Shown here: positions 1-64,000 of the stretch, piece by piece
How the letters are laid out: every line of letters starts with the position of its first letter
How positions within the stretch are numbered: position 1 is the first letter of the stretch
Assembly (NCBI GenBank): GCA_977017575.1
Contig: CDRNVI010000085.1
Coordinates: forward strand, 29,013 to 93,012
DNA: 64,000 nucleotides
Source: Paramoeba atlantica
Taxonomy: Eukaryota > Protista > Discosea
Direction: 5' to 3'
Notes under the pieces: model-generated
Told to the model about the DNA's origin: nothing
The model's input: only the letters and a program-made list of their open reading frames with translations
Database searches by the model: none
Translations under genes and position numbers: made by a program

Positions 1-554
1 CTCGTTCCTCGCGGAGCGTCAGTGCTCGACAATGCCGTGGTTTGGTCTTTAAAAAACTCGTCAATACTCTTGTACTTGAGCGCCGAATTTCCTTTTCTGC
101 TCGTCTTGGGTTTTGCAGGTTCGAAAAAGGCCTCGCTGGTCAGGCTCGTTTTTGTTTGTGCCTCTTGAATAAGGCTTGTGTTCTGCGGCTCGAGCGCCGA
201 AACCCCTTTTCTGCTCGTCTTCGATACGACCTGCCCATGGGAAAAGAGAGCGAGAGCGTTTTAACCGTCGTCAAAAATCTATCTTCCTCGAGCGCGAAAT
301 CTCCTCTTCAGCTCGGAAGCGATAACCTTGAACCGGTCCGAGTACCTGTCCAAATCGGTTTTGCACGTGGCGCCTGCATAGAAGGAGGTGGACATGGCAA
401 CGGGTATGAAGGCGGGAAAGGTTTTAGGCCCTAAAGGAGGCAGAGATAACAGTATACGCTGAAGTTATGGCGTACGCATTTATAAACCACTTAAAAAAAG
501 ACTTCCAAAAAAAAAAACCTTTTCGTCGTATAGCAATTTTTCTTGTTTTCCTAC

Positions 555-656
555 TTTATAAAAAAGGTGTTCTTTATAAAAAAGGTGTTCTTTATAAAAA
601 AGGTGTTCTTTATAAAAAAGGTGTTCTTTATAAAAAAGGTGTTCTTTATAAAAAAG
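555..656. repeat. 18-bp tandem repeat (TTTATAAAAAAGGTGTTC) x5.7
   Basis: Five exact units plus a 12-nt partial unit. It abuts and truncates the RLE coding region of the element to its right. Confidence 0.95.
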
Positions 657-3600
657 AGGCTATGAGATTCCGTGTGTGTTCGTGCAAAGAACCACTTTCG
701 GTCATTGCAATGCACTTAAAGTAATCTTCTTCGATGCCGCCGGATTCAACGTACTTTTTCCTTTTCCTCTCAATCGCATTTTGCAACAGCTGTGTTTCAG
801 TCATCTTCCGATAGCTTAAGCTTCCGGTGTGAACTACGGTGATGTCATACAGTACTTCACCCATGTGTGGCCACATAATACCGAGGTCGGGGCCAGAGCG
901 TATTCTTCGGGCACGGCAAGGGTGCTTCTCAATCGATTCTGGAGAAATGTGCGCTTTGCATTTTGTGCAGTAAAAGGAAGCATGCATGCGCGGTTCAATC
1001 ACAGAGGGGAGGCCCGCTTTAGAGCACAGATATGCTAGGAACCGTACAAGAGATGAATGCTTTCTTGTTGCGTTCATTCCTGCGCATTTTGTGCATCCGA
1101 TTATATGTTGGAAGATTTCGTCCGATCTCATCTCAGCAGCACAACCCGGGCACTCGGCTCTTTCCGGCATCGAAGGAAGCTTGATTCCCAACCTGGTCAT
1201 AATGGTATATCGGAAAAGGTAGGGATTCACATATCCGCTAGTGGATTGTAGGTGGCGAAATGACGTCGTGGTTCGCTTCAGAATGGAGTCCAATCGTGGG
1301 TCTTTGCGTAGGTCTGTTGCTAGATCTTTTTGTTCTTTTTTTTATGGCTTTGGATGCATGTACTCGAGCTGTTTGCTGCATCGGTTTCGTGTCTCTGTTT
1401 TGATCTTTCGACATGCGAATACCTACCGGAGCTTTAGGGGTAATTAGTTGCTCATCAATAGATTTTCGTGCGGTGTCAAAATAGTATCGCTGCTTCAGAG
1501 TAGAAGGAGTTAGCCCAAGGCCACCCAAGTGTTGCGGTAATGACGCTAGTTGAATGGAAGTGTCATCTGCGAAGAACCAATATTTTACAATATCAGCAAT
1601 TTCTGTGTCAAATCTTTGTGCCATATCCAGGGATTCTGCCGGTTGGTGAACTCGAAGGTGATAATCGTTTCGCGGGAGTGCACATCGTTGCAGCATGGCG
1701 AGGGAGATGTTGCTAGGACCCATTTTTCGTAGCCTGCGGAATAAACATTGATGTTTCTCAAGTTTTCGGACGAGAAGAGCACTTATCTCTGCACGTTGCC
1801 CAATGTAGACGCCGAGAATTTTGATAGTTTTGTCACACTTGGATACCCCTAAAGAACTGAGAGCCAATGATTGTTCGTTGTTTTGCTTAGTAGCTTCGTG
1901 ATCAAACCATTCTGATTTCGAGAAGTTGATATTGAGGCCAATGTCAGATGATAATTCACGCAGCTGCAGAAAGGCTGCTTCTAGGGAAAGACAGTTTTTC
2001 GACGACATCGTCACATCATCCATATAGGCGCGGATTTTAACCTCGGGGAATAACTCGGCGAGTTCCACCAACGCTCCTTGTAGTAGTGCACAAAAGTAAA
2101 GAGAGGAAAGCGCAGAGCCTTGCCGTACCCCGGACGTGCTCTTTATCGTAGTGTGGAGGCGGTTGTTCGCAAAGAAAAGCAAGTCCGAGGGGTCGCCGTA
2201 TTCGCAGTAGAACATCCGCATGAATGGTTTGAAAGCGCTGTTTTGCTGCAGTGCCCGTGCAATGGCCGCTCTTTGTGGAGTGTTATACGCGTTCGAGTAG
2301 TCTACTGTCAGGATAGTGTGTCCGGAATCGCGGTCCTTGAGGAGTTCGTGAACAATGCTTTCGCACGCGTTTTTCTGTAGGACTCCACGTTGGATGGGAT
2401 AGAAGAAGCCTTTTAGAGATGCCTCGTGGCGTTGCAACAGAATGGAACCGCATATTTTTAGCACTGTATCACCCATCGCGATTGGTCGTATGCCGTTTTG
2501 TGGTTTCGCAAGGGCAATAATTCTACATCGAGTTAATCTGTTGCGTACCAATGCGCATACATCACCATTGATGACGTCCCTGAGCATGTGACATAGCGCG
2601 GTACAGGATTCGTTGTCGTCGGCTAATAGGCGGAGGATATTCTCACCGAGGCCTGTCGGCCCCGGGGCCGCTCCATGGGCAAGCTTGCTTATAGCCATCC
2701 GGACTTCTTCCAACTCAACCACACCGGCTGGCGGATATTCCGAAGTAGGTGCAGGGGGCGGGTCGCCAGGAGGGTGTAATTCTTTCAGCCGTCGTACCTT
2801 GTCGTCCAAACTTAGTGAGGAGTCGAGATAGACGTTGTCCAGAACCCTGGTTGCTTTGCCAAGATTCCCTGCGCGAGCTGCCTTTAGAGCGTTCCGGATT
2901 GAGCGCCGGTCAATTTCGAGTTCCTTCTGTTCTTCTTCGGTCAGATTGTCCACTGCTTCGGGTTTCGCGTTCTTTGGTAAGTGTGGTACACTTTCGCGTC
3001 GACGTATAGCTTTCCGGACTGTGAGTAGCGAATCGCGGGGCGCGTTCAGAAATTTATGCCAGACTGCTTCCTTCTCCGATGTCAGTTCTAGTCTTAGATA
3101 GTCTTTGATGATGGAACGAAAAATGGCAACTACGTGCACAGAGAAAGCCGAGTCAATTTGCGCGAAAGGCGGTAGCGGTTCTAAATCAACTCCGTGGTCA
3201 ACTTCTTCAGCATCACCTGCTGCACTCTCCATGGTTTGAGGTTCGTACCTAGGGACTCGGTGGAGTTTCGTGGCTTCAATGCTGAAGATCCTGATCTTGG
3301 ACGACTGAGGCAAATAAAGATTTCCTGAGGGACCTGTCGCCCCGGGGGCGGGCTTGTACGAGAGATTGATGCTCAGCGTTTTCTTTCTCACCTTCCGTGA
3401 GACAACTTCGCCGATCGAATCGTAAACCAAGTTCTGGGAGCTGCGGAAAGACCATCCTACGCTGCATTCGGTGCCTTTTCCCCAGTTCGAGATTTGGTCG
3501 ACGACGTAGTCTGGGGATATGGGGGAATTTTCTTCCGTGACGGTTTTCGCACCAGCGCTATCATAATCCGCGTCGGCCTCCGTGTCCAATTCGGGGCAGT

Positions 3601-3926
3601 GGCGCGACAATGTTTCTTTGGCAGAGGGTTTCTGTTCATCGCACCGCTTTTTTGACATGGATTTATGAGCTTGCGATTCTTTCTTCGAGTGGGTGTTCGG
3701 GCCGTTTGTGAGTTGGCAGGGGTTATGAACAAAGGATCTTCGTTCGTTTTGCAATGCGTAGCTCGCTTTATCTTGGGAAAGCGAGATCTTGGCAGGTTCA
3801 TGACGTTGGGCCTCACGGCTCTGGGAGACTTTCCGTGGCGGATCGCGCTTCTCGCTTTCGGAGCCGGATGATTCGCCTTCCTGTTTCCCTTGAATCAAAC
3901 GGCGCCAGGTTGGACGTCGATGCTTC
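646..3926 (-). pseudogene. RT-RLE polyprotein with a single frameshift
   Basis: Track ORFs 1238..5512 (RT part) and 646..1293 (finger + RLE) join by a 1-nt shift at the T8 run 1336-1343, after which KEQKDLATDLRKDPRLDSILKR is homologous to the intact copy at 27417. The C-terminus is cut at about 657. The indel could be a homopolymer sequencing error. Confidence 0.8.
657..3926 (-). mobile_element. CRE-clade non-LTR retrotransposon (RT-RLE), truncated at both ends by 18-bp arrays
   Basis: RT motifs LAKPQNGIRPIAMG, TVDYSNAYN, GVRQGSALS, AYMDD, LGGLGL. C-terminal CPGC-x12-H-x3-C finger and RSGPDL/YDITVVH/KRKKY RLE motifs. No poly(A) and no SL seen. Confidence 0.9.
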
Positions 3927-5472
3927 TTTACTTTTATTAAGACCTTTACTTTTATTAAGACCTTTACTTTTATTAAGACCTTTACTTTTATTAAGACCTT
4001 TACTTTTATTAAGACGTTTACTTTTATTAAGACCTTTACTTTTATTAAGACCTTTACTTTTATTAAGACCTTTACTTTTATTAAGACCTTTACTTTTATT
4101 AAGACCTTTACTTTTATTAAGACCTTTACTTTTATTAAGACCTTTACTTTTATTAAGACGTTTACTTTTATTAAGACCTTTACTTTTATTAAGACCTTTA
4201 CTTTTATTAAGACCTTTACTTTTATTAAGACCTTTACTTTTATTAAGACCTTTACTTTTATTAAGACCTTTACTTTTATTAAGACCTTTACTTTTATTAA
4301 GACCTTTACTTTTATTAAGACCTTTACTTTTATTAAGACCTTTACTTTTATTAAGACCTTTACTTTTATTAAGACCTTTACTTTTATTAAGACCTTTACT
4401 TTTATTAAGACCTTTACTTTTATTAAGACCTTTACTTTTATTAAGACCTTTGCTTTTATTAAGACCTTTACTTTTATTAAGACCTTTACTTTTATTAAGA
4501 CCTTTACTTTTATTAAGACCTTTACTTTTATTAAGACCTTTACTTTTATTAAGACCTTTACTTTTATTAAGACCTTTACTTTTATTAAGACCTTTACTTT
4601 TATTAAGACCTTTACTTTTATTAAGACCTTTACTTTTATTAAGACCTTTACTTTTATTAAGACCTTTACTTTTATTAAGACCTTTACTTTTATTAAGACC
4701 TTTACTTTTATTAAGACCTTTACTTTTATTAAGACCTTTACTTTTATTAAGACCTTTACTTTTATTAAGACCTTTGCTTTTATTAAGACCTTTACTTTTA
4801 TTAAGACCTTTACTTTTATTAAGACCTTTACTTTTATTAAGACCTTTACTTTTATTAAGACCTTTACTTTTATTAAGACCTTTACTTTTATTAAGACCTT
4901 TACTTTTATTAAGACCTTTACTTTTATTAAGACCTTTACTTTTATTAAGACCTTTACTTTTATTAAGACCTTTACTTTTATTAAGACCTTTACTTTTATT
5001 AAGACCTTTACTTTTATTAGGACCTTTACTTTTATTAAGACCTTTACTTTTATTAAGACCTTTACTTTTATTAAGACCTTTACTTTTATTAAGACCTTTA
5101 CTTTTATTAAGACCTTTACTTTTATTAAGACCTTTACTTTTATTAAGACCTTTACTTTTATTAAGACCTTTACTTTTATTAAGACCTTTACTTTTATTAA
5201 GACCTTTACTTTTATTAAGACCTTTACTTTTATTAGGACCTTTACTTTTATTAAGACCTTTACTTTTATTAAGACCTTTACTTTTATTAAGACCTTTACT
5301 TTTATTAAGACCTTTACTTTTATTAAGACCTTTACTTTTATTAAGACCTTTACTTTTATTAAGACCTTTACTTTTATTAAGACCTTTACTTTTATTAAGA
5401 CCTTTACTTTTATTAAGACCTTTACTTTTATTAAGACCTTTACTTTTATTAAGACCTTTACTTTTATTAAGA
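3927..5472. repeat. 18-bp minisatellite (TTTACTTTTATTAAGACC) x~86
   Basis: Near-perfect array. Three variant units each occur twice: C>G at 4016/4160, A>G at 4452/4776, A>G at 5020/5236. Confidence 0.98.
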
Positions 5473-5876
5473 ATTGCTCATCAGAATATAATTTTAATAA
5501 ACAAATAATCAATTTGTAATCACTAAATATAATTTAAATACGAGGCACCCAAATACCTGTGTTTTGAACGTTATTATAAATAAAATTATTTGATGAATAT
5601 AGTACTAAAGGACGTCCTTATAAAAACAATCTTCACCTCTCTCTCTCTCTTGCGAATGGGTAGTTCCCCGGCGGGGACCACCCACTCGCCAGTTCTCACA
5701 CTCACCCACACGCTAGTAATGAAACCCCCAGGCGAAACCCCCAGGTCGCCTACTACCTGAGAGCCCCCCTCATCACCTCGTACTCTCACTCACACATTGC
5801 CCAATCCTCACATCAACATACATCCCATACATATCAAAATCGCTCGAATATCCGTTCTTCCTGGTTATTGATTGTA

Positions 5877-7283
5877 TCAATGCTTTTTCTCTTCACACAT
5901 TCTGCTATATGGATCTGCAGGATTTTCTTTTGATGCAATATATTCTGCCTGTACTGCAATTCCTTGACGCTTCAAATATTTCAACAAACCATACAACTCC
6001 GAAGTAATGCCATCAGATCCTGACACTTTCCTATTGATCGCTGCTAAACAGGATGTATTGTCAACAAATAAATCTACGCATGTATCTCGCTGAAAGTGAT
6101 GCCCGTACTTCTCAAACGCCAAACGTACTGCCCGAGCTTCGGCCCGATTCACTTCGTACTTGAAACCCTCCGGCCAGGAGGCTCCGGTACATAAAACTTT
6201 CCCATAGTCGAGGTAAAGCACCGCCCCCCACCCGGTGGACGACGCATCGGTAAATAGAACGTGCTGATGTGGTACTGTATCAGGATGTCGGACCGGGTCC
6301 ACTGGAGAACAATAGATCAAGGAATCGCGCCACTCGGTCAACTTCACTCGCACTCGTAATGGTAAAGGTACGACAGTATCCAATAGACAAGGATCGCGAT
6401 TTAAATGATTGATTCGTCGTCGGACAATTTTCAAGAATAGATGATATTGGGGAATCGGTATGCCCATGATTGCCGAAGCAAAAATGAGCCTCCCAACACC
6501 GGCCTCCAGCCCAGAGTATGTGGTATGCATGTAGTTATCATTCTGAAGTCTTCGCGTTATCTTGGGTCCCAATGCAACTTTCCCTGATCGGTGGTGATAA
6601 TTGACTCCATTGAATGTGTAGTTCTGCAAAGGTGGCACCCCAACCTCCTTAAAACGGGCGTTAACTTGCTGCGCCCGTCGATCTATAAACGCGGCATATT
6701 CCTGTGTATTTTTTTCACTAGAAGCGTAACGAATGCCGTCGATATACACATCCAGACCATTGTGGGCAAACGCCGATTTCTTATTACAGTAAGCTGGATC
6801 TCCCGCTATTGTCGCGGTTAACGAGTGCATCAACTCAGGGGCACACCGGTGTCCCATCGGCATCACATTCATTTCATATACTTGCCCACTGCGGTCCAAA
6901 AATCAGAACTTCGCCCTACTTTCGGATGGAATCGCGACCTGAAAAAAACCGCATGCCAGATCACGCTTTACCGCCGAGTCCTGTCGGGCTCGATGGAGAT
7001 AATAGGCTGCATGTTTTACCGGTACTTGTGGCTCATAAACCTCCTTAATCCGTGCGTTGTCATCCCGGGTCCATGCTATAAACCGCCGGCGTTCTGTCTC
7101 GTCGTCAGCAGGCTCGACAACCGTGAATGGTATCACCCATTCCATCGTTGGGCGACGCTGTGCTTCCTCTGTGTTGACGTGTGACACAAATCCTGCGTCC
7201 ACCAGCTGGGTTATATCCTTGTCGTGCAATAATGATTTACACGCCGGTGTTTTACTCGGAGAAATCAGCGTCTTCTTTCTCAC
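5877..7283 (-). pseudogene. DIRS-type RT + RNase H with an in-frame TGA at 6903-6905
   Basis: VKRDLACGFFQ, VMPMGHRCAP, YIDG, LFTDASSTGWG, EVNRAEA, LFVDN. The stop sits where the paralog has Arg (KFRF), consistent with CGA>TGA. Confidence 0.85.
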
Positions 7284-7320
7284 ACATAATGAACAAGAAT
7301 AAATAAAATGAAACCAATTC

Positions 7321-8388
7321 CTAAATCATGTAATATCTTTCTTCATAAAGCAATTCAAAGAATTCAACTGCTTTAGTATCCTCACCACCTATCCATGAAA
7401 AGAAATTAAGGTACCTGGCCATTTCAATCAAACTTACAGTATTTGAAACAAATCCACAACAAACTCCTTTACTTACGAACGGGCATCCCGTCCGCCAACT
7501 CCGCGAACCAGCGCACCGTTGACCAACCTCCGTCACCGTTGATCTGGACATTGGCTGGTGCTGTCCCAACTGACTGATGTACGCGTGAAGGGTAGCGGTT
7601 CCGGGGCCCTCGATCACCGTGTACATGGAGGGTCGGTATGGGTTGAACCTGGAAGTCTTTGTTTTTCTCCCCCACCAAATCACTATTCTTAACGGCGTTA
7701 ATTCGCGAAATTGTTCCTTCGTCAAACTTGCAGTCTCGGTCCACCGGCTGGCTGCTTTCCAACAAAGCATCAAGGTATGTCTTTCGCTGCATGGGAGATG
7801 GTGCCATAACTGGTTCAGTAACGTGGGTGTCAAAGGAGCCATCTGGCGTACTGGCTCCGTGGCCCCTTCTGCCATCAGTGATTTTACATAAAATTTTAGA
7901 GGATTCGTTTCCAGGCCTGCGAGGCTTAATATAGAAGCGAGGCTGCGTGCGTACGTGAGCTTGCCCTGTACTCTGATGTTCATCGTCGCCACAAAAGTTG
8001 CTGCATGTATCGCGGTAATTTCGATTGCCTTCCAATTGCAAAAGGCGGTTAGTCTTTCCCACAACCTCGCCCTGCTTTTCCAGGTTGCGTTGCTCCACAT
8101 CTCGGACATCCCATCTAGTGCTACACGGACCTCTTCCGTCACGTGAGTAATTCCCATTAATAACTTCATCAACTTCATCCTTACTGGCGTAGTATCCACA
8201 CTTAACATTCCTCCGTACAAACTCCCAGATCTTATCAATCTCCCTTTCAAGTCGCCTGCACTTGGTACATTCACCGTCTGCTTTTCCGTTTGTAACCTTC
8301 CCTCCATCCTCCTTTTCTTTGCAACTTGCATATTCGACACACTTTTCCCCTTGAATATAATAACACTGGCCGTTAGGGTGGGGCTTTT
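7321..8388 (-). pseudogene. Tyrosine recombinase, C-terminal catalytic part lost
   Basis: MWSNATWKSRARLW, WKAASRWTET and TKTSRFNPYRP match the YR at 12313-13434. The HSIKRG/KH/Y region is replaced by unrelated sequence below about 7520. Confidence 0.8.
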
Positions 8389-8667
8389 TCATAAGCTCTT
8401 GCTGCTCCCGGCAGGGCCAGCCACCCGCGAACGAAAATCCCGCTTTGGACAGTTTTTCCATACATGATCGGGTGAACGGCACCCAAAACACAGCATTCCC
8501 GGTCTTCGGTATGGCGCAGGCGCGCGAGCTGGTGTGACGTGCGGAGTAAAATAACGCTGTGATCCTTGAGGTACATACGTGGCGTATGCTCGAGATAAAC
8601 GTTTTTCTCTTTCCGTCAGCTGATCACTCACGTGGTGGTAAAATTTATCGTTGGGACGCACGTCTTT
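8389..8667 (-). pseudogene. Gag-like C-terminal fragment with CCHC zinc knuckle
   Basis: CFGCRSPDHVWKNC. The apparent ATG at 8676 belongs to the adjoining satellite fragment. Confidence 0.8.
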
Positions 8668-8769
8668 GAATTTCATTTTGTGTGAATATCGTACTTTGTA
8701 GAGATCCTATATAAAGTATACGCCCATTCAGGGTAAGGTTTACAATAACTATCAAAACATATAGTTGCA
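8668..8769. repeat. Fragment of the 629-bp satellite unit (left half of an interrupted unit)
   Basis: Matches GAATTTCATTTTGTGTG...CATATAGTTGCA of the units beyond 43 kb. It ends in AGTTGCA, which recurs at 42816-42822 where the unit resumes. Confidence 0.9.
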
Positions 8770-9790
8770 TTTTTTTTTTTTAGCTTTATCCAAATAGAAT
8801 AGTCACTAATACAGTCACATAAGAATAAAATCAATTTCACGCGAAAATGCATACAGTTCATACACGTACATAATTATTAACAAACCCTATTCAAATATAA
8901 TCCCTCCTGTTTTTTTTTTTTTTTTTTTGCAATTAATAAGGGGGGAGAAGTATGAATCGCGGCATTGCCTCTATATTTTGACCCAGTAGACGAACCAAGT
9001 AGGTCCATTGGTGGGGGTATACGAGTTGAAAACAAGCAATCAAATTAGCAATTTGAAAATATAACTTTTTTTTTTTTTTTTTACTAAAAACTAGCAAACA
9101 ATTCTACCCGAAATCCACCCCTAATCAAATCACTCCCGCACCAAAACTAAGACCCGTGACGGCACGTCGGTTAGTGACTTGGTACCCCCCCTTGCCCCCC
9201 CCCCTTTTCGCAGAGAAACACCCTCCCCCCCCCCTGCGGCTATTAAATGATTGGGGGGGACCGAATTACTCATCGTTCCCATATCCAAGGAGGGCCGTGT
9301 CAGGGACCGCCGCGGGAAGTCGGAGTACCAGCATCCGAGCCTGTGTCCGCATCAGAGTGATGTTAAGTGACGTCACCAATTGGTGTAAGGCTTCCCCGTT
9401 CGAAAGGGTACCCCCGGAGTATGCCGCACGAGAGACGGAAACCTCCTTGAGGATCGCAAAGGCGCTTGGACTCCACGCTCCATAAGATTCCACGACCATC
9501 GCTCCAAATCGATGGCGTGCGAACTCTGCTTCCTCTCTTTGCTTCTTTTTGTTTTCGGTGGCGTATCGTTCCGCAAAAGACCCCGCCGTCACCCAGTTAG
9601 CATCACGGACTAAGTCCGTATACTTTGGTTGCTGAACATGAGTGACGGCGAAGTCTAATACAAGAGACTGGCCTAGCCCGATTGTAGGGATGAACACGTC
9701 TCCGGGCCTGGTGAGGGCGCCCCCAGGACCCTTGTTGCCCAGACTCACTTCTCTCCGCGGGGTGAAACCGGCCTTTTTACATTCAGAAGT

Positions 9791-10474
9791 GAAATCCACA
9801 CCGAGGGGCCGCACAGGACATAAAAGAAAATAACTATAAAGATGAAATAATAATTTATTTTCACATGAGTTCACCTATTCATATCATATACATGAAAAGC
9901 AAATTGAAACGTATGTAGCTTCTACATCATCTTGACAAAATAGGCCTTTCAAAACAAACAATATAAATTTATAATATATCACTATGTTAGCGGGTTGCAC
10001 CCGCCAAACCCGGCGGCTATAGGATGGGGGTTTGGTGGGTGGGACAAAAAAACGCGTAAAGGAAAAAAATTCTACAAGTAAGTAATCAGTAAATATGTAA
10101 ATTTTCAGAATACATATTGTAGCTTTTATACATGATTCAATTACAACCCCCTTTCGGGGAAAAGAACAATGAAAATTATAACCCCCTTCCGGGGCATTTG
10201 ACCCGATATTAGCCCCTCGGTTAAATTTCCATGCGTAGACTTCTAGAAATCCACACCGAGGGGCCGCACAGGACATAAAAGAAAATAACTATAAAGATGA
10301 AATAATAATTTATTTTCACATGAGTTCACCTATTCATATCATATACATGAAAAGCAAATTGAAACGTATGTAGCTTCTACATCATCTTGACAAAATAGGT
10401 CTTTCAAAACAAACAATATAAATTTATAATATATCACTATGTTAGCGGGTTGCACCCGCCAAACCCGGCGGCTA
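9791..10474 (-). repeat. B1-A2-(23 bp)-B2 terminal repeat block of the YR element
   Basis: Direct reading of the duplicated segments listed for the element. Confidence 0.92.
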
Positions 10475-10587
10475 CCTGCCCACACACAAGTCACAATATT
10501 TTCCCGAACACACAGTAATTTTTTTTTTCCGAAAATAACTAGGGAAGGTTAACACAATAATAGATGACCGGTCTATTATCGTGCCCT

Positions 10588-13504
10588 TTACATCACACAC
10601 TTTTCAATCTGTTTAATGTCAACTTCTTTACCCCGACTTATATGATCGGCCGGATTGTTCAACGTAGACACATATCTCGCCTCGACACAAATCCCACGTT
10701 TCTCAGTGTCTCGTATTATTTCTTTCAATTCCTTTGACACTCCTTCTGACGATAATCTCCTGTTCAACGCTGCCTTACAGGAGGTGTTATCCACGAAGAT
10801 ATCCAAGCACGTTCCTTTGGGGGAGTGCATAGCACGTTTGATTCGATAATCTCCTGTTCAACGCTGCCTTACAGGAGGTGTTATCCACGAAGATATCCAA
10901 GCACGTTCCTTTGGGGGAGTGCATAGCAAACTTTTTAATAGCTAAGCGGACCGCCATCGCTTCGGCCCGATTCACTTCATACTTAAAATTTTTCGGCCAT
11001 GCCTCACCAGTAATTAATACCTCCCCAGAATCAAGGTAAATGATGGCCCCCCATCCCTTCGCAGAAGCATCCGTGTATAACTTGTGGTGGTGAGGAACGG
11101 TGTCAGGATGAGGAGGCGGGGGTCGGGGAAGATTGCATATCAATTCATTTCGCCATTCGGTAAGTGTAGAACGAGTAACTACCGGAAGATCAACTGGCTT
11201 GTCGATCAAATACGGACAGCGATTTAATAAGTTGATCCTACGCTGCGCGACTTTCATCGCGAAATAAAAGCGTGGCATATTGAGCCGCAAGACTGCAGAT
11301 CCATACAGAAGACGCCCCACCGCCGCCTCAAGATCACGAAAAGACAATTTATGAAATTTGTCTTTTTGCAGTTTACTGACCACTCTCGGTCCCAGGCAGA
11401 CCGTATGAGTGTCGTGGTCGAAAGCCACCCCATTGAAAACATACTTCAAAGCAGGGGGCTGTCCGGCGTCTTTAAAGAGGCCGTTTGCTTTGGAACACCG
11501 CTCGTCAATAAAGCGAGCGTATTCAACGGCATCGTTCGCTGTCCCCGAAAAACGAACTCCGTCGACGTAAACGTCAGTGGCACCTCTGTGAAACGAGAAA
11601 CGCTCCTGACACACCGACCTCTCGCCGGCAATTGCGGCGGTAACAGTGTGCATGATTTCTGGTGCGCAGCGATGACCCATGGGAAGAACGTTCATCTCGA
11701 AAACTTCGCCCAATGTCGATCGAAATCTAAACTTGGGCCGTGCCTTCAAGGGAATACTAATTTGGTAAAAACCACAAGTGAAGTCGCGCTTCACTGCCAT
11801 AGCATCATGTGCTTTGTGTAGATATTTGGATGGGTGATACAGCGCAACTTCCGGTTCATAATTTAAAAGCCTGTTGTTGTCATCTCGTGTCCAGGATATA
11901 AACCTGCGGCGTTGATTACCTTCATCGTCGGTTTCAACCACTGTAAAGGGGATCATATATTGCATGGATGGTCTTTTGAGTAGGTCCTTCCCCGAAACCT
12001 TGCTTATAACGCCGGCGCCCTCAAGTAGACGTATGTCTTCCTCGGGCAAAGAACCACGTACCGAAGGCTCGGGGTACGGGCCTGTAGGAACCCATAAAAG
12101 TTCATTTAGTACCTTGCGAAAACGTGTGGCTGCCGCAGGATTTAACCATTCCTTCACTTTGTCCAATTTAATCACCGGGATTGACTTTTTCACATGGAGG
12201 GGTAGACTCATATCCTTCGGTCTAGCGAGCCGCGAGCTACGGCGGGCACATATAACGGAGTGCCTACGGAGATAGGGGACTTCGTGAAAACACTTTGTAA
12301 CATGAGAGGTTGTTAAAGTACCGGAAGGAGTGCAGACACTCGTTGTGTCCCGAGGGCCCGTGCCGTTGTAACGCTGTTTGCATTGTATCTGAGCAGTGAT
12401 TCTATGTTCTGGTGTTTTGTTAGGTTTTGAACCTCCTGCATGCGCAAATTTCCGAGAGAGATTTCGTGAAACAGATGAGTGATTGCCCCCCTTTTGATAG
12501 AGTGCGTCCCGTACCCCTGACCGAGTATTGATCGTATTTGATGGTCCATCTCGCGGACTGTCGTGTAACAGAGTCGTTGCCCGGGGTTCATGGTTTGGAT
12601 ATGCTGCGCGAGTTCTGGCGTTCCTGGCCCAGTTACAATGGCGTAAAGGTGTGGTCGAAAAGGGTTTAGGCGTGTGGTCTTTGTGCCCCTCCCCCAATAA
12701 ATTATCACTTCGCAGCTTGTTACACTCACGAACTGTTCTCTTCTTAAATCCGCGGTCTCGGTCCAACGCGCCGCTGCCTTCCAGCATAGGAGGCAACACA
12801 TGCTCTCCTTCGGATTCAAGTGTCGGCGTAGCTTTTGTAGAAGAATGGGGTTGACGGGCTGCATTTGGCGCGTGGGCTCTAGCCCCCCCTGTGCTTGCAG
12901 GGCCTTTATATATAGTTTTAAGGGAGTCGACTCTTCCCCCATTAACTGAAATAAAGTTCGCAAGCCTCCTGCGTAACCCATTCTCGTCGAGCTGGCTAGA
13001 GGCAGCGAATGTAGGAAGAGAACCGCGTTTGTGGAATTTGAAGGAACACCCTTTGCCGCGCAGTACTGCTGCATACGTAGCCAAATTCGCTCCCTGTTGG
13101 CCCATGTGGTCGTGGCCCACATCGGTTCGAGAGCGTCGCTCAGTTGTAGTGTGCGTGGGTCGTTCGGAGGAAGGCGAAGGATGGCTTGGAGAATGGCGTT
13201 GCGGTCTGCGGCGGGTTTTTCTCCTGCGGACTGGTTTAGTGCGCGTATGGGAAGGGACCGACTTCGCGGAGGACGAGTGGAAACAACATGAGGAAGGGGA
13301 GGATTGGAAGAAAGAGGGGGTCGAGGACGCCTCACCGGAGAGTCTCGTCGGGGTAAGCGCGTTTGTAAGGTTGGAGCGGTAGGAGCCCTTTGCCGCCTGA
13401 GGCAAGGGGCACGAGTAATAGGGGTGGGGGGCATTCCCTAGTGGGAACCCCGTGTTGCGCCGGCGTAACGGACGGCGCCGCCCGCCACCCCTCCGCGAAA
13501 ATCC
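10588..13504 (-). CDS. RT + RNase H, in the -1 frame relative to gag and overlapping the whole YR gene; RNase H end disrupted by an 84-bp duplication
   Basis: Track ORF 10787..13591: VKRDFTCGFYQI, VLPMGHRCAP, YVDG, LYTDASAKGWG, EVNRAEA, IFVDN. The true C-terminus is in ORF 10588..10830. The start is placed at the putative slippery site. Confidence 0.85.
12313..13434 (-). CDS. Tyrosine recombinase (373 aa)
   Basis: Catalytic-type motifs WKAAARWTE, THSIKRG, TKH, LLRY. It starts 3 nt after the gag stop, in the gag frame. Confidence 0.88.
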   Translation of the reverse strand: MPPTPITRAPCLRRQRAPTAPTLQTRLPRRDSPVRRPRPPLSSNPPLPHVVSTRPPRSRSLPIRALNQSAGEKPAADRNAILQAILRLPPNDPRTLQLSDALEPMWATTTWANRERIWLRMQQYCAAKGVPSNSTNAVLFLHSLPLASSTRMGYAGGLRTLFQLMGEESTPLKLYIKALQAQGGLEPTRQMQPVNPILLQKLRRHLNPKESMCCLLCWKAAARWTETADLRREQFVSVTSCEVIIYWGRGTKTTRLNPFRPHLYAIVTGPGTPELAQHIQTMNPGQRLCYTTVREMDHQIRSILGQGYGTHSIKRGAITHLFHEISLGNLRMQEVQNLTKHQNIESLLRYNANSVTTARALGTQRVSALLPVL

Positions 13505-14742
13505 TGATTCGTCGGATGGGAGGGACGAAACTGGTGCTGGGCCTGAGCCATCTGCGGGCAGTCCGCACGAATGTGGCCCGGCTGGTGACACGAGAAGCAG
13601 AAAGGCCGACGACGGGAGGATCGAACTTGGGGACGACCTCGGAGTTGTTCGTCGAGAACGAGTTGCCCATAACGATCCTTCGGATCATCATCACGATGCA
13701 GTCGCTGTTGCACGCGTTCGACAGCAACACCCGCAGCGGCCCAGTAGAGATTGCGGAGTTCCTCGATTATGAGTTCTGCCACAGCAAGGTTATGTTTCTC
13801 CATCCAACCCTCCGTCAGGCGAGCAGCGTAGATCCATTCGATAAGGATCTTGAATAAACGGTCCCGCTGCGGTGGCGGGTTGAATCGAACCCCTAGCTGC
13901 GGCGCCTCCCGCAGCTCACGGATGAGGTCTCGGGGCTTGAACAAATCCTCCGTGTCGATCCACGGTTGCCACGTAACCGGGTCGTAGGGGGAGAAGCTTT
14001 TGGGGTCTGTAATACGTACTCGTTCAAAGGACGGGATTAAAGATTCCACCGGCTGCCCTCCAGGCATCTTTGCCCGAACACGGACGACCGTCAAATCGTG
14101 ATACGTAATGTCGGGATGGGGAAAGCGGTATGCCGTATTGACATCACCATCCCACTCAGCGACCAATTCTAAGGACACTGGGTCATTTGGGTGCTTCATG
14201 TAAACGTCGCCTATGACTGTCTGTCGAATGTCATCACCTGGTCGAGACCACACTGCCTCGACAGTGACCTGGTATTCTTTGCGAAGAAGATTAATTATCT
14301 TGGTTACAAATTCTTCCTTAGCAGTCTGAGTCAATATTCCACGCGCATTTTGGTTGGATCGAATAGCACGGTCTACATGGTCGAGATTAAGGTCTTCATA
14401 ACGCTGAGGGGAGCGGGAAGGCTCAACTTGGTCAGGGTTGAGCGTGCTCTGCCGCCGTGGGGGAACATCTCCCGAGTTCTGGGGGGCCGTTAGGGGGTCA
14501 GGGTAAGGGCTGGGGTAAGGAGAAGGGTGTACTGTGCGTCGGTTTCGGCCAGAATAGCGCAGCGAAGGAACCGCGAAAGAGTCTACTGGCGAAGCTGGAT
14601 CAGGACGAGGTGGTCGCCCAGCTGGACAAGACAAGGAACGGCGTTTGTCGGGGTCCAAAGGGGAGAGAGGACGTGTTCGCTTAGGGCTGCGGTCTCGCTC
14701 ATGTCCTGGGTTCGCCGGCACGCGAAGTCGCTGGGAACGCAT
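13438..14742 (-). CDS. Gag-like protein (434 aa) with CCHC knuckle
   Basis: First ATG after the SL is at 14742 (MRSQRL...). CFSCHQPGHIRADC near the C-terminus. The track's extra N-terminal TIKIQFLYLV is translated SL. Confidence 0.85.
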   Translation of the reverse strand: MRSQRLRVPANPGHERDRSPKRTRPLSPLDPDKRRSLSCPAGRPPRPDPASPVDSFAVPSLRYSGRNRRTVHPSPYPSPYPDPLTAPQNSGDVPPRRQSTLNPDQVEPSRSPQRYEDLNLDHVDRAIRSNQNARGILTQTAKEEFVTKIINLLRKEYQVTVEAVWSRPGDDIRQTVIGDVYMKHPNDPVSLELVAEWDGDVNTAYRFPHPDITYHDLTVVRVRAKMPGGQPVESLIPSFERVRITDPKSFSPYDPVTWQPWIDTEDLFKPRDLIRELREAPQLGVRFNPPPQRDRLFKILIEWIYAARLTEGWMEKHNLAVAELIIEELRNLYWAAAGVAVERVQQRLHRDDDPKDRYGQLVLDEQLRGRPQVRSSRRRPFCFSCHQPGHIRADCPQMAQAQHQFRPSHPTNQDFRGGVAGGAVRYAGATRGSH

Positions 14743-14771
14743 AAACAAAAAACGCGTAAAGGAAAAAGATT

Positions 14772-14807
14772 CAACAAGGTACAGAAACTGTATCTTTATC
14801 GTTAAAG
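14772..14807 (-). other. Spliced-leader exon copy (36 nt) spliced onto gag mRNA sequence
   Basis: CTTTAACGATAAAGATACAGTTTCTGTACCTTGTTG contains the kinetoplastid SL core CAGTTTCTGTAC..TTG. It is followed by AATCTTTTTCC, not by a GT donor. Confidence 0.9.
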
Positions 14808-14835
14808 ACAAAAAAACGCGTAAAGGAAAAAGATT

Positions 14836-14870
14836 CTACAAGTAAGTAATCAGTAAATATGTAAATTTTC
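14836..14870 (-). promoter_or_regulatory. Trans-splice acceptor (AG at 14837-14836) in repeat A; second copy at 10072-10073
   Basis: TTTACTGATTACTTACTTGTAG|AATCTTTTTCCTTTACGCG. The same downstream sequence follows the SL at 14771. Confidence 0.85.
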
Positions 14871-15575
14871 AGAATACATATTGTAGCTTTTATACATGAT
14901 TCAATTACAACCCCCTTTCGGGGAAAAGAACAATGAAAATTATAACCCCCTTCCGGGGCATTTGACCCGATATTAGCCCCTCGGTTAAATTTCCATGCGT
15001 AGACTTCTAAAACTGTGCCGCTAGTGCGTTGTGGCGTGCGATTATACCATGCCCGCTTTTGCACCCCAGAGCGTGGTCACCCTCGGGATCTAGCGGTAAC
15101 GTGCATTTTTCCATAGGACAAGGCCGGGACGCTGGATAGATTGGGTCCCCTAGCCACCAGCGTGTGAGGGTGCGAAACTCCGTCGGTGTGAAAGCCAGAC
15201 CGGTTTTCTTGGAGGGGATCACAAAAGCCCATTCTGAGGCTCCTTCTCCTGTTTCTGATATCCATCTGGCCCGTGTGCGAAGGTCAGCTTTCGCAAATGC
15301 CTCGTGAAATTCCTGGTTGGCGATGGCGTGGCTAAGGTCGCGTTTTTTTTTTTTTTTTTTTTTTGATATTAACCTCGCTTCCCAAAGAAAGGGTCCTAAC
15401 AAAAGAAAGGGTCCTAATAGTTCACGTTTTGAAATTTAGCCGTAGAAACCAATTTGAACAAACTAATAATACTATAACATTCATTGTCGTTTTTTTTTTC
15501 CGTTCCTTTAGATATTATGTATATAATAATACATATAGGCATTGAAAAAAACGAAACTATGTTGATACATTTGGC

Positions 15576-18500
15576 TCAAATGCTGTACCTGCTGCTGCCT
15601 TCCGGGGATAAGTGGTTCCGCAACTGGGCGTACACTTCCGTCCCATTCAGTTCCTGAAGTAGGAGCTTGAACTCCATTTCAGTTGCTCGACGATTTAAGA
15701 GTGCCGCGTCGGATAGGACATGCAACAGAGATCTCGTATTTTGATGAAGAGAGCCGCAGGACAGCACTGGGATGCACTGAAATGCGAAGTCGGGAATTTT
15801 TCCGGATGTCACATATGTATCCCGTTTCCGCTTGATTGCATCTGTAAGAAGCTGGGAGCAAGATTTCGCTTGATTGGAGTTCGATAGCTCGTGCACCACA
15901 GTTAGATCATAAAATATTTCCCCGGTTGACCAATATATCACCAAATCAGGCCCTGAGCGAAACAGCTGACGTCCGGCACATGTTTTGTCATGAATCATTT
16001 TGTTGCTTGGAAACACTTTATTCTTGCAAATTCCGCATTGCCAAGTCGAAAAAGATCGCGGTTCTTTCTCGCATTGTATACCGGCCTTTTGTGCCAAATC
16101 GAAGATATACTTAACCAGCCGATTGTGCTTCATTGTGGCATTAAGCCCTGTACATTGGACGCATCCGGGGATGTGCTGCAAAGCTGTTTTGTTGTCGAGT
16201 AACATACGACAGCCGGGGCACAGCAGCGATTTCGGGAGTCGAGGATGAGGCATCCCAAGGCGTGTCATGATTGCAATCTGAAATGCACGCGTGGGTACAA
16301 ATTTAGCATTAGACTGTAACCAGTCATAGCTTCCTTTCCGTGTCGTGGCATTTAATATTGTGGCTAGCTTGGGATCGTGATCCTTTAAAGCCTCGTATGC
16401 TTTCTGGTGCAATTGCGCGGCTGTTGTTACTTCATCGATTGGGGCGACCACTGCTGTTTGACTCATTCCATTATCCATGATAGCGGATACGTTACTCACA
16501 TTGCCCGCCCGAGCAGAAATTGAGTTTTTGCGCTCTAGAGCTAGGTAACGAGAAGTTTCGTATGACGCCGCACGAATACTATGACATGATGTCAGACCGA
16601 GGCCTCCTTTCTTTAGCGGCAGCCGAGCCAATTCGATTTGCTCTTTGGTCATTTCTCCCAACCACTGGTGCAGCACTTTTTCGACGTTGTTGTCGAAACT
16701 GAGAGAGACCGCGTCGGTTAACGTTGGCTCGTGCACTCTTATGGCGTATTGATGCCTCACATTCATGCTTTTGGAAAGTAGCAAAAGTGAGACATTGTTG
16801 GCGCCCATAAGTTTTAATCGGCGAAAGGCTTCGGTATTCCTGACAAGCTGCTGAAACAAACCCGACTTTACAGATTCATCTTCTCCAAGGTGTGCCCCAA
16901 GGATCTTTATAGAATCGTACGCAGCCTTGACCCCTTCATTTGCAAGCTGTTCTGGAATCGGGATTTTTTCCTGTCCACCGAACCACACGCATTTTCCAGG
17001 AGCAAGTTCAATGTTGTGAGCATTCACCATTTCTTGGAGCCTTACAAATGCTTTGGCCAATGATTGTGAGTTTTTCGAAGCCATGTTCACGTCATCAATA
17101 AATGCATATATTTCGATGTCGGGAAACTCTTGTTTCAGAATCTCCAATAGTGGCTGCAGGAAGGCGCAGTAGTATAGAGATGCCAGCGGGGAACCTTGCC
17201 GGAAACCACATGTGCTGGGAATGACTCCGAATAGCGTTCCATCGGATCCGTAATACAGTAGCTCTGAGGGTTGGCCGTATTCAGCGTGAAAGATCCGTTG
17301 AAACGGGCGTAGTGTACCACAAGCAAATACGTGTTTGGCGATATCCGCCCTATTCGGGGAGTTGAAGGCGTTTTTGGCGTCAATGGAAAGAATGACGTGT
17401 CCAGACTTAAAACGCTCATGCAGTCTATGAACGATTTTTTCGCATCCTGCCTTTGACGAAACGCCGTGTTGCAGTGGTGCAAAAAGAGGGCCCAAAGTGT
17501 GTTCGTAGCGCTGGAGCAATATAACGCCGGCAAGCTTCATAAATATCTCGCCCATTGCCACTGGTCTGACTCCTCCGTTGGATTTAGGAATGGCTACGAG
17601 CCGTGCTCGGTTTAATCGAAACAAAACGCTGTGATCCACGAATCCGTTGATTAGATCCGATATCATATGGGCAAGATTAGTGCATGAGATCTCATCATCG
17701 AGCATGAGTTGCACAATCCCGTCTGTCATTCCAGTTGGGCCAGGGTTTACGCCTTTTGCGAGTCGCTTCCCTGCTTTCCGTAGCTCCTCCGTCATTATCC
17801 CGCTAATTATCGGCGCATCCTCCGGCAAAGAAATTTCGTATTGTCTTTGCGGATGTAAGGCGGCAAGCTTGTCAAGGGTCTCTTCATCCGTTAGTTGCTT
17901 TGGTGTAAAGGTCTGATCCAAGACCTTAGCCGCCTTGGAAGTACATCCATCCAATACTAGCCTTGTCGCTCGTTTGATGGCTCGTGTATCGCTCAGTGTC
18001 TCCTCTTTTCGCTCACCGTCATCGGGCTCCCGTAACGGGCGCCGTCTTCGCCTTTTTCCACTGTTTTCTCGAACAGTCGCTAGGGATAACTTAATGGCTG
18101 ATAGCAAACGGTGCCATATTTTTGTTCTTTGCGTGTGATCGGAATTTATATACTCCTGGACGATGTTCCTCAGCACCACGACAACACACGGAGCGAGGTC
18201 AGGGCTTATTGAACGTAGCGTGGGTATTGGTAACAAATCCACTGATGAATCATCTTTGGCTTTTTCTGGAAAGTTCATCTGATGATTCTCCAGAAACGCA
18301 TCCCTTTGCACAGTAGTATCGATCGCTGGCGGCGCTTGATGCCACGCTAGTTTATAGATCCGTACGTCCTCTTGTGGAGGTAAAACCCCGGAAAATTGTT
18401 CCCCAACTTTGTGACCAACAACGCCCCGATACGAGATAGATAACTTACCAAATCCTCCACGCTTACTATGTGTTCGAGTGACTTTGCCTATTGAGATGTT

Positions 18501-19068
18501 AAGCGCACCTTGTTTGTTAAATGTCCAGGCCACTGTACACATTGCGCCCGGTTTGATTTGCTTCGAATGCGTCCAAATCTCATCCGGCGAGGCCGGAAAT
18601 TGTGACTCGGGCGTTACATTCTTCATCAGGTCAAAGGATTTATTCTCCTCTGTGCTTGGGTCGATTCCGATAAACATGATCGCTGAATTTTTCTCGTTCT
18701 GTGACTTCGTTGCATTTGGCTCCCGCTCGGGTAATTCCGCATCGATTTTGGGACTTGATGGAGACCCCAACTGAGAGAGAAGCTGATCACGTTGGTTCGT
18801 TTTTTTCATGGGAGTTTCGGGAGTGTTGCACTCAAAAAACTGACGTGGCTCATCTGACGGGGAAGACGGCTCTTCAGAAAAAACATCAAAATTGTGAACG
18901 TCGTGCACGTAACCATTACCGATCCATCTGTATCCTTCAAATCGAGGGTCTTTGGGATCTGGATGCATCTCGATGTTGGTTTCATTGGCGTCATTTGCTA
19001 CCGTCGGCGGAGTATTCGTGTTCACTTGAGAATTCCCGTGATGTGATTTATGACATGTAACCGCTGTT
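15576..19068 (-). CDS. RT-RLE ORF, main piece of the family C element
   Basis: Track ORF 15576..19094. Its first residues are an artefact of the insertion junction. Confidence 0.9.
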
Positions 19069-19076
19069 CCATTTGT

Positions 19077-20539
19077 GAGAGTACACCACCCCATAGTCTC
19101 CGAAAATCTAGCTAAACTATTCGATCACGAGGTAGAAGAGGTGTTGAATTCGTGGTTTGGAACGCTATCTCAGGATCAGATAACTCAGTTACGTTTACCG
19201 GTTAAGAAAGGCGGGCTGGGCCTGACGGCTTGTCTCCCAATTCGGTGTGCAGCCTTTGAGTCCTCTTGGTATTCAGTTTTCGAGCGCCCAATTAATCTTT
19301 CAGCTCAAGTCGAACACCAAGGAGACCAGACGCACGCCATTTTGCAGTCCGACACCGACACCAGCGTGCCAACAGCAACAACCGACACCAGCGTTCCTAT
19401 CGACGAAGATACGGCGGCGGCAGCTCTTCACACGAAAGCGTGGGACCTTTTGTCTTCTTCGAAGTCAGACTCGGTTGCCATCTTACAAGCAGTCTCATAT
19501 AAGGGCAACGCAGAATGGGTCATGTCTAATGCTAAGTTTGTTCCCTCGCGCCTTTTTTCGCTTGCTTTAATGCCGCGACTCGGAATCGCGCATCCTCTAC
19601 TGCCAAAACAGTTGCTCTGCCCCGGGTGCCGGATTCTGCTAGATTCGAAAGCCATGCTCGCGCACATACCTGGCTGTTCGAAATGCCCCGGTCTCAACGC
19701 CACAGCGAAGCATAACTCTTTAGTAAATTTTCTCTACGAGTTGTGTTTAAAAGCTGGGATTCCCTGCGAAAAAGAGCCGCGTAATTTCGCAACGTTTTCG
19801 TGCACACAATGCAACGAAAAAGTGGATCCTGATTACAGACGGACGCATGGAAAAGTTTGCGGAGGCCGTTCTTTCCGCAGATCGGGTCCCGATCTTGTAG
19901 TTTTTTGGAATTCCGGCGAGATATTCTATGATTTCACCGTGATTCACGAGTTAGCGCCCTCTAATCTCGGAACAAAATGTGGCAAACTTTTTCGCGACGC
20001 GATCAAACGTAAACAAGACACCTATGTTCGCTCGGGTTTGATATCAGAGGAAACGTTTCGGTGCGTGCCAGTGCTGTCAGGCGGGTCTCTACACGAAAAT
20101 ACGAAATCTCTTCTCAACGCCCTAGCAGACGCTTGTTGCCTGCCTCGAAAACAGACGCAGATGGAGTTTCAACTCTGTCTTCAAGAGTTGAATGGAGCTG
20201 TTGTATATTCGCAGCTGAGATCCTTTCTTGAGAAGGACAAACGGGGTACAGACTATGCGATATGAAGGAACAATGGCAGGAATGTGTTTCGTTTTTTTTT
20301 GTTTTTGTTTTGATTTGAATAGATTGTAGGGTGTAGCGCCAAATTTGTAGTCGGAAGTCAACGTCCATGCTTACGTCGACGACGTTAATCTCGCATACGC
20401 ATCTTTCCGCCATTGTATTGCTTTATCGCATCAAGGCAAAAAGGCCCCCCAACTCATGCGTGACGCGATCTCCCGCAAGCAAAACACCTATGTCGCATCA
20501 GGTTTGATCGAATCAGGACAATTCGAATGCATACCGATG
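19077..20539 (+). mobile_element. Chimeric CRE-derived insertion: RLE-containing 3' part plus two short coding scraps
   Basis: 8-bp direct repeat CCATTTGT at 19069-19076 and 20540-20547. ORF 19075..20265 (thumb, finger, RLE) is followed by EVNVHAYVDDVNL (about 20354-20395) and QLMRDAISRKQNTY..CIPM (about 20450-20539). No poly(A). Confidence 0.8.
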
Positions 20540-21084
20540 CCATTTGTCGATTCCGCTGTCACGTTCTGGATCCTTATCCGAGTTGAATCATCCTCGTTTC
20601 GCAGTTTCACTGGTGATGGACTGTGGCTGCGATTAGGAAGTTGAGGCAGCTGAATGCTTTGCTGACTGCTTGCAATCGATGTCAAAGTTGAGACAGCTGC
20701 GCCGCACGTTTTCGCTGCCATGCCGCACGATTTCGTGATAATGGAACTCCATCCATTTACTTGATACAGAGTTTTGCTAATAGGAGAAGATTGGACTATG
20801 CGCGGTGCTACCGAGGCGTTCTTTCGCTGAGCTTCTCGTTTTTCTTTCTGCATGCGTGTCCACAAATCGTTGAACGTTTGCCTCCGAATGTTTGACTTTG
20901 AAATTGTAATTTTCATGGTTTTCTGAGACCTGATGTTTGGTGATTCTGATGCGACGTTTGGCGTAACGTTTGTCGACGAGAGCGATGGTGGAAATTCTGA
21001 ATCTTTTCGTGAAACCGCAACTGGTATTGTTCTTTGTGGCGTGACCATCTCGTGAGCCTTGCGGTGCGAGAATCCTTTAGGCGG

Positions 21085-22758
21085 TTTTTTTTTTTTTTTT
21101 TTTTTTTGAAACATATAAGTAACAAACAAATATAAGCAAATACCTATGACTAATATAATTTTTTTTTTTTTTTTTTTTGATCTTACAAAAAGGTTGATCT
21201 TACAAAAAGGTTGATCTTACAAAAAGGTTTTCAATGATAAGTAAAACACAGTCTGTGAACATTCATCTCAGTTTCTTTTCATAGACTTTCAGTCGTCTAA
21301 ACTTCAACTCTTATATCAATAGTCAACGCCTACCGAAAAACTCGCACGTGCCTAAAAAGCCGTATTGTCCACTTGAGTTGTGGCTATGTATTTGCGGAGT
21401 TGGGACATCACCACTGAACCGTTAAGTTCCTGTAGTCGAAGGGTGAAATCCTGTACTACGAAGTCCCGTTCGAGTCCACATGCATCAGCCAGGGTTGTGA
21501 TAAGCGCTTTGGTGTTGCTGTGCATTGCACCGCCGGAGAGCATTGGTACACATTGGAATTGCTCATTAGGAATAAGCTTAGACGCCACGTATTTGGAGAC
21601 TTTGCGTTTTATGGCATCACGGAAAAGCTGAGCGGTGCTACGTCCAACATTTGATTGCGATAGCTCGTGGACGATGGTGAAATCGTAGTATACATCTCCG
21701 CTTGCCCAATGAATCACGATATCTGGGCCCGAATGATAAAAAGATCCGGATCCGCAGGTTCTTTGGTGATGGGATTTGCCGTCGCCATCCACGCTTGCTC
21801 CACATTTTGCGCAAGTATAGGTGGAGAACTGTCTGGGTTCCAGCTCACAGGGCAGACCTGATTTTATGCATAATTCATAAATATTCCGAACCATCCTGTT
21901 GTGCTTTGCCGTTGCGTTATTGCCTGAACATTTGACGCACCCGGACACGTGCGTGAGCGCTGTACGGGGGGTAAGTAATGCATGGCACCCTGGACACTGT
22001 AAATTGGAGGGAAGGCTCGGATGTGCAATCCCAATGCGTGGCATAACTGCTAACTTGAAAAGTCGCGTAGGTACAAGTCTAGAATTTGAGGTGAGCCATG
22101 AATAGTTACCTTTGGAGCTAGCTGCTCGTATTATGTGGGCTTGCGTTTTGTCTGTCATTAATTTGTCCCGTATGTCGTTGTGGTAGAGTTCCTCGGTGAC
22201 TTCTTCTTCCTCCGTAGGGGCGTGCTGGCTGAGTTGAGGTTGGCTCTGCACTACGCCTAAACGAGCGGCGGGAGCTGAAAGGTGAGATGGTCGCTCCGTT
22301 GCTGCAAGTTTCGAACGAGTGTAGGCTGCCTCTCGAAGAGGTTCTGAGGGAGTAAGTCCAAGCCCGCCTTTTTTGAGGGGAAGGCGTGCCCAAGAAAGTT
22401 GTTCTGCTGTGAGTTCTCCAAACCACGTCTGTAGCGTATCTGATACCCTGGAGTCGAATTGTCGCGTAAGGTGCAATGATGTGTCTGGGTGGTGGACGCG
22501 AATGTGATATCTGTGGCGCACGTTGACACAGCGTGATAGGAGGAGGAGAGAAACGTTGCTTGCCCCCATAAGCTGTAGACGACGGAAGATAGTTTGGTGC
22601 TTTTCGAGCTTTTGCAGAAGCTTCTCACTTAAGATGTCTGGTTCTCCAACAAAAGCCCCCAGAACCTTTATCGCTTGTGCTTCAGTTGCCACGCCAGCTC
22701 CTTGTAATGGATTCGGAAGAGGGATTTTTTGTGTTCCTTCGAACCAGACACACTTTAC
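21085..22758 (-). mobile_element. 5'-truncated CRE-clade element (family C)
   Basis: TSD TTAGGCGG at 21077-21084 and 22759-22766. Poly(A)24 at 21085-21108. ORF 21352..22758 carries finger + RLE (HSGPDI, YYDFTIVH). A 17-bp repeat (GATCTTACAAAAAGGTT) x3 lies at about 21179-21229. Confidence 0.92.
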
Positions 22759-23067
22759 TTAGGCGGTTGAGGCGTCTCCGTTGAAGCACCTTGTGGGGGA
22801 GAGGGGCTCAGTCGGATTAGCTGTGGTGAGGCGAGCGGGGGTGGCATAGGGCGCGGTAGAGCTGAGGGGGCGGAGGAGTTCAGAGGCGGCGGAGAATGGA
22901 GCGGTCGACGATTACGTGCGGCTCTCGTTGGAAACCGTGAAGGGAAGTGCGCCGCAAGGGTATCATAGAAGGAGGGTTTCTTTGCCATAATTTTGTCAGG
23001 TTGACTTGGTGGTGAGCTCGGCTGCGGTAGTGTTGTTGGCTGCGGTGGCGGTAATAGCCGCCCCTCG

Positions 23068-25491
23068 GCACTGCCGCATCTGCCAACGCGTGAAGTACGA
23101 ACCTCGTTTTTTTTTTTTGCTCCAATCGTCCAATTAAATTGTCATGCAGTTTTTACATGAAAATAAGCATGCAGGTCACTCACCCTAGTTGTTTAGTACC
23201 TTGTTATGTTTGGTACCGGGCAGTGCCGTAGTTCGATCAAAAAACGTTTTTTTTTTTTTTTTAATATCCTAAAAGAATATGACATATTTTTTTTTTTGAT
23301 AACCTAATATATTATCCCATACCCCGCGCAGCAGGGAGCTGAGCGTCAAAGAAAAAAAAAAAAACCTGTGTGGCAGTCACCCTAGTTGTGTAGTACCTTG
23401 TTATATTCGGTACCGGATGGTGCCACAATCAAATCGAAACCGGACAGCAATAAAAGAATCTACAATGTGAAATGTAGAATAAGAAAACATGAAAATAAGC
23501 ATGCAGGTCACTCACCCTAGTTGTTTAGTACCTTGTTATGTTTGGTACCAGGTGGTGATAGAATCCATTTCATAAGACAGCAGGAAAAAACAGCAGGAAA
23601 AACGAACAAGATCTGGCGTGCAATTCAAGGCGTGCATAATATCTGGCGTGCAATATCTGGCGTGCAGTATCTGGCGTGCATAATATCAACAACAGAATGT
23701 ACTATTTTTGAAGCTTTGACTTGAAGCAAAAGCTAATCATAGTCGTAGACCTCCAACCCATTTTTCAGCCTGAATATATTGCCGCAATTGAGAAACTACT
23801 GCGTATGCAGAATATTTCTCTAACTCAAGCTGAAAGGCTTTTCGTGTTGGCGTATAATCTAGACCTGCCCTCTTTGCCAATGTTTTTAGTAGCTGTTTAG
23901 TCTCCTCGTGCAAGACCCCACAATCAGTAATCGCAATGCAACGGAAACTTTCGGGATCTAAGCCTTTCTCCTTCATGTATTTATTATTCTTTCTGTCTTG
24001 GGCACTCTGGAGCAAGTCATTGCTACTTTGCTTTCGGTAGCTACTGCAACACGTATGAACTACGGTTAAATCGTATAAAATTTCACCAACGTCGGGCCAC
24101 AAGATCGCAAGGTCTGGTCCGGATCTGATTCTACGAGCTCGGCATGGGTGTTGTTCTGCTGCTTCTGGGGAAATTGAACATTTGCACTTAGTGCAGAAGA
24201 ATGACGTGTGAATTCGTGGCTCGATTGCACAAGGGAGACTGGCTTTGGAACACAGATCGGAAAGATATCGCACCAAATGAGAGTGTTTGCGTGTACAGTT
24301 CATTCCAGCGCATCGTGAGCAACCGGCTACGTGAGGAATGATTTTGCATGCCGACTCTACAATTCCACATCCCGGGCATGTGATATTGCATGGAGCGTTA
24401 CTGAGTTCGATTCCGAGGCGCATCATAAGAGTGTACCGAAAGAGGTAGGGATTTACGTAATTGTTCGTCGAGTCTAAATGTGTGCTCGCTTCTTTTGTGC
24501 GTTTCGTGATATCTTGAAATCTGGGATTCTCGTTCAAATCCATTGCTACCTTTTCATGTTCACTCTTCATATTCTTTGACAGCTGGGTACGTACCGCCTG
24601 AGCTTTCGATCCAGGACTACTTACTTGTTTCTTGGCTGAGCTATCTACTGGAGCATTAGAGGGCTGATTTCGCTCTTCAATAGATTTGCGTGAGGCTTCG
24701 AAAAAGTAACGTTGCTTTAGAACCGTTGAGGTAATTCCAAGGCCTCCCATTTTACATGGAAGGGCGGCGAGTTTGAGGGCTTCACTGTCAGCACCACACC
24801 ATTTCTTTAGAATCTTGTGTATTTCTTCATCAAAGGTCTGTGCTAGGAGAATAGAGGCTCCAGGTTTGTGGACTCGCAGATGGTAGTCGTGGCGCGGTAA
24901 TGTGCATCTCTTGAGAATCGCGAGCGATAAGTTGCTTGGGCCCATAATCTTGAGTCTTCGGAAAAGACATTTATGTTTCTCCAGCTTTTCCAACAGTTTT
25001 CGCTCCACTGCTTTATTGTGTCCTATGTACGCCCCAAGAACTTTGATGGAATCCACGCAGTCTTCCACCCCAAGCTCTCGAAGTGACATGCCTCGGTGGT
25101 TAGTGGTGTTATTGCCTTGGAAAAGTTCGCACTTGCGAGAATTTATTTCGAGGTTTAATTCACTTGTCAGTTCTTTAAAATGAAGAAAAGCAACTTCCAA
25201 TGATGATTCATTCTTAGAACTCATGGTAACATCGTCTTGGTAGGCTCGAATGGTGACGTCTGGATAGAGTTTCGCAATTTTCTTCAACGGACCTTGCAGC
25301 ACGGCGCAGAAATATACTGACGAGAGTGCTGATCCCTGTCGGACTCCTGATGAGCTTTCAATTACGGAATGCAAGGTATTGTTCGCGAAGAAAAGAAGTT
25401 CCGATGATTGCCCGTACTCAAAATAAAACATTCGCATGAAATATTTGAATACTGGATACTCAAGAAGAGCTTGCTCTATTGATGTGCGATG
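23068..25491 (-). mobile_element. 3' half of CRE-clade element B2 (5' half at 38779-39421 and 39942-40932)
   Basis: ORF 23737..25491 (HRTSIEQALL...GGLRL) continues from AYNTP at 38779. The pieces total 945+630+1755 = 3330 nt = 1109 aa in frame. The 3' UTR stops 27 nt short of the poly(A) seen in the tandem copies. Confidence 0.8.
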
Positions 25492-25507
25492 TTTCTGTAC
25501 CTTGTTG
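25491..25507 (+). other. Truncated SL exon copy (17 nt) at the 5' end of element B1
   Basis: GTTTCTGTACCTTGTTG, then a 22-nt T-rich UTR, then ATG at 25530. Confidence 0.85.
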
Positions 25508-27416
25508 TTTTATTTTTATTTTTACTCGTATGAACACGCAAAACGCCGAACAAATTATGAAGAGGGGATCAACGCTCGATAAGCCAAAGAAAACCCCCCG
25601 TGTGAGAGTTATTATGAGTGCAAAGGAATTATCGCCGAACTGGGCCGACCACGAGGTACATAGCAACTACCGACGGCCAAGGATAAAATTTTCTGATGCA
25701 AGGCCGACCTCACAAGAGTCCGAGAATGATTCCGATGAGGAGAGAGATTCATCCAAACATCCTGAAGATTGCGAAGGCGCCTCCGATGATACCACAGGCG
25801 AAGAATCTGATGTGATGTCGGTGGATGAGGAAGTGACGTCGATGGATGGGGAAGTGGGGCAACGCAAAAACGAAGAATTTCCGAAGGCTCCAGATCACAT
25901 CAACACCATTATCCATGAATGGGGCAAAGGAACGACGTGCGAACTGAGATGGGGATTCAAAAAAGAGCAGAAATATGCCTCAAAAGGAGTAGTGGTGAAG
26001 AGGACTGTCCGAAAAGGTATTGTAAAGCTGAAGGTGGAATACAAGCCAAGCGACGGAGACAATGGACCCTCTGGTTTTATCTACCTTCCTCCATCTGCAA
26101 AAGTGAAAATTTGGTCCATTAAGGCACTGTGTCTAAATAAAGTAAAAAGCGTCGATGTGTCAATGGAAAACACTGGAAATTCAGAGAACAAGGAGGAGCG
26201 AGGCATTGAGGGAACATCTGATTTGGAACCGCTGCCAAAGATGGCACAAATTGATCCAACGTTTGCCGTCCATGTAATCGCGATTTTTCGTTCCATTATT
26301 AAAGCGTACCCGAAGGCTCAGACAGAAGCAGAAAGAACTGTTATCTGGCACAAACTCCTCGATACACCACGGGACTCTTTGGCCACAGTCCGTCTAAACT
26401 ACCTACGGCGCCAGAGCTCCGTACAGCGTCGAGGGAGACGTGAGTGGGAAACTATCGATACGAACATTACCGAGGAAGAACGACTTGTACAAGAAGTAGA
26501 CAAACGATCAATTCGAAATGCATTGCAAGCAGCAAAGGCAGGAAATCTTGGAAAAGCTACCCGCATACTCGACAATGTTTACAAGGACTCTGCTCTTCCA
26601 CTCTGGGAAAAGGTTGACAAACTTCGAGATCTACACCCCAAAGGCCCTACACCTCAAACTTCTGATCGAGACTTCCCGCGAATTGCGATATTGGAACCTT
26701 CTGAACTTCGTCTAGCGACTGAAAAATTGTCAAAAGGTGCAGCTCCTGGCCCGACAGGTCTGAGTGAAAGCATGATGCGAATTTTAGTGGAGGACGAAGA
26801 ATCCTGCCTTTCACTCTGCCACATGCTGAGAGACGTCATAAATGGGGAAGTTGCGAAAAGTGTCCGAGTAAGATTAACACGATGCAGAATGATAGCCCTT
26901 GCAAAACCGAACAATGGAATACGACCGGTTGCAATGGGGGAAACGCTGCTAAAAATTTGCGGGTGTATCCTCCTTGAGCGCCATGCGAACTCCTTGTCAG
27001 ACATATTCCAACTTTTTTTTTTATAGGAGATTTCAACGCCCCCTTAACGCTTATATCAAAAAAGTGGTCTTAATCAAACAAGCAAGCAAAGTAAGATGAA
27101 TTTTTTTTTTTTTTTTTTTTTTGCGAGACGCTTGGAAAAAAAATAAGCGTTCCAGGAAATGAAACCACCAACTCCTCAATAATCTAACGTAAATTGAAGG
27201 TATTTTTTTTTTTTTTTATTCTATTAGAATTTCCCTGAGTTGGTGATCTCAGGCTACTATTGAAAAGGGAATGTTATGGTCTTTCGGTTTTATATAACAA
27301 TATCTTCATATAGTCGAACGTGTACGAGCTGCCGTCATATGTTAAGAATTTGGGTTTTCTCAAATACCCGTAAATTTAGATTACAAATTTTACTTTAAAG
27401 AGACTTTAAATATATC

Positions 27417-30400
27417 TTATAGGCGCAATTCACTCATCCACTTCTCTGCTGGAATGTAGTCTCGGAGCTGCGACACTACCGTGTACGCTGACATTTTTTC
27501 GATTTCGAGCTGGAAAGCATTGCGCACGCTTTCATATTTAAGTTTCGCTCTTTGTGAGAGAGCCTTCAGCAACGCCTTAGTATCGTCATGTAGAAGGCCG
27601 CAATCTGTTGCAGCCAGACACTTAAACGAATCGCTATCGACACCCTTCTCAGTAACGTATTTCTTATATTTTCTGTCGGAGACCTGCTGCATAAGGGCAG
27701 AGCTGGTGTGTTTTGCGTAGCTTGAGCAGCACGTATGTACTATTGTGAAGTCGTAGAGTACCTCACCCATGTGAGGCCACATGATGGCCAGATCTGGACC
27801 TGAACGAATACGGCGTGCTTTGCAAGGATGTTGCGCGGCGACATCTGCTGAGATAGTGCACTTACATTTAGTGCAATGATACGAGGAGTAGATGCGGGGT
27901 TCGATCACGCTAGGAAGGCCTGCTTTTGAGCACAACTCTGAGAGATACCGGACGATATGTGAATGTTTGCGTGTGGAGTTCATCCCGGAGCATCGGGAGC
28001 ATCCAGCAACGTGGGGAATAATGGTGGAGGGTGATTCTTGATTAGAACAGCCGGGGCATGTTACTTTGGCCGGTGCCTTAGGCAAGCCAATTCCTAAGCG
28101 CATCATGAGCGTATATCGGAATAGGTATGGGTTAACGTAGTTGCTGGTGTTTTCGAGGTGGATATTAGCCTCTTTAGTGCGTTTTATGATGTTCGCTGCG
28201 GTGGAGTCTTTCTGTATTTCTGTCAATTGTTTTTCGTGAGCTTGACTCATGATCTTCTTAAGCGATTTGCGGGCCTTTTCTGCGCGGCTCTGAATTTTAG
28301 CTTTGCTCTTGTCATTGCCTTGCGAATCTACCGGAGCTTTATTGGGTTCCAAGTGCTCTTCAATAGATTCTCGGGCTGCTGCGAAGTAGTGCTGCTGTTT
28401 CAGAGTGCAAGAAGTCAGTCCTAATCCACCTAATTTTTGCGGGAGAGCTGCGAGCTTAAGTGCCTGGGCGTCCGCGCCGCACCATTTCTGCAAGACTTCG
28501 TGTACGTGGCTTTCAAAAGAATGTGCCAGACGCCGAGTGGCCTCCGGGCGGTGAACTCTCAGATGATAGTCTTGACGTGGAATTGTACATCGGCGAAGAA
28601 TCGCGAGAGAAAGGTTACTGGGGCCCATGAGAAGTAAACGGCGGAAAAGGCATTTATGCTTACTGAGTTTGCGCAGGAGAAGATCCTCTACCACATTATC
28701 TTTCCCGATATAGGCTCCCAGAATCTTGATCGAATCAGTGCAAAGCTTGACGCCTAGATTATGCAAAGAGAACGGTTCGTATGTGGTATTTTTCTGGAAA
28801 AATTCGCATTTCTGAAAGTTGACGCGTAGATTGAGCTCGCCTGTGATTTCACGTAAGTGCAGGAACGCAGCTTCAAGTGACGGTACGTTTGTAGAGCTGA
28901 GAGTCACATCGTCTTGATATGCTCGTATTTTGACGTCGGGGTATAAGCTTGCGATCTCGCGAATGGGACCGTGTAAAAGTGCACAGAAGTACATGGAGGA
29001 TAATGATGAGCCTTGTCGAATTCCTGACGAACTTTCGATGGTCGCGAAAAGAGCGTTGTGTGCGAAAAACAAAAGTTCGGATGAGAGGCCGTATTCAAGG
29101 TAAAACAGTCGCATAAAAGGTTTGAACACAGGATTCTCTAGTAGTGCTTGTGTTATGGCGTCGCGTCGTGGAGTGTTGTATGCGTTCGTGAAATCTACCG
29201 TAATCAATGCGCATCCATCCTCGTATTCTTGTAGTAGCTCATGCACTATTGATTCACATGCGCTCTTGTGGAGAACGCCCCGCTGCATAGGCGAAAAGTA
29301 TTTTCGTAGTGCACATTCATGTCGCTCGAGTAAAATGGATCCGCAGATTTTTAGGATCGTCTCCCCCATGGCGACTGGCCGTATACCGTTTTGTGGCTTC
29401 GGAAGAGCAATAATTCGGCAACGAGTGAGACGCTTCCGCACGCTTACAGGCACGTCGCCATTGATAACGTCGCGAATCATATGGCATAATGAAAGGCATG
29501 CTTCTTCATCTTCAACAAGCAAACGCATCATGCTCTCACTAAGCCCGCTTGGTCCCGGAGATGCCCCTCGCGCAAGTTTTTCGACTGCAAGGCGGAGTTC
29601 TGATTTATCTACAACGCCGATCCGTGGAAAGTCAGCTTCCGGAATTTCAATACTAGGCCCCTCGGGATGCAAATCGCGAAGTTTCTGTAATTTTTCATGC
29701 GCTGTAAGATTGGAGACCTTGTAAACGTTGTCGAGAATTCGAGTGGCTTTCCCGATGTTTCCAGCTCGAGCGGTCGTTAAAGCATTCTTGATCGAGCGAC
29801 GGTCGACGCCAAGTTCTTCCCTTTGTTCTATGCTGAGTGTTTCGTTTTCCGATGGATCCGCTTGTTTGTTTATGTGTCCGACTCGTTGATTTTGCCGAGA
29901 AAGTTGACGAATAGTAGCGAGCGAGTCTCTTGGTGCGTTCAAAAATTTATGCCAGATAGCTGTTTTCTCAGAGTCAAGTTCTACCGATGGATACCCACGA
30001 AGTATGGCTCGGAAGATGGCGACTACATGGATTGAAAAAGATGAATCAATGGGTACCATCGTGGGCAGCGGCTCGAGATCACTTTGACCATTTTCATCGC
30101 TAGACACGTTGTCGGCGTGTTCTTCTAAATTCCGCGTAATTGTTTCGACTTTGATCAGTTTCGTGGCTCGTATCGAACAGATTCTGATCCTGTTTGTGTG
30201 TGGAAGATAAAGAAAGCCACTGGGACCTTTGCTGCCTTGAGCTGGATTGTAAGAGATTTTGACTTTGACCATTCCTTTTCGTGAGGTCCTACCTACGACG
30301 ATGCCTTTCGACGTGTAATTCACCGTGTCTTGTCGGAAGCCCCACTCGATAACACATTCCGTGCCTTTGCCCCACTTTGCTACCATGTTGTGCACATGAT

Positions 30401-30956
30401 CCGGTGCTTTGGAAAGAGCACTTCTGTTTGCCAGATCTGCTATGACCTCGTTATCGCTGTCAAGAGACATATCTTCGCTCTCGTCTTCGTAATGTTCCTC
30501 TTCCGAGTCAATATCCGGTGTTGTCTCTTGTTGTGGTTCTTGACGTGGCTGTTCGTCGAAAGATGTCAATCGAAAGGTCTTAGGCGTGATTTTGATTTTG
30601 ATTTTGTCGCTGTGCGCACTGTTCTGTTCGCCGTGATCAGCCCAGTCTTTTGGCAGAGGTGTAGATCCGACGATTCGAATTCTTGGGGTTTTCTTTGGTT
30701 TGGACATTTCATGCGTAATTCGGCCATCTCCTGTGGTGAGATCGGGTAAGTCTGACGCCGTGTGATTTCCGGAGCGTTCCTTCATTCCCTCTTTCCGCGA
30801 AACTTGTAGAATCTTGATTATTGAGCCGTCTGAGGAAACCGTTGTTGTGCTCTTCTTTTCTTTGCCACGCTTTCCTTTTTCACGTGATTTCTCTGTTGTA
30901 CGACTTGTCTTCAGGTCTGAATTTTTGCTCACGACTGAGCGGGAAGGGCGTGTCAT
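27417..30956 (-). CDS. Intact RT-RLE polyprotein (1179 aa)
   Basis: ATG at 30956 (MTRPSRS). RT motifs PKPQNGIRPVAMG, VDFTNAYN, GIRQGSSLS, AYQDD. CPGC..H..C finger, second CTKC..HPC motif, RSGPDL, LYDFTIVH, KYKKY. Confidence 0.95.
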   Translation of the reverse strand: MTRPSRSVVSKNSDLKTSRTTEKSREKGKRGKEKKSTTTVSSDGSIIKILQVSRKEGMKERSGNHTASDLPDLTTGDGRITHEMSKPKKTPRIRIVGSTPLPKDWADHGEQNSAHSDKIKIKITPKTFRLTSFDEQPRQEPQQETTPDIDSEEEHYEDESEDMSLDSDNEVIADLANRSALSKAPDHVHNMVAKWGKGTECVIEWGFRQDTVNYTSKGIVVGRTSRKGMVKVKISYNPAQGSKGPSGFLYLPHTNRIRICSIRATKLIKVETITRNLEEHADNVSSDENGQSDLEPLPTMVPIDSSFSIHVVAIFRAILRGYPSVELDSEKTAIWHKFLNAPRDSLATIRQLSRQNQRVGHINKQADPSENETLSIEQREELGVDRRSIKNALTTARAGNIGKATRILDNVYKVSNLTAHEKLQKLRDLHPEGPSIEIPEADFPRIGVVDKSELRLAVEKLARGASPGPSGLSESMMRLLVEDEEACLSLCHMIRDVINGDVPVSVRKRLTRCRIIALPKPQNGIRPVAMGETILKICGSILLERHECALRKYFSPMQRGVLHKSACESIVHELLQEYEDGCALITVDFTNAYNTPRRDAITQALLENPVFKPFMRLFYLEYGLSSELLFFAHNALFATIESSSGIRQGSSLSSMYFCALLHGPIREIASLYPDVKIRAYQDDVTLSSTNVPSLEAAFLHLREITGELNLRVNFQKCEFFQKNTTYEPFSLHNLGVKLCTDSIKILGAYIGKDNVVEDLLLRKLSKHKCLFRRLLLMGPSNLSLAILRRCTIPRQDYHLRVHRPEATRRLAHSFESHVHEVLQKWCGADAQALKLAALPQKLGGLGLTSCTLKQQHYFAAARESIEEHLEPNKAPVDSQGNDKSKAKIQSRAEKARKSLKKIMSQAHEKQLTEIQKDSTAANIIKRTKEANIHLENTSNYVNPYLFRYTLMMRLGIGLPKAPAKVTCPGCSNQESPSTIIPHVAGCSRCSGMNSTRKHSHIVRYLSELCSKAGLPSVIEPRIYSSYHCTKCKCTISADVAAQHPCKARRIRSGPDLAIMWPHMGEVLYDFTIVHTCCSSYAKHTSSALMQQVSDRKYKKYVTEKGVDSDSFKCLAATDCGLLHDDTKALLKALSQRAKLKYESVRNAFQLEIEKMSAYTVVSQLRDYIPAEKWMSELRL

Positions 30957-30983
30957 AACGATTGAGATAATAAGAAAATAAAT

Positions 30984-31016
30984 CAACAAGGTACAGAAAC
31001 TGTATCTTTATCGTTA
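30984..31016 (-). other. Spliced-leader exon copy (33 nt)
   Basis: TAACGATAAAGATACAGTTTCTGTACCTTGTTG lies between the TSD and the 5' UTR. It is not followed by GT. Confidence 0.92.
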
Positions 31017-32080
31017 TTCCAACCGATCCAAAGAGGCATATTACAAAAGAATGCATGTGAGTCCATTGTACATGAACTTTTGGAAGAGCATGAAGCTGGA
31101 GCCACAATTTTGACGATTGACTTCAAGAATGCATACAATACGCCACAACGTACGGCAATAGAAGAAGCGCTCCTTCAATACCCGGTATTCAAACACTTTA
31201 TGCGAATGTTCTATTTTGAATATGGTCAACCATCGGAACTTTTATTTTTCGCCAACGACTCATTACATTCCGTGATCGAAAGCTCGTCTGGGGTCCGTCA
31301 AGGATCAGCACTCTCTTCGGTTTATTTTTGCGCACTGCTACAAGGTCCTTTGAAAGAAATTGCGAAGCTCTATCCAGAGGTTACTATCAGAGCCTACCAG
31401 GACGATGTGACGATGAGCTCCAAAAATGAGTCATCTTTGGAAGTTGCGTTCCTTCACCTCAAAGAACTAGCAAGTGGTCTGAATCTTGAAATTAATTCCC
31501 GTAAATGCGAAGTATTCCAAGGCTACAGTTCAACGAATAATCGAGGGATGGATCTCAAGGAACTTGGGGTGGAAGACTGTGTGGATTCCATCAAGGTCCT
31601 AGGAGCATACATCGGGCATAATAAAGCCGTTGAACGAAAGCTCTTGGAGAAGTTAGGGAAACATAAATGTTTATTTCGAAGACTTCGCGCTATGGGTCCC
31701 AGCAACTTGTCACTAGCGATTCTCAAGCGATGTACCATACCCCGTCATGATTACCACCTTCGAGTCCATAAACCTGGAGCTTCGTTTCTTCTTGCCCAGG
31801 TGTTCGACGAGGAAATCCATGAGATCCTAAAGAAATGGTGTGGTGCAGATAGTGAAGCACTTAAACTCTCTGCCCTCCCATGTAAAATGGGAGGTCTAGG
31901 AATCACCTCAACCGTTCTAAAGCAACGCTACTTTTTCGAAGCGTCCCTAAAATCTATTGATGAGCGATCGAAACCCATTAATGCTCCGGTAGATAAGGGA
32001 GGCAAGAAACAAGCCGACAGCACACGAACGAATTCACAAGCTGCACGCACCCAGCTAAGAAAGAGCATGAAGAATGAACA

Positions 32081-32628
32081 ATATGTCAGGGCATCCGGCT
32101 TATGTCGGATGATGGGACTTAGCGATCCCAGCTTCCCGAGCTAACTCACCCGGCGTCGCATAACAAGACGCTAAAGAACTAGGGTGAATACGATGAATAC
32201 AATATGGATGACACTACCCGGTGCCAGTAAAACGAGGCACTAAATAATTAGGGTGGATGTCATTCTGGCAACGTAGAATGGGTGGCACCGCCCGGTACCG
32301 AATATAACAAGGTACTAAGAAACTAGGGTGGGTGCCATTCGGGCTAATCTTTGGAATGTGTTTGTGTTTTTTTTTATCCACCCTCAAAAGATAGAGTGGT
32401 TTTTTTTGGTCAAGGGGCGCCTTATTTGCATTACCTAAGGCGCAGGGGTATAGCGCACCCCACCTCCCTAGCTGTAACCTAACTCCTCTCCAAACGGAGG
32501 TCAGCCGTAGCTTGCTATGGCTGGCTCTCCGGATACGTCGCAAGACGTATTCGGACTGCCCGTTTGGGGAGTTGAGGGGCCATAACTTTTCGGAGTCAAA
32601 AGGCCCAATACATCATCATCATCATCAT
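32081..32628 (+). mobile_element. Non-coding element with RTE-type (CAT)n tail (SINE or truncated LINE 3' UTR)
   Basis: TSD CATGAAGAATGAACA at 32066-32080 and 32629-32643. The last ~150 nt are nearly identical to 42639-42784 of the RTE-like LINE. Confidence 0.9.
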
Positions 32629-32840
32629 CATGAAGAATGAACACGAGAAGACAGCAGCAGAATTGAATGCAATACCGAGATTCCAAAATATCATAAAGCG
32701 AACGAAGGAGGCGAACAATCACTTAGATTCAACGTGCAACTACGTAAATCCATATCTTTTTCGTTACACTCGAATGATGCGCCTAGGAATTGCTCTAAGT
32801 AATGTGTCAGGCGAGATTACATGCCCTGGATGTGGAACAA

Positions 32841-35178
32841 ATTTTTTTTTTTTTTTTTTTTTGCGTTTTCCATTAGTTGTTCAGGGGTGAACTTTGCATT
32901 TGACACCGTACAAGTATGTACAACAGTTACGTCATACAATATCTCTCCCTGGTGAAAGCCGAGCTGCGCATTCATGCTTTTTTTTTCCGAAAACGAAAGC
33001 GTTCGTTTATACTAAATTATCTTTTTTTTTTTTTTTTTTTTTGCACACTAATAAAATAACTTGTAAGAGTTTTTTTTTATGTGCCACGAAGGGCCATTAT
33101 GTCAATCATCCTAAATTTCTAAACGTATACTTCTACTCCAGCTAATCTGTAGTTTTTTTTTTGTTTCCTTTATTCTAGATTCATTTCCCAAAATCATATC
33201 CCTAAAGTCGCATCTGCTGCTGTGGTAATTCCATATTTTTTTAGGTGGCTTGATAAAGTCGATCCTGTCAGCTCTTGCATGTATAAACAAAAATCCTGGC
33301 ATATGAATTCGCGGTCTATCTGGCACCTGTCCGCGAGATTGTGTAGCAGATTACGGGTATTCACGTGGAGCAAGCCTCCGGAGAGAACTGGTAAGCACTC
33401 AAACTGTTCAGCAGGGATTTTGTTCGTTTTGACATACGTATCGTTTTTTCTTTTCGCCGCGTCTTTCATTAGTTGCCAGCTCTTTTTCCCTAGATTCGAT
33501 GGAGAAAATTCATGTATGACCGTAAAGTCATAAAATACAGCTCCCGAAACCCAGTGGATTAAAAGATCAGGTCCTGACCGTTGTAGTTTGCGGTTCTTGC
33601 ATCTATGGTGATGCTCTTTTTGTTGTTCGTCGTTCAAGGTTGCTGAGCAACCTAAACAACGGTACGATGCGAATTGTCGTGGTTCTCGTTCACACGGTAT
33701 CCCGGCTTTCAAGCATAGCTCGTATATATACCTAACAAGCGCATTATGCTTTGTTGTCGCGTTGCTTCCTGGGCATGTAGAACATCCTGGAATATGTGTT
33801 AATGCTTTTTTCGAGTCCAGAATTAACCTACAACCGGGACATAAAATACTGTCGGGAAGTTGTTGTAAAGGTAGTCCTAGTCGGGGGCGAATCGCTAAAC
33901 TGAATTGAAGGGATGGCACCAACCTAGCACTAGATTGTAACCATTCGTAGTTGCCTTTCTCACTCGACATTTGTATGATTTTTGCTTTATCCGGATCTTC
34001 CATTAGTTGCTTTCGGACCTTCTGGTGATGCATTTCAGCCTTAGTTTCTGTGTTTACATTAGTAGATCCACGTTCCGCTTGAGCAGTGTTAGAGTTTAAA
34101 TGCTCGAAAGCAGAATTTTTGGATGCAATGTAAGCAGATTCCCTAATAGGCATTGTGGAAGAGAGACCGAGACCGCCTAATTTTAATGGCATTCTCGCCC
34201 AGGAAATTTGTTCTGCCGTCAACTCTCCGAACCATGAGTTCAAAACATTGTCCACCTTCATGTCGAATTCTTTACAGAGTTGTTCTGTCACTTCTGGTTT
34301 ATGTGTCCGCATGTGATACGTCTGGCGGACGTTTACACATTTGGAGAGGATGCGTAATGAAATGTTGTTGATGCCCATCTTTTGCAGTCGGCGGAATATC
34401 GTACTCTTGTTTTGCAGCTTCCGCAGCAGTAGTTCGCTAACCCGATCGCTTTGACCAATGTACGCGCCCAAAAATTTCATCGCCTCGGTTTCCGTTTTCA
34501 CGCCCTCTGCTGCCAGCTCTACTGGAATTGGGTTTTCCGAGATCCCTGTAAACCAAATGCATTTTTGTTTTGCTAGAACTAACCGTTTTTCACCGAGTAG
34601 TGTCTGCAGCCTAAAAAATGCCTTTGAAAGCATTGTAGGATCCCGTGCCGCCATGTTCACATCATCAATGTAGGCAAAGATGCGCACCTCGGGAAATTCT
34701 AAAGCTAAGTTTTCCAATATTGGTTGCATTAAAGTGCAGAAAAACACGGTAGCGAGCGACGAACCTTGTCGAACTCCAGCACAGCTGTTCACAATTCCAT
34801 GAAGCTGGCCATTCGATCCGTAATACAGCAGTTCCGATGGTTCCGCATATTGAGCCGCGAAAAATTTGTAGAATGGGCGCAGTGATTCGTATGAAAACAA
34901 AGCAGACGCAATTTCGTCTCGAGGTGGAGAATTAAAGGCATTTGCAATATCCAATGATAGAATGTTTTGCCCATCTTCATATATTTCTCGCAGCTGGTGA
35001 ACAATTTTCTCACACCCTGATTGCTGCAATACGCCATATTGAAGTGGCGTGAAAAATGTTTCCAGCGTTGTCTCGTAACGTTGCAACAGAACAAGGCCTG
35101 CTAATTTGTCCAGCACTTCGCCCATCGCGACTGGTCGGATATTATCATCTGGCTTAGGGAGTGCCACCAAGCGGGCCC
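32841..35178 (-). mobile_element. 5'-truncated CRE-clade element (family C)
   Basis: TSD GGAACAA at 32834-32840 and 35179-35185. Poly(A)21 at 32842-32862. Open RT-RLE ORF 33194..35178 (GVRQGSSLA, AYIDD, RSGPDL, FYDFTVIH). Confidence 0.92.
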
Positions 35179-36001
35179 GGAACAATCGAAACATCAAGCA
35201 AAATCATTCCTCACGTAGCGGGATGTTCACGATGTGCTGGCATGAATTGCACGAGAAAACATTCTCATTTGGTACGCTATATTGCCGAAATGTGTTCCAA
35301 AGCTGGTCTTCCATGTGCGATCGAACCTCGTATTCATGCGTCCTTTTTTTGCACCAAATGCAAGTGCTCAATTTCCCCAGAAGCGGCGGAATACCATCCT
35401 TGCCGAGCGCGTCGAATTAGATCTGGCCCAGACCTAGCGATTATGTGGCCAGATGTTGGAGAAATTTTATACGACGTTACCGTGGTACATACGTGCTGCA
35501 GCAGCTATGCAAAGCAGAGCAGCAATGCCCTGCTGCAGAGTGCGGAAGAGCGGAAGATAGCAAAATATGTCAAAGAAAAAGGTCTTGATCCAGAATGCTT
35601 TCGCTGCATAGCTGTGACAGATTGTGGAGTACTACATGAAGAGACAAAGGTTTTGCTGAAAACATTGGCGAAAAGAAATGATGTTGATTACAAGATTGTA
35701 CGAGAAGCTTTTCAACTTGAACTGGAAAAATATTCAGCCTATGCAGTCGTCTCTCAATTGCGCCAATATATAGAAACCGAGAAATGGGTAGGAGGACTCC
35801 GTCTTTAAACACTCCTCTGAATATTACATTTTCGCTGCTTTTAACATTTCGTTAATAATGTTTCGTTGCTTTCAGCCTTTGGTGATTAATAATGTTTCGT
35901 TGCTTTCAGCCTTTGGTGATTACTGTTTCGCTGCTTGGTTAGGTTTCAGCCTTTGGTACCAAATGTAAAGCTCACGTTTCCGAGGGAGAGATAGAAAAAC
36001 A

Positions 36002-37762
36002 GGGTAGGGGGGACCTTCGATGAGTACTCATCGAAAGTCTACAACTTTCCGTGAGTCTCATCGAGAGTCTACAACTTTCGATGAGTACTCATCGAAGCGT
36101 TTTTGAGCGACCCTAATAGAGATTTTCGAGATTTTTTTATTACTCACCGAAGCGTTTGTGGCAAACAAACTGAAGCGTTTGCATAAAACAAATTCACAAT
36201 CCTTCGGAAGGGGTGGACACAGGTTCCCAGTGCGCTACCCGCGTGCTGGAGCGTGCGGGGCGCCAAAAGATATTATTATGTCCCATGGTCAAAAGAGAAT
36301 CCGAACTCCTAATCGATAATAGAAGCTAAGTCAGACTGCATAATTTACAAAAAGAAAACATATGATCTACTCATAGTCTGATGGCCATCAACGTAACGGA
36401 AACATGATACCTTAAAAGTTTACGAAAAGAATTGTACAATGGAAATTTTGATTTCTGAGAATTATATTTACGTTAGTTGGCCGACGGGCATTGTACGTTT
36501 GTTATTCATAAACTAGTTTATATAGTGACACAAAGCATTATACAGTGAACTGGTAATAGAGCGCGTTTTTATCCTTTGAAACTTTTTGGCGGGTGGTCCC
36601 CGCGTGGACACCCGTTCGAGAAAGGGAGGGAAGGGAGTTCTCTCCAGGAAAAAGTTCATGAGGTATATAAAATAGATTTGATACTTACTTCGCGAAGTTG
36701 ATATTACAGTACTGGTGAAGATAATGTCTTTTACTCTGTTGTCCATGATGGATGTTATATTTCGGTAGCTCTGTAGTTCTACAGATTAAACATTACAGTT
36801 TACATACGCTTACTATATCTGATTGACTATATGTTTTTCTTCCGGAAGTGCAATTCACGTTAAAACCGGCAAAATAGCTGAAGAATCCGTCCTACAAAAA
36901 ACAACAGGGCTACGCTCACAGTTGGGCCTTGCCTCTGGACAATCCTGCGGAAGGGGTAGACGGGTTGGGGGTACGTTCGTTGAGTTCTCAACGAACGGAA
37001 ATTTACGGTGGAAGTCAAGGACTTTTGTGGAACACCCAAGATTTTTTTTTGATTTTCCTTTTCCGTGCGTTCAGTATCCTACACTTCACTACATACGTTG
37101 ACAACGCCTCCGTAGCGAAAACTACGAAATTCAGTGAGCTTCGCAAATTGCTTCCCACTAACGACGCACAGGGGAATCCTACGCGGGGTACGGCTCAGGC
37201 CCGCTCACGCGGGCCCTCGCCGTTTCGCGGCCGCGCGCACCCCCGCTCACGCGGGGGCCCCCGCGCGGCCAAAATGGGTACTAAAATTTGTTATCAAGGT
37301 AGTTGAGCTTCGCAAATTGCTTCCCACGAATCTAGAGAGAAGCACACGTACAATAATCTTTAACGATAAAGATACAGTTTCCGTACCTTGTTGATTATTT
37401 ACTTTTTTTTACCTTTCATGGGAGTGTTCACACGCTCCCAAGCAAAAGAATCAGGAGTAGTCCTGAGATTTTGCCGCTCCCTCCTGCCCGCCGGAAAAAG
37501 AAGGCCGTGATGCCAACTCCTCCTCCGCCCGCCGTGCCAATATCCACCACCTCCGCATGGAGCGCACGGGTCGCCAAAAAATATTATTATGTCCCAGGGC
37601 TACGCTCACAGTTGGCCCTTCGCAAAAAATTGATAAAATACGAAAAATTGAAAAAGTCAAAAACACCTTCGATGAGTACTCATCGAAAGTCTACAACTTT
37701 CCGTGAGACTCATCGAAAGTCTACAACTTACGATGAGTACTCATCGAAGGTCCCCCCTAGCC
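36002..37762. mobile_element. Non-autonomous DNA transposon-like element (32-bp TIRs, 8-bp TSD), Merlin-like termini
   Basis: TIR GG(G/C)TAGGGGGGACCTTCGATGAGTACTCATCG at both ends. TSD GAAAAACA at 35994-36001 and 37763-37770. Excision restores the host reading frame. No transposase ORF seen. Confidence 0.85.
37355..37393 (+). other. Longest SL exon copy (39 nt, one T>C change) joined to the 5' end of a family C-like ORF
   Basis: AATCTTTAACGATAAAGATACAGTTTCCGTACCTTGTTG, then a T-rich UTR and ATG GGA GTG TTC ACA CGC TCC (MGVFTRS; compare MGVVTRS at 40961). The exact 5' boundary is uncertain. Confidence 0.85.
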
Positions 37763-38582
37763 GAAAAACATCCCTGCCGTGCCCGCAGAATCAGATCAGG
37801 CCCCGATCTAGGAATCATGTGGCCTCACATAGGTGAAGTGCTGTGTGACATTACAGTCGTCCACACCGGAAGCCCAAGTTACCTAAAAATGACAGAAGCA
37901 CAACTGCTGCAAAATGCTATTGAAAGGAAAAAGAAAAAGTATGTTTACTCTGGCGGAATAGAAGATGATTATTTTAAATGCATTCCAATGACTGAGAGTG
38001 GTTTTCTTCATGAACATACACGAAAATTAATAACAGCTTTAGCGAAGAGAGCAAATCTGAATGTGAAAGAAGTAGTAGAGGCCTTTCAACTAGAGATTGA
38101 AAAGCTGAATGCGTACACGATTGTCACGCAATTACGCGACAGCCTACCAAAGGCCGCATGGCTAGGTTCTATCAATTCGTAGACCTACACAACTGAAAGT
38201 TTTGATTGATTGATTGATGTAAGCTTGAAAGAGTAATTTTGGTTCCCTCATAGTCAGATGACGAAGTAAAAAAAAAAAAAAATGTATTTTGCTCGCCTTT
38301 GGTTATTTTTGTTTTGCTGCTTGGTGATTATTGTTCCGCAGCTTTCAGCTCTTGGTTGTTACTGTTTCGCTGCTTTGGGTTATCACCGTTTCGCTGCTTT
38401 GAGTCGTCACTTTTTCGCTGCTTTCAGCATTCGGCTATTACTGTTTTGCTTTTTTGAGTAACATGTGAATAAATAAAGGAACGGAAAACACGTGAAACTA
38501 TTATTTTGAGTATACAGCAACATTGTATACTGCCATTGTATACTATAACAAGACGTTAAAGTCGTAGATGAATGTAAAAAAA

Positions 38583-38772
38583 TTTACTTTTATTAAGACC
38601 TTTACTTTTATTAAGACCTTTACTTTTATTAAGACCTTTACTTTTATTAAGACCTTTACTTTTATTAAGACCTTTACTTTTATTAAGACCTTTACTTTTA
38701 TTAAGACCTTTACTTTTATTAAGACCTTTACTTTTATTAAGACCTTTACTTTTATTAAGACCTTTACTTTTA
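38583..38772. repeat. Second array of the 18-bp unit (TTTACTTTTATTAAGACC) x~10.5
   Basis: Same unit and same starting register as 3927-5472. Confidence 0.97.
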
Positions 38773-38778
38773 TTTTTT

Positions 38779-40932
38779 TGGCGTGTTGTACGCATTCTTA
38801 AAATCGATAGTCAAAATGGTGGCTCCTGCTTCGTGTTCTTCCAACAGCTCGTGGACGATAGATTCACATGCATTTTTCTGTAGGATTCCCCGCTGGATAG
38901 GTTGGAATATTTTTGTTAAAGAACTCGCATGTCGCTCAAGAAGTATACATCCACAAATTTTTAGCAAAGTATCCCCCATGGCAACAGGTCGTATTCCATT
39001 GTTAGGTTTTGCAAGGGCGATGATTCTGCATCGAGTGAGTCTTACACGCACACTGTTAGCAACTTCGCCGTTTATGACGTCGCGCAACATATGACAGAGC
39101 GAGAGGCATGATTCTTCATCTTCAACTAATATCGTCATCATGCTCTCGCTCAATCCTGTTGGACCTGGTGCTGCACCTTTTGACAGTTTCGCTGTAGCAA
39201 AGCGTAGTTCAGATGGTTCCAAAATTGCTATTCGCGGAAACTCTTGATCCATGTTTTGTGGTGCAGGACCTTTCGGATGCAGCTCTCGCAGCTTGTCAAC
39301 CTTCGCGCTGAGTGGAAGAGCAGAGTCTTTGTACACATTGTCAAGAATCCGCGTGGCTTTACCTACGTTTCCTGCCTTCGCTGACCGTAACGAATTCCGA
39401 ATCGATCTCTTGTCTGCATCTGACGCAAAACTCCATTCGCGATACGGAAAAAATAGTGTTTGTTCGCTCCCTATTTTTAGCTTTCCAGGGCTAGGGTCAT
39501 AATTCGGAGAGACACGAGCTCGTTGAAGCCGAGGTTTAGCCCTTTGAAGCTGAGGAGCCAAGTCCGCTCAAAGGTATAACACCCTAGAAGACTTGGTCCG
39601 TTGAAGCTGAGGAGCCAAAAACCGTTGAAGCTGAGACTTGATACTCCCGAATATGGCACTAGTTTCTCCTTCGGGAGACGTGGGGCATTCGGAATGAATC
39701 AGGGCTAACACCCAGTTCGCCGAATAGCGAGGGCTTAGCTCTCCACGTGCCCGGGGAAGGAAGTCCTAGGATCTGCGGAGGCAGCAAATCGCTCACCGAT
39801 TTGCATACCCTATTCGAAACTCGCAAGAGTTTCGATGATCCAGCGACCAGGCTCCTTCCCCCAAGTTCCCCTGCTTTCTCAGGGGAGGCGACATCCTTGT
39901 ACTAGGGTAACCGCCTGTAATCACTATCACTATCACTATCACTTGTCTGCATCTAATTCCCTGCGTTCTTCCTCGCTCATATTTTCATTTAAGGTTTCCC
40001 ATTCGCGTCTTCCACGTTTCACCGAACTCTGGCGTCGCAGATATGTTTCCCGAATCGTCGCTAAGGAATCTCGAGGGGTATCTAGAAGCTTGTGCCAGAC
40101 GCTGGTTTTTTCTGTTTCTGTTTTGGCTTTCGGGTATGCTTTGATAATGGATCGAAAAATCGCGACAACGTGAACGGCGAAGGTTGGGTCAATTTCAGCC
40201 ATCTTCGGTAGCGGTTCCAAGTCAGACGTTTGTTCCTCATTGTCGCGCTCCATCTTGCTTTCAGAATTTTGAGAGCTTTCCATTGACACATCAATACTTT
40301 TTATCCTGTTTAAACTGCACGCTTGAATAGACCAAATTTTCACTTTTGCCGAAGGTGGAAGATAGATGAAACCTGTTGGTCCGTTATCTCCTTCGCGTGG
40401 TTTATATGCCACTTTGAGTTTCACCATCCCTTTTCTCACAGTCCTCTTCACAACTTCTCCTTTCGAGTCGTATTTCTGTTCTTGCTTGAAAGCCCATCGC
40501 AGTTCGCACGTCGTTCCTTTGCCCCACTCGTGGATAATAGTATTGATGCGATCTGGAGCCTTAGGAAACTCTTCCTCGTCTCTGCGATCCACTTTCCCAT
40601 CCAACGACATCACGTCAGAATTCTCATCTGAACTGTTCTCTGAAGTGCATTCGGAATTTTCAGAATTACTTCCTCGATCAGAATCTCCCTCGGACAGATA
40701 AGTGCTTTGTGAGTTCGATGGCGAATCTGCGAATTTTATCCTAGTTCGACGGTAGGTGCTGTACACTTCGTGGTCTGCCCAATTCGGTGATAATTCTTTA
40801 GCGTTCATAACCACTCTCACCCTGGGGATTTTCTTCGGTTTGTCTAGGTTTCTTCCCCTCACTTGTGCGGCGTTTTCGGTGTTCATACTTCTAATCGTTT
40901 AACGAAAAAAATGGTCAACAAGGTACAGAAAC
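38779..40932 (-). mobile_element. 5' half of CRE-clade element B2 with a truncated SL (40916-40932)
   Basis: GTTTCTGTACCTTGTTG, 29-nt UTR, ATG at 40886 (MNTENAAQ). ELDADK (39942) joins RSIRNSL (39408) across the insertion below. Confidence 0.88.
39422..39941 (+). mobile_element. Short insertion ending in (ATCACT)n; probable LINE 3' end or SINE of another family
   Basis: TSD CTTGTCTGCATCT at 39409-39421 and 39942-39954. Tandem-repeat tail, internal GTTGAAGCTGAG repeats and several hairpins. Confidence 0.85.
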
Positions 40933-40972
40933 ATCGCCTTGGAGCGGGTGACCACTCCCATAGAAATGTAGA

Positions 40973-42538
40973 CATGCTGAACATTTCAAACGTGCCGATG
41001 AGGACACGTTGAATTGGCTAACCCATATAATAGCACAATGCTGGAAACAAAAATGTATCCCGTCAAGCTGGCTACACGCCTATGTGCTTTGCCTGTACAA
41101 GGGGCCCGGAGCAGGACAAGTGACCGACACGAATGCGTATAGACCTATTACACTGATGAACATAGCATGCAAAGTCTTGGCCAACATAATTTTAATGCGC
41201 GTCGCACCTCGAATAGATCGAAGACTTCTTGAATTCCAATGTGGCTTTAGGAAAAACCGGAGTATTGAAGATGCGGTGTTTTCCATACGACGCATGACGG
41301 AGACAATGCGTAGTAAACGTAAACCCATATACATTCTTTATGTGGATCTTTCGAAAGCCTATGATACAATCCCCAGGGAAGCATTGTGGGAAGTACTGGA
41401 CAAAATGGAAATTACGGGCACGCTTTGTGAAATGATCAAACTAATGTACGCAGGAAATACAGCACAAGTGAAACTCTTCGATGGAACTGAAAGCCACCCT
41501 TTCAACTTATTAAATGGTATCAAACAAGGGTGCTCACTAAGTTGTTCCTTGTTCAATGGCGTAATAGACACTATAATCAGAGCAACACTAGAAGAGACAT
41601 GCCCTGGAGTAACAATCTCATGGCGGATCCCGAAGGGAAGAAAACACCGAGGAGACATTACAGAAGGCAAAGACAAATTAGGCACTTGCCTCTATGCAGA
41701 TGATATAGTGCAGTGGAGCGAAGACGCAACAGAAATTCAGCGCGCCGCTGAAGTACTCGCTGAGACACTTAATACATGGGGTATGCGCATAAACGCAAAG
41801 AAAACAAAGTTCCAAGTTATACAACCAAAGAATCACCCTCAGCGCTGTAGTGCGGAAATCTATATAAACGGTTCAAAAATAGAGCAAGTAAAGGAATATA
41901 AATATTTGGGAACGATTATCGAAGAAGCAACCAAAATGGATGCTGAAATTGAACACCGAATACACTCTGCTCAAACAAAATTTCGAACGATGTTTCCGAT
42001 ATGGAAAAACCACTCACTCTCTCGGAACCTAAAAGCTCGCATGTTTGAATCTTGCATTGTCCCACGGCTTACGCACGGATGCGCAACATGGGCTTTAAAC
42101 AACAAACATTTTCACACTCTCAACAAATCTTATATGCAAATGATAAGACATGCGCTAGGAATCCCCTGGTTCAAATGGAAACGAGAACAAGGGGCCGGCG
42201 CCCAACCAGGAAAAATCTATACTTACGAAGAAATACTTTCCATTTCAGGGCTAGAAAGTTTGCAAATAAAAATTGACTCTAGAGTACTTCAACTAGCAGG
42301 ACACATCGCCCGCATGAGTCCAGATAGAATGCCTAACAAAATTCTATTTGATGTTGAACGGCTGAGAAACCCAAGCCAATATGAGAAAACCTTGCGACAT
42401 GCATTGGAGAGAATCGACATGAAGGAGATAACATGGAAACAAGAAGCCCAGAGTAAGAAGAATTGGAATCAAAAAATAAAAATGCATAAGGAAACCTCAA
42501 AACTAAAACGGCGTCGAATAAGAAAACCTAAAGTTTAG
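40973..42538 (+). CDS. RTE-like reverse transcriptase (endonuclease domain lost by truncation)
   Basis: YRPITL, FQCGFRKNRS, VDLSKAYD, GIKQGCSLS, LYADD, YKYLG and the RTE-type C-terminal LQLAGHIARM..RMPNKIL. No RNase H and no RLE. Confidence 0.88.
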   Translation, partial: HAEHFKRADEDTLNWLTHIIAQCWKQKCIPSSWLHAYVLCLYKGPGAGQVTDTNAYRPITLMNIACKVLANIILMRVAPRIDRRLLEFQCGFRKNRSIEDAVFSIRRMTETMRSKRKPIYILYVDLSKAYDTIPREALWEVLDKMEITGTLCEMIKLMYAGNTAQVKLFDGTESHPFNLLNGIKQGCSLSCSLFNGVIDTIIRATLEETCPGVTISWRIPKGRKHRGDITEGKDKLGTCLYADDIVQWSEDATEIQRAAEVLAETLNTWGMRINAKKTKFQVIQPKNHPQRCSAEIYINGSKIEQVKEYKYLGTIIEEATKMDAEIEHRIHSAQTKFRTMFPIWKNHSLSRNLKARMFESCIVPRLTHGCATWALNNKHFHTLNKSYMQMIRHALGIPWFKWKREQGAGAQPGKIYTYEEILSISGLESLQIKIDSRVLQLAGHIARMSPDRMPNKILFDVERLRNPSQYEKTLRHALERIDMKEITWKQEAQSKKNWNQKIKMHKETSKLKRRRIRKPKV

Positions 42539-42781
42539 AAACATACAAACTAATACCAAATCAGGGCCACCTGGTACCAATATAACGAGGTACTACAAAA
42601 CTAGGGTGAATTCCTGATATATTTCAATATTGGAAACTTAACTCCTCTCCAAGCGGAGGTCAGCCATAGCTTGCTACGGCTGGCTCTCCGGATACGTCGC
42701 AAGACGTATTCGGACTGCCCGTTTGGGGAGTTGAGGGGCCATAACTTTTCGGAGTCAAAAGGCCCAAATCATCATCATCAT
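40973..42781 (+). mobile_element. 5'-truncated RTE-like LINE
   Basis: TSD CATAGAAATGTAGA at 40959-40972 and 42782-42795. (CAT)n tail. Confidence 0.92.
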
Positions 42782-42815
42782 CATAGAAATGTAGAAAGTA
42801 AGGTAATAATTCAAC

Positions 42816-43926
42816 AGTTGCAGAATAGAATGATATCAACATTCGTTTTGTCGACCTATAATATAAACTACCTAAATCAAAACTATACGATAGGGCATCG
42901 CGCCTGGCCGGCGCGGGGGCCGGTGGGTGGGCGCAAAAATTATCGAAGTAAAGTGAAGAAAATATTGTCCTAAGAATCTTCTTCTAAGAAATATTATATG
43001 AAATAACGAAACAAAAGTACATTACACGTAAACTTTATGCGTAAAAGTGCAGTATATGCTAAAGATGTATTCAAGATTGCACTGGTTGGTGCGTGCATGA
43101 AACACGTTAACCACTGCACACTTCCTAAAATTCTTTTCGTAAACTCTTAGAATTTCATTTTGTGTGAATATCGTACTTTGTAGAGATCCTATATAAAGTA
43201 TACGCCCATTCAGGGTAAGGTTTACAATAACTATCAAAACATATAGTTGCAGAATAGAATGATATCAACATTCGTTTTGTCGACCTATAATATAAACTAC
43301 CTAAATCAAAACTATACGATAGGGCATCGCGCCTGGCCGGCGCCACCACCCTCTCGCTACTAACTTTCCACCCCTTTCGCGTTATCAGGGTCTGCCTCGG
43401 CATAACGAAGTCGGCTGATTTTGTCCGCAGGGTTACTTTTCGTGCTCACGTACCGCGCATCTACGGCAATTCCTTGCTTTTTAATTACATTCAAAACCTT
43501 TTCAAGTTCGTCAGAAACGCCGGAAGATTTCGATATTTTCCTATTAAATTATCGAAGTAAAGCAAAAATTATCGAAGTAAAGTGAAGAAAATATTGTCCT
43601 AAGAATCTTCTTCTAAGAAATATTATATGAAATAACGAAACAAAAGTACATTACACGTAAACTTTATGCGTAAAAGTGCAGTATACGCTAAAGATGTATT
43701 CAAGATTGCACTGGTTGGTGCGTGCATGAAACACGTTAACCACTGCACACTTCCTAAAATTCTTTTCGTAAACTCTTAGAATTTCATTTTGTGTGAATAT
43801 CGTACTTTGTAGAGATCCTATATAAAGTATACGCCCATTCAGGGTAAGGTTTACAATAACTATCAAAACATATAGTTGCAGAATAGAATGATATCAACAT
43901 TCGTTTTGTCGACCTATAATATAAAC
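42816..43926. repeat. 629-bp satellite units without insertion (first unit carries a ~200-bp deletion)
   Basis: TATAAACTACC marker at 42862, 43291 and (TATAAAC) 43920. Confidence 0.9.
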
Positions 43927-46900
43927 TTTTTTTTTTTTTTTTTTTGTATACTTTTTTGAGTGCAACACTCCAGCACTGCCGCATCTGCCAACGCGTGAAG
44001 TACGAACCTCGTTTTTTTTGTTTGCTCCAATCGTCCAATTAAATTGTCATGCAGTTTTTACATGAAAATAAGCATGCAGGTCACTCACCCTAGTTGTTTA
44101 GTACCTTGTTATGTTTGGTACCGGGCAGTGCCGTAGTTCGATCAAAAAATGTTTTTTTTTTTCTTTTTTAATATCCTAAAAGAATATGACATTTTTTTTT
44201 TTGATAACCTAATATATTATCCCATACCCCGCGCAGCAGGGAGCTGAGCGTCAAAGAAAAAAAAAACCTGTGTGGCAGTCACCCTAGTTGTGTAGTACCT
44301 TGTTATATTCGGTACCGGATGGTGCCACAATCAAATCGAAACCGGACAGCAATAAAAGAATCTACAATGTGAAATGTAGAATAAGAAAACATGAAAATAA
44401 GCATGCAGGTCACTCACCCTAGTTGTTTAGTACCTTGTTATGTTTGGTACCAGGTGGTGATAGAATCCATTTCATAAGACAGCAGGAAAAAACAGCAGGA
44501 AAAACGAACAAGATCTGGCGTGCAATTCAAGGCGTGCATAATATCTGGCGTGCAATATCTGGCGTGCAATATCTGGCGTGCAGTATCTGGCGTGCATAAT
44601 ATCAACAACAGAATGTACTATTTTTGAAGCTTTGACTTGAAGCAAAAGCTAATCATAGTCGTAGACCTCCAACCCATTTTTCAGCCTGAATATATTGCCG
44701 CAATTGAGAAACTACTGCGTATGCAGAATATTTCTCTAACTCAAGCTGAAAGGCTTCTCGTGTTGGCGTATAATCTAGACCTGCCCTCTTTGCCAATGTT
44801 TTTAGTAGCTGTTTAGTCTCCTCGTGCAAGACCCCACAATCAGTAATCGCAATGCAACGGAAACTTTCGGGATCTAAGCCTTTCTCCTTCACGTATTTAT
44901 TATTCTTTCTGTCTTGGGCACTCTGGAGCAAGTCATTGCTACTTTGCTTTCGGTAGCTACTGCAACACGTATGAACTACGGTTAAATCGTATAAAATTTC
45001 ACCAACGTCGGGCCACAAGATCGCAAGGTCTGGTCCGGATCTGATTCTACGAGCTCGGCATGGGTGTTGTTCTGCTGCTTCTGGGGAAATTGAACATTTG
45101 CACTTAGTGCAGAAGAATGACGTGTGAATTCGTGGCTCGATTGCACAAGGGATATAAACTACCTAAATCAAAACTATACGATAGGGCATCGCGCCTGGCC
45201 GGCGCCACCACCCTCTCGCTACTAACTTTCCACCCCTTTCGCGTTATCAGGGTCTGCCTCGGCATAACAAAGTCGGCTGATTTTGTCCGCAGGGTTACTT
45301 TTCGTGCTCACGTACCGCGCATCTACGGCAATTCCTTGCTTTTTAATTACATTCAAAACCTTTTCAAGTTCGTCAGAAACGCCGGAAGATTTCGATATTT
45401 TCCTATTAAATTATCGAAGTAAAGCAAAAATTATCGAAGTAAAGTGAAGAAAATATTGTCCTAAGAATCTTCTTCTAAGAAATATTATATGAAATAACGA
45501 AACAAAAGTACATTACACGTAAACTTTATGCGTAAAAGTGCAGTATATGCTAAAGATGTATTCAAGATTGCACTGGTTGGTGCGTGCATGAAACACGTTA
45601 ACCACTGCACACTTCCTAAAATTCTTTTCGTAAACTCTTAGAATTTCATTTTGTGTGAATATCGTACTTTGTAGAGATCCTATATAAAGTATACGCCCAT
45701 TCAGGGTAAGGTTTACAATAACTATCAAAACATATAGTTGCAGAATAGAATGATATCAACATTCGTTTTGTCGACCTATAATATAAACTACCTAAATCAA
45801 AACTATACGATAGGGCATCGCGCCTGGCCGGCGCCACCACCCTCTCGCTACTAACTTTCCACCCCTTTCGCGTTATCAGGGTCTGCCTCGGCATAACGAA
45901 GTCGGCTGATTTTGTCCGCAGGGTTACTTTTCGTGCTCACGTACCGCGCATCTACGGCAATTCCTTGCTTTTTAATTACATTCAAAACCTTTTCAAGTTC
46001 GTCAGAAACGCCGGAAGATTTCGATATTTTCCTATTAAATTATCGAAGTAAAGCAAAAATTATCGAAGTAAAGTGAAGAAAATATTGTCCTAAGAATCTT
46101 CTTCTAAGAAATATTATATGAAATAACGAAACAAAATTACATTACACGTAAACTTTATGCGTAAAAGTGCAGTATATGCTAAAGATGTATTCAAGATTGC
46201 ACTGGTTGGTGCGTGCATGAAACACGTTAACCACTGCACACTTCCTAAAATTCTTTTCGTAAACTCTTAGAATTTCATTTTGTGTGAATATCGTACTTTG
46301 TAGAGATCCTATATAAAGTATACGCCCATTCAGGGTAAGGTTTACAATAACTATCAAAACATATAGTTGCAGAATAGAATGATATCAACATTCGTTTTGT
46401 CGACCTATAATATAAACTTTTTTTTTTTTTTTTTTTGTATACTTTTTTGAGTGCAACACTCCAGCACTGCCGCATCTGCCAACGCGTGAAGTACGAACCT
46501 CGTTTTTTTTGTTTGCTCCAATCGTCCAATTAAATTGTCATGCAGTTTTTACATGAAAATAAGCATGCAGGTCACTCACCCTAGTTGTTTAGTACCTTGT
46601 TATGTTTGGTACCGGGCAGTGCCGTAGTTCGATCAAAAAATGTTTTTTTTTTTTAATATCCTAAAAGAATATGACATTTTTTTTTTTTGATAACCTAATA
46701 TATTATCCCATACCCCGCGCAGCAGGGAGCTGAGCGTCAAAGAAAAAAAAAACCTGTGTGGCAGTCACCCTAGTTGTGTAGTACCTTGTTATATTCGGTA
46801 CCGGATGGTGCCACAATCAAATCGAAACCGGACAGCAATAAAAGAATCTACAATGTGAAATGTAGAATAAGAAAACATGAAAATAAGCATGCAGGTCACT

Positions 46901-49900
46901 CACCCTAGTTGTTTAGTACCTTGTTATGTTTGGTACCGGGCAGTGCCGTAGTTCGATCAAAAAATGTTTTTTTTTTCTTTTTTAATATCCTAAAAGAATA
47001 TGACATTTTTTTTTTTGATAACCTAATATATTATCCCATACCCCGCGCAGCAGGGAGCTGAGCGTCAAAGAAAAAAAAAACCTGTGTGGCAGTCACCCTA
47101 GTTGTGTAGTACCTTGTTATATTCGGTACCGGATGGTGCCACAATCAAATCGAAACCGGACAGCAATAAAAGAATCTACAATGTGAAATGTAGAATAAGA
47201 AAACATGAAAATAAGCATGCAGGTCACTCACCCTAGTTGTTTAGTACCTTGTTATGTTTGGTACCAGGTGGTGATAGAATCCATTTCATAAGACAGCAGG
47301 AAAAAACAGCAGGAAAAACGAACAAGATCTGGCGTGCAATTCAAGGCGTGCATAATATCTGGCGTGCAATATCTGGCGTGCAATATCTGGCGTGCAGTAT
47401 CTGGCGTGCATAATATCAACAACAGAATGTACTATTTTTGAAGCTTTGACTTGAAGCAAAAGCTAATCATAGTCGTAGACCTCCAACCCATTTTTCAGCC
47501 TGAATATATTGCCGCAATTGAGAAACTACTGCGTATGCAGAATATTTCTCTAACTCAAGCTGAAAGGCTTCTCGTGTTGGCGTATAATCTAGACCTGCCC
47601 TCTTTGCCAATGTTTTTAGTAGCTGTTTAGTCTCCTCGTGCAAGACCCCACAATCAGTAATCGCAATGCAACGGAAACTTTCGGGATCTAAGCCTTTCTC
47701 CTTCACGTATTTATTATTCTTTCTGTCTTGGGCACTCTGGAGCAAGTCATTGCTACTTTGCTTTCGGTAGCTACTGCAACACGTATGAACTACGGTTAAA
47801 TCGTATAAAATTTCACCAACGTCGGGCCACAAGATCGCAAGGTCTGGTCCGGATCTGATTCTACGAGCTCGGCATGGGTGTTGTTCTGCTGCTTCTGGGG
47901 AAATTGAACATTTGCACTTAGTGCAGAAGAATGACGTGTGAATTCGTGGCTCGATTGCACAAGGGATATAAACTACCTAAATCAAAACTATACGATAGGG
48001 CATCGCGCCTGGCCGGCGCCACCACCCTCTCGCTACTAACTTTCCACCCCTTTCGCGTTATCAGGGTCTGCCTCGGCATAACAAAGTCGGCTGATTTTGT
48101 CCGCAGGGTTACTTTTCGTGCTCACGTACCGCGCATCTACGGCAATTCCTTGCTTTTTAATTACATTCAAAACCTTTTCAAGTTCGTCAGAAACGCCGGA
48201 AGATTTCGATATTTTCCTATTAAATTATCGAAGTAAAGCAAAAATTATCGAAGTAAAGTGAAGAAAATATTGTCCTAAGAATCTTCTTCTAAGAAATATT
48301 ATATGAAATAACGAAACAAAAGTACATTACACGTAAACTTTATGCGTAAAAGTGCAGTATATGCTAAAGATGTATTCAAGATTGCACTGGTTGGTGCGTG
48401 CATGAAACACGTTAACCACTGCACACTTCCTAAAATTCTTTTCGTAAACTCTTAGAATTTCATTTTGTGTGAATATCGTACTTTGTAGAGATCCTATATA
48501 AAGTATACGCCCATTCAGGGTAAGGTTTACAATAACTATCAAAACATATAGTTGCAGAATAGAATGATATCAACATTCGTTTTGTCGACCTATAATATAA
48601 ACTTTTTTTTTTTTTTTTTTTTGTATACTTTTTTGAGTGCAACACTCCAGCACTGCCGCATCTGCCAACGCGTGAAGTACGAACCTCGTTTTTTTTGTTT
48701 GCTCCAATCGTCCAATTAAATTGTCATGCAGTTTTTACATGAAAATAAGCATGCAGGTCACTCACCCTAGTTGTTTAGTACCTTGTTATGTTTGGTACCG
48801 GGCAGTGCCGTAGTTCGATCAAAAAATGTTTTTTTTTTTTAATATCCTAAAAGAATATGACATTTTTTTTTTTTGATAACCTAATATATTATCCCATACC
48901 CCGCGCAGCAGGGAGCTGAGCGTCAAAGAAAAAAAAAACCTGTGTGGCAGTCACCCTAGTTGTGTAGTACCTTGTTATATTCGGTACCGGATGGTGCCAC
49001 AATCAAATCGAAACCGGACAGCAATAAAAGAATCTACAATGTGAAATGTAGAATAAGAAAACATGAAAATAAGCATGCAGGTCACTCACCCTAGTTGTTT
49101 AGTACCTTGTTATGTTTGGTACCGGGCAGTGCCGTAGTTCGATCAAAAAATGTTTTTTTTTTTCTTTTTTAATATCCTAAAAGAATATGACATTTTTTTT
49201 TTTGATAACCTAATATATTATCCCATACCCCGCGCAGCAGGGAGCTGAGCGTCAAAGAAAAAAAAAACCTGTGTGGCAGTCACCCTAGTTGTGTAGTACC
49301 TTGTTATATTCGGTACCGGATGGTGCCACAATCAAATCGAAACCGGACAGCAATAAAAGAATCTACAATGTGAAATGTAGAATAAGAAAACATGAAAATA
49401 AGCATGCAGGTCACTCACCCTAGTTGTTTAGTACCTTGTTATGTTTGGTACCAGGTGGTGATAGAATCCATTTCATAAGACAGCAGGAAAAAACAGCAGG
49501 AAAAACGAACAAGATCTGGCGTGCAATTCAAGGCGTGCATAATATCTGGCGTGCAATATCTGGCGTGCAATATCTGGCGTGCAGTATCTGGCGTGCATAA
49601 TATCAACAACAGAATGTACTATTTTTGAAGCTTTGACTTGAAGCAAAAGCTAATCATAGTCGTAGACCTCCAACCCATTTTTCAGCCTGAATATATTGCC
49701 GCAATTGAGAAACTACTGCGTATGCAGAATATTTCTCTAACTCAAGCTGAAAGGCTTCTCGTGTTGGCGTATAATCTAGACCTGCCCTCTTTGCCAATGT
49801 TTTTAGTAGCTGTTTAGTCTCCTCGTGCAAGACCCCACAATCAGTAATCGCAATGCAACGGAAACTTTCGGGATCTAAGCCTTTCTCCTTCACGTATTTA

Positions 49901-52900
49901 TTATTCTTTCTGTCTTGGGCACTCTGGAGCAAGTCATTGCTACTTTGCTTTCGGTAGCTACTGCAACACGTATGAACTACGGTTAAATCGTATAAAATTT
50001 CACCAACGTCGGGCCACAAGATCGCAAGGTCTGGTCCGGATCTGATTCTACGAGCTCGGCATGGGTGTTGTTCTGCTGCTTCTGGGGAAATTGAACATTT
50101 GCACTTAGTGCAGAAGAATGACGTGTGAATTCGTGGCTCGATTGCACAAGGGATATAAACTACCTAAATCAAAACTATACGATAGGGCATCGCGCCTGGC
50201 CGGCGCCACCACCCTCTCGCTACTAACTTTCCACCCCTTTCGCGTTATCAGGGTCTGCCTCGGCATAACAAAGTCGGCTGATTTTGTCCGCAGGGTTACT
50301 TTTCGTGCTCACGTACCGCGCATCTACGGCAATTCCTTGCTTTTTAATTACATTCAAAACCTTTTCAAGTTCGTCAGAAACGCCGGAAGATTTCGATATT
50401 TTCCTATTAAATTATCGAAGTAAAGCAAAAATTATCGAAGTAAAGTGAAGAAAATATTGTCCTAAGAATCTTCTTCTAAGAAATATTATATGAAATAACG
50501 AAACAAAAGTACATTACACGTAAACTTTATGCGTAAAAGTGCAGTATATGCTAAAGATGTATTCAAGATTGCACTGGTTGGTGCGTGCATGAAACACGTT
50601 AACCACTGCACACTTCCTAAAATTCTTTTCGTAAACTCTTAGAATTTCATTTTGTGTGAATATCGTACTTTGTAGAGATCCTATATAAAGTATACGCCCA
50701 TTCAGGGTAAGGTTTACAATAACTATCAAAACATATAGTTGCAGAATAGAATGATATCAACATTCGTTTTGTCGACCTATAATATAAACTTTTTTTTTTT
50801 TTTTTTTTGTATACTTTTTTGAGTGCAACACTCCAGCACTGCCGCATCTGCCAACGCGTGAAGTACGAACCTCGTTTTTTTTGTTTGCTCCAATCGTCCA
50901 ATTAAATTGTCATGCAGTTTTTACATGAAAATAAGCATGCAGGTCACTCACCCTAGTTGTTTAGTACCTTGTTATGTTTGGTACCGGGCAGTGCCGTAGT
51001 TCGATCAAAAAATGTTTTTTTTTTTCTTTTTTAATATCCTAAAAGAATATGACATTTTTTTTTTTTGATAACCTAATATATTATCCCATACCCCGCGCAG
51101 CAGGGAGCTGAGCGTCAAAGAAAAAAAAAACCTGTGTGGCAGTCACCCTAGTTGTGTAGTACCTTGTTATATTCGGTACCGGATGGTGCCACAATCAAAT
51201 CGAAACCGGACAGCAATAAAAGAATCTACAATGTGAAATGTAGAATAAGAAAACATGAAAATAAGCATGCAGGTCACTCACCCTAGTTGTTTAGTACCTT
51301 GTTATGTTTGGTACCAGGTGGTGATAGAATCCATTTCATAAGACAGCAGGAAAAAACAGCAGGAAAAACGAACAAGATCTGGCGTGCAATTCAAGGCGTG
51401 CATAATATCTGGCGTGCAATATCTGGCGTGCAATATCTGGCGTGCAGTATCTGGCGTGCATAATATCAAAAACAGAATGTACTATTTTTGAAGCTTTGAC
51501 TTGAAGCAAAAGCTAATCATAGTCGTAGACCTCCAACCCATTTTTCAGCCTGAATATATTGCCGCAATTGAGAAACTACTGCGTATGCAGAATATTTCTC
51601 TAACTCAAGCTGAAAGGCTTCTCGTGTTGGCGTATAATCTAGACCTGCCCTCTTTGCCAATGTTTTTAGTAGCTGTTTAGTCTCCTCGTGCAAGACCCCA
51701 CAATCAGTAATCGCAATGCAACGGAAACTTTCGGGATCTAAGCCTTTCTCCTTCACGTATTTATTATTCTTTCTGTCTTGGGCACTCTGGAGCAAGTCAT
51801 TGCTACTTTGCTTTCGGTAGCTACTGCAACACGTATGAACTACGGTTAAATCGTATAAAATTTCACCAACGTCGGGCCACAAGATCGCAAGGTCTGGTCC
51901 GGATCTGATTCTACGAGCTCGGCATGGGTGTTGTTCTGCTGCTTCTGGGGAAATTGAACATTTGCACTTAGTGCAGAAGAATGACGTGTGAATTCGTGGC
52001 TCGATTGCACAAGGGATATAAACTACCTAAATCAAAACTATACGATAGGGCATCGCGCCTGGCCGGCGCCACCACCCTCTCGCTACTAACTTTCCACCCC
52101 TTTCGCGTTATCAGGGTCTGCCTCGGCATAACAAAGTCGGCTGATTTTGTCCGCAGGGTTACTTTTCGTGCTCACGTACCGCGCATCTACGGCAATTCCT
52201 TGCTTTTTAATTACATTCAAAACCTTTTCAAGTTCGTCAGAAACGCCGGAAGATTTCGATATTTTCCTATTAAATTATCGAAGTAAAGCAAAAATTATCG
52301 AAGTAAAGTGAAGAAAATATTGTCCTAAGAATCTTCTTCTAAGAAATATTATATGAAATAACGAAACAAAAGTACATTACACGTAAACTTTATGCGTAAA
52401 AGTGCAGTATATGCTAAAGATGTATTCAAGATTGCACTGGTTGGTGCGTGCATGAAACACGTTAACCACTGCACACTTCCTAAAATTCTTTTCGTAAACT
52501 CTTAGAATTTCATTTTGTGTGAATATCGTACTTTGTAGAGATCCTATATAAAGTATACGCCCATTCAGGGTAAGGTTTACAATAACTATCAAAACATATA
52601 GTTGCAGAATAGAATGATATCAACATTCGTTTTGTCGACCTATAATATAAACTTTTTTTTTTTTTTTTTTTGTATACTTTTTTGAGTGCAACACTCCAGC
52701 ACTGCCGCATCTGCCAACGCGTGAAGTACGAACCTCGTTTTTTTTGTTTGCTCCAATCGTCCAATTAAATTGTCATGCAGTTTTTACATGAAAATAAGCA
52801 TGCAGGTCACTCACCCTAGTTGTTTAGTACCTTGTTATGTTTGGTACCGGGCAGTGCCGTAGTTCGATCAAAAAATGTTTTTTTTTTTCTTTTTTAATAT

Positions 52901-55900
52901 CCTAAAAGAATATGACATTTTTTTTTTTTGATAACCTAATATATTATCCCATACCCCGCGCAGCAGGGAGCTGAGCGTCAAAGAAAAAAAAAACCTGTGT
53001 GGCAGTCACCCTAGTTGTGTAGTACCTTGTTATATTCGGTACCGGATGGTGCCACAATCAAATCGAAACCGGACAGCAATAAAAGAATCTACAATGTGAA
53101 ATGTAGAATAAGAAAACATGAAAATAAGCATGCAGGTCACTCACCCTAGTTGTTTAGTACCTTGTTATGTTTGGTACCAGGTGGTGATAGAATCCATTTC
53201 ATAAGACAGCAGGAAAAAACAGCAGGAAAAACGAACAAGATCTGGCGTGCAATTCAAGGCGTGCATAATATCTGGCGTGCAATATCTGGCGTGCAATATC
53301 TGGCGTGCAGTATCTGGCGTGCATAATATCAACAACAGAATGTACTATTTTTGAAGCTTTGACTTGAAGCAAAAGCTAATCATAGTCGTAGACCTCCAAC
53401 CCATTTTTCAGCCTGAATATATTGCCGCAATTGAGAAACTACTGCGTATGCAGAATATTTCTCTAACTCAAGCTGAAAGGCTTCTCGTGTTGGCGTATAA
53501 TCTAGACCTGCCCTCTTTGCCAATGTTTTTAGTAGCTGTTTAGTCTCCTCGTGCAAGACCCCACAATCAGTAATCGCAATGCAACGGAAACTTTCGGGAT
53601 CTAAGCCTTTCTCCTTCACGTATTTATTATTCTTTCTGTCTTGGGCACTCTGGAGCAAGTCATTGCTACTTTGCTTTCGGTAGCTACTGCAACACGTATG
53701 AACTACGGTTAAATCGTATAAAATTTCACCAACGTCGGGCCACAAGATCGCAAGGTCTGGTCCGGATCTGATTCTACGAGCTCGGCATGGGTGTTGTTCT
53801 GCTGCTTCTGGGGAAATTGAACATTTGCACTTAGTGCAGAAGAATGACGTGTGAATTCGTGGCTCGATTGCACAAGGGATATAAACTACCTAAATCAAAA
53901 CTATACGATAGGGCATCGCGCCTGGCCGGCGCCACCACCCTCTCGCTACTAACTTTCCACCCCTTTCGCGTTATCAGGGTCTGCCTCGGCATAACAAAGT
54001 CGGCTGATTTTGTCCGCAGGGTTACTTTTCGTGCTCACGTACCGCGCATCTACGGCAATTCCTTGCTTTTTAATTACATTCAAAACCTTTTCAAGTTCGT
54101 CAGAAACGCCGGAAGATTTCGATATTTTCCTATTAAATTATCGAAGTAAAGCAAAAATTATCGAAGTAAAGTGAAGAAAATATTGTCCTAAGAATCTTCT
54201 TCTAAGAAATATTATATGAAATAACGAAACAAAAGTACATTACACGTAAACTTTATGCGTAAAAGTGCAGTATATGCTAAAGATGTATTCAAGATTGCAC
54301 TGGTTGGTGCGTGCATGAAACACGTTAACCACTGCACACTTCCTAAAATTCTTTTCGTAAACTCTTAGAATTTCATTTTGTGTGAATATCGTACTTTGTA
54401 GAGATCCTATATAAAGTATACGCCCATTCAGGGTAAGGTTTACAATAACTATCAAAACATATAGTTGCAGAATAGAATGATATCAACATTCGTTTTGTCG
54501 ACCTATAATATAAACTTTTTTTTTTTTTTTTTTTGTATACTTTTTTGAGTGCAACACTCCAGCACTGCCGCATCTGCCAACGCGTGAAGTACGAACCTCG
54601 TTTTTTTTGTTTGCTCCAATCGTCCAATTAAATTGTCATGCAGTTTTTACATGAAAATAAGCATGCAGGTCACTCACCCTAGTTGTTTAGTACCTTGTTA
54701 TGTTTGGTACCGGGCAGTGCCGTAGTTCGATCAAAAAATGTTTTTTTTTTTTAATATCCTAAAAGAATATGACATTTTTTTTTTTTGATAACCTAATATA
54801 TTATCCCATACCCCGCGCAGCAGGGAGCTGAGCGTCAAAGAAAAAAAAAACCTGTGTGGCAGTCACCCTAGTTGTGTAGTACCTTGTTATATTCGGTACC
54901 GGATGGTGCCACAATCAAATCGAAACCGGACAGCAATAAAAGAATCTACAATGTGAAATGTAGAATAAGAAAACATGAAAATAAGCATGCAGGTCACTCA
55001 CCCTAGTTGTTTAGTACCTTGTTATGTTTGGTACCAGGTGGTGATAGAATCCATTTCATAAGACAGCAGGAAAAAACAGCAGGAAAAACGAACAAGATCT
55101 GGCGTGCAATTCAAGGCGTGCATAATATCTGGCGTGCAATATCTGGCGTGCAATATCTGGCGTGCAGTATCTGGCGTGCATAATATCAACAACAGAATGT
55201 ACTATTTTTGAAGCTTTGACTTGAAGCAAAAGCTAATCATAGTCGTAGACCTCCAACCCATTTTTCAGCCTGAATATATTGCCGCAATTGAGAAACTACT
55301 GCGTATGCAGAATATTTCTCTAACTCAAGCTGAAAGGCTTCTCGTGTTGGCGTATAATCTAGACCTGCCCTCTTTGCCAATGTTTTTAGTAGCTGTTTAG
55401 TCTCCTCGTGCAAGACCCCACAATCAGTAATCGCAATGCAACGGAAACTTTCGGGATCTAAGCCTTTCTCCTTCACGTATTTATTATTCTTTCTGTCTTG
55501 GGCACTCTGGAGCAAGTCATTGCTACTTTGCTTTCGGTAGCTACTGCAACACGTATGAACTACGGTTAAATCGTATAAAATTTCACCAACGTCGGGCCAC
55601 AAGATCGCAAGGTCTGGTCCGGATCTGATTCTACGAGCTCGGCATGGGTGTTGTTCTGCTGCTTCTGGGGAAATTGAACATTTGCACTTAGTGCAGAAGA
55701 ATGACGTGTGAATTCGTGGCTCGATTGCACAAGGGATATAAACTACCTAAATCAAAACTATACGATAGGGCATCGCGCCTGGCCGGCGCCACCACCCTCT
55801 CGCTACTAACTTTCCACCCCTTTCGCGTTATCAGGGTCTGCCTCGGCATAACAAAGTCGGCTGATTTTGTCCGCAGGGTTACTTTTCGTGCTCACGTACC

Positions 55901-58900
55901 GCGCATCTACGGCAATTCCTTGCTTTTTAATTACATTCAAAACCTTTTCAAGTTCGTCAGAAACGCCGGAAGATTTCGATATTTTCCTATTAAATTATCG
56001 AAGTAAAGCAAAAATTATCGAAGTAAAGTGAAGAAAATATTGTCCTAAGAATCTTCTTCTAAGAAATATTATATGAAATAACGAAACAAAAGTACATTAC
56101 ACGTAAACTTTATGCGTAAAAGTGCAGTATATGCTAAAGATGTATTCAAGATTGCACTGGTTGGTGCGTGCATGAAACACGTTAACCACTGCACACTTCC
56201 TAAAATTCTTTTCGTAAACTCTTAGAATTTCATTTTGTGTGAATATCGTACTTTGTAGAGATCCTATATAAAGTATACGCCCATTCAGGGTAAGGTTTAC
56301 AATAACTATCAAAACATATAGTTGCAGAATAGAATGATATCAACATTCGTTTTGTCGACCTATAATATAAACTTTTTTTTTTTTTTTTTTGTATACTTTT
56401 TTGAGTGCAACACTCCAGCACTGCCGCATCTGCCAACGCGTGAAGTACGAACCTCGTTTTTTTTGTTTGCTCCAATCGTCCAATTAAATTGTCATGCAGT
56501 TTTTACATGAAAATAAGCATGCAGGTCACTCACCCTAGTTGTTTAGTACCTTGTTATGTTTGGTACCGGGCAGTGCCGTAGTTCGATCAAAAAATGTTTT
56601 TTTTTTTCTTTTTTAATATCCTAAAAGAATATGACATTTTTTTTTTTTGATAACCTAATATATTATCCCATACCCCGCGCAGCAGGGAGCTGAGCGTCAA
56701 AGAAAAAAAAAACCTGTGTGGCAGTCACCCTAGTTGTGTAGTACCTTGTTATATTCGGTACCGGATGGTGCCACAATCAAATCGAAACCGGACAGCAATA
56801 AAAGAATCTACAATGTGAAATGTAGAATAAGAAAACATGAAAATAAGCATGCAGGTCACTCACCCTAGTTGTTTAGTACCTTGTTATGTTTGGTACCAGG
56901 TGGTGATAGAATCCATTTCATAAGACAGCAGGAAAAAACAGCAGGAAAAACGAACAAGATCTGGCGTGCAATTCAAGGCGTGCATAATATCTGGCGTGCA
57001 ATATCTGGCGTGCAATATCTGGCGTGCAGTATCTGGCGTGCATAATATCAACAACAGAATGTACTATTTTTGAAGCTTTGACTTGAAGCAAAAGCTAATC
57101 ATAGTCGTAGACCTCCAACCCATTTTTCAGCCTGAATATATTGCCGCAATTGAGAAACTACTGCGTATGCAGAATATTTCTCTAACTCAAGCTGAAAGGC
57201 TTCTCGTGTTGGCGTATAATCTAGACCTGCCCTCTTTGCCAATGTTTTTAGTAGCTGTTTAGTCTCCTCGTGCAAGACCCCACAATCAGTAATCGCAATG
57301 CAACGGAAACTTTCGGGATCTAAGCCTTTCTCCTTCACGTATTTATTATTCTTTCTGTCTTGGGCACTCTGGAGCAAGTCATTGCTACTTTGCTTTCGGT
57401 AGCTACTGCAACACGTATGAACTACGGTTAAATCGTATAAAATTTCACCAACGTCGGGCCACAAGATCGCAAGGTCTGGTCCGGATCTGATTCTACGAGC
57501 TCGGCATGGGTGTTGTTCTGCTGCTTCTGGGGAAATTGAACATTTGCACTTAGTGCAGAAGAATGACGTGTGAATTCGTGGCTCGATTGCACAAGGGATA
57601 TAAACTACCTAAATCAAAACTATACGATAGGGCATCGCGCCTGGCCGGCGCCACCACCCTCTCGCTACTAACTTTCCACCCCTTTCGCGTTATCAGGGTC
57701 TGCCTCGGCATAACAAAGTCGGCTGATTTTGTCCGCAGGGTTACTTTTCGTGCTCACGTACCGCGCATCTACGGCAATTCCTTGCTTTTTAATTACATTC
57801 AAAACCTTTTCAAGTTCGTCAGAAACGCCGGAAGATTTCGATATTTTCCTATTAAATTATCGAAGTAAAGCAAAAATTATCGAAGTAAAGTGAAGAAAAT
57901 ATTGTCCTAAGAATCTTCTTCTAAGAAATATTATATGAAATAACGAAACAAAAGTACATTACACGTAAACTTTATGCGTAAAAGTGCAGTATATGCTAAA
58001 GATGTATTCAAGATTGCACTGGTTGGTGCGTGCATGAAACACGTTAACCACTGCACACTTCCTAAAATTCTTTTCGTAAACTCTTAGAATTTCATTTTGT
58101 GTGAATATCGTACTTTGTAGAGATCCTATATAAAGTATACGCCCATTCAGGGTAAGGTTTACAATAACTATCAAAACATATAGTTGCAGAATAGAATGAT
58201 ATCAACATTCGTTTTGTCGACCTATAATATAAACTTTTTTTTTTTTTTTTTTTGTATACTTTTTTGAGTGCAACACTCCAGCACTGCCGCATCTGCCAAC
58301 GCGTGAAGTACGAACCTCGTTTTTTTTGTTTGCTCCAATCGTCCAATTAAATTGTCATGCAGTTTTTACATGAAAATAAGCATGCAGGTCACTCACCCTA
58401 GTTGTTTAGTACCTTGTTATGTTTGGTACCGGGCAGTGCCGTAGTTCGATCAAAAAATGTTTTTTTTTTTCTTTTTTAATATCCTAAAAGAATATGACAT
58501 TTTTTTTTTTTGATAACCTAATATATTATCCCATACCCCGCGCAGCAGGGAGCTGAGCGTCAAAGAAAAAAAAAACCTGTGTGGCAGTCACCCTAGTTGT
58601 GTAGTACCTTGTTATATTCGGTACCGGATGGTGCCACAATCAAATCGAAACCGGACAGCAATAAAAGAATCTACAATGTGAAATGTAGAATAAGAAAACA
58701 TGAAAATAAGCATGCAGGTCACTCACCCTAGTTGTTTAGTACCTTGTTATGTTTGGTACCAGGTGGTGATAGAATCCATTTCATAAGACAGCAGGAAAAA
58801 ACAGCAGGAAAAACGAACAAGATCTGGCGTGCAATTCAAGGCGTGCATAATATCTGGCGTGCAATATCTGGCGTGCAATATCTGGCGTGCAGTATCTGGC

Positions 58901-61900
58901 GTGCATAATATCAACAACAGAATGTACTATTTTTGAAGCTTTGACTTGAAGCAAAAGCTAATCATAGTCGTAGACCTCCAACCCATTTTTCAGCCTGAAT
59001 ATATTGCCGCAATTGAGAAACTACTGCGTATGCAGAATATTTCTCTAACTCAAGCTGAAAGGCTTCTCGTGTTGGCGTATAATCTAGACCTGCCCTCTTT
59101 GCCAATGTTTTTAGTAGCTGTTTAGTCTCCTCGTGCAAGACCCCACAATCAGTAATCGCAATGCAACGGAAACTTTCGGGATCTAAGCCTTTCTCCTTCA
59201 CGTATTTATTATTCTTTCTGTCTTGGGCACTCTGGAGCAAGTCATTGCTACTTTGCTTTCGGTAGCTACTGCAACACGTATGAACTACGGTTAAATCGTA
59301 TAAAATTTCACCAACGTCGGGCCACAAGATCGCAAGGTCTGGTCCGGATCTGATTCTACGAGCTCGGCATGGGTGTTGTTCTGCTGCTTCTGGGGAAATT
59401 GAACATTTGCACTTAGTGCAGAAGAATGACGTGTGAATTCGTGGCTCGATTGCACAAGGGATATAAACTACCTAAATCAAAACTATACGATAGGGCATCG
59501 CGCCTGGCCGGCGCCACCACCCTCTCGCTACTAACTTTCCACCCCTTTCGCGTTATCAGGGTCTGCCTCGGCATAACAAAGTCGGCTGATTTTGTCCGCA
59601 GGGTTACTTTTCGTGCTCACGTACCGCGCATCTACGGCAATTCCTTGCTTTTTAATTACATTCAAAACCTTTTCAAGTTCGTCAGAAACGCCGGAAGATT
59701 TCGATATTTTCCTATTAAATTATCGAAGTAAAGCAAAAATTATCGAAGTAAAGTGAAGAAAATATTGTCCTAAGAATCTTCTTCTAAGAAATATTATATG
59801 AAATAACGAAACAAAAGTACATTACACGTAAACTTTATGCGTAAAAGTGCAGTATATGCTAAAGATGTATTCAAGATTGCACTGGTTGGTGCGTGCATGA
59901 AACACGTTAACCACTGCACACTTCCTAAAATTCTTTTCGTAAACTCTTAGAATTTCATTTTGTGTGAATATCGTACTTTGTAGAGATCCTATATAAAGTA
60001 TACGCCCATTCAGGGTAAGGTTTACAATAACTATCAAAACATATAGTTGCAGAATAGAATGATATCAACATTCGTTTTGTCGACCTATAATATAAACTTT
60101 TTTTTTTTTTTTTTTTGTATACTTTTTTGAGTGCAACACTCCAGCACTGCCGCATCTGCCAACGCGTGAAGTACGAACCTCGTTTTTTTTGTTTGCTCCA
60201 ATCGTCCAATTAAATTGTCATGCAGTTTTTACATGAAAATAAGCATGCAGGTCACTCACCCTAGTTGTTTAGTACCTTGTTATGTTTGGTACCGGGCAGT
60301 GCCGTAGTTCGATCAAAAAATGTTTTTTTTTTTCTTTTTTAATATCCTAAAAGAATATGACATTTTTTTTTTTTGATAACCTAATATATTATCCCATACC
60401 CCGCGCAGCAGGGAGCTGAGCGTCAAAGAAAAAAAAAACCTGTGTGGCAGTCACCCTAGTTGTGTAGTACCTTGTTATATTCGGTACCGGATGGTGCCAC
60501 AATCAAATCGAAACCGGACAGCAATAAAAGAATCTACAATGTGAAATGTAGAATAAGAAAACATGAAAATAAGCATGCAGGTCACTCACCCTAGTTGTTT
60601 AGTACCTTGTTATGTTTGGTACCAGGTGGTGATAGAATCCATTTCATAAGACAGCAGGAAAAAACAGCAGGAAAAACGAACAAGATCTGGCGTGCAATTC
60701 AAGGCGTGCATAATATCTGGCGTGCAATATCTGGCGTGCAATATCTGGCGTGCAGTATCTGGCGTGCATAATATCAACAACAGAATGTACTATTTTTGAA
60801 GCTTTGACTTGAAGCAAAAGCTAATCATAGTCGTAGACCTCCAACCCATTTTTCAGCCTGAATATATTGCCGCAATTGAGAAACTACTGCGTATGCAGAA
60901 TATTTCTCTAACTCAAGCTGAAAGGCTTCTCGTGTTGGCGTATAATCTAGACCTGCCCTCTTTGCCAATGTTTTTAGTAGCTGTTTAGTCTCCTCGTGCA
61001 AGACCCCACAATCAGTAATCGCAATGCAACGGAAACTTTCGGGATCTAAGCCTTTCTCCTTCACGTATTTATTATTCTTTCTGTCTTGGGCACTCTGGAG
61101 CAAGTCATTGCTACTTTGCTTTCGGTAGCTACTGCAACACGTATGAACTACGGTTAAATCGTATAAAATTTCACCAACGTCGGGCCACAAGATCGCAAGG
61201 TCTGGTCCGGATCTGATTCTACGAGCTCGGCATGGGTGTTGTTCTGCTGCTTCTGGGGAAATTGAACATTTGCACTTAGTGCAGAAGAATGACGTGTGAA
61301 TTCGTGGCTCGATTGCACAAGGGATATAAACTACCTAAATCAAAACTATACGATAGGGCATCGCGCCTGGCCGGCGCCACCACCCTCTCGCTACTAACTT
61401 TCCACCCCTTTCGCGTTATCAGGGTCTGCCTCGGCATAACAAAGTCGGCTGATTTTGTCCGCAGGGTTACTTTTCGTGCTCACGTACCGCGCATCTACGG
61501 CAATTCCTTGCTTTTTAATTACATTCAAAACCTTTTCAAGTTCGTCAGAAACGCCGGAAGATTTCGATATTTTCCTATTAAATTATCGAAGTAAAGCAAA
61601 AATTGAAGTAAAGTGAAGTATTGTCCTAAGAATCTTCTTCTAAGAAATATTATATGAAATAACGAAACAAAAGTACATTACACGTAAACTTTATGCGTAA
61701 AAGTGCAGTATATGCTAAAGATGTATTCAAGATTGCACTGGTTGGTGCGTGCATGAAACACGTTAACCACTGCACACTTCCTAAAATTCTTTTCGTAAAC
61801 TCTTAGAATTTCATTTTGTGTGAATATCGTACTTTGTAGAGATCCTATATAAAGTATACGCCCATTCAGGGTAAGGTTTACAATAACTATCAAAACATAT

Positions 61901-64000
61901 AGTTGCAGAATAGAATGATATCAACATTCGTTTTGTCGACCTATAATATAAACTTTTTTTTTTTTTTTTTTTGTATACTTTTTTGAGTGCAACACTCCAG
62001 CACTGCCGCATCTGCCAACGCGTGAAGTACGAACCTCGTTTTTTTTGTTTGCTCCAATCGTCCAATTAAATTGTCATGCAGTTTTTACATGAAAATAAGC
62101 ATGCAGGTCACTCACCCTAGTTGTTTAGTACCTTGTTATGTTTGGTACCGGGCAGTGCCGTAGTTCGATCAAAAAATGTTTTTTTTTTTCTTTTTTAATA
62201 TCCTAAAAGAATATGACATTTTTTTTTTTTGATAACCTAATATATTATCCCATACCCCGCGCAGCAGGGAGCTGAGCGTCAAAGAAAAAAAAAACCTGTG
62301 TGGCAGTCACCCTAGTTGTGTAGTACCTTGTTATATTCGGTACCGGATGGTGCCACAATCAAATCGAAACCGGACAGCAATAAAAGAATCTACAATGTGA
62401 AATGTAGAATAAGAAAACATGAAAATAAGCATGCAGGTCACTCACCCTAGTTGTTTAGTACCTTGTTATGTTTGGTACCAGGTGGTGATAGAATCCATTT
62501 CATAAGACAGCAGGAAAAAACAGCAGGAAAAACGAACAAGATCTGGCGTGCAATTCAAGGCGTGCATAATATCTGGCGTGCAATATCTGGCGTGCAATAT
62601 CTGGCGTGCAGTATCTGGCGTGCATAATATCAACAACAGAATGTACTATTTTTGAAGCTTTGACTTGAAGCAAAAGCTAATCATAGTCGTAGACCTCCAA
62701 CCCATTTTTCAGCCTGAATATATTGCCGCAATTGAGAAACTACTGCGTATGCAGAATATTTCTCTAACTCAAGCTGAAAGGCTTCTCGTGTTGGCGTATA
62801 ATCTAGACCTGCCCTCTTTGCCAATGTTTTTAGTAGCTGTTTAGTCTCCTCGTGCAAGACCCCACAATCAGTAATCGCAATGCAACGGAAACTTTCGGGA
62901 TCTAAGCCTTTCTCCTTCACGTATTTATTATTCTTTCTGTCTTGGGCACTCTGGAGCAAGTCATTGCTACTTTGCTTTCGGTAGCTACTGCAACACGTAT
63001 GAACTACGGTTAAATCGTATAAAATTTCACCAACGTCGGGCCACAAGATCGCAAGGTCTGGTCCGGATCTGATTCTACGAGCTCGGCATGGGTGTTGTTC
63101 TGCTGCTTCTGGGGAAATTGAACATTTGCACTTAGTGCAGAAGAATGACGTGTGAATTCGTGGCTCGATTGCACAAGGGATATAAACTACCTAAATCAAA
63201 ACTATACGATAGGGCATCGCGCCTGGCCGGCGCCACCACCCTCTCGCTACTAACTTTCCACCCCTTTCGCGTTATCAGGGTCTGCCTCGGCATAACAAAG
63301 TCGGCTGATTTTGTCCGCAGGGTTACTTTTCGTGCTCACGTACCGCGCATCTACGGCAATTCCTTGCTTTTTAATTACATTCAAAACCTTTTCAAGTTCG
63401 TCAGAAACGCCGGAAGATTTCGATATTTTCCTATTAAATTATCGAAGTAAAGCAAAAATTATCGAAGTAAAGTGAAGAAAATATTGTCCTAAGAATCTTC
63501 TTCTAAGAAATATTATATGAAATAACGAAACAAAAGTACATTACACGTAAACTTTATGCGTAAAAGTGCAGTATATGCTAAAGATGTATTCAAGATTGCA
63601 CTGGTTGGTGCGTGCATGAAACACGTTAACCACTGCACACTTCCTAAAATTCTTTTCGTAAACTCTTAGAATTTCATTTTGTGTGAATATCGTACTTTGT
63701 AGAGATCCTATATAAAGTATACGCCCATTCAGGGTAAGGTTTACAATAACTATCAAAACATATAGTTGCAGAATAGAATGATATCAACATTCGTTTTGTC
63801 GACCTATAATATAAACTTTTTTTTTTTTTTTTTTTGTATACTTTTTTGAGTGCAACACTCCAGCACTGCCGCATCTGCCAACGCGTGAAGTACGAACCTC
63901 GTTTTTTTTGTTTGCTCCAATCGTCCAATTAAATTGTCATGCAGTTTTTACATGAAAATAAGCATGCAGGTCACTCACCCTAGTTGTTTAGTACCTTGTT
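43291..64000. repeat. Tandem array of a ~1863-bp composite unit (629-bp satellite + CRE tail): 10 complete tails and an 11th cut by the window edge
   Basis: Identical 121-aa RLE ORFs end at 44653, 47467, 49654, 51517, 53380, 55237, 57099, 58962, 60825 and 62681. Spacings are 2814, 2187 and then 1856-1863. Confidence 0.97.
43927..45151 (-). mobile_element. 5'-truncated CRE tail (B2-like; RLE, 3' UTR, poly(A)19) inserted in the satellite
   Basis: TSD ATATAAAC at 43919-43926 and 45152-45159. Nearly identical to 23068-24236 but retains the true 3' end. Confidence 0.92.

Follow-up and report, generated by a model that had tools for sequence, protein, structure and literature searches.

A spliced leader lodged between terminal repeat and gag of a tyrosine recombinase retrotransposon points to replication from trans-spliced mRNA

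We describe a tyrosine recombinase (YR) retrotransposon copy that contains a relic of the spliced leader (SL), which separates the terminal repeat from the 5′ UTR of the element and stands next to the unspliced acceptor. The copy occupies positions 9791 to 15009 on the minus strand of the window, by which we mean the whole 64,000-nucleotide stretch of DNA analyzed here. We consider it quite probable that it belongs to a VIPER/TATE-like family that replicates from its own trans-spliced mRNA, and that this copy was closed end-to-end at the tail of repeat A. Within this explanation, the trans-spliced mRNA as template and a non-homologous joint to the end of A are well supported by the sequences compared below.

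Read directly on the minus strand, repeat A1 is followed by a short tail, the SL relic, the tail again and the gag ATG. Repeat A1 (14808 to 15009) finishes with ...CTTGTAG|AATC..TTTTTTTGT. It includes the acceptor AG at 14837-14836, with A1 ending ...acttacttgtAG (in a longer quote, ...ACTTACTTGTAG), and the first tail copy, AATCTTTTTCCTTTACGCGTTTTTTTGT, whose 28 nt (14835-14808) stand directly after the AG. The SL relic (14772 to 14807) consists of the stretch TTTAACGATAAAGATACAGTTTCTGTACCTTGTTG at 14806-14772 and, between it and the first tail, a C at 14807 that is common to nt 3 of the SL. The second tail copy, AATCTTTTTCCTTTACGCGTTTTTTGTTT, is 29 nt long (14771-14743; repeat family D8) and leads into the gag ATG (14742-14740) as a 5′ UTR, just as in a trans-spliced mRNA. 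A first-pass annotation of this DNA had described A1 with its AG acceptor, a 36-nt SL and the gag ATG in tandem, and its description is borne out by our reading and by a repeat search of the window, which returned a 32-nt repeat (14747-14778 and 14811-14842) with one mismatch, where the acceptor AG has its A and the SL end has a T. The 23-mer core of the SL occurs three times in the window, where none is expected by chance. From the joint as read, the 32-nt repeat and the count of the SL core, we conclude that the tail-SL-tail arrangement is real and exactly placed. The tract before the AG in A1 is moderately pyrimidine-rich and no more, which counts against our explanation.

The relic could be compared with the leader gene of the same genome. 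The 45.7-Mb assembly contains the SL RNA gene in tandem with a period of 1454 bp (L035/L036, G000:C3:780.7-782.2 kb), reading ...cccttgtt AACTTTAACGATAAAGATACAGTTTCTGTACCTTGTTG|GTATGAGAAGCTTCG...; every repeat includes a 5S rRNA gene as well. A GT 5′ splice site directly follows the exon (exon|GTATGAGAAGC), as in SLs of the kinetoplastid type. Counted from AAC as the assumed start, the exon has 38 nt, and the relic in the window is identical to its nt 3-38. On this identity, the SL in the element is the genome's own genuine spliced leader, as the first-pass annotation had supposed. Kinetoplastid SL RNAs conserve a GTATGAGAAGC intron start and a CAGTTTCTGTAC core, and SL arrays linked to 5S genes occur in bodonids; by its SL and its 5S-linked SL arrays the genome is kinetoplastid-like. 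A search of the SL gene repeat against Rfam matched 5S rRNA alone and no SL RNA family, and the window gave nothing at gathering scores.

Copies of the leader are frequent in this genome. A 32-mer of the SL has 672 matches, mostly followed by a short UTR and an ATG, and some 600 further relics stand at the heads of other retroelements. Many of these carry stutter or snap-back SL pieces, typical of a reverse transcriptase (RT) at a capped 5′ end, and A-runs, partial SL stutters or inverted SL pieces precede many of them. Partial repeats (CTTTAACGATAA and then the full SL) are found, for example, at G000:C3:649574, C2:553021 and C44:43627; inverted pieces (GGTACAGAAACTGTAT and then the SL) also lie 5′ of many relics, and many relics begin A-T-CTTTAACG where the gene has A-A-CTTTAACG. 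These odd 5′ ends may reflect stutter, snap-back or misreading by the RT at modified cap-proximal bases. Two more relics lie in the window itself (30984-31006, minus strand, and 37371-37393, plus strand, the latter differing from the SL core by one mismatch); each heads another retroelement or retrocopy and leads through a short T-rich UTR to an ATG. A dispersed repeat (L031-L034, at G000:C2:38803, C3:18104, C3:71391 and C3:184361, and about 400 further places) starts with a variably 5′-truncated SL, from about nt 11-15 on, and goes on with ...GTTG GTACATTTTGCTAGCCC... and hairpins; it resembles a short SL-headed retroposon and is not the SL RNA gene. In four sequencing runs of one study the depth of the SL is about 570 times that of the gag contigs beside it and behaves like DNA. 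Run X5, which at a guess is an RNA run, has contigs of high depth that pass from the SL into different sequences, although contigs cannot reveal where an RNA ends; among the Logan contigs of that run, none of the element was found.

Formally, tail-SL-tail is also an insert flanked by a duplication, and a free SL fragment inserted with a 29-nt target duplication would give this picture, as would an assembly or chimeric-read artifact. The Logan contigs of the sequencing runs break at the 32-nt repeat, and none of them spans the joint. However, the same architecture recurs in a second copy on another contig, which argues against misassembly, and the two contigs have different flanks and different left joints. 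In both copies, moreover, the supposed duplication begins exactly at the acceptor AG, unlike what an unrelated insertion would produce, and other YR families of the genome show tail-SL-tail too. We hold insertion and artifact alike to be highly improbable.

The second copy lies on contig C27 (at about 233.9 kb). A pattern census for SL|AATCTTTTTCCTTT found exactly two SL|tail joints in the 45.7-Mb assembly, those of the window and of C27, and a search with the sequence from A1 through early gag retrieved many A repeats and one further SL copy (C27:233730-234134). In at least seven copies A leads directly into gag, with one tail and no SL, which agrees with the prediction of the first-pass annotation that most copies would lack both the SL and the duplication. 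A copy with an identical ORF2 on ENA contig ERZ24900291 is also SL-less and laid out like the copy on C41. The C27 copy has a different site and flanks, open gag, YR and RT/RNase H (RT/RH) frames, and precise ends. Its host is another YR element, in whose RT it interrupts the Y-x-D-G coding region (L067 3700-3729, 8857-9180), and the insertion site, GGATATTTAC|ATAGAC, resembles the B|A junction described below; about 270 nt further on, the host ORF is broken by another SL-headed sequence.

The right joint, SL...GTTG|AATC, sits in both SL copies exactly at the position of the unspliced AG|AATC, so that the proposed coincidence of spliced junction and acceptor is exact in two copies at the DNA level. 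The left joints differ, reading ...GCGTTTTTTTGTC|TTTAACG in the window and ...GCGTTTTT|AACG in C27, where the overlap of the joint (...GCGTTTTT|AACGATAAAG) falls within T-runs. Over about 4.7 kb there is no substitution exclusive to the two SL copies, and each shares variants with different SL-less copies (columns 476, 1754; 700, 1360, 1500, 2027). Given that the two SL joints differ and that no private substitution is common to them, the two captures were probably separate events. The copies might instead descend from a single SL-bearing master that was copied faithfully, the C27 joint having arisen by a later slippage deletion of GTC plus some T. An SL-bearing RNA spliced at the AG of A1 could indeed be recopied faithfully via the tail homology, both joints lie in or beside T-runs that are prone to slippage and to long-read homopolymer error, and the frames of the C27 copy are open. 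Such a master would nevertheless be expected to leave more than two descendants and some substitution exclusive to them, and the ACC just before the gag ATG is missing from the window copy (a 3-nt loss) but present in C27 and the SL-less copies; we regard this history as unlikely. The phylogeny of the copies is star-like with few informative sites, and the captures could not be dated or polarized from the tree.

Tail-SL-tail is present in other YR families of the genome too. In one of them (L069 1718-1826, in four tandem 5093-bp units on G000:C1, and G000:C3:629725-630125), five identical copies read ...AGACAG, a 34-nt tail, TGA, SL nt 3-38 and the same 34-nt tail; 78%-related copies (C9:527463, C45:288806, C54:130592) also align across the SL.

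The proteins of the window copy identify the kind of element. The gag-like ORF (13438 to 14742, minus strand, 434 aa) contains a CCHC zinc knuckle and matches Pfam zf-CCHC at the curated cut-off. ORF2 (12313 to 13434, minus strand, 373 aa) found no match in sequence HMM searches against Pfam, NCBIfam and PDB, and an earlier AlphaFold model from six sequences was unusable (pLDDT 42). We then relied on a structure predicted for the ORF2 of the C27 copy, at least 99% identical to that of the window, with nine homologues aligned. This model (pLDDT 77.7) matches Cre (2hoi_A; E 1.7e-7, TM 0.63, about 300 columns) and also XerA, Tn1549 Int, P2/HP1 Int and integron integrases, and the nearest atlas clusters carry PF00589. 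The motifs WKAAARWTE, TKTTR, HSIKRGAITHL, KH and LLRY are recognizable, and the catalytic R, K, HxxR, H and Y are kept in the homologues, down to a Diplonema protein. By its predicted fold, ORF2 is a Cre-like tyrosine recombinase, in place of a DDE integrase. ORF3 (10787 to 12271, minus strand) encodes RT and RNase H according to a family profile search, with hits to a caulimovirus polymerase (8r0s, 6.4e-15), Ty3 (8.6e-9) and HIV-1 p66 (4.8e-8). It has 1583 homologues; family members match Pfam RVT_1, RT_RNaseH and RVT_3, and the window protein alone gives weak Pfam scores. An ORF of 934/970 aa was rejected, its N-terminal ~440 residues being an out-of-frame reading over ORF2 with only compositional similarity.

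The gene order is gag-like, YR and RT/RH with overlapping ORFs: a change of frame close to the 3′ end of ORF2 leads into ORF3, with an overlap of about 30 codons between the two. A few bases separate the gag stop from the ORF2 ATG, and both are in one frame (window 13434-13441; L067 5296-5300); in a related protein, P0010, the C terminus of the YR is fused to the N terminus of the RT. Expression by readthrough or frameshift is likely from this arrangement. A 94-bp tandem duplication (10750 to 10928, minus strand, as 10750-10834 and 10844-10928; repeat family D4) is private to the window copy, being absent from seven others; it shifts the pol frame and shortens ORF3. With this duplication and the 3-nt loss before the ATG, the window copy is probably dead.

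Downstream of the genes, all on the minus strand, repeat B1 (10246 to 10474; repeat family D2) is contiguous with repeat A2 (10044 to 10245), which has an AG and tail of its own. A 24-nt spacer, x (10020 to 10043; CCCACCCACCAAACCCCCATCCTA, also quoted as CCCACCCACCARRCCCCCA), then separates A2 from repeat B2 (9791 to 10019), the 3′ end of the element. A1 and A2 are 99% identical; B1 and B2, listed as 100% identical, differ at 1 of 229 positions in a base-by-base count. The element is thus built from A1, SL relic, tail, gag, YR, RT/RH, B1, A2, x and B2, and the YR element with split direct repeats (A1-ORFs-B1-A2-B2) that the first-pass annotation had proposed is borne out by recombinase, RT/RH and repeats. 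The same repeats recur in several forms: A-ORFs-B alone (L070), with one mini-unit A-x-B (the window, C27, L074) or with two (L071), and solo A-x-B (about 455 bp) or A-8nt-B units at independent sites. Given these varied forms, another reading of the split direct repeat is a unit in tandem with a SIRE-like mini-unit.

The ends of the element (flank|TAGAAGTC ... GTGGATTTC|flank) are precise in all units in the genome, and no target duplication was seen at the window copy or in the flanks of at least 15 units. In a contig that represents the host without the insertion, 15010 is followed at once by the bases beyond 9791, and the host ORF is open in frame once flanks 15010 and 9790 are joined. This host is a LINE-like element (window 15010-19094 and 9266-9790, minus strand) with a 1172-aa ORF (RVT_1, E 2.5e-21), which the YR element interrupts in its C-terminal part, ...GHGIIARHNALAAQF/TSECKKAGF.... 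Further along the window, 5000-5600 holds an array of more than 20 copies of an 18-bp tandem repeat, a stretch of 27% GC. At its 3′ end the window copy has no A-run or poly(A) such as a LINE-type retrocopy would carry; together with the precise ends and the lack of a target duplication, this indicates integration by the element's own route and not by that of a LINE. The B|A junction, GGATTTC|TAGAAGTC, is near-palindromic. It is conserved to 85% in a 71%-related family, among whose few conserved stretches it counts, and it resembles the core site of a recombinase. In ORF2 of an SL-less copy (L068 5003-9471) a 71%-related YR element is nested with no target duplication; this element has kept the x motif as well as the B|A junction (GGATTTC|TAATAGTCC).

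The left side of the SL joint is not peculiar to the SL copies. The end of A (...GCGTTTTTTGT) is also joined to 5′-truncated bodies of the same family at six internal positions (element positions ~2318, 2390, 2642, 4371, 4529 and 4534), with 0-3 nt of microhomology and, in some cases, 1-11 nt of filler. On the left, the partner always comes from the last 0-6 nt of A; on the right, it may be gag, SL, x or a truncated body. Such a fixed left and variable right partner is the signature expected if minus-strand cDNAs with varying stops were joined to one end. The coincidence of the left SL joint with the truncation joints indicates a step of the element's own cycle. It also bears on whether a resident element recombined with, or was converted by, an SL-headed retrocopy of its mRNA made by a LINE. 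SL-headed, poly(A)-tailed retrocopies are abundant in the genome, but the pattern census found no free SL-tail-gag retrocopy of this family in the assembly, the copy ends in a normal B1-A2-x-B2 with no poly(A), and recombination of this kind would have had to strike the same few bases as the truncation joints. We consider such an origin quite improbable.

The fixed joining point coincides with the base of a predicted hairpin. The last GU of A2 and x pair with the first ~25 nt of B2 (dG -27.6 kcal/mol, z -2.8), and the 71%-related family has the same helix architecture with different B partner sequences (z about -2.8). The x motif is conserved in at least four YR families and has 105 matches in the genome with up to two mismatches; of the 100 listed, all but one degenerate match adjoin a repeat end, and among the matches listed this end is a T-run plus GT. 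The fold suggests that the hairpin may set a start or a stop of DNA synthesis. A cellular primer complementary to x was considered and rejected: the listed complement matches lie inside YR elements, bar one degenerate match, and among the matches listed in the genome there was no free-standing gene, tRNA-like or other, with complementarity to x.

We hypothesize that trans-splicing adds the SL at the AG that precedes the last 29 nt of A, so that the mRNA of the family would begin with the SL and be without the initial ~175 nt of A. The 29-nt tail at the 5′ end of this mRNA would recur downstream at the end of A2, and normal completion through this homology would drop the SL and lead from A directly into gag. 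In the window copy, the minus-strand cDNA would have been extended to SL nt 3/4 and joined end-to-end to the very end of the A tail with an overlap of 0-1 nt, giving tail-SL-tail, and the recombinase would then have integrated this aberrant product normally at the near-palindromic B|A junction. Depending on the copy, the 3′ end of the cDNA may be a premature stop, the UTR or, after read-through, the SL. The use of the AG at 14836/14835 in RNA is something we infer from two DNA fossils. In our reading, the SL-bearing copies are aberrant end products that were not closed via the 29-nt homology.

This account retains the central proposal of the first-pass annotation, an SL-capped mRNA as replication template, which is well supported by the identity of the SL and by the joint at the AG position, and departs from it in the details. 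The annotation had the RT jump from the SL onto A2 with a 1-nt microhomology, C. The overlap stands, in that the gene reads AAC|TTTAACG and the C at 14807 is a 1-nt overlap, although this C could equally be the first base of spacer x, which follows A2. The jump itself is one of several routes, since a template jump of the RT onto the end of A2, a plus-strand transfer and cellular end-joining would make the joint equally well. Nor is the copy a frozen intermediate, as had been proposed: it is a finished, integrated and aberrant product, and the SL copy on C27 has open ORFs and precise ends. Finally, the annotation saw here a direct demonstration of how the element recovers its 5′ sequence. The joints show only odd joint places, in the last 0-6 nt of A, and the normal recovery route must use the 29-nt tail homology.

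A more specific version can be sketched by analogy, and we offer its parts jointly and only tentatively, thinking it rather doubtful that all of them hold. The boundary between A tail and x would be a true end of the replication intermediate, where the hairpin sets the minus-strand start, by fold-back or self-priming as in Tf1-type elements, or the plus-strand stop. A terminally redundant trans-spliced RNA (tail...A2-tail) would give unit circles closed via the 29-nt tail, comparable to those of pararetroviruses, and the SL-bearing and 5′-truncated copies would be circles closed end-to-end. The split repeats would then be tandem arrays of unit and mini-unit, formed by recombinase integration beside resident copies.

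Could the SL inside the element have a function instead? As a built-in leader, or as a mimic of an SL gene promoter, it might yield translatable RNA without trans-splicing. To our knowledge, SL RNA genes are the sole kind of kinetoplastid gene with an RNA polymerase II promoter of their own. CRE/SLACS elements do exploit SL genes (PMC12278014). Against this, the SL is present in only two of at least nine copies, with different joints, and the sequence upstream is repeat A, not the upstream region of the SL gene. The 5′-most SL bases are missing from both copies (two or three in the window, three to six in C27), so that an authentic SL start is absent. A function for the relic strikes us as very improbable. 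SLACS, CZAR and CRE insert at a fixed position inside SL RNA genes (PMC12278014) and, like the present element, are kinetoplastid retroelements physically associated with SL sequence. An insertion of the SLACS type was rejected: the SL is continuous from nt 3 to 38 and then passes into the UTR of the element, with no SL intron.

DIRS, PAT and Ngaro elements have the gene order gag-RT/RH-YR. Models for Ngaro, PAT and DIRS1, which are hypotheses themselves, restore the terminal information from the internal B1-A2 junction, through a circular intermediate and integration by the YR. The family described here resembles these models in its split repeats, in an RNA that would lack the start of A and in a B|A junction like a recombinase core, but differs in its gag-YR-RT/RH order and in an RNA 5′ end that would be set by trans-splicing, not by a promoter in the repeat. 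The closer likeness is to VIPER and TATE, which have a gag-like ORF, overlapping YR and RT/RH ORFs, A1 at the 5′ and B1-A2-B2 at the 3′ end, and no target duplication (PMC6681497, PMC12278014). By its layout, set against the published descriptions, the element is a VIPER/TATE-like YR retrotransposon. Its solo A-x-B units of about 455 bp recall SIRE, a short derivative of these elements made of A2, ~30 bp and B2 (PMC6681497, PMC12278014); unlike VIPER and TATE, the present family also has units alone (L070) or with two mini-units (L071). In the literature searched, we found no report of an SL relic in VIPER/TATE or other kinetoplastid YR elements. SL relics as tags of retroposition are already well known in dinoflagellates, where a sequence headed by the SL in DNA form is proved to have passed through a trans-spliced RNA (PMC5585692, PMC6050394). 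The dinoflagellate relics sit on cellular genes that returned to the genome as processed copies; that of the window is internal to a retrotransposon and stands between the terminal repeat and the 5′ UTR of the element.

Current schemes of YR retrotransposon replication are drawn from repeat geometry. We know of no case in which the reverse transcription and repeat recovery of these elements (DIRS, Ngaro, PAT, VIPER, TATE) have been shown experimentally. Where every mRNA carries an SL at its 5′ end, failed or odd replication products carry a readable tag. From the present family one would learn where the RNA begins (at the AG that precedes the last 29 nt of A), how long a homology guides normal completion (29 nt) and at which one point, the base of a conserved hairpin, SL-bearing and 5′-truncated copies alike are joined. 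Testable predictions follow: cDNA should end at ...TTTTTTGT, circles should contain B|A junctions, and x should be required; if the AG is used, the SL should also be joined to AATCTTTTTCC in transcripts of SL-less variants, for example GTTTACCATG. As far as their sequences tell, the YR elements of this genome, like its LINEs, would move through ordinary trans-spliced mRNA.

What the first reader, a model, noticed from the sequence alone, without database searches (positions are those of the whole stretch)
27004..31023. Complete TSD-SL-ORF-poly(A)-TSD unit: CRE-clade elements transpose as trans-spliced mRNA
Seen: a 9-bp TSD bounds a 33-nt SL, a 27-nt UTR, an intact 1179-aa ORF and a poly(A). 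The element has no promoter-like 5' region of its own. SL remnants also sit 22-29 nt before the ATG at 25491, 37355 and 40916, and possibly GTTG at 42812-42815, each cut at a different or shared SL position. Established: the known kinetoplastid CRE/SLACS/CZAR elements insert into SL RNA genes. Here the flanks are other retroelements, and no SL intron follows any poly(A). Inference: this family carries the SL as part of its template. A new copy has lost its upstream AG and polypyrimidine acceptor, so it may need the genomic SL or a flanking acceptor for expression. This parallels the relict SLs of recycled dinoflagellate mRNAs.
Basis: partly seen in the sequence, partly recalled or inferred. 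Interest (0 to 1): 0.9.

Follow-up and report, generated by a model that had tools for sequence, protein, structure and literature searches.

The report
Jumping gene headed by spliced leader
An intact R2-like retrotransposon in a kinetoplastid-type genome starts with a DNA copy of the cell's own spliced leader, which shows that it copies itself from mature trans-spliced mRNA and does not target spliced-leader genes as its known trypanosome relatives do.

Summary
On the minus strand, a 9-bp target-site duplication (27004-27012 and 31015-31023) bounds 31-33 nt of the host spliced leader (SL), a 27-nt UTR, an intact 1179-aa ORF and a poly(A) tail. Seven uninterrupted paralogues of the host element give the empty site.

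The SL matches the exon of the genome's real SL RNA genes (about 40 copies, in arrays with 5S rRNA). Another roughly 790 SL copies head retroelements.

Thirteen near-identical sister copies have different flanks and different SL cut points. The SL therefore belongs to the RNA template and is not target DNA.

New here:
- A 5'-truncated daughter on contig C4 carries 58 nt of this window's flank behind the old tail. This copy was therefore transcribed and retrotransposed (3' transduction).
- 79 loci, including copies of the host family and relatives of this family, carry double or triple SL relics like those of dinoflagellates.

The protein is R2-like (RT, CCHC and a restriction-like endonuclease). 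The "CRE-clade" label is unproven: there is no SL-gene targeting and no N-terminal zinc finger.

How daughter copies regain a leader is unresolved, and no usable RNA data were available. The scan has already noted SL-headed elements elsewhere in this genome. I found no published report for kinetoplastids.

The parts
31015..31023 (-). Target-site duplication, copy on the 5' side of the element (GTTGGAATA on the minus strand). Its last 1-2 nt could equally be SL nt 6-7.
30984..31016 (-). DNA copy of the host spliced leader, nt 6/8-38 of 38, joined at its exact 3' end to the UTR.
   Evidence: Identical to the SL gene exon in L036.
30957..30983 (-). 27-nt pyrimidine-rich 5' UTR without any AG. There is no other 5' region.
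27417..30956 (-). Intact ORF of 1179 aa plus stop codon. The N-terminal 430 aa hold only 2 Cys, so there is no zinc finger.
28779..29402 (-). Reverse transcriptase domain (aa 519-726).
   Evidence: RVT_1, E 8e-17
27669..28058 (-). CCHC knuckle and restriction-like endonuclease (aa about 967-1096). C, C, H, C, H, D and K are invariant among 13 relatives; E is nearly invariant.
   Evidence: In one search the profile aligns to the C-terminus of solved R2 proteins.
27218..27416 (-). The family's own 3' UTR. The basal sister copies end here and go straight into poly(A).
   Evidence: L086, L087
27203..27217 (-). Internal A15, read as a fossil poly(A) tail of an earlier generation.
27123..27202 (-). 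80-nt module B, shared to different extents by sister copies. Read as an earlier 3' transduction or a template-switch module.
27101..27122 (-). Internal A22, read as a second fossil tail. Copy L083 ends here.
27023..27100 (-). 78-nt module C. Its last 49 nt also occur at four other loci at 92% identity.
27013..27022 (-). Terminal poly(A), 10 nt.
27004..27012 (-). Target-site duplication, copy on the 3' side of the element.
26955..27012 (-). Flank (TSD plus 49 nt of host antisense). It reappears behind the A10 tail in the 5'-truncated daughter on contig C4, followed there by A33 and that copy's own TSD.
25491..25507 (+). SL relic (nt 22-38) heading the host retroelement, which this insertion splits at 27012/31024.
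40916..40932 (-). SL relic (nt 22-38) heading another copy of the host family.

Best explanation
This is a recently active, non-site-specific non-LTR retrotransposon of the R2-like type: one ORF with a reverse transcriptase, a CCHC knuckle and a C-terminal restriction-like endonuclease. It has no 5' region of its own. Its transposition intermediate is the mature host-processed mRNA. The pre-mRNA is trans-spliced, so the 38-nt spliced leader is joined to a 27-nt UTR, and it is polyadenylated. The encoded protein nicks a target (here inside another retroelement) and copies the mRNA from the poly(A) tail up into the leader. It joins the cDNA with 1-2 nt of microhomology and leaves a 9-bp duplication. 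Each new copy therefore starts with the leader, either nearly complete or cut short. Cuts cluster near the cap (nt 2-7) and at the short palindrome of the leader core (nt 21-24). Shown: the anatomy, the empty site, the identity with the SL gene exon, the variable cut points, the R2-like protein, and the fact that this copy was itself transcribed past its tail and produced a daughter on C4. Inferred: that trans-splicing (and not another process) made the SL-UTR joint; that the internal A-runs record earlier generations; and that daughters regain a leader through AGs inside the relic or in the flank.
For: Empty site in 7 paralogues, and a 9-nt overlap at the joint. The SL equals the exon of about 40 SL RNA genes arranged in tandem arrays; in the array tested the units also carry 5S rRNA. 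The SL 23-mer occurs 828 times in the genome and 0 times in the reversed control, and nearly all inspected hits read SL + short UTR + ATG. Thirteen copies 98-100% identical share the exact SL-UTR joint but differ in SL cut point and in flank. Subfamilies with unalignable UTRs still carry a perfect SL, so the leader is renewed and not simply inherited. Inverted snap-back pieces of the SL sit just upstream of cut points at nt 4-5, as expected at a template end (L028, L045). The daughter on C4 is 5'-truncated, has its own TSD ACTCG, carries the window's A10 plus 58 nt of window flank, and ends in A33. Double and triple SL relics occur at 79 loci against 0 in the control, in at least 14 families. 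The family profile matches solved R2 proteins at E about 1e-41 from the RT to the C-terminus.
Against: There are no RNA data: the only possible RNA run is held as contigs and covers nothing but the leader. No source copy with a polypyrimidine-AG acceptor in place of the SL was found, although only 40 of 632 candidates were scored. All four long copies of this family start at SL nt 5-7, while most other families reach nt 2-3. That could mean a truncated leader is being inherited. The new copy has no AG between its SL relic and the ATG, so its own route to a translatable mRNA is unexplained.
Confidence: 0.85

Rival explanations
1. The SL is hard-wired. It was captured once and is now inherited as ordinary element sequence. 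Transcripts start further upstream, and the 5' ends reflect only truncation of the cDNA.
For: The long copies of this family all start at nt 5-7 and never at nt 1-3. The copy lacks an acceptor AG yet still produced a daughter. Thirteen of 15 host-family copies start at nt 22-24.
Against: No copy carries parental flank upstream of its SL. The SL stays perfect while the neighbouring UTRs of subfamilies have diverged beyond alignment. Unrelated families, including non-coding ones, all carry it at the same joint. Relic chains show that leaders were added again. Snap-back pieces mark a real template end.
Confidence: 0.08
2. The SL is a cDNA chimera. The reverse transcriptase reaches the 5' end of an unspliced or degraded element RNA and jumps to another RNA that ends with the leader (the free SL exon) or to an SL-bearing RNA, as in U6/L1 chimeras.
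For: R2-type enzymes are known to jump from template end to template end (established knowledge, not tested here). Partial 5' SL pieces lie upstream of full SLs (L007, L010, L025, L116). Poly(A) directly abuts the SL at many loci. Most relic chains have no intervening letters.
Against: Every copy of a family has the same UTR start. That needs a fixed RNA 5' end, which only splicing provides. The joint always lies at the exon's last base, and no SL intron letters follow it in any inspected retrocopy. Free SL exon is a rare intermediate.
Confidence: 0.05
3. The SL is target DNA: a CRE/SLACS-type element that inserted into an SL RNA gene.
For: Known kinetoplastid elements with this enzyme type do this (PMC12278014).
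Against: The empty site is another retroelement's ORF and holds no SL. The SL lies inside the TSD. Its 3' end joins the UTR and its 5' part is the missing one. No SL or intron follows the tail. Cut points vary. Even within an SL array, the inserted element sits in the spacer.
Confidence: 0.02

Closest known systems
CRE clade of trypanosomatids (CRE1, CRE2, SLACS, CZAR)
   Same: Kinetoplastid host. Single-ORF non-LTR element with RT, a restriction-like endonuclease and a poly(A) tail. Close link to the spliced leader.
   Different: CRE elements insert at one fixed position inside SL RNA genes (PMC12278014) and so borrow the gene's 5' end and promoter. This element inserts elsewhere, carries the 3' part of the leader joined to its UTR as in spliced mRNA, has a 9-bp TSD, and has no N-terminal zinc finger. 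RT phylogeny was not tested.
R2 retrotransposons (solved structures 9nl3, 9dou, 8gh6)
   Same: Best sequence match among solved structures, covering RT, linker, CCHC and the C-terminal endonuclease. Target-primed reverse transcription.
   Different: R2 targets 28S rDNA and is co-transcribed with rRNA. This family is dispersed and uses mRNA processing.
Relict spliced leaders of dinoflagellate retrogenes (PMC5585692, PMC6050394)
   Same: DNA-encoded SL remnants at the 5' end of retrocopies. Chains of truncated relics behind a new leader.
   Different: In dinoflagellates the relics tag host retrogenes. Here they head the autonomous retrotransposons themselves and their non-coding partners, in a kinetoplastid, with TSDs and parent-daughter pairs visible.
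L1 3' transduction in mammals
   Same: Read-through past the element's own tail carries flank sequence into the daughter, which identifies the parent locus.
   Different: Different enzyme class (APE-type L1). Here the poly(A) site is presumably set by kinetoplastid coupled processing.
ingi/L1Tc with the Pr77 internal promoter (PMC1874656); SL-bearing transposon transcripts in Hydra (PMC12220107)
   Same: Both are answers to how a LINE in a trans-splicing host gets its 5' end. Hydra shows transposon RNAs with an SL.
   Different: L1Tc makes unspliced transcripts from its own promoter. For Hydra the passage read reports SL on transposon RNA only and does not mention genomic copies.

Membership tests
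Non-LTR retrotransposons with restriction-like endonuclease (R2-like group) | Reverse transcriptase domain | tested here: met
   Pfam RVT_1, aa 519-726, E 8e-17.
Non-LTR retrotransposons with restriction-like endonuclease (R2-like group) | CCHC motif and PD-(D/E)XK-type endonuclease C-terminal to the RT | tested here: met
   Motifs visible in the translation. C, C, H, C, H, D and K are invariant and E nearly invariant in 13 relatives. The profile aligns to R2 proteins up to their C-terminus, E 3e-41. The fold itself was not modelled.
Non-LTR retrotransposons with restriction-like endonuclease (R2-like group) | Footprint of target-primed reverse transcription: TSD, 3' poly(A), 5' truncations | tested here: met
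   9-bp TSD and empty site. A10 tail. Truncated sister copies.
CRE clade (CRE1/2, SLACS, CZAR) | Insertion at a fixed position within SL RNA genes | tested here: not met
   The empty site is a retroelement ORF. Thirteen copies lie in 13 different flanks. There is no SL intron in the window.
CRE clade (CRE1/2, SLACS, CZAR) | One or two zinc-finger-like motifs, present in most copies (PMC12278014) | tested here: not met
   Only two cysteines occur in the first 430 aa. The C-terminal CCHC is present.
CRE clade (CRE1/2, SLACS, CZAR) | RT groups with CRE elements in a phylogeny of R2, NeSL, R4, Hero and Utopia | not tested
   No named CRE/SLACS sequence was returned by any tool.
Retrocopies of trans-spliced mRNA (relict-SL class) | Host SL at the 5' end, joined at the exon's last base to the transcript body | tested here: met
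   Identical to the SL gene exon. The same joint occurs in all 13 copies.
Retrocopies of trans-spliced mRNA (relict-SL class) | Chains of relict leaders from repeated cycles | tested here: inconclusive
   Not present in this copy or its 12 sisters. Present at 79 loci in the genome, including relatives (L097, L109) and the host family.
Retrocopies of trans-spliced mRNA (relict-SL class) | The RNA form (SL-UTR mRNA) exists | not testable with these tools
   No usable RNA run.

The most novel reading that the evidence does not exclude
In this free-living-type kinetoplastid, promoter-less R2-like retrotransposons, their non-coding partners and tyrosine-recombinase elements all depend on host trans-splicing for their 5' end. 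The leader relic would then act as a portable restart module: its two internal AGs (after nt 16 and nt 22) or a flank AG let a daughter be spliced again, and the chain of relics counts generations. An SL-complementary cDNA end could also be the evolutionary starting point for the SL-gene targeting of CRE/SLACS elements in trypanosomatids.
Probability: 0.2. Interest if true: 0.85.

Novelty: new variant of a known kind. Interest (0 to 1): 0.68.

Why it matters
Known kinetoplastid LINEs solve the 5'-end problem in one of two ways: an internal promoter (ingi/L1Tc) or insertion into SL genes (CRE/SLACS). This genome shows a third way, the use of the finished trans-spliced mRNA. It leaves a readable record in DNA: leader relics mark the exact RNA 5' end, relic chains and stacked tails record successive generations, and transduced flanks identify parents. 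Three questions become testable from sequence plus one long-read RNA data set. How does a promoter-less, acceptor-less copy get expressed in a polycistronic genome? Where do reverse transcriptases stop on the capped, modified leader? How might SL-gene targeting have arisen?

Tried and rejected
- RNA evidence: one run search and one lay of reads. Only assembled contigs were available. The possible RNA run covers just the leader, so expression, 5' ends and double-SL transcripts could not be tested. No contig independently bridges the flank-SL joint of this copy.
- Source copy with AG in place of the SL: L054 reads ..CAAG directly before the UTR. However, its upstream sequence is another high-copy repeat (13 places at 99-100% identity), so it is most likely a copy truncated to the last SL base. 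Rejected as a master copy.
- SL followed by GTA: 237 hits looked like SL genes. Only about 40 continue with the real intron (GTATGAG). The rest belong to a non-coding family whose body happens to start with GTAC.
- Naming the clade: the homologue search, cluster look-up, atlas search and two contig look-ups returned no named CRE/SLACS relative. The distant relatives L091 and L092 have no SL upstream.
- A single-sequence search of solved structures found nothing. The profile search did.
- CRE-type insertion in SL arrays: the wide spacing on C74 is caused by a 4.7-kb RT element in the spacer, 337 nt past the end of the SL exon. That element is itself headed by an 8-nt SL relic.
- 'SL+TTG' and 'SL+TG' in the host family can be explained by slippage in the TTGTTG repeat or by a point change. 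They are not counted as relics.
- The parent of this copy (element plus module C running on into flank) is not in the assembly.
Full report
ANATOMY. The element lies on the minus strand. Read 5' to 3' it consists of:
- the flank ending in GTTGGAATA (31023-31015);
- the spliced-leader (SL) copy, down to 30984;
- a 27-nt UTR (30983-30957) that is pyrimidine-rich and has no AG;
- the ATG at 30956 and an uninterrupted 1179-codon ORF, with the stop codon at 27419-27417;
- about 200 nt of the family's own 3' UTR;
- A15, an 80-nt module, A22, a 78-nt module and A10 (27022-27013);
- GTTGGAATA again (27012-27004).

EMPTY SITE. The element splits another retroelement, whose ORF pieces are 25479-27026 and 31080-32144. 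That host element is itself headed by an SL relic at 25491-25507. Seven other copies of the host family read straight across the site with one copy of the 9-mer. Contigs of two DNA runs show the same uninterrupted form as a joint 27003->31015 with 9 shared letters; these contigs come from paralogues and are not alleles. The insertion and its 9-bp TSD are therefore certain. One or two letters (TA) at the 5' joint fit both the target and SL nt 6-7, which is a typical microhomology joint. The SL copy is therefore 31 to 33 nt long.

IS IT THE HOST LEADER? A 23-mer of the SL core occurs 828 times in the 45.7-Mb genome and never in the reversed control. About 40 copies continue with GTATGAG and stand in tandem arrays on contigs C97, C107, C11, C74 and C3. 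In the C3 array each unit also holds a 5S rRNA gene. The exon there pairs with the start of the intron in the predicted fold, as in classical SL RNAs. The exon is 38 nt long, and the element carries its last 31-33 nt without a mismatch. The remaining roughly 790 copies are not genes. In the 42 loci inspected, nearly all read SL, a short pyrimidine-rich UTR and an ATG, or head a non-coding repeat.

IS THE LEADER TARGET DNA OR TEMPLATE? Thirteen copies of this family, 98-100% identical, all share the same SL-UTR joint. They lie in unrelated flanks, and their SL is cut at about nt 5, nt 6-7 (three copies), nt 21 (two), nt 23 (two), nt 30-31 (three), nt 36 and nt 38. This is the pattern of 5' truncation of one RNA template. 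No SL intron sequence occurs in the window. Where an RT element does sit in an SL array (C74), it lies in the spacer 337 nt past the end of the SL exon and is itself headed by an 8-nt relic.

Three further points indicate a real RNA 5' end and a leader that is renewed. First, inverted snap-back pieces of the SL sit just upstream of cut points at nt 4-5 (L028, L045). Second, subfamilies whose UTRs can no longer be aligned still carry a perfect leader. Third, the joint is always at the last base of the exon.

THE PROTEIN. Pfam finds only the RT domain. The C-terminus shows a CCHC motif followed by conserved H, E, D and K residues. A profile of the family matches solved R2 proteins at E about 1e-41, from the RT to their C-terminal endonuclease. 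The first 430 residues hold two cysteines, so there is no zinc finger. The family is thus R2-like in build. Placement in the CRE clade could not be tested, because no named CRE sequence was obtainable. The clade's hallmark, a fixed site in SL genes (PMC12278014), is not met.

THIS COPY HAS BEEN A PARENT. A copy on contig C4 ends with the window's A10 tail, then the window's TSD and 49 further letters of the host element's antisense strand, then A33. It is cut short 86 nt into the ORF. The whole unit lies between its own short duplication (ACTCG). A transcript of the window copy, or of an identical locus, therefore ran 58 nt past the old tail, was polyadenylated there and was reverse-transcribed into a new site. 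This is a 3' transduction. By the same logic, the internal A15 and A22 with their modules most likely record two earlier generations. Sister copies end at the first A-run (L086, L087), at the second (L083), or share the first module in part. The parents of those steps are not in the assembly, and pieces of the modules occur elsewhere. Template switching at the start of reverse transcription therefore remains a possible source of the modules.

HOW DOES A DAUGHTER GET A LEADER AGAIN? I found no source copy with an acceptor in place of the SL. The one candidate, L054, is better read as a copy truncated to the last SL base inside another repeat. Only 40 of 632 candidates were scored.

The genome nevertheless holds the predicted fossils. 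A search for an SL followed within 30 nt by a second SL end gives 79 loci against 0 in the control. In the 20 loci inspected and in 15 copies of the host family, a new leader is followed by a relic starting at one of these points:
- nt 23 (TTTCTG.., the base after the internal ACAG);
- nt 17 (ATACAG.., after AAAG);
- nt 29;
- nt 31-32.

Sometimes a few foreign letters lie between leader and relic, and up to three relics stand in a row. At least 14 families show this, including relatives of the focal family (L097, L109). Leaders have therefore been added more than once in a lineage, as in dinoflagellate retrogenes (PMC5585692, PMC6050394).

Two routes fit the data. One is splicing at the two AGs inside a full relic, which predicts exactly the nt-17 and nt-23 classes. 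The other is splicing at an AG in the flank of a truncated copy, which fits the cases with intervening letters. A jump of the reverse transcriptase onto an RNA that ends with the leader cannot be excluded for the chains without intervening letters. None of the 13 copies of the focal family carries a chain.

CUT-POINT CLUSTERS. In the host family 13 of 15 outer leaders start at nt 22-24, and the focal family shows the same cluster. These positions lie in the loop of the short palindrome TACAG-TTT-CTGTA of the leader core. A hairpin in the RNA or in the first cDNA strand is a plausible cause, but this is inference.

LITERATURE. Seven full-text searches found no report of SL-headed retrotransposons in kinetoplastids. 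The Bodo saltans genome paper lists SLACS/CZAR as site-specific elements of the CRE clade (PMC4728078). Hydra transposon transcripts are known to carry an SL at the RNA level (PMC12220107). L1Tc uses an internal promoter and gives unspliced RNA (PMC1874656).

EARLIER SCAN NOTES. Earlier notes of this scan describe SL-headed elements on other pieces of the same genome. They agree with this report but are not independent evidence.

LIMITS. There are no usable RNA data. Genome searches scored only part of the candidates. The clade is unresolved.

Noticed in passing
window 14772-14807 (-) with flanks 14743-14870; also L001-L004 (C1, period 5093 bp): An SL copy (nt 3-38) is flanked on both sides by copies of the same UTR-like sequence: UTR, SL, UTR, ATG. 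The C1 loci repeat this layout in a tandem array. It looks like a leader internalised in an element that replicates through terminal repeats. Another finding of the scan covers it.
   Followed up: no
L005-L007, L015-L017, L021, L024, L029, L030 (contigs C1 and C2): Poly(A) runs directly abut the first bases of an SL, giving head-to-tail stacks of retrocopies. Either elements insert at older tails, or the reverse transcriptase jumps from one mRNA's 5' end to the next mRNA's tail.
   Followed up: no
L031-L035, L038-L042, L102: A non-coding repeat family (body starts GTACATTTT.., with a conserved hairpin-like stretch) is headed by SL pieces of varying length. It accounts for roughly 200 of the 237 'SL+GTA' hits that are not SL genes.
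   Followed up: partly
L028 (C2:553082), L045 (C19:611920): Inverted copies of the SL core lie immediately upstream of the SL. These are snap-back products at the template end.
   Followed up: partly
L113 3256-7944 (C74 SL array): A 4.7-kb RT-encoding element lies in the spacer of an SL array. It has a TSD of about 12-22 bp and an 8-nt SL relic at its head, but no poly(A) at its 3' end, so it is a different element type.
   Followed up: partly
L085, L088-L090; 5' flank of L044; window 27040-27075: Short shared motifs (..ATTTGATTGCTTGTTT.., ..TTAAGACCACTTTTT..) recur behind the A-runs of different copies in different combinations. Their source RNA or locus is unknown.
   Followed up: no
window 37093-37478: The SL at 37358 (one mismatch) lies inside a repeat unit that is shared with L019 at 97% identity over 386 nt, including 265 nt upstream of the SL. 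It is therefore not at an insertion boundary.
   Followed up: partly
L116 (C54:14704-14874): The host-family leader with the most layers: a partial SL plus a repeated flank piece, then SL nt 5-38, six foreign letters, and two relics (nt 31-38 and nt 32-38) before the UTR.
   Followed up: no
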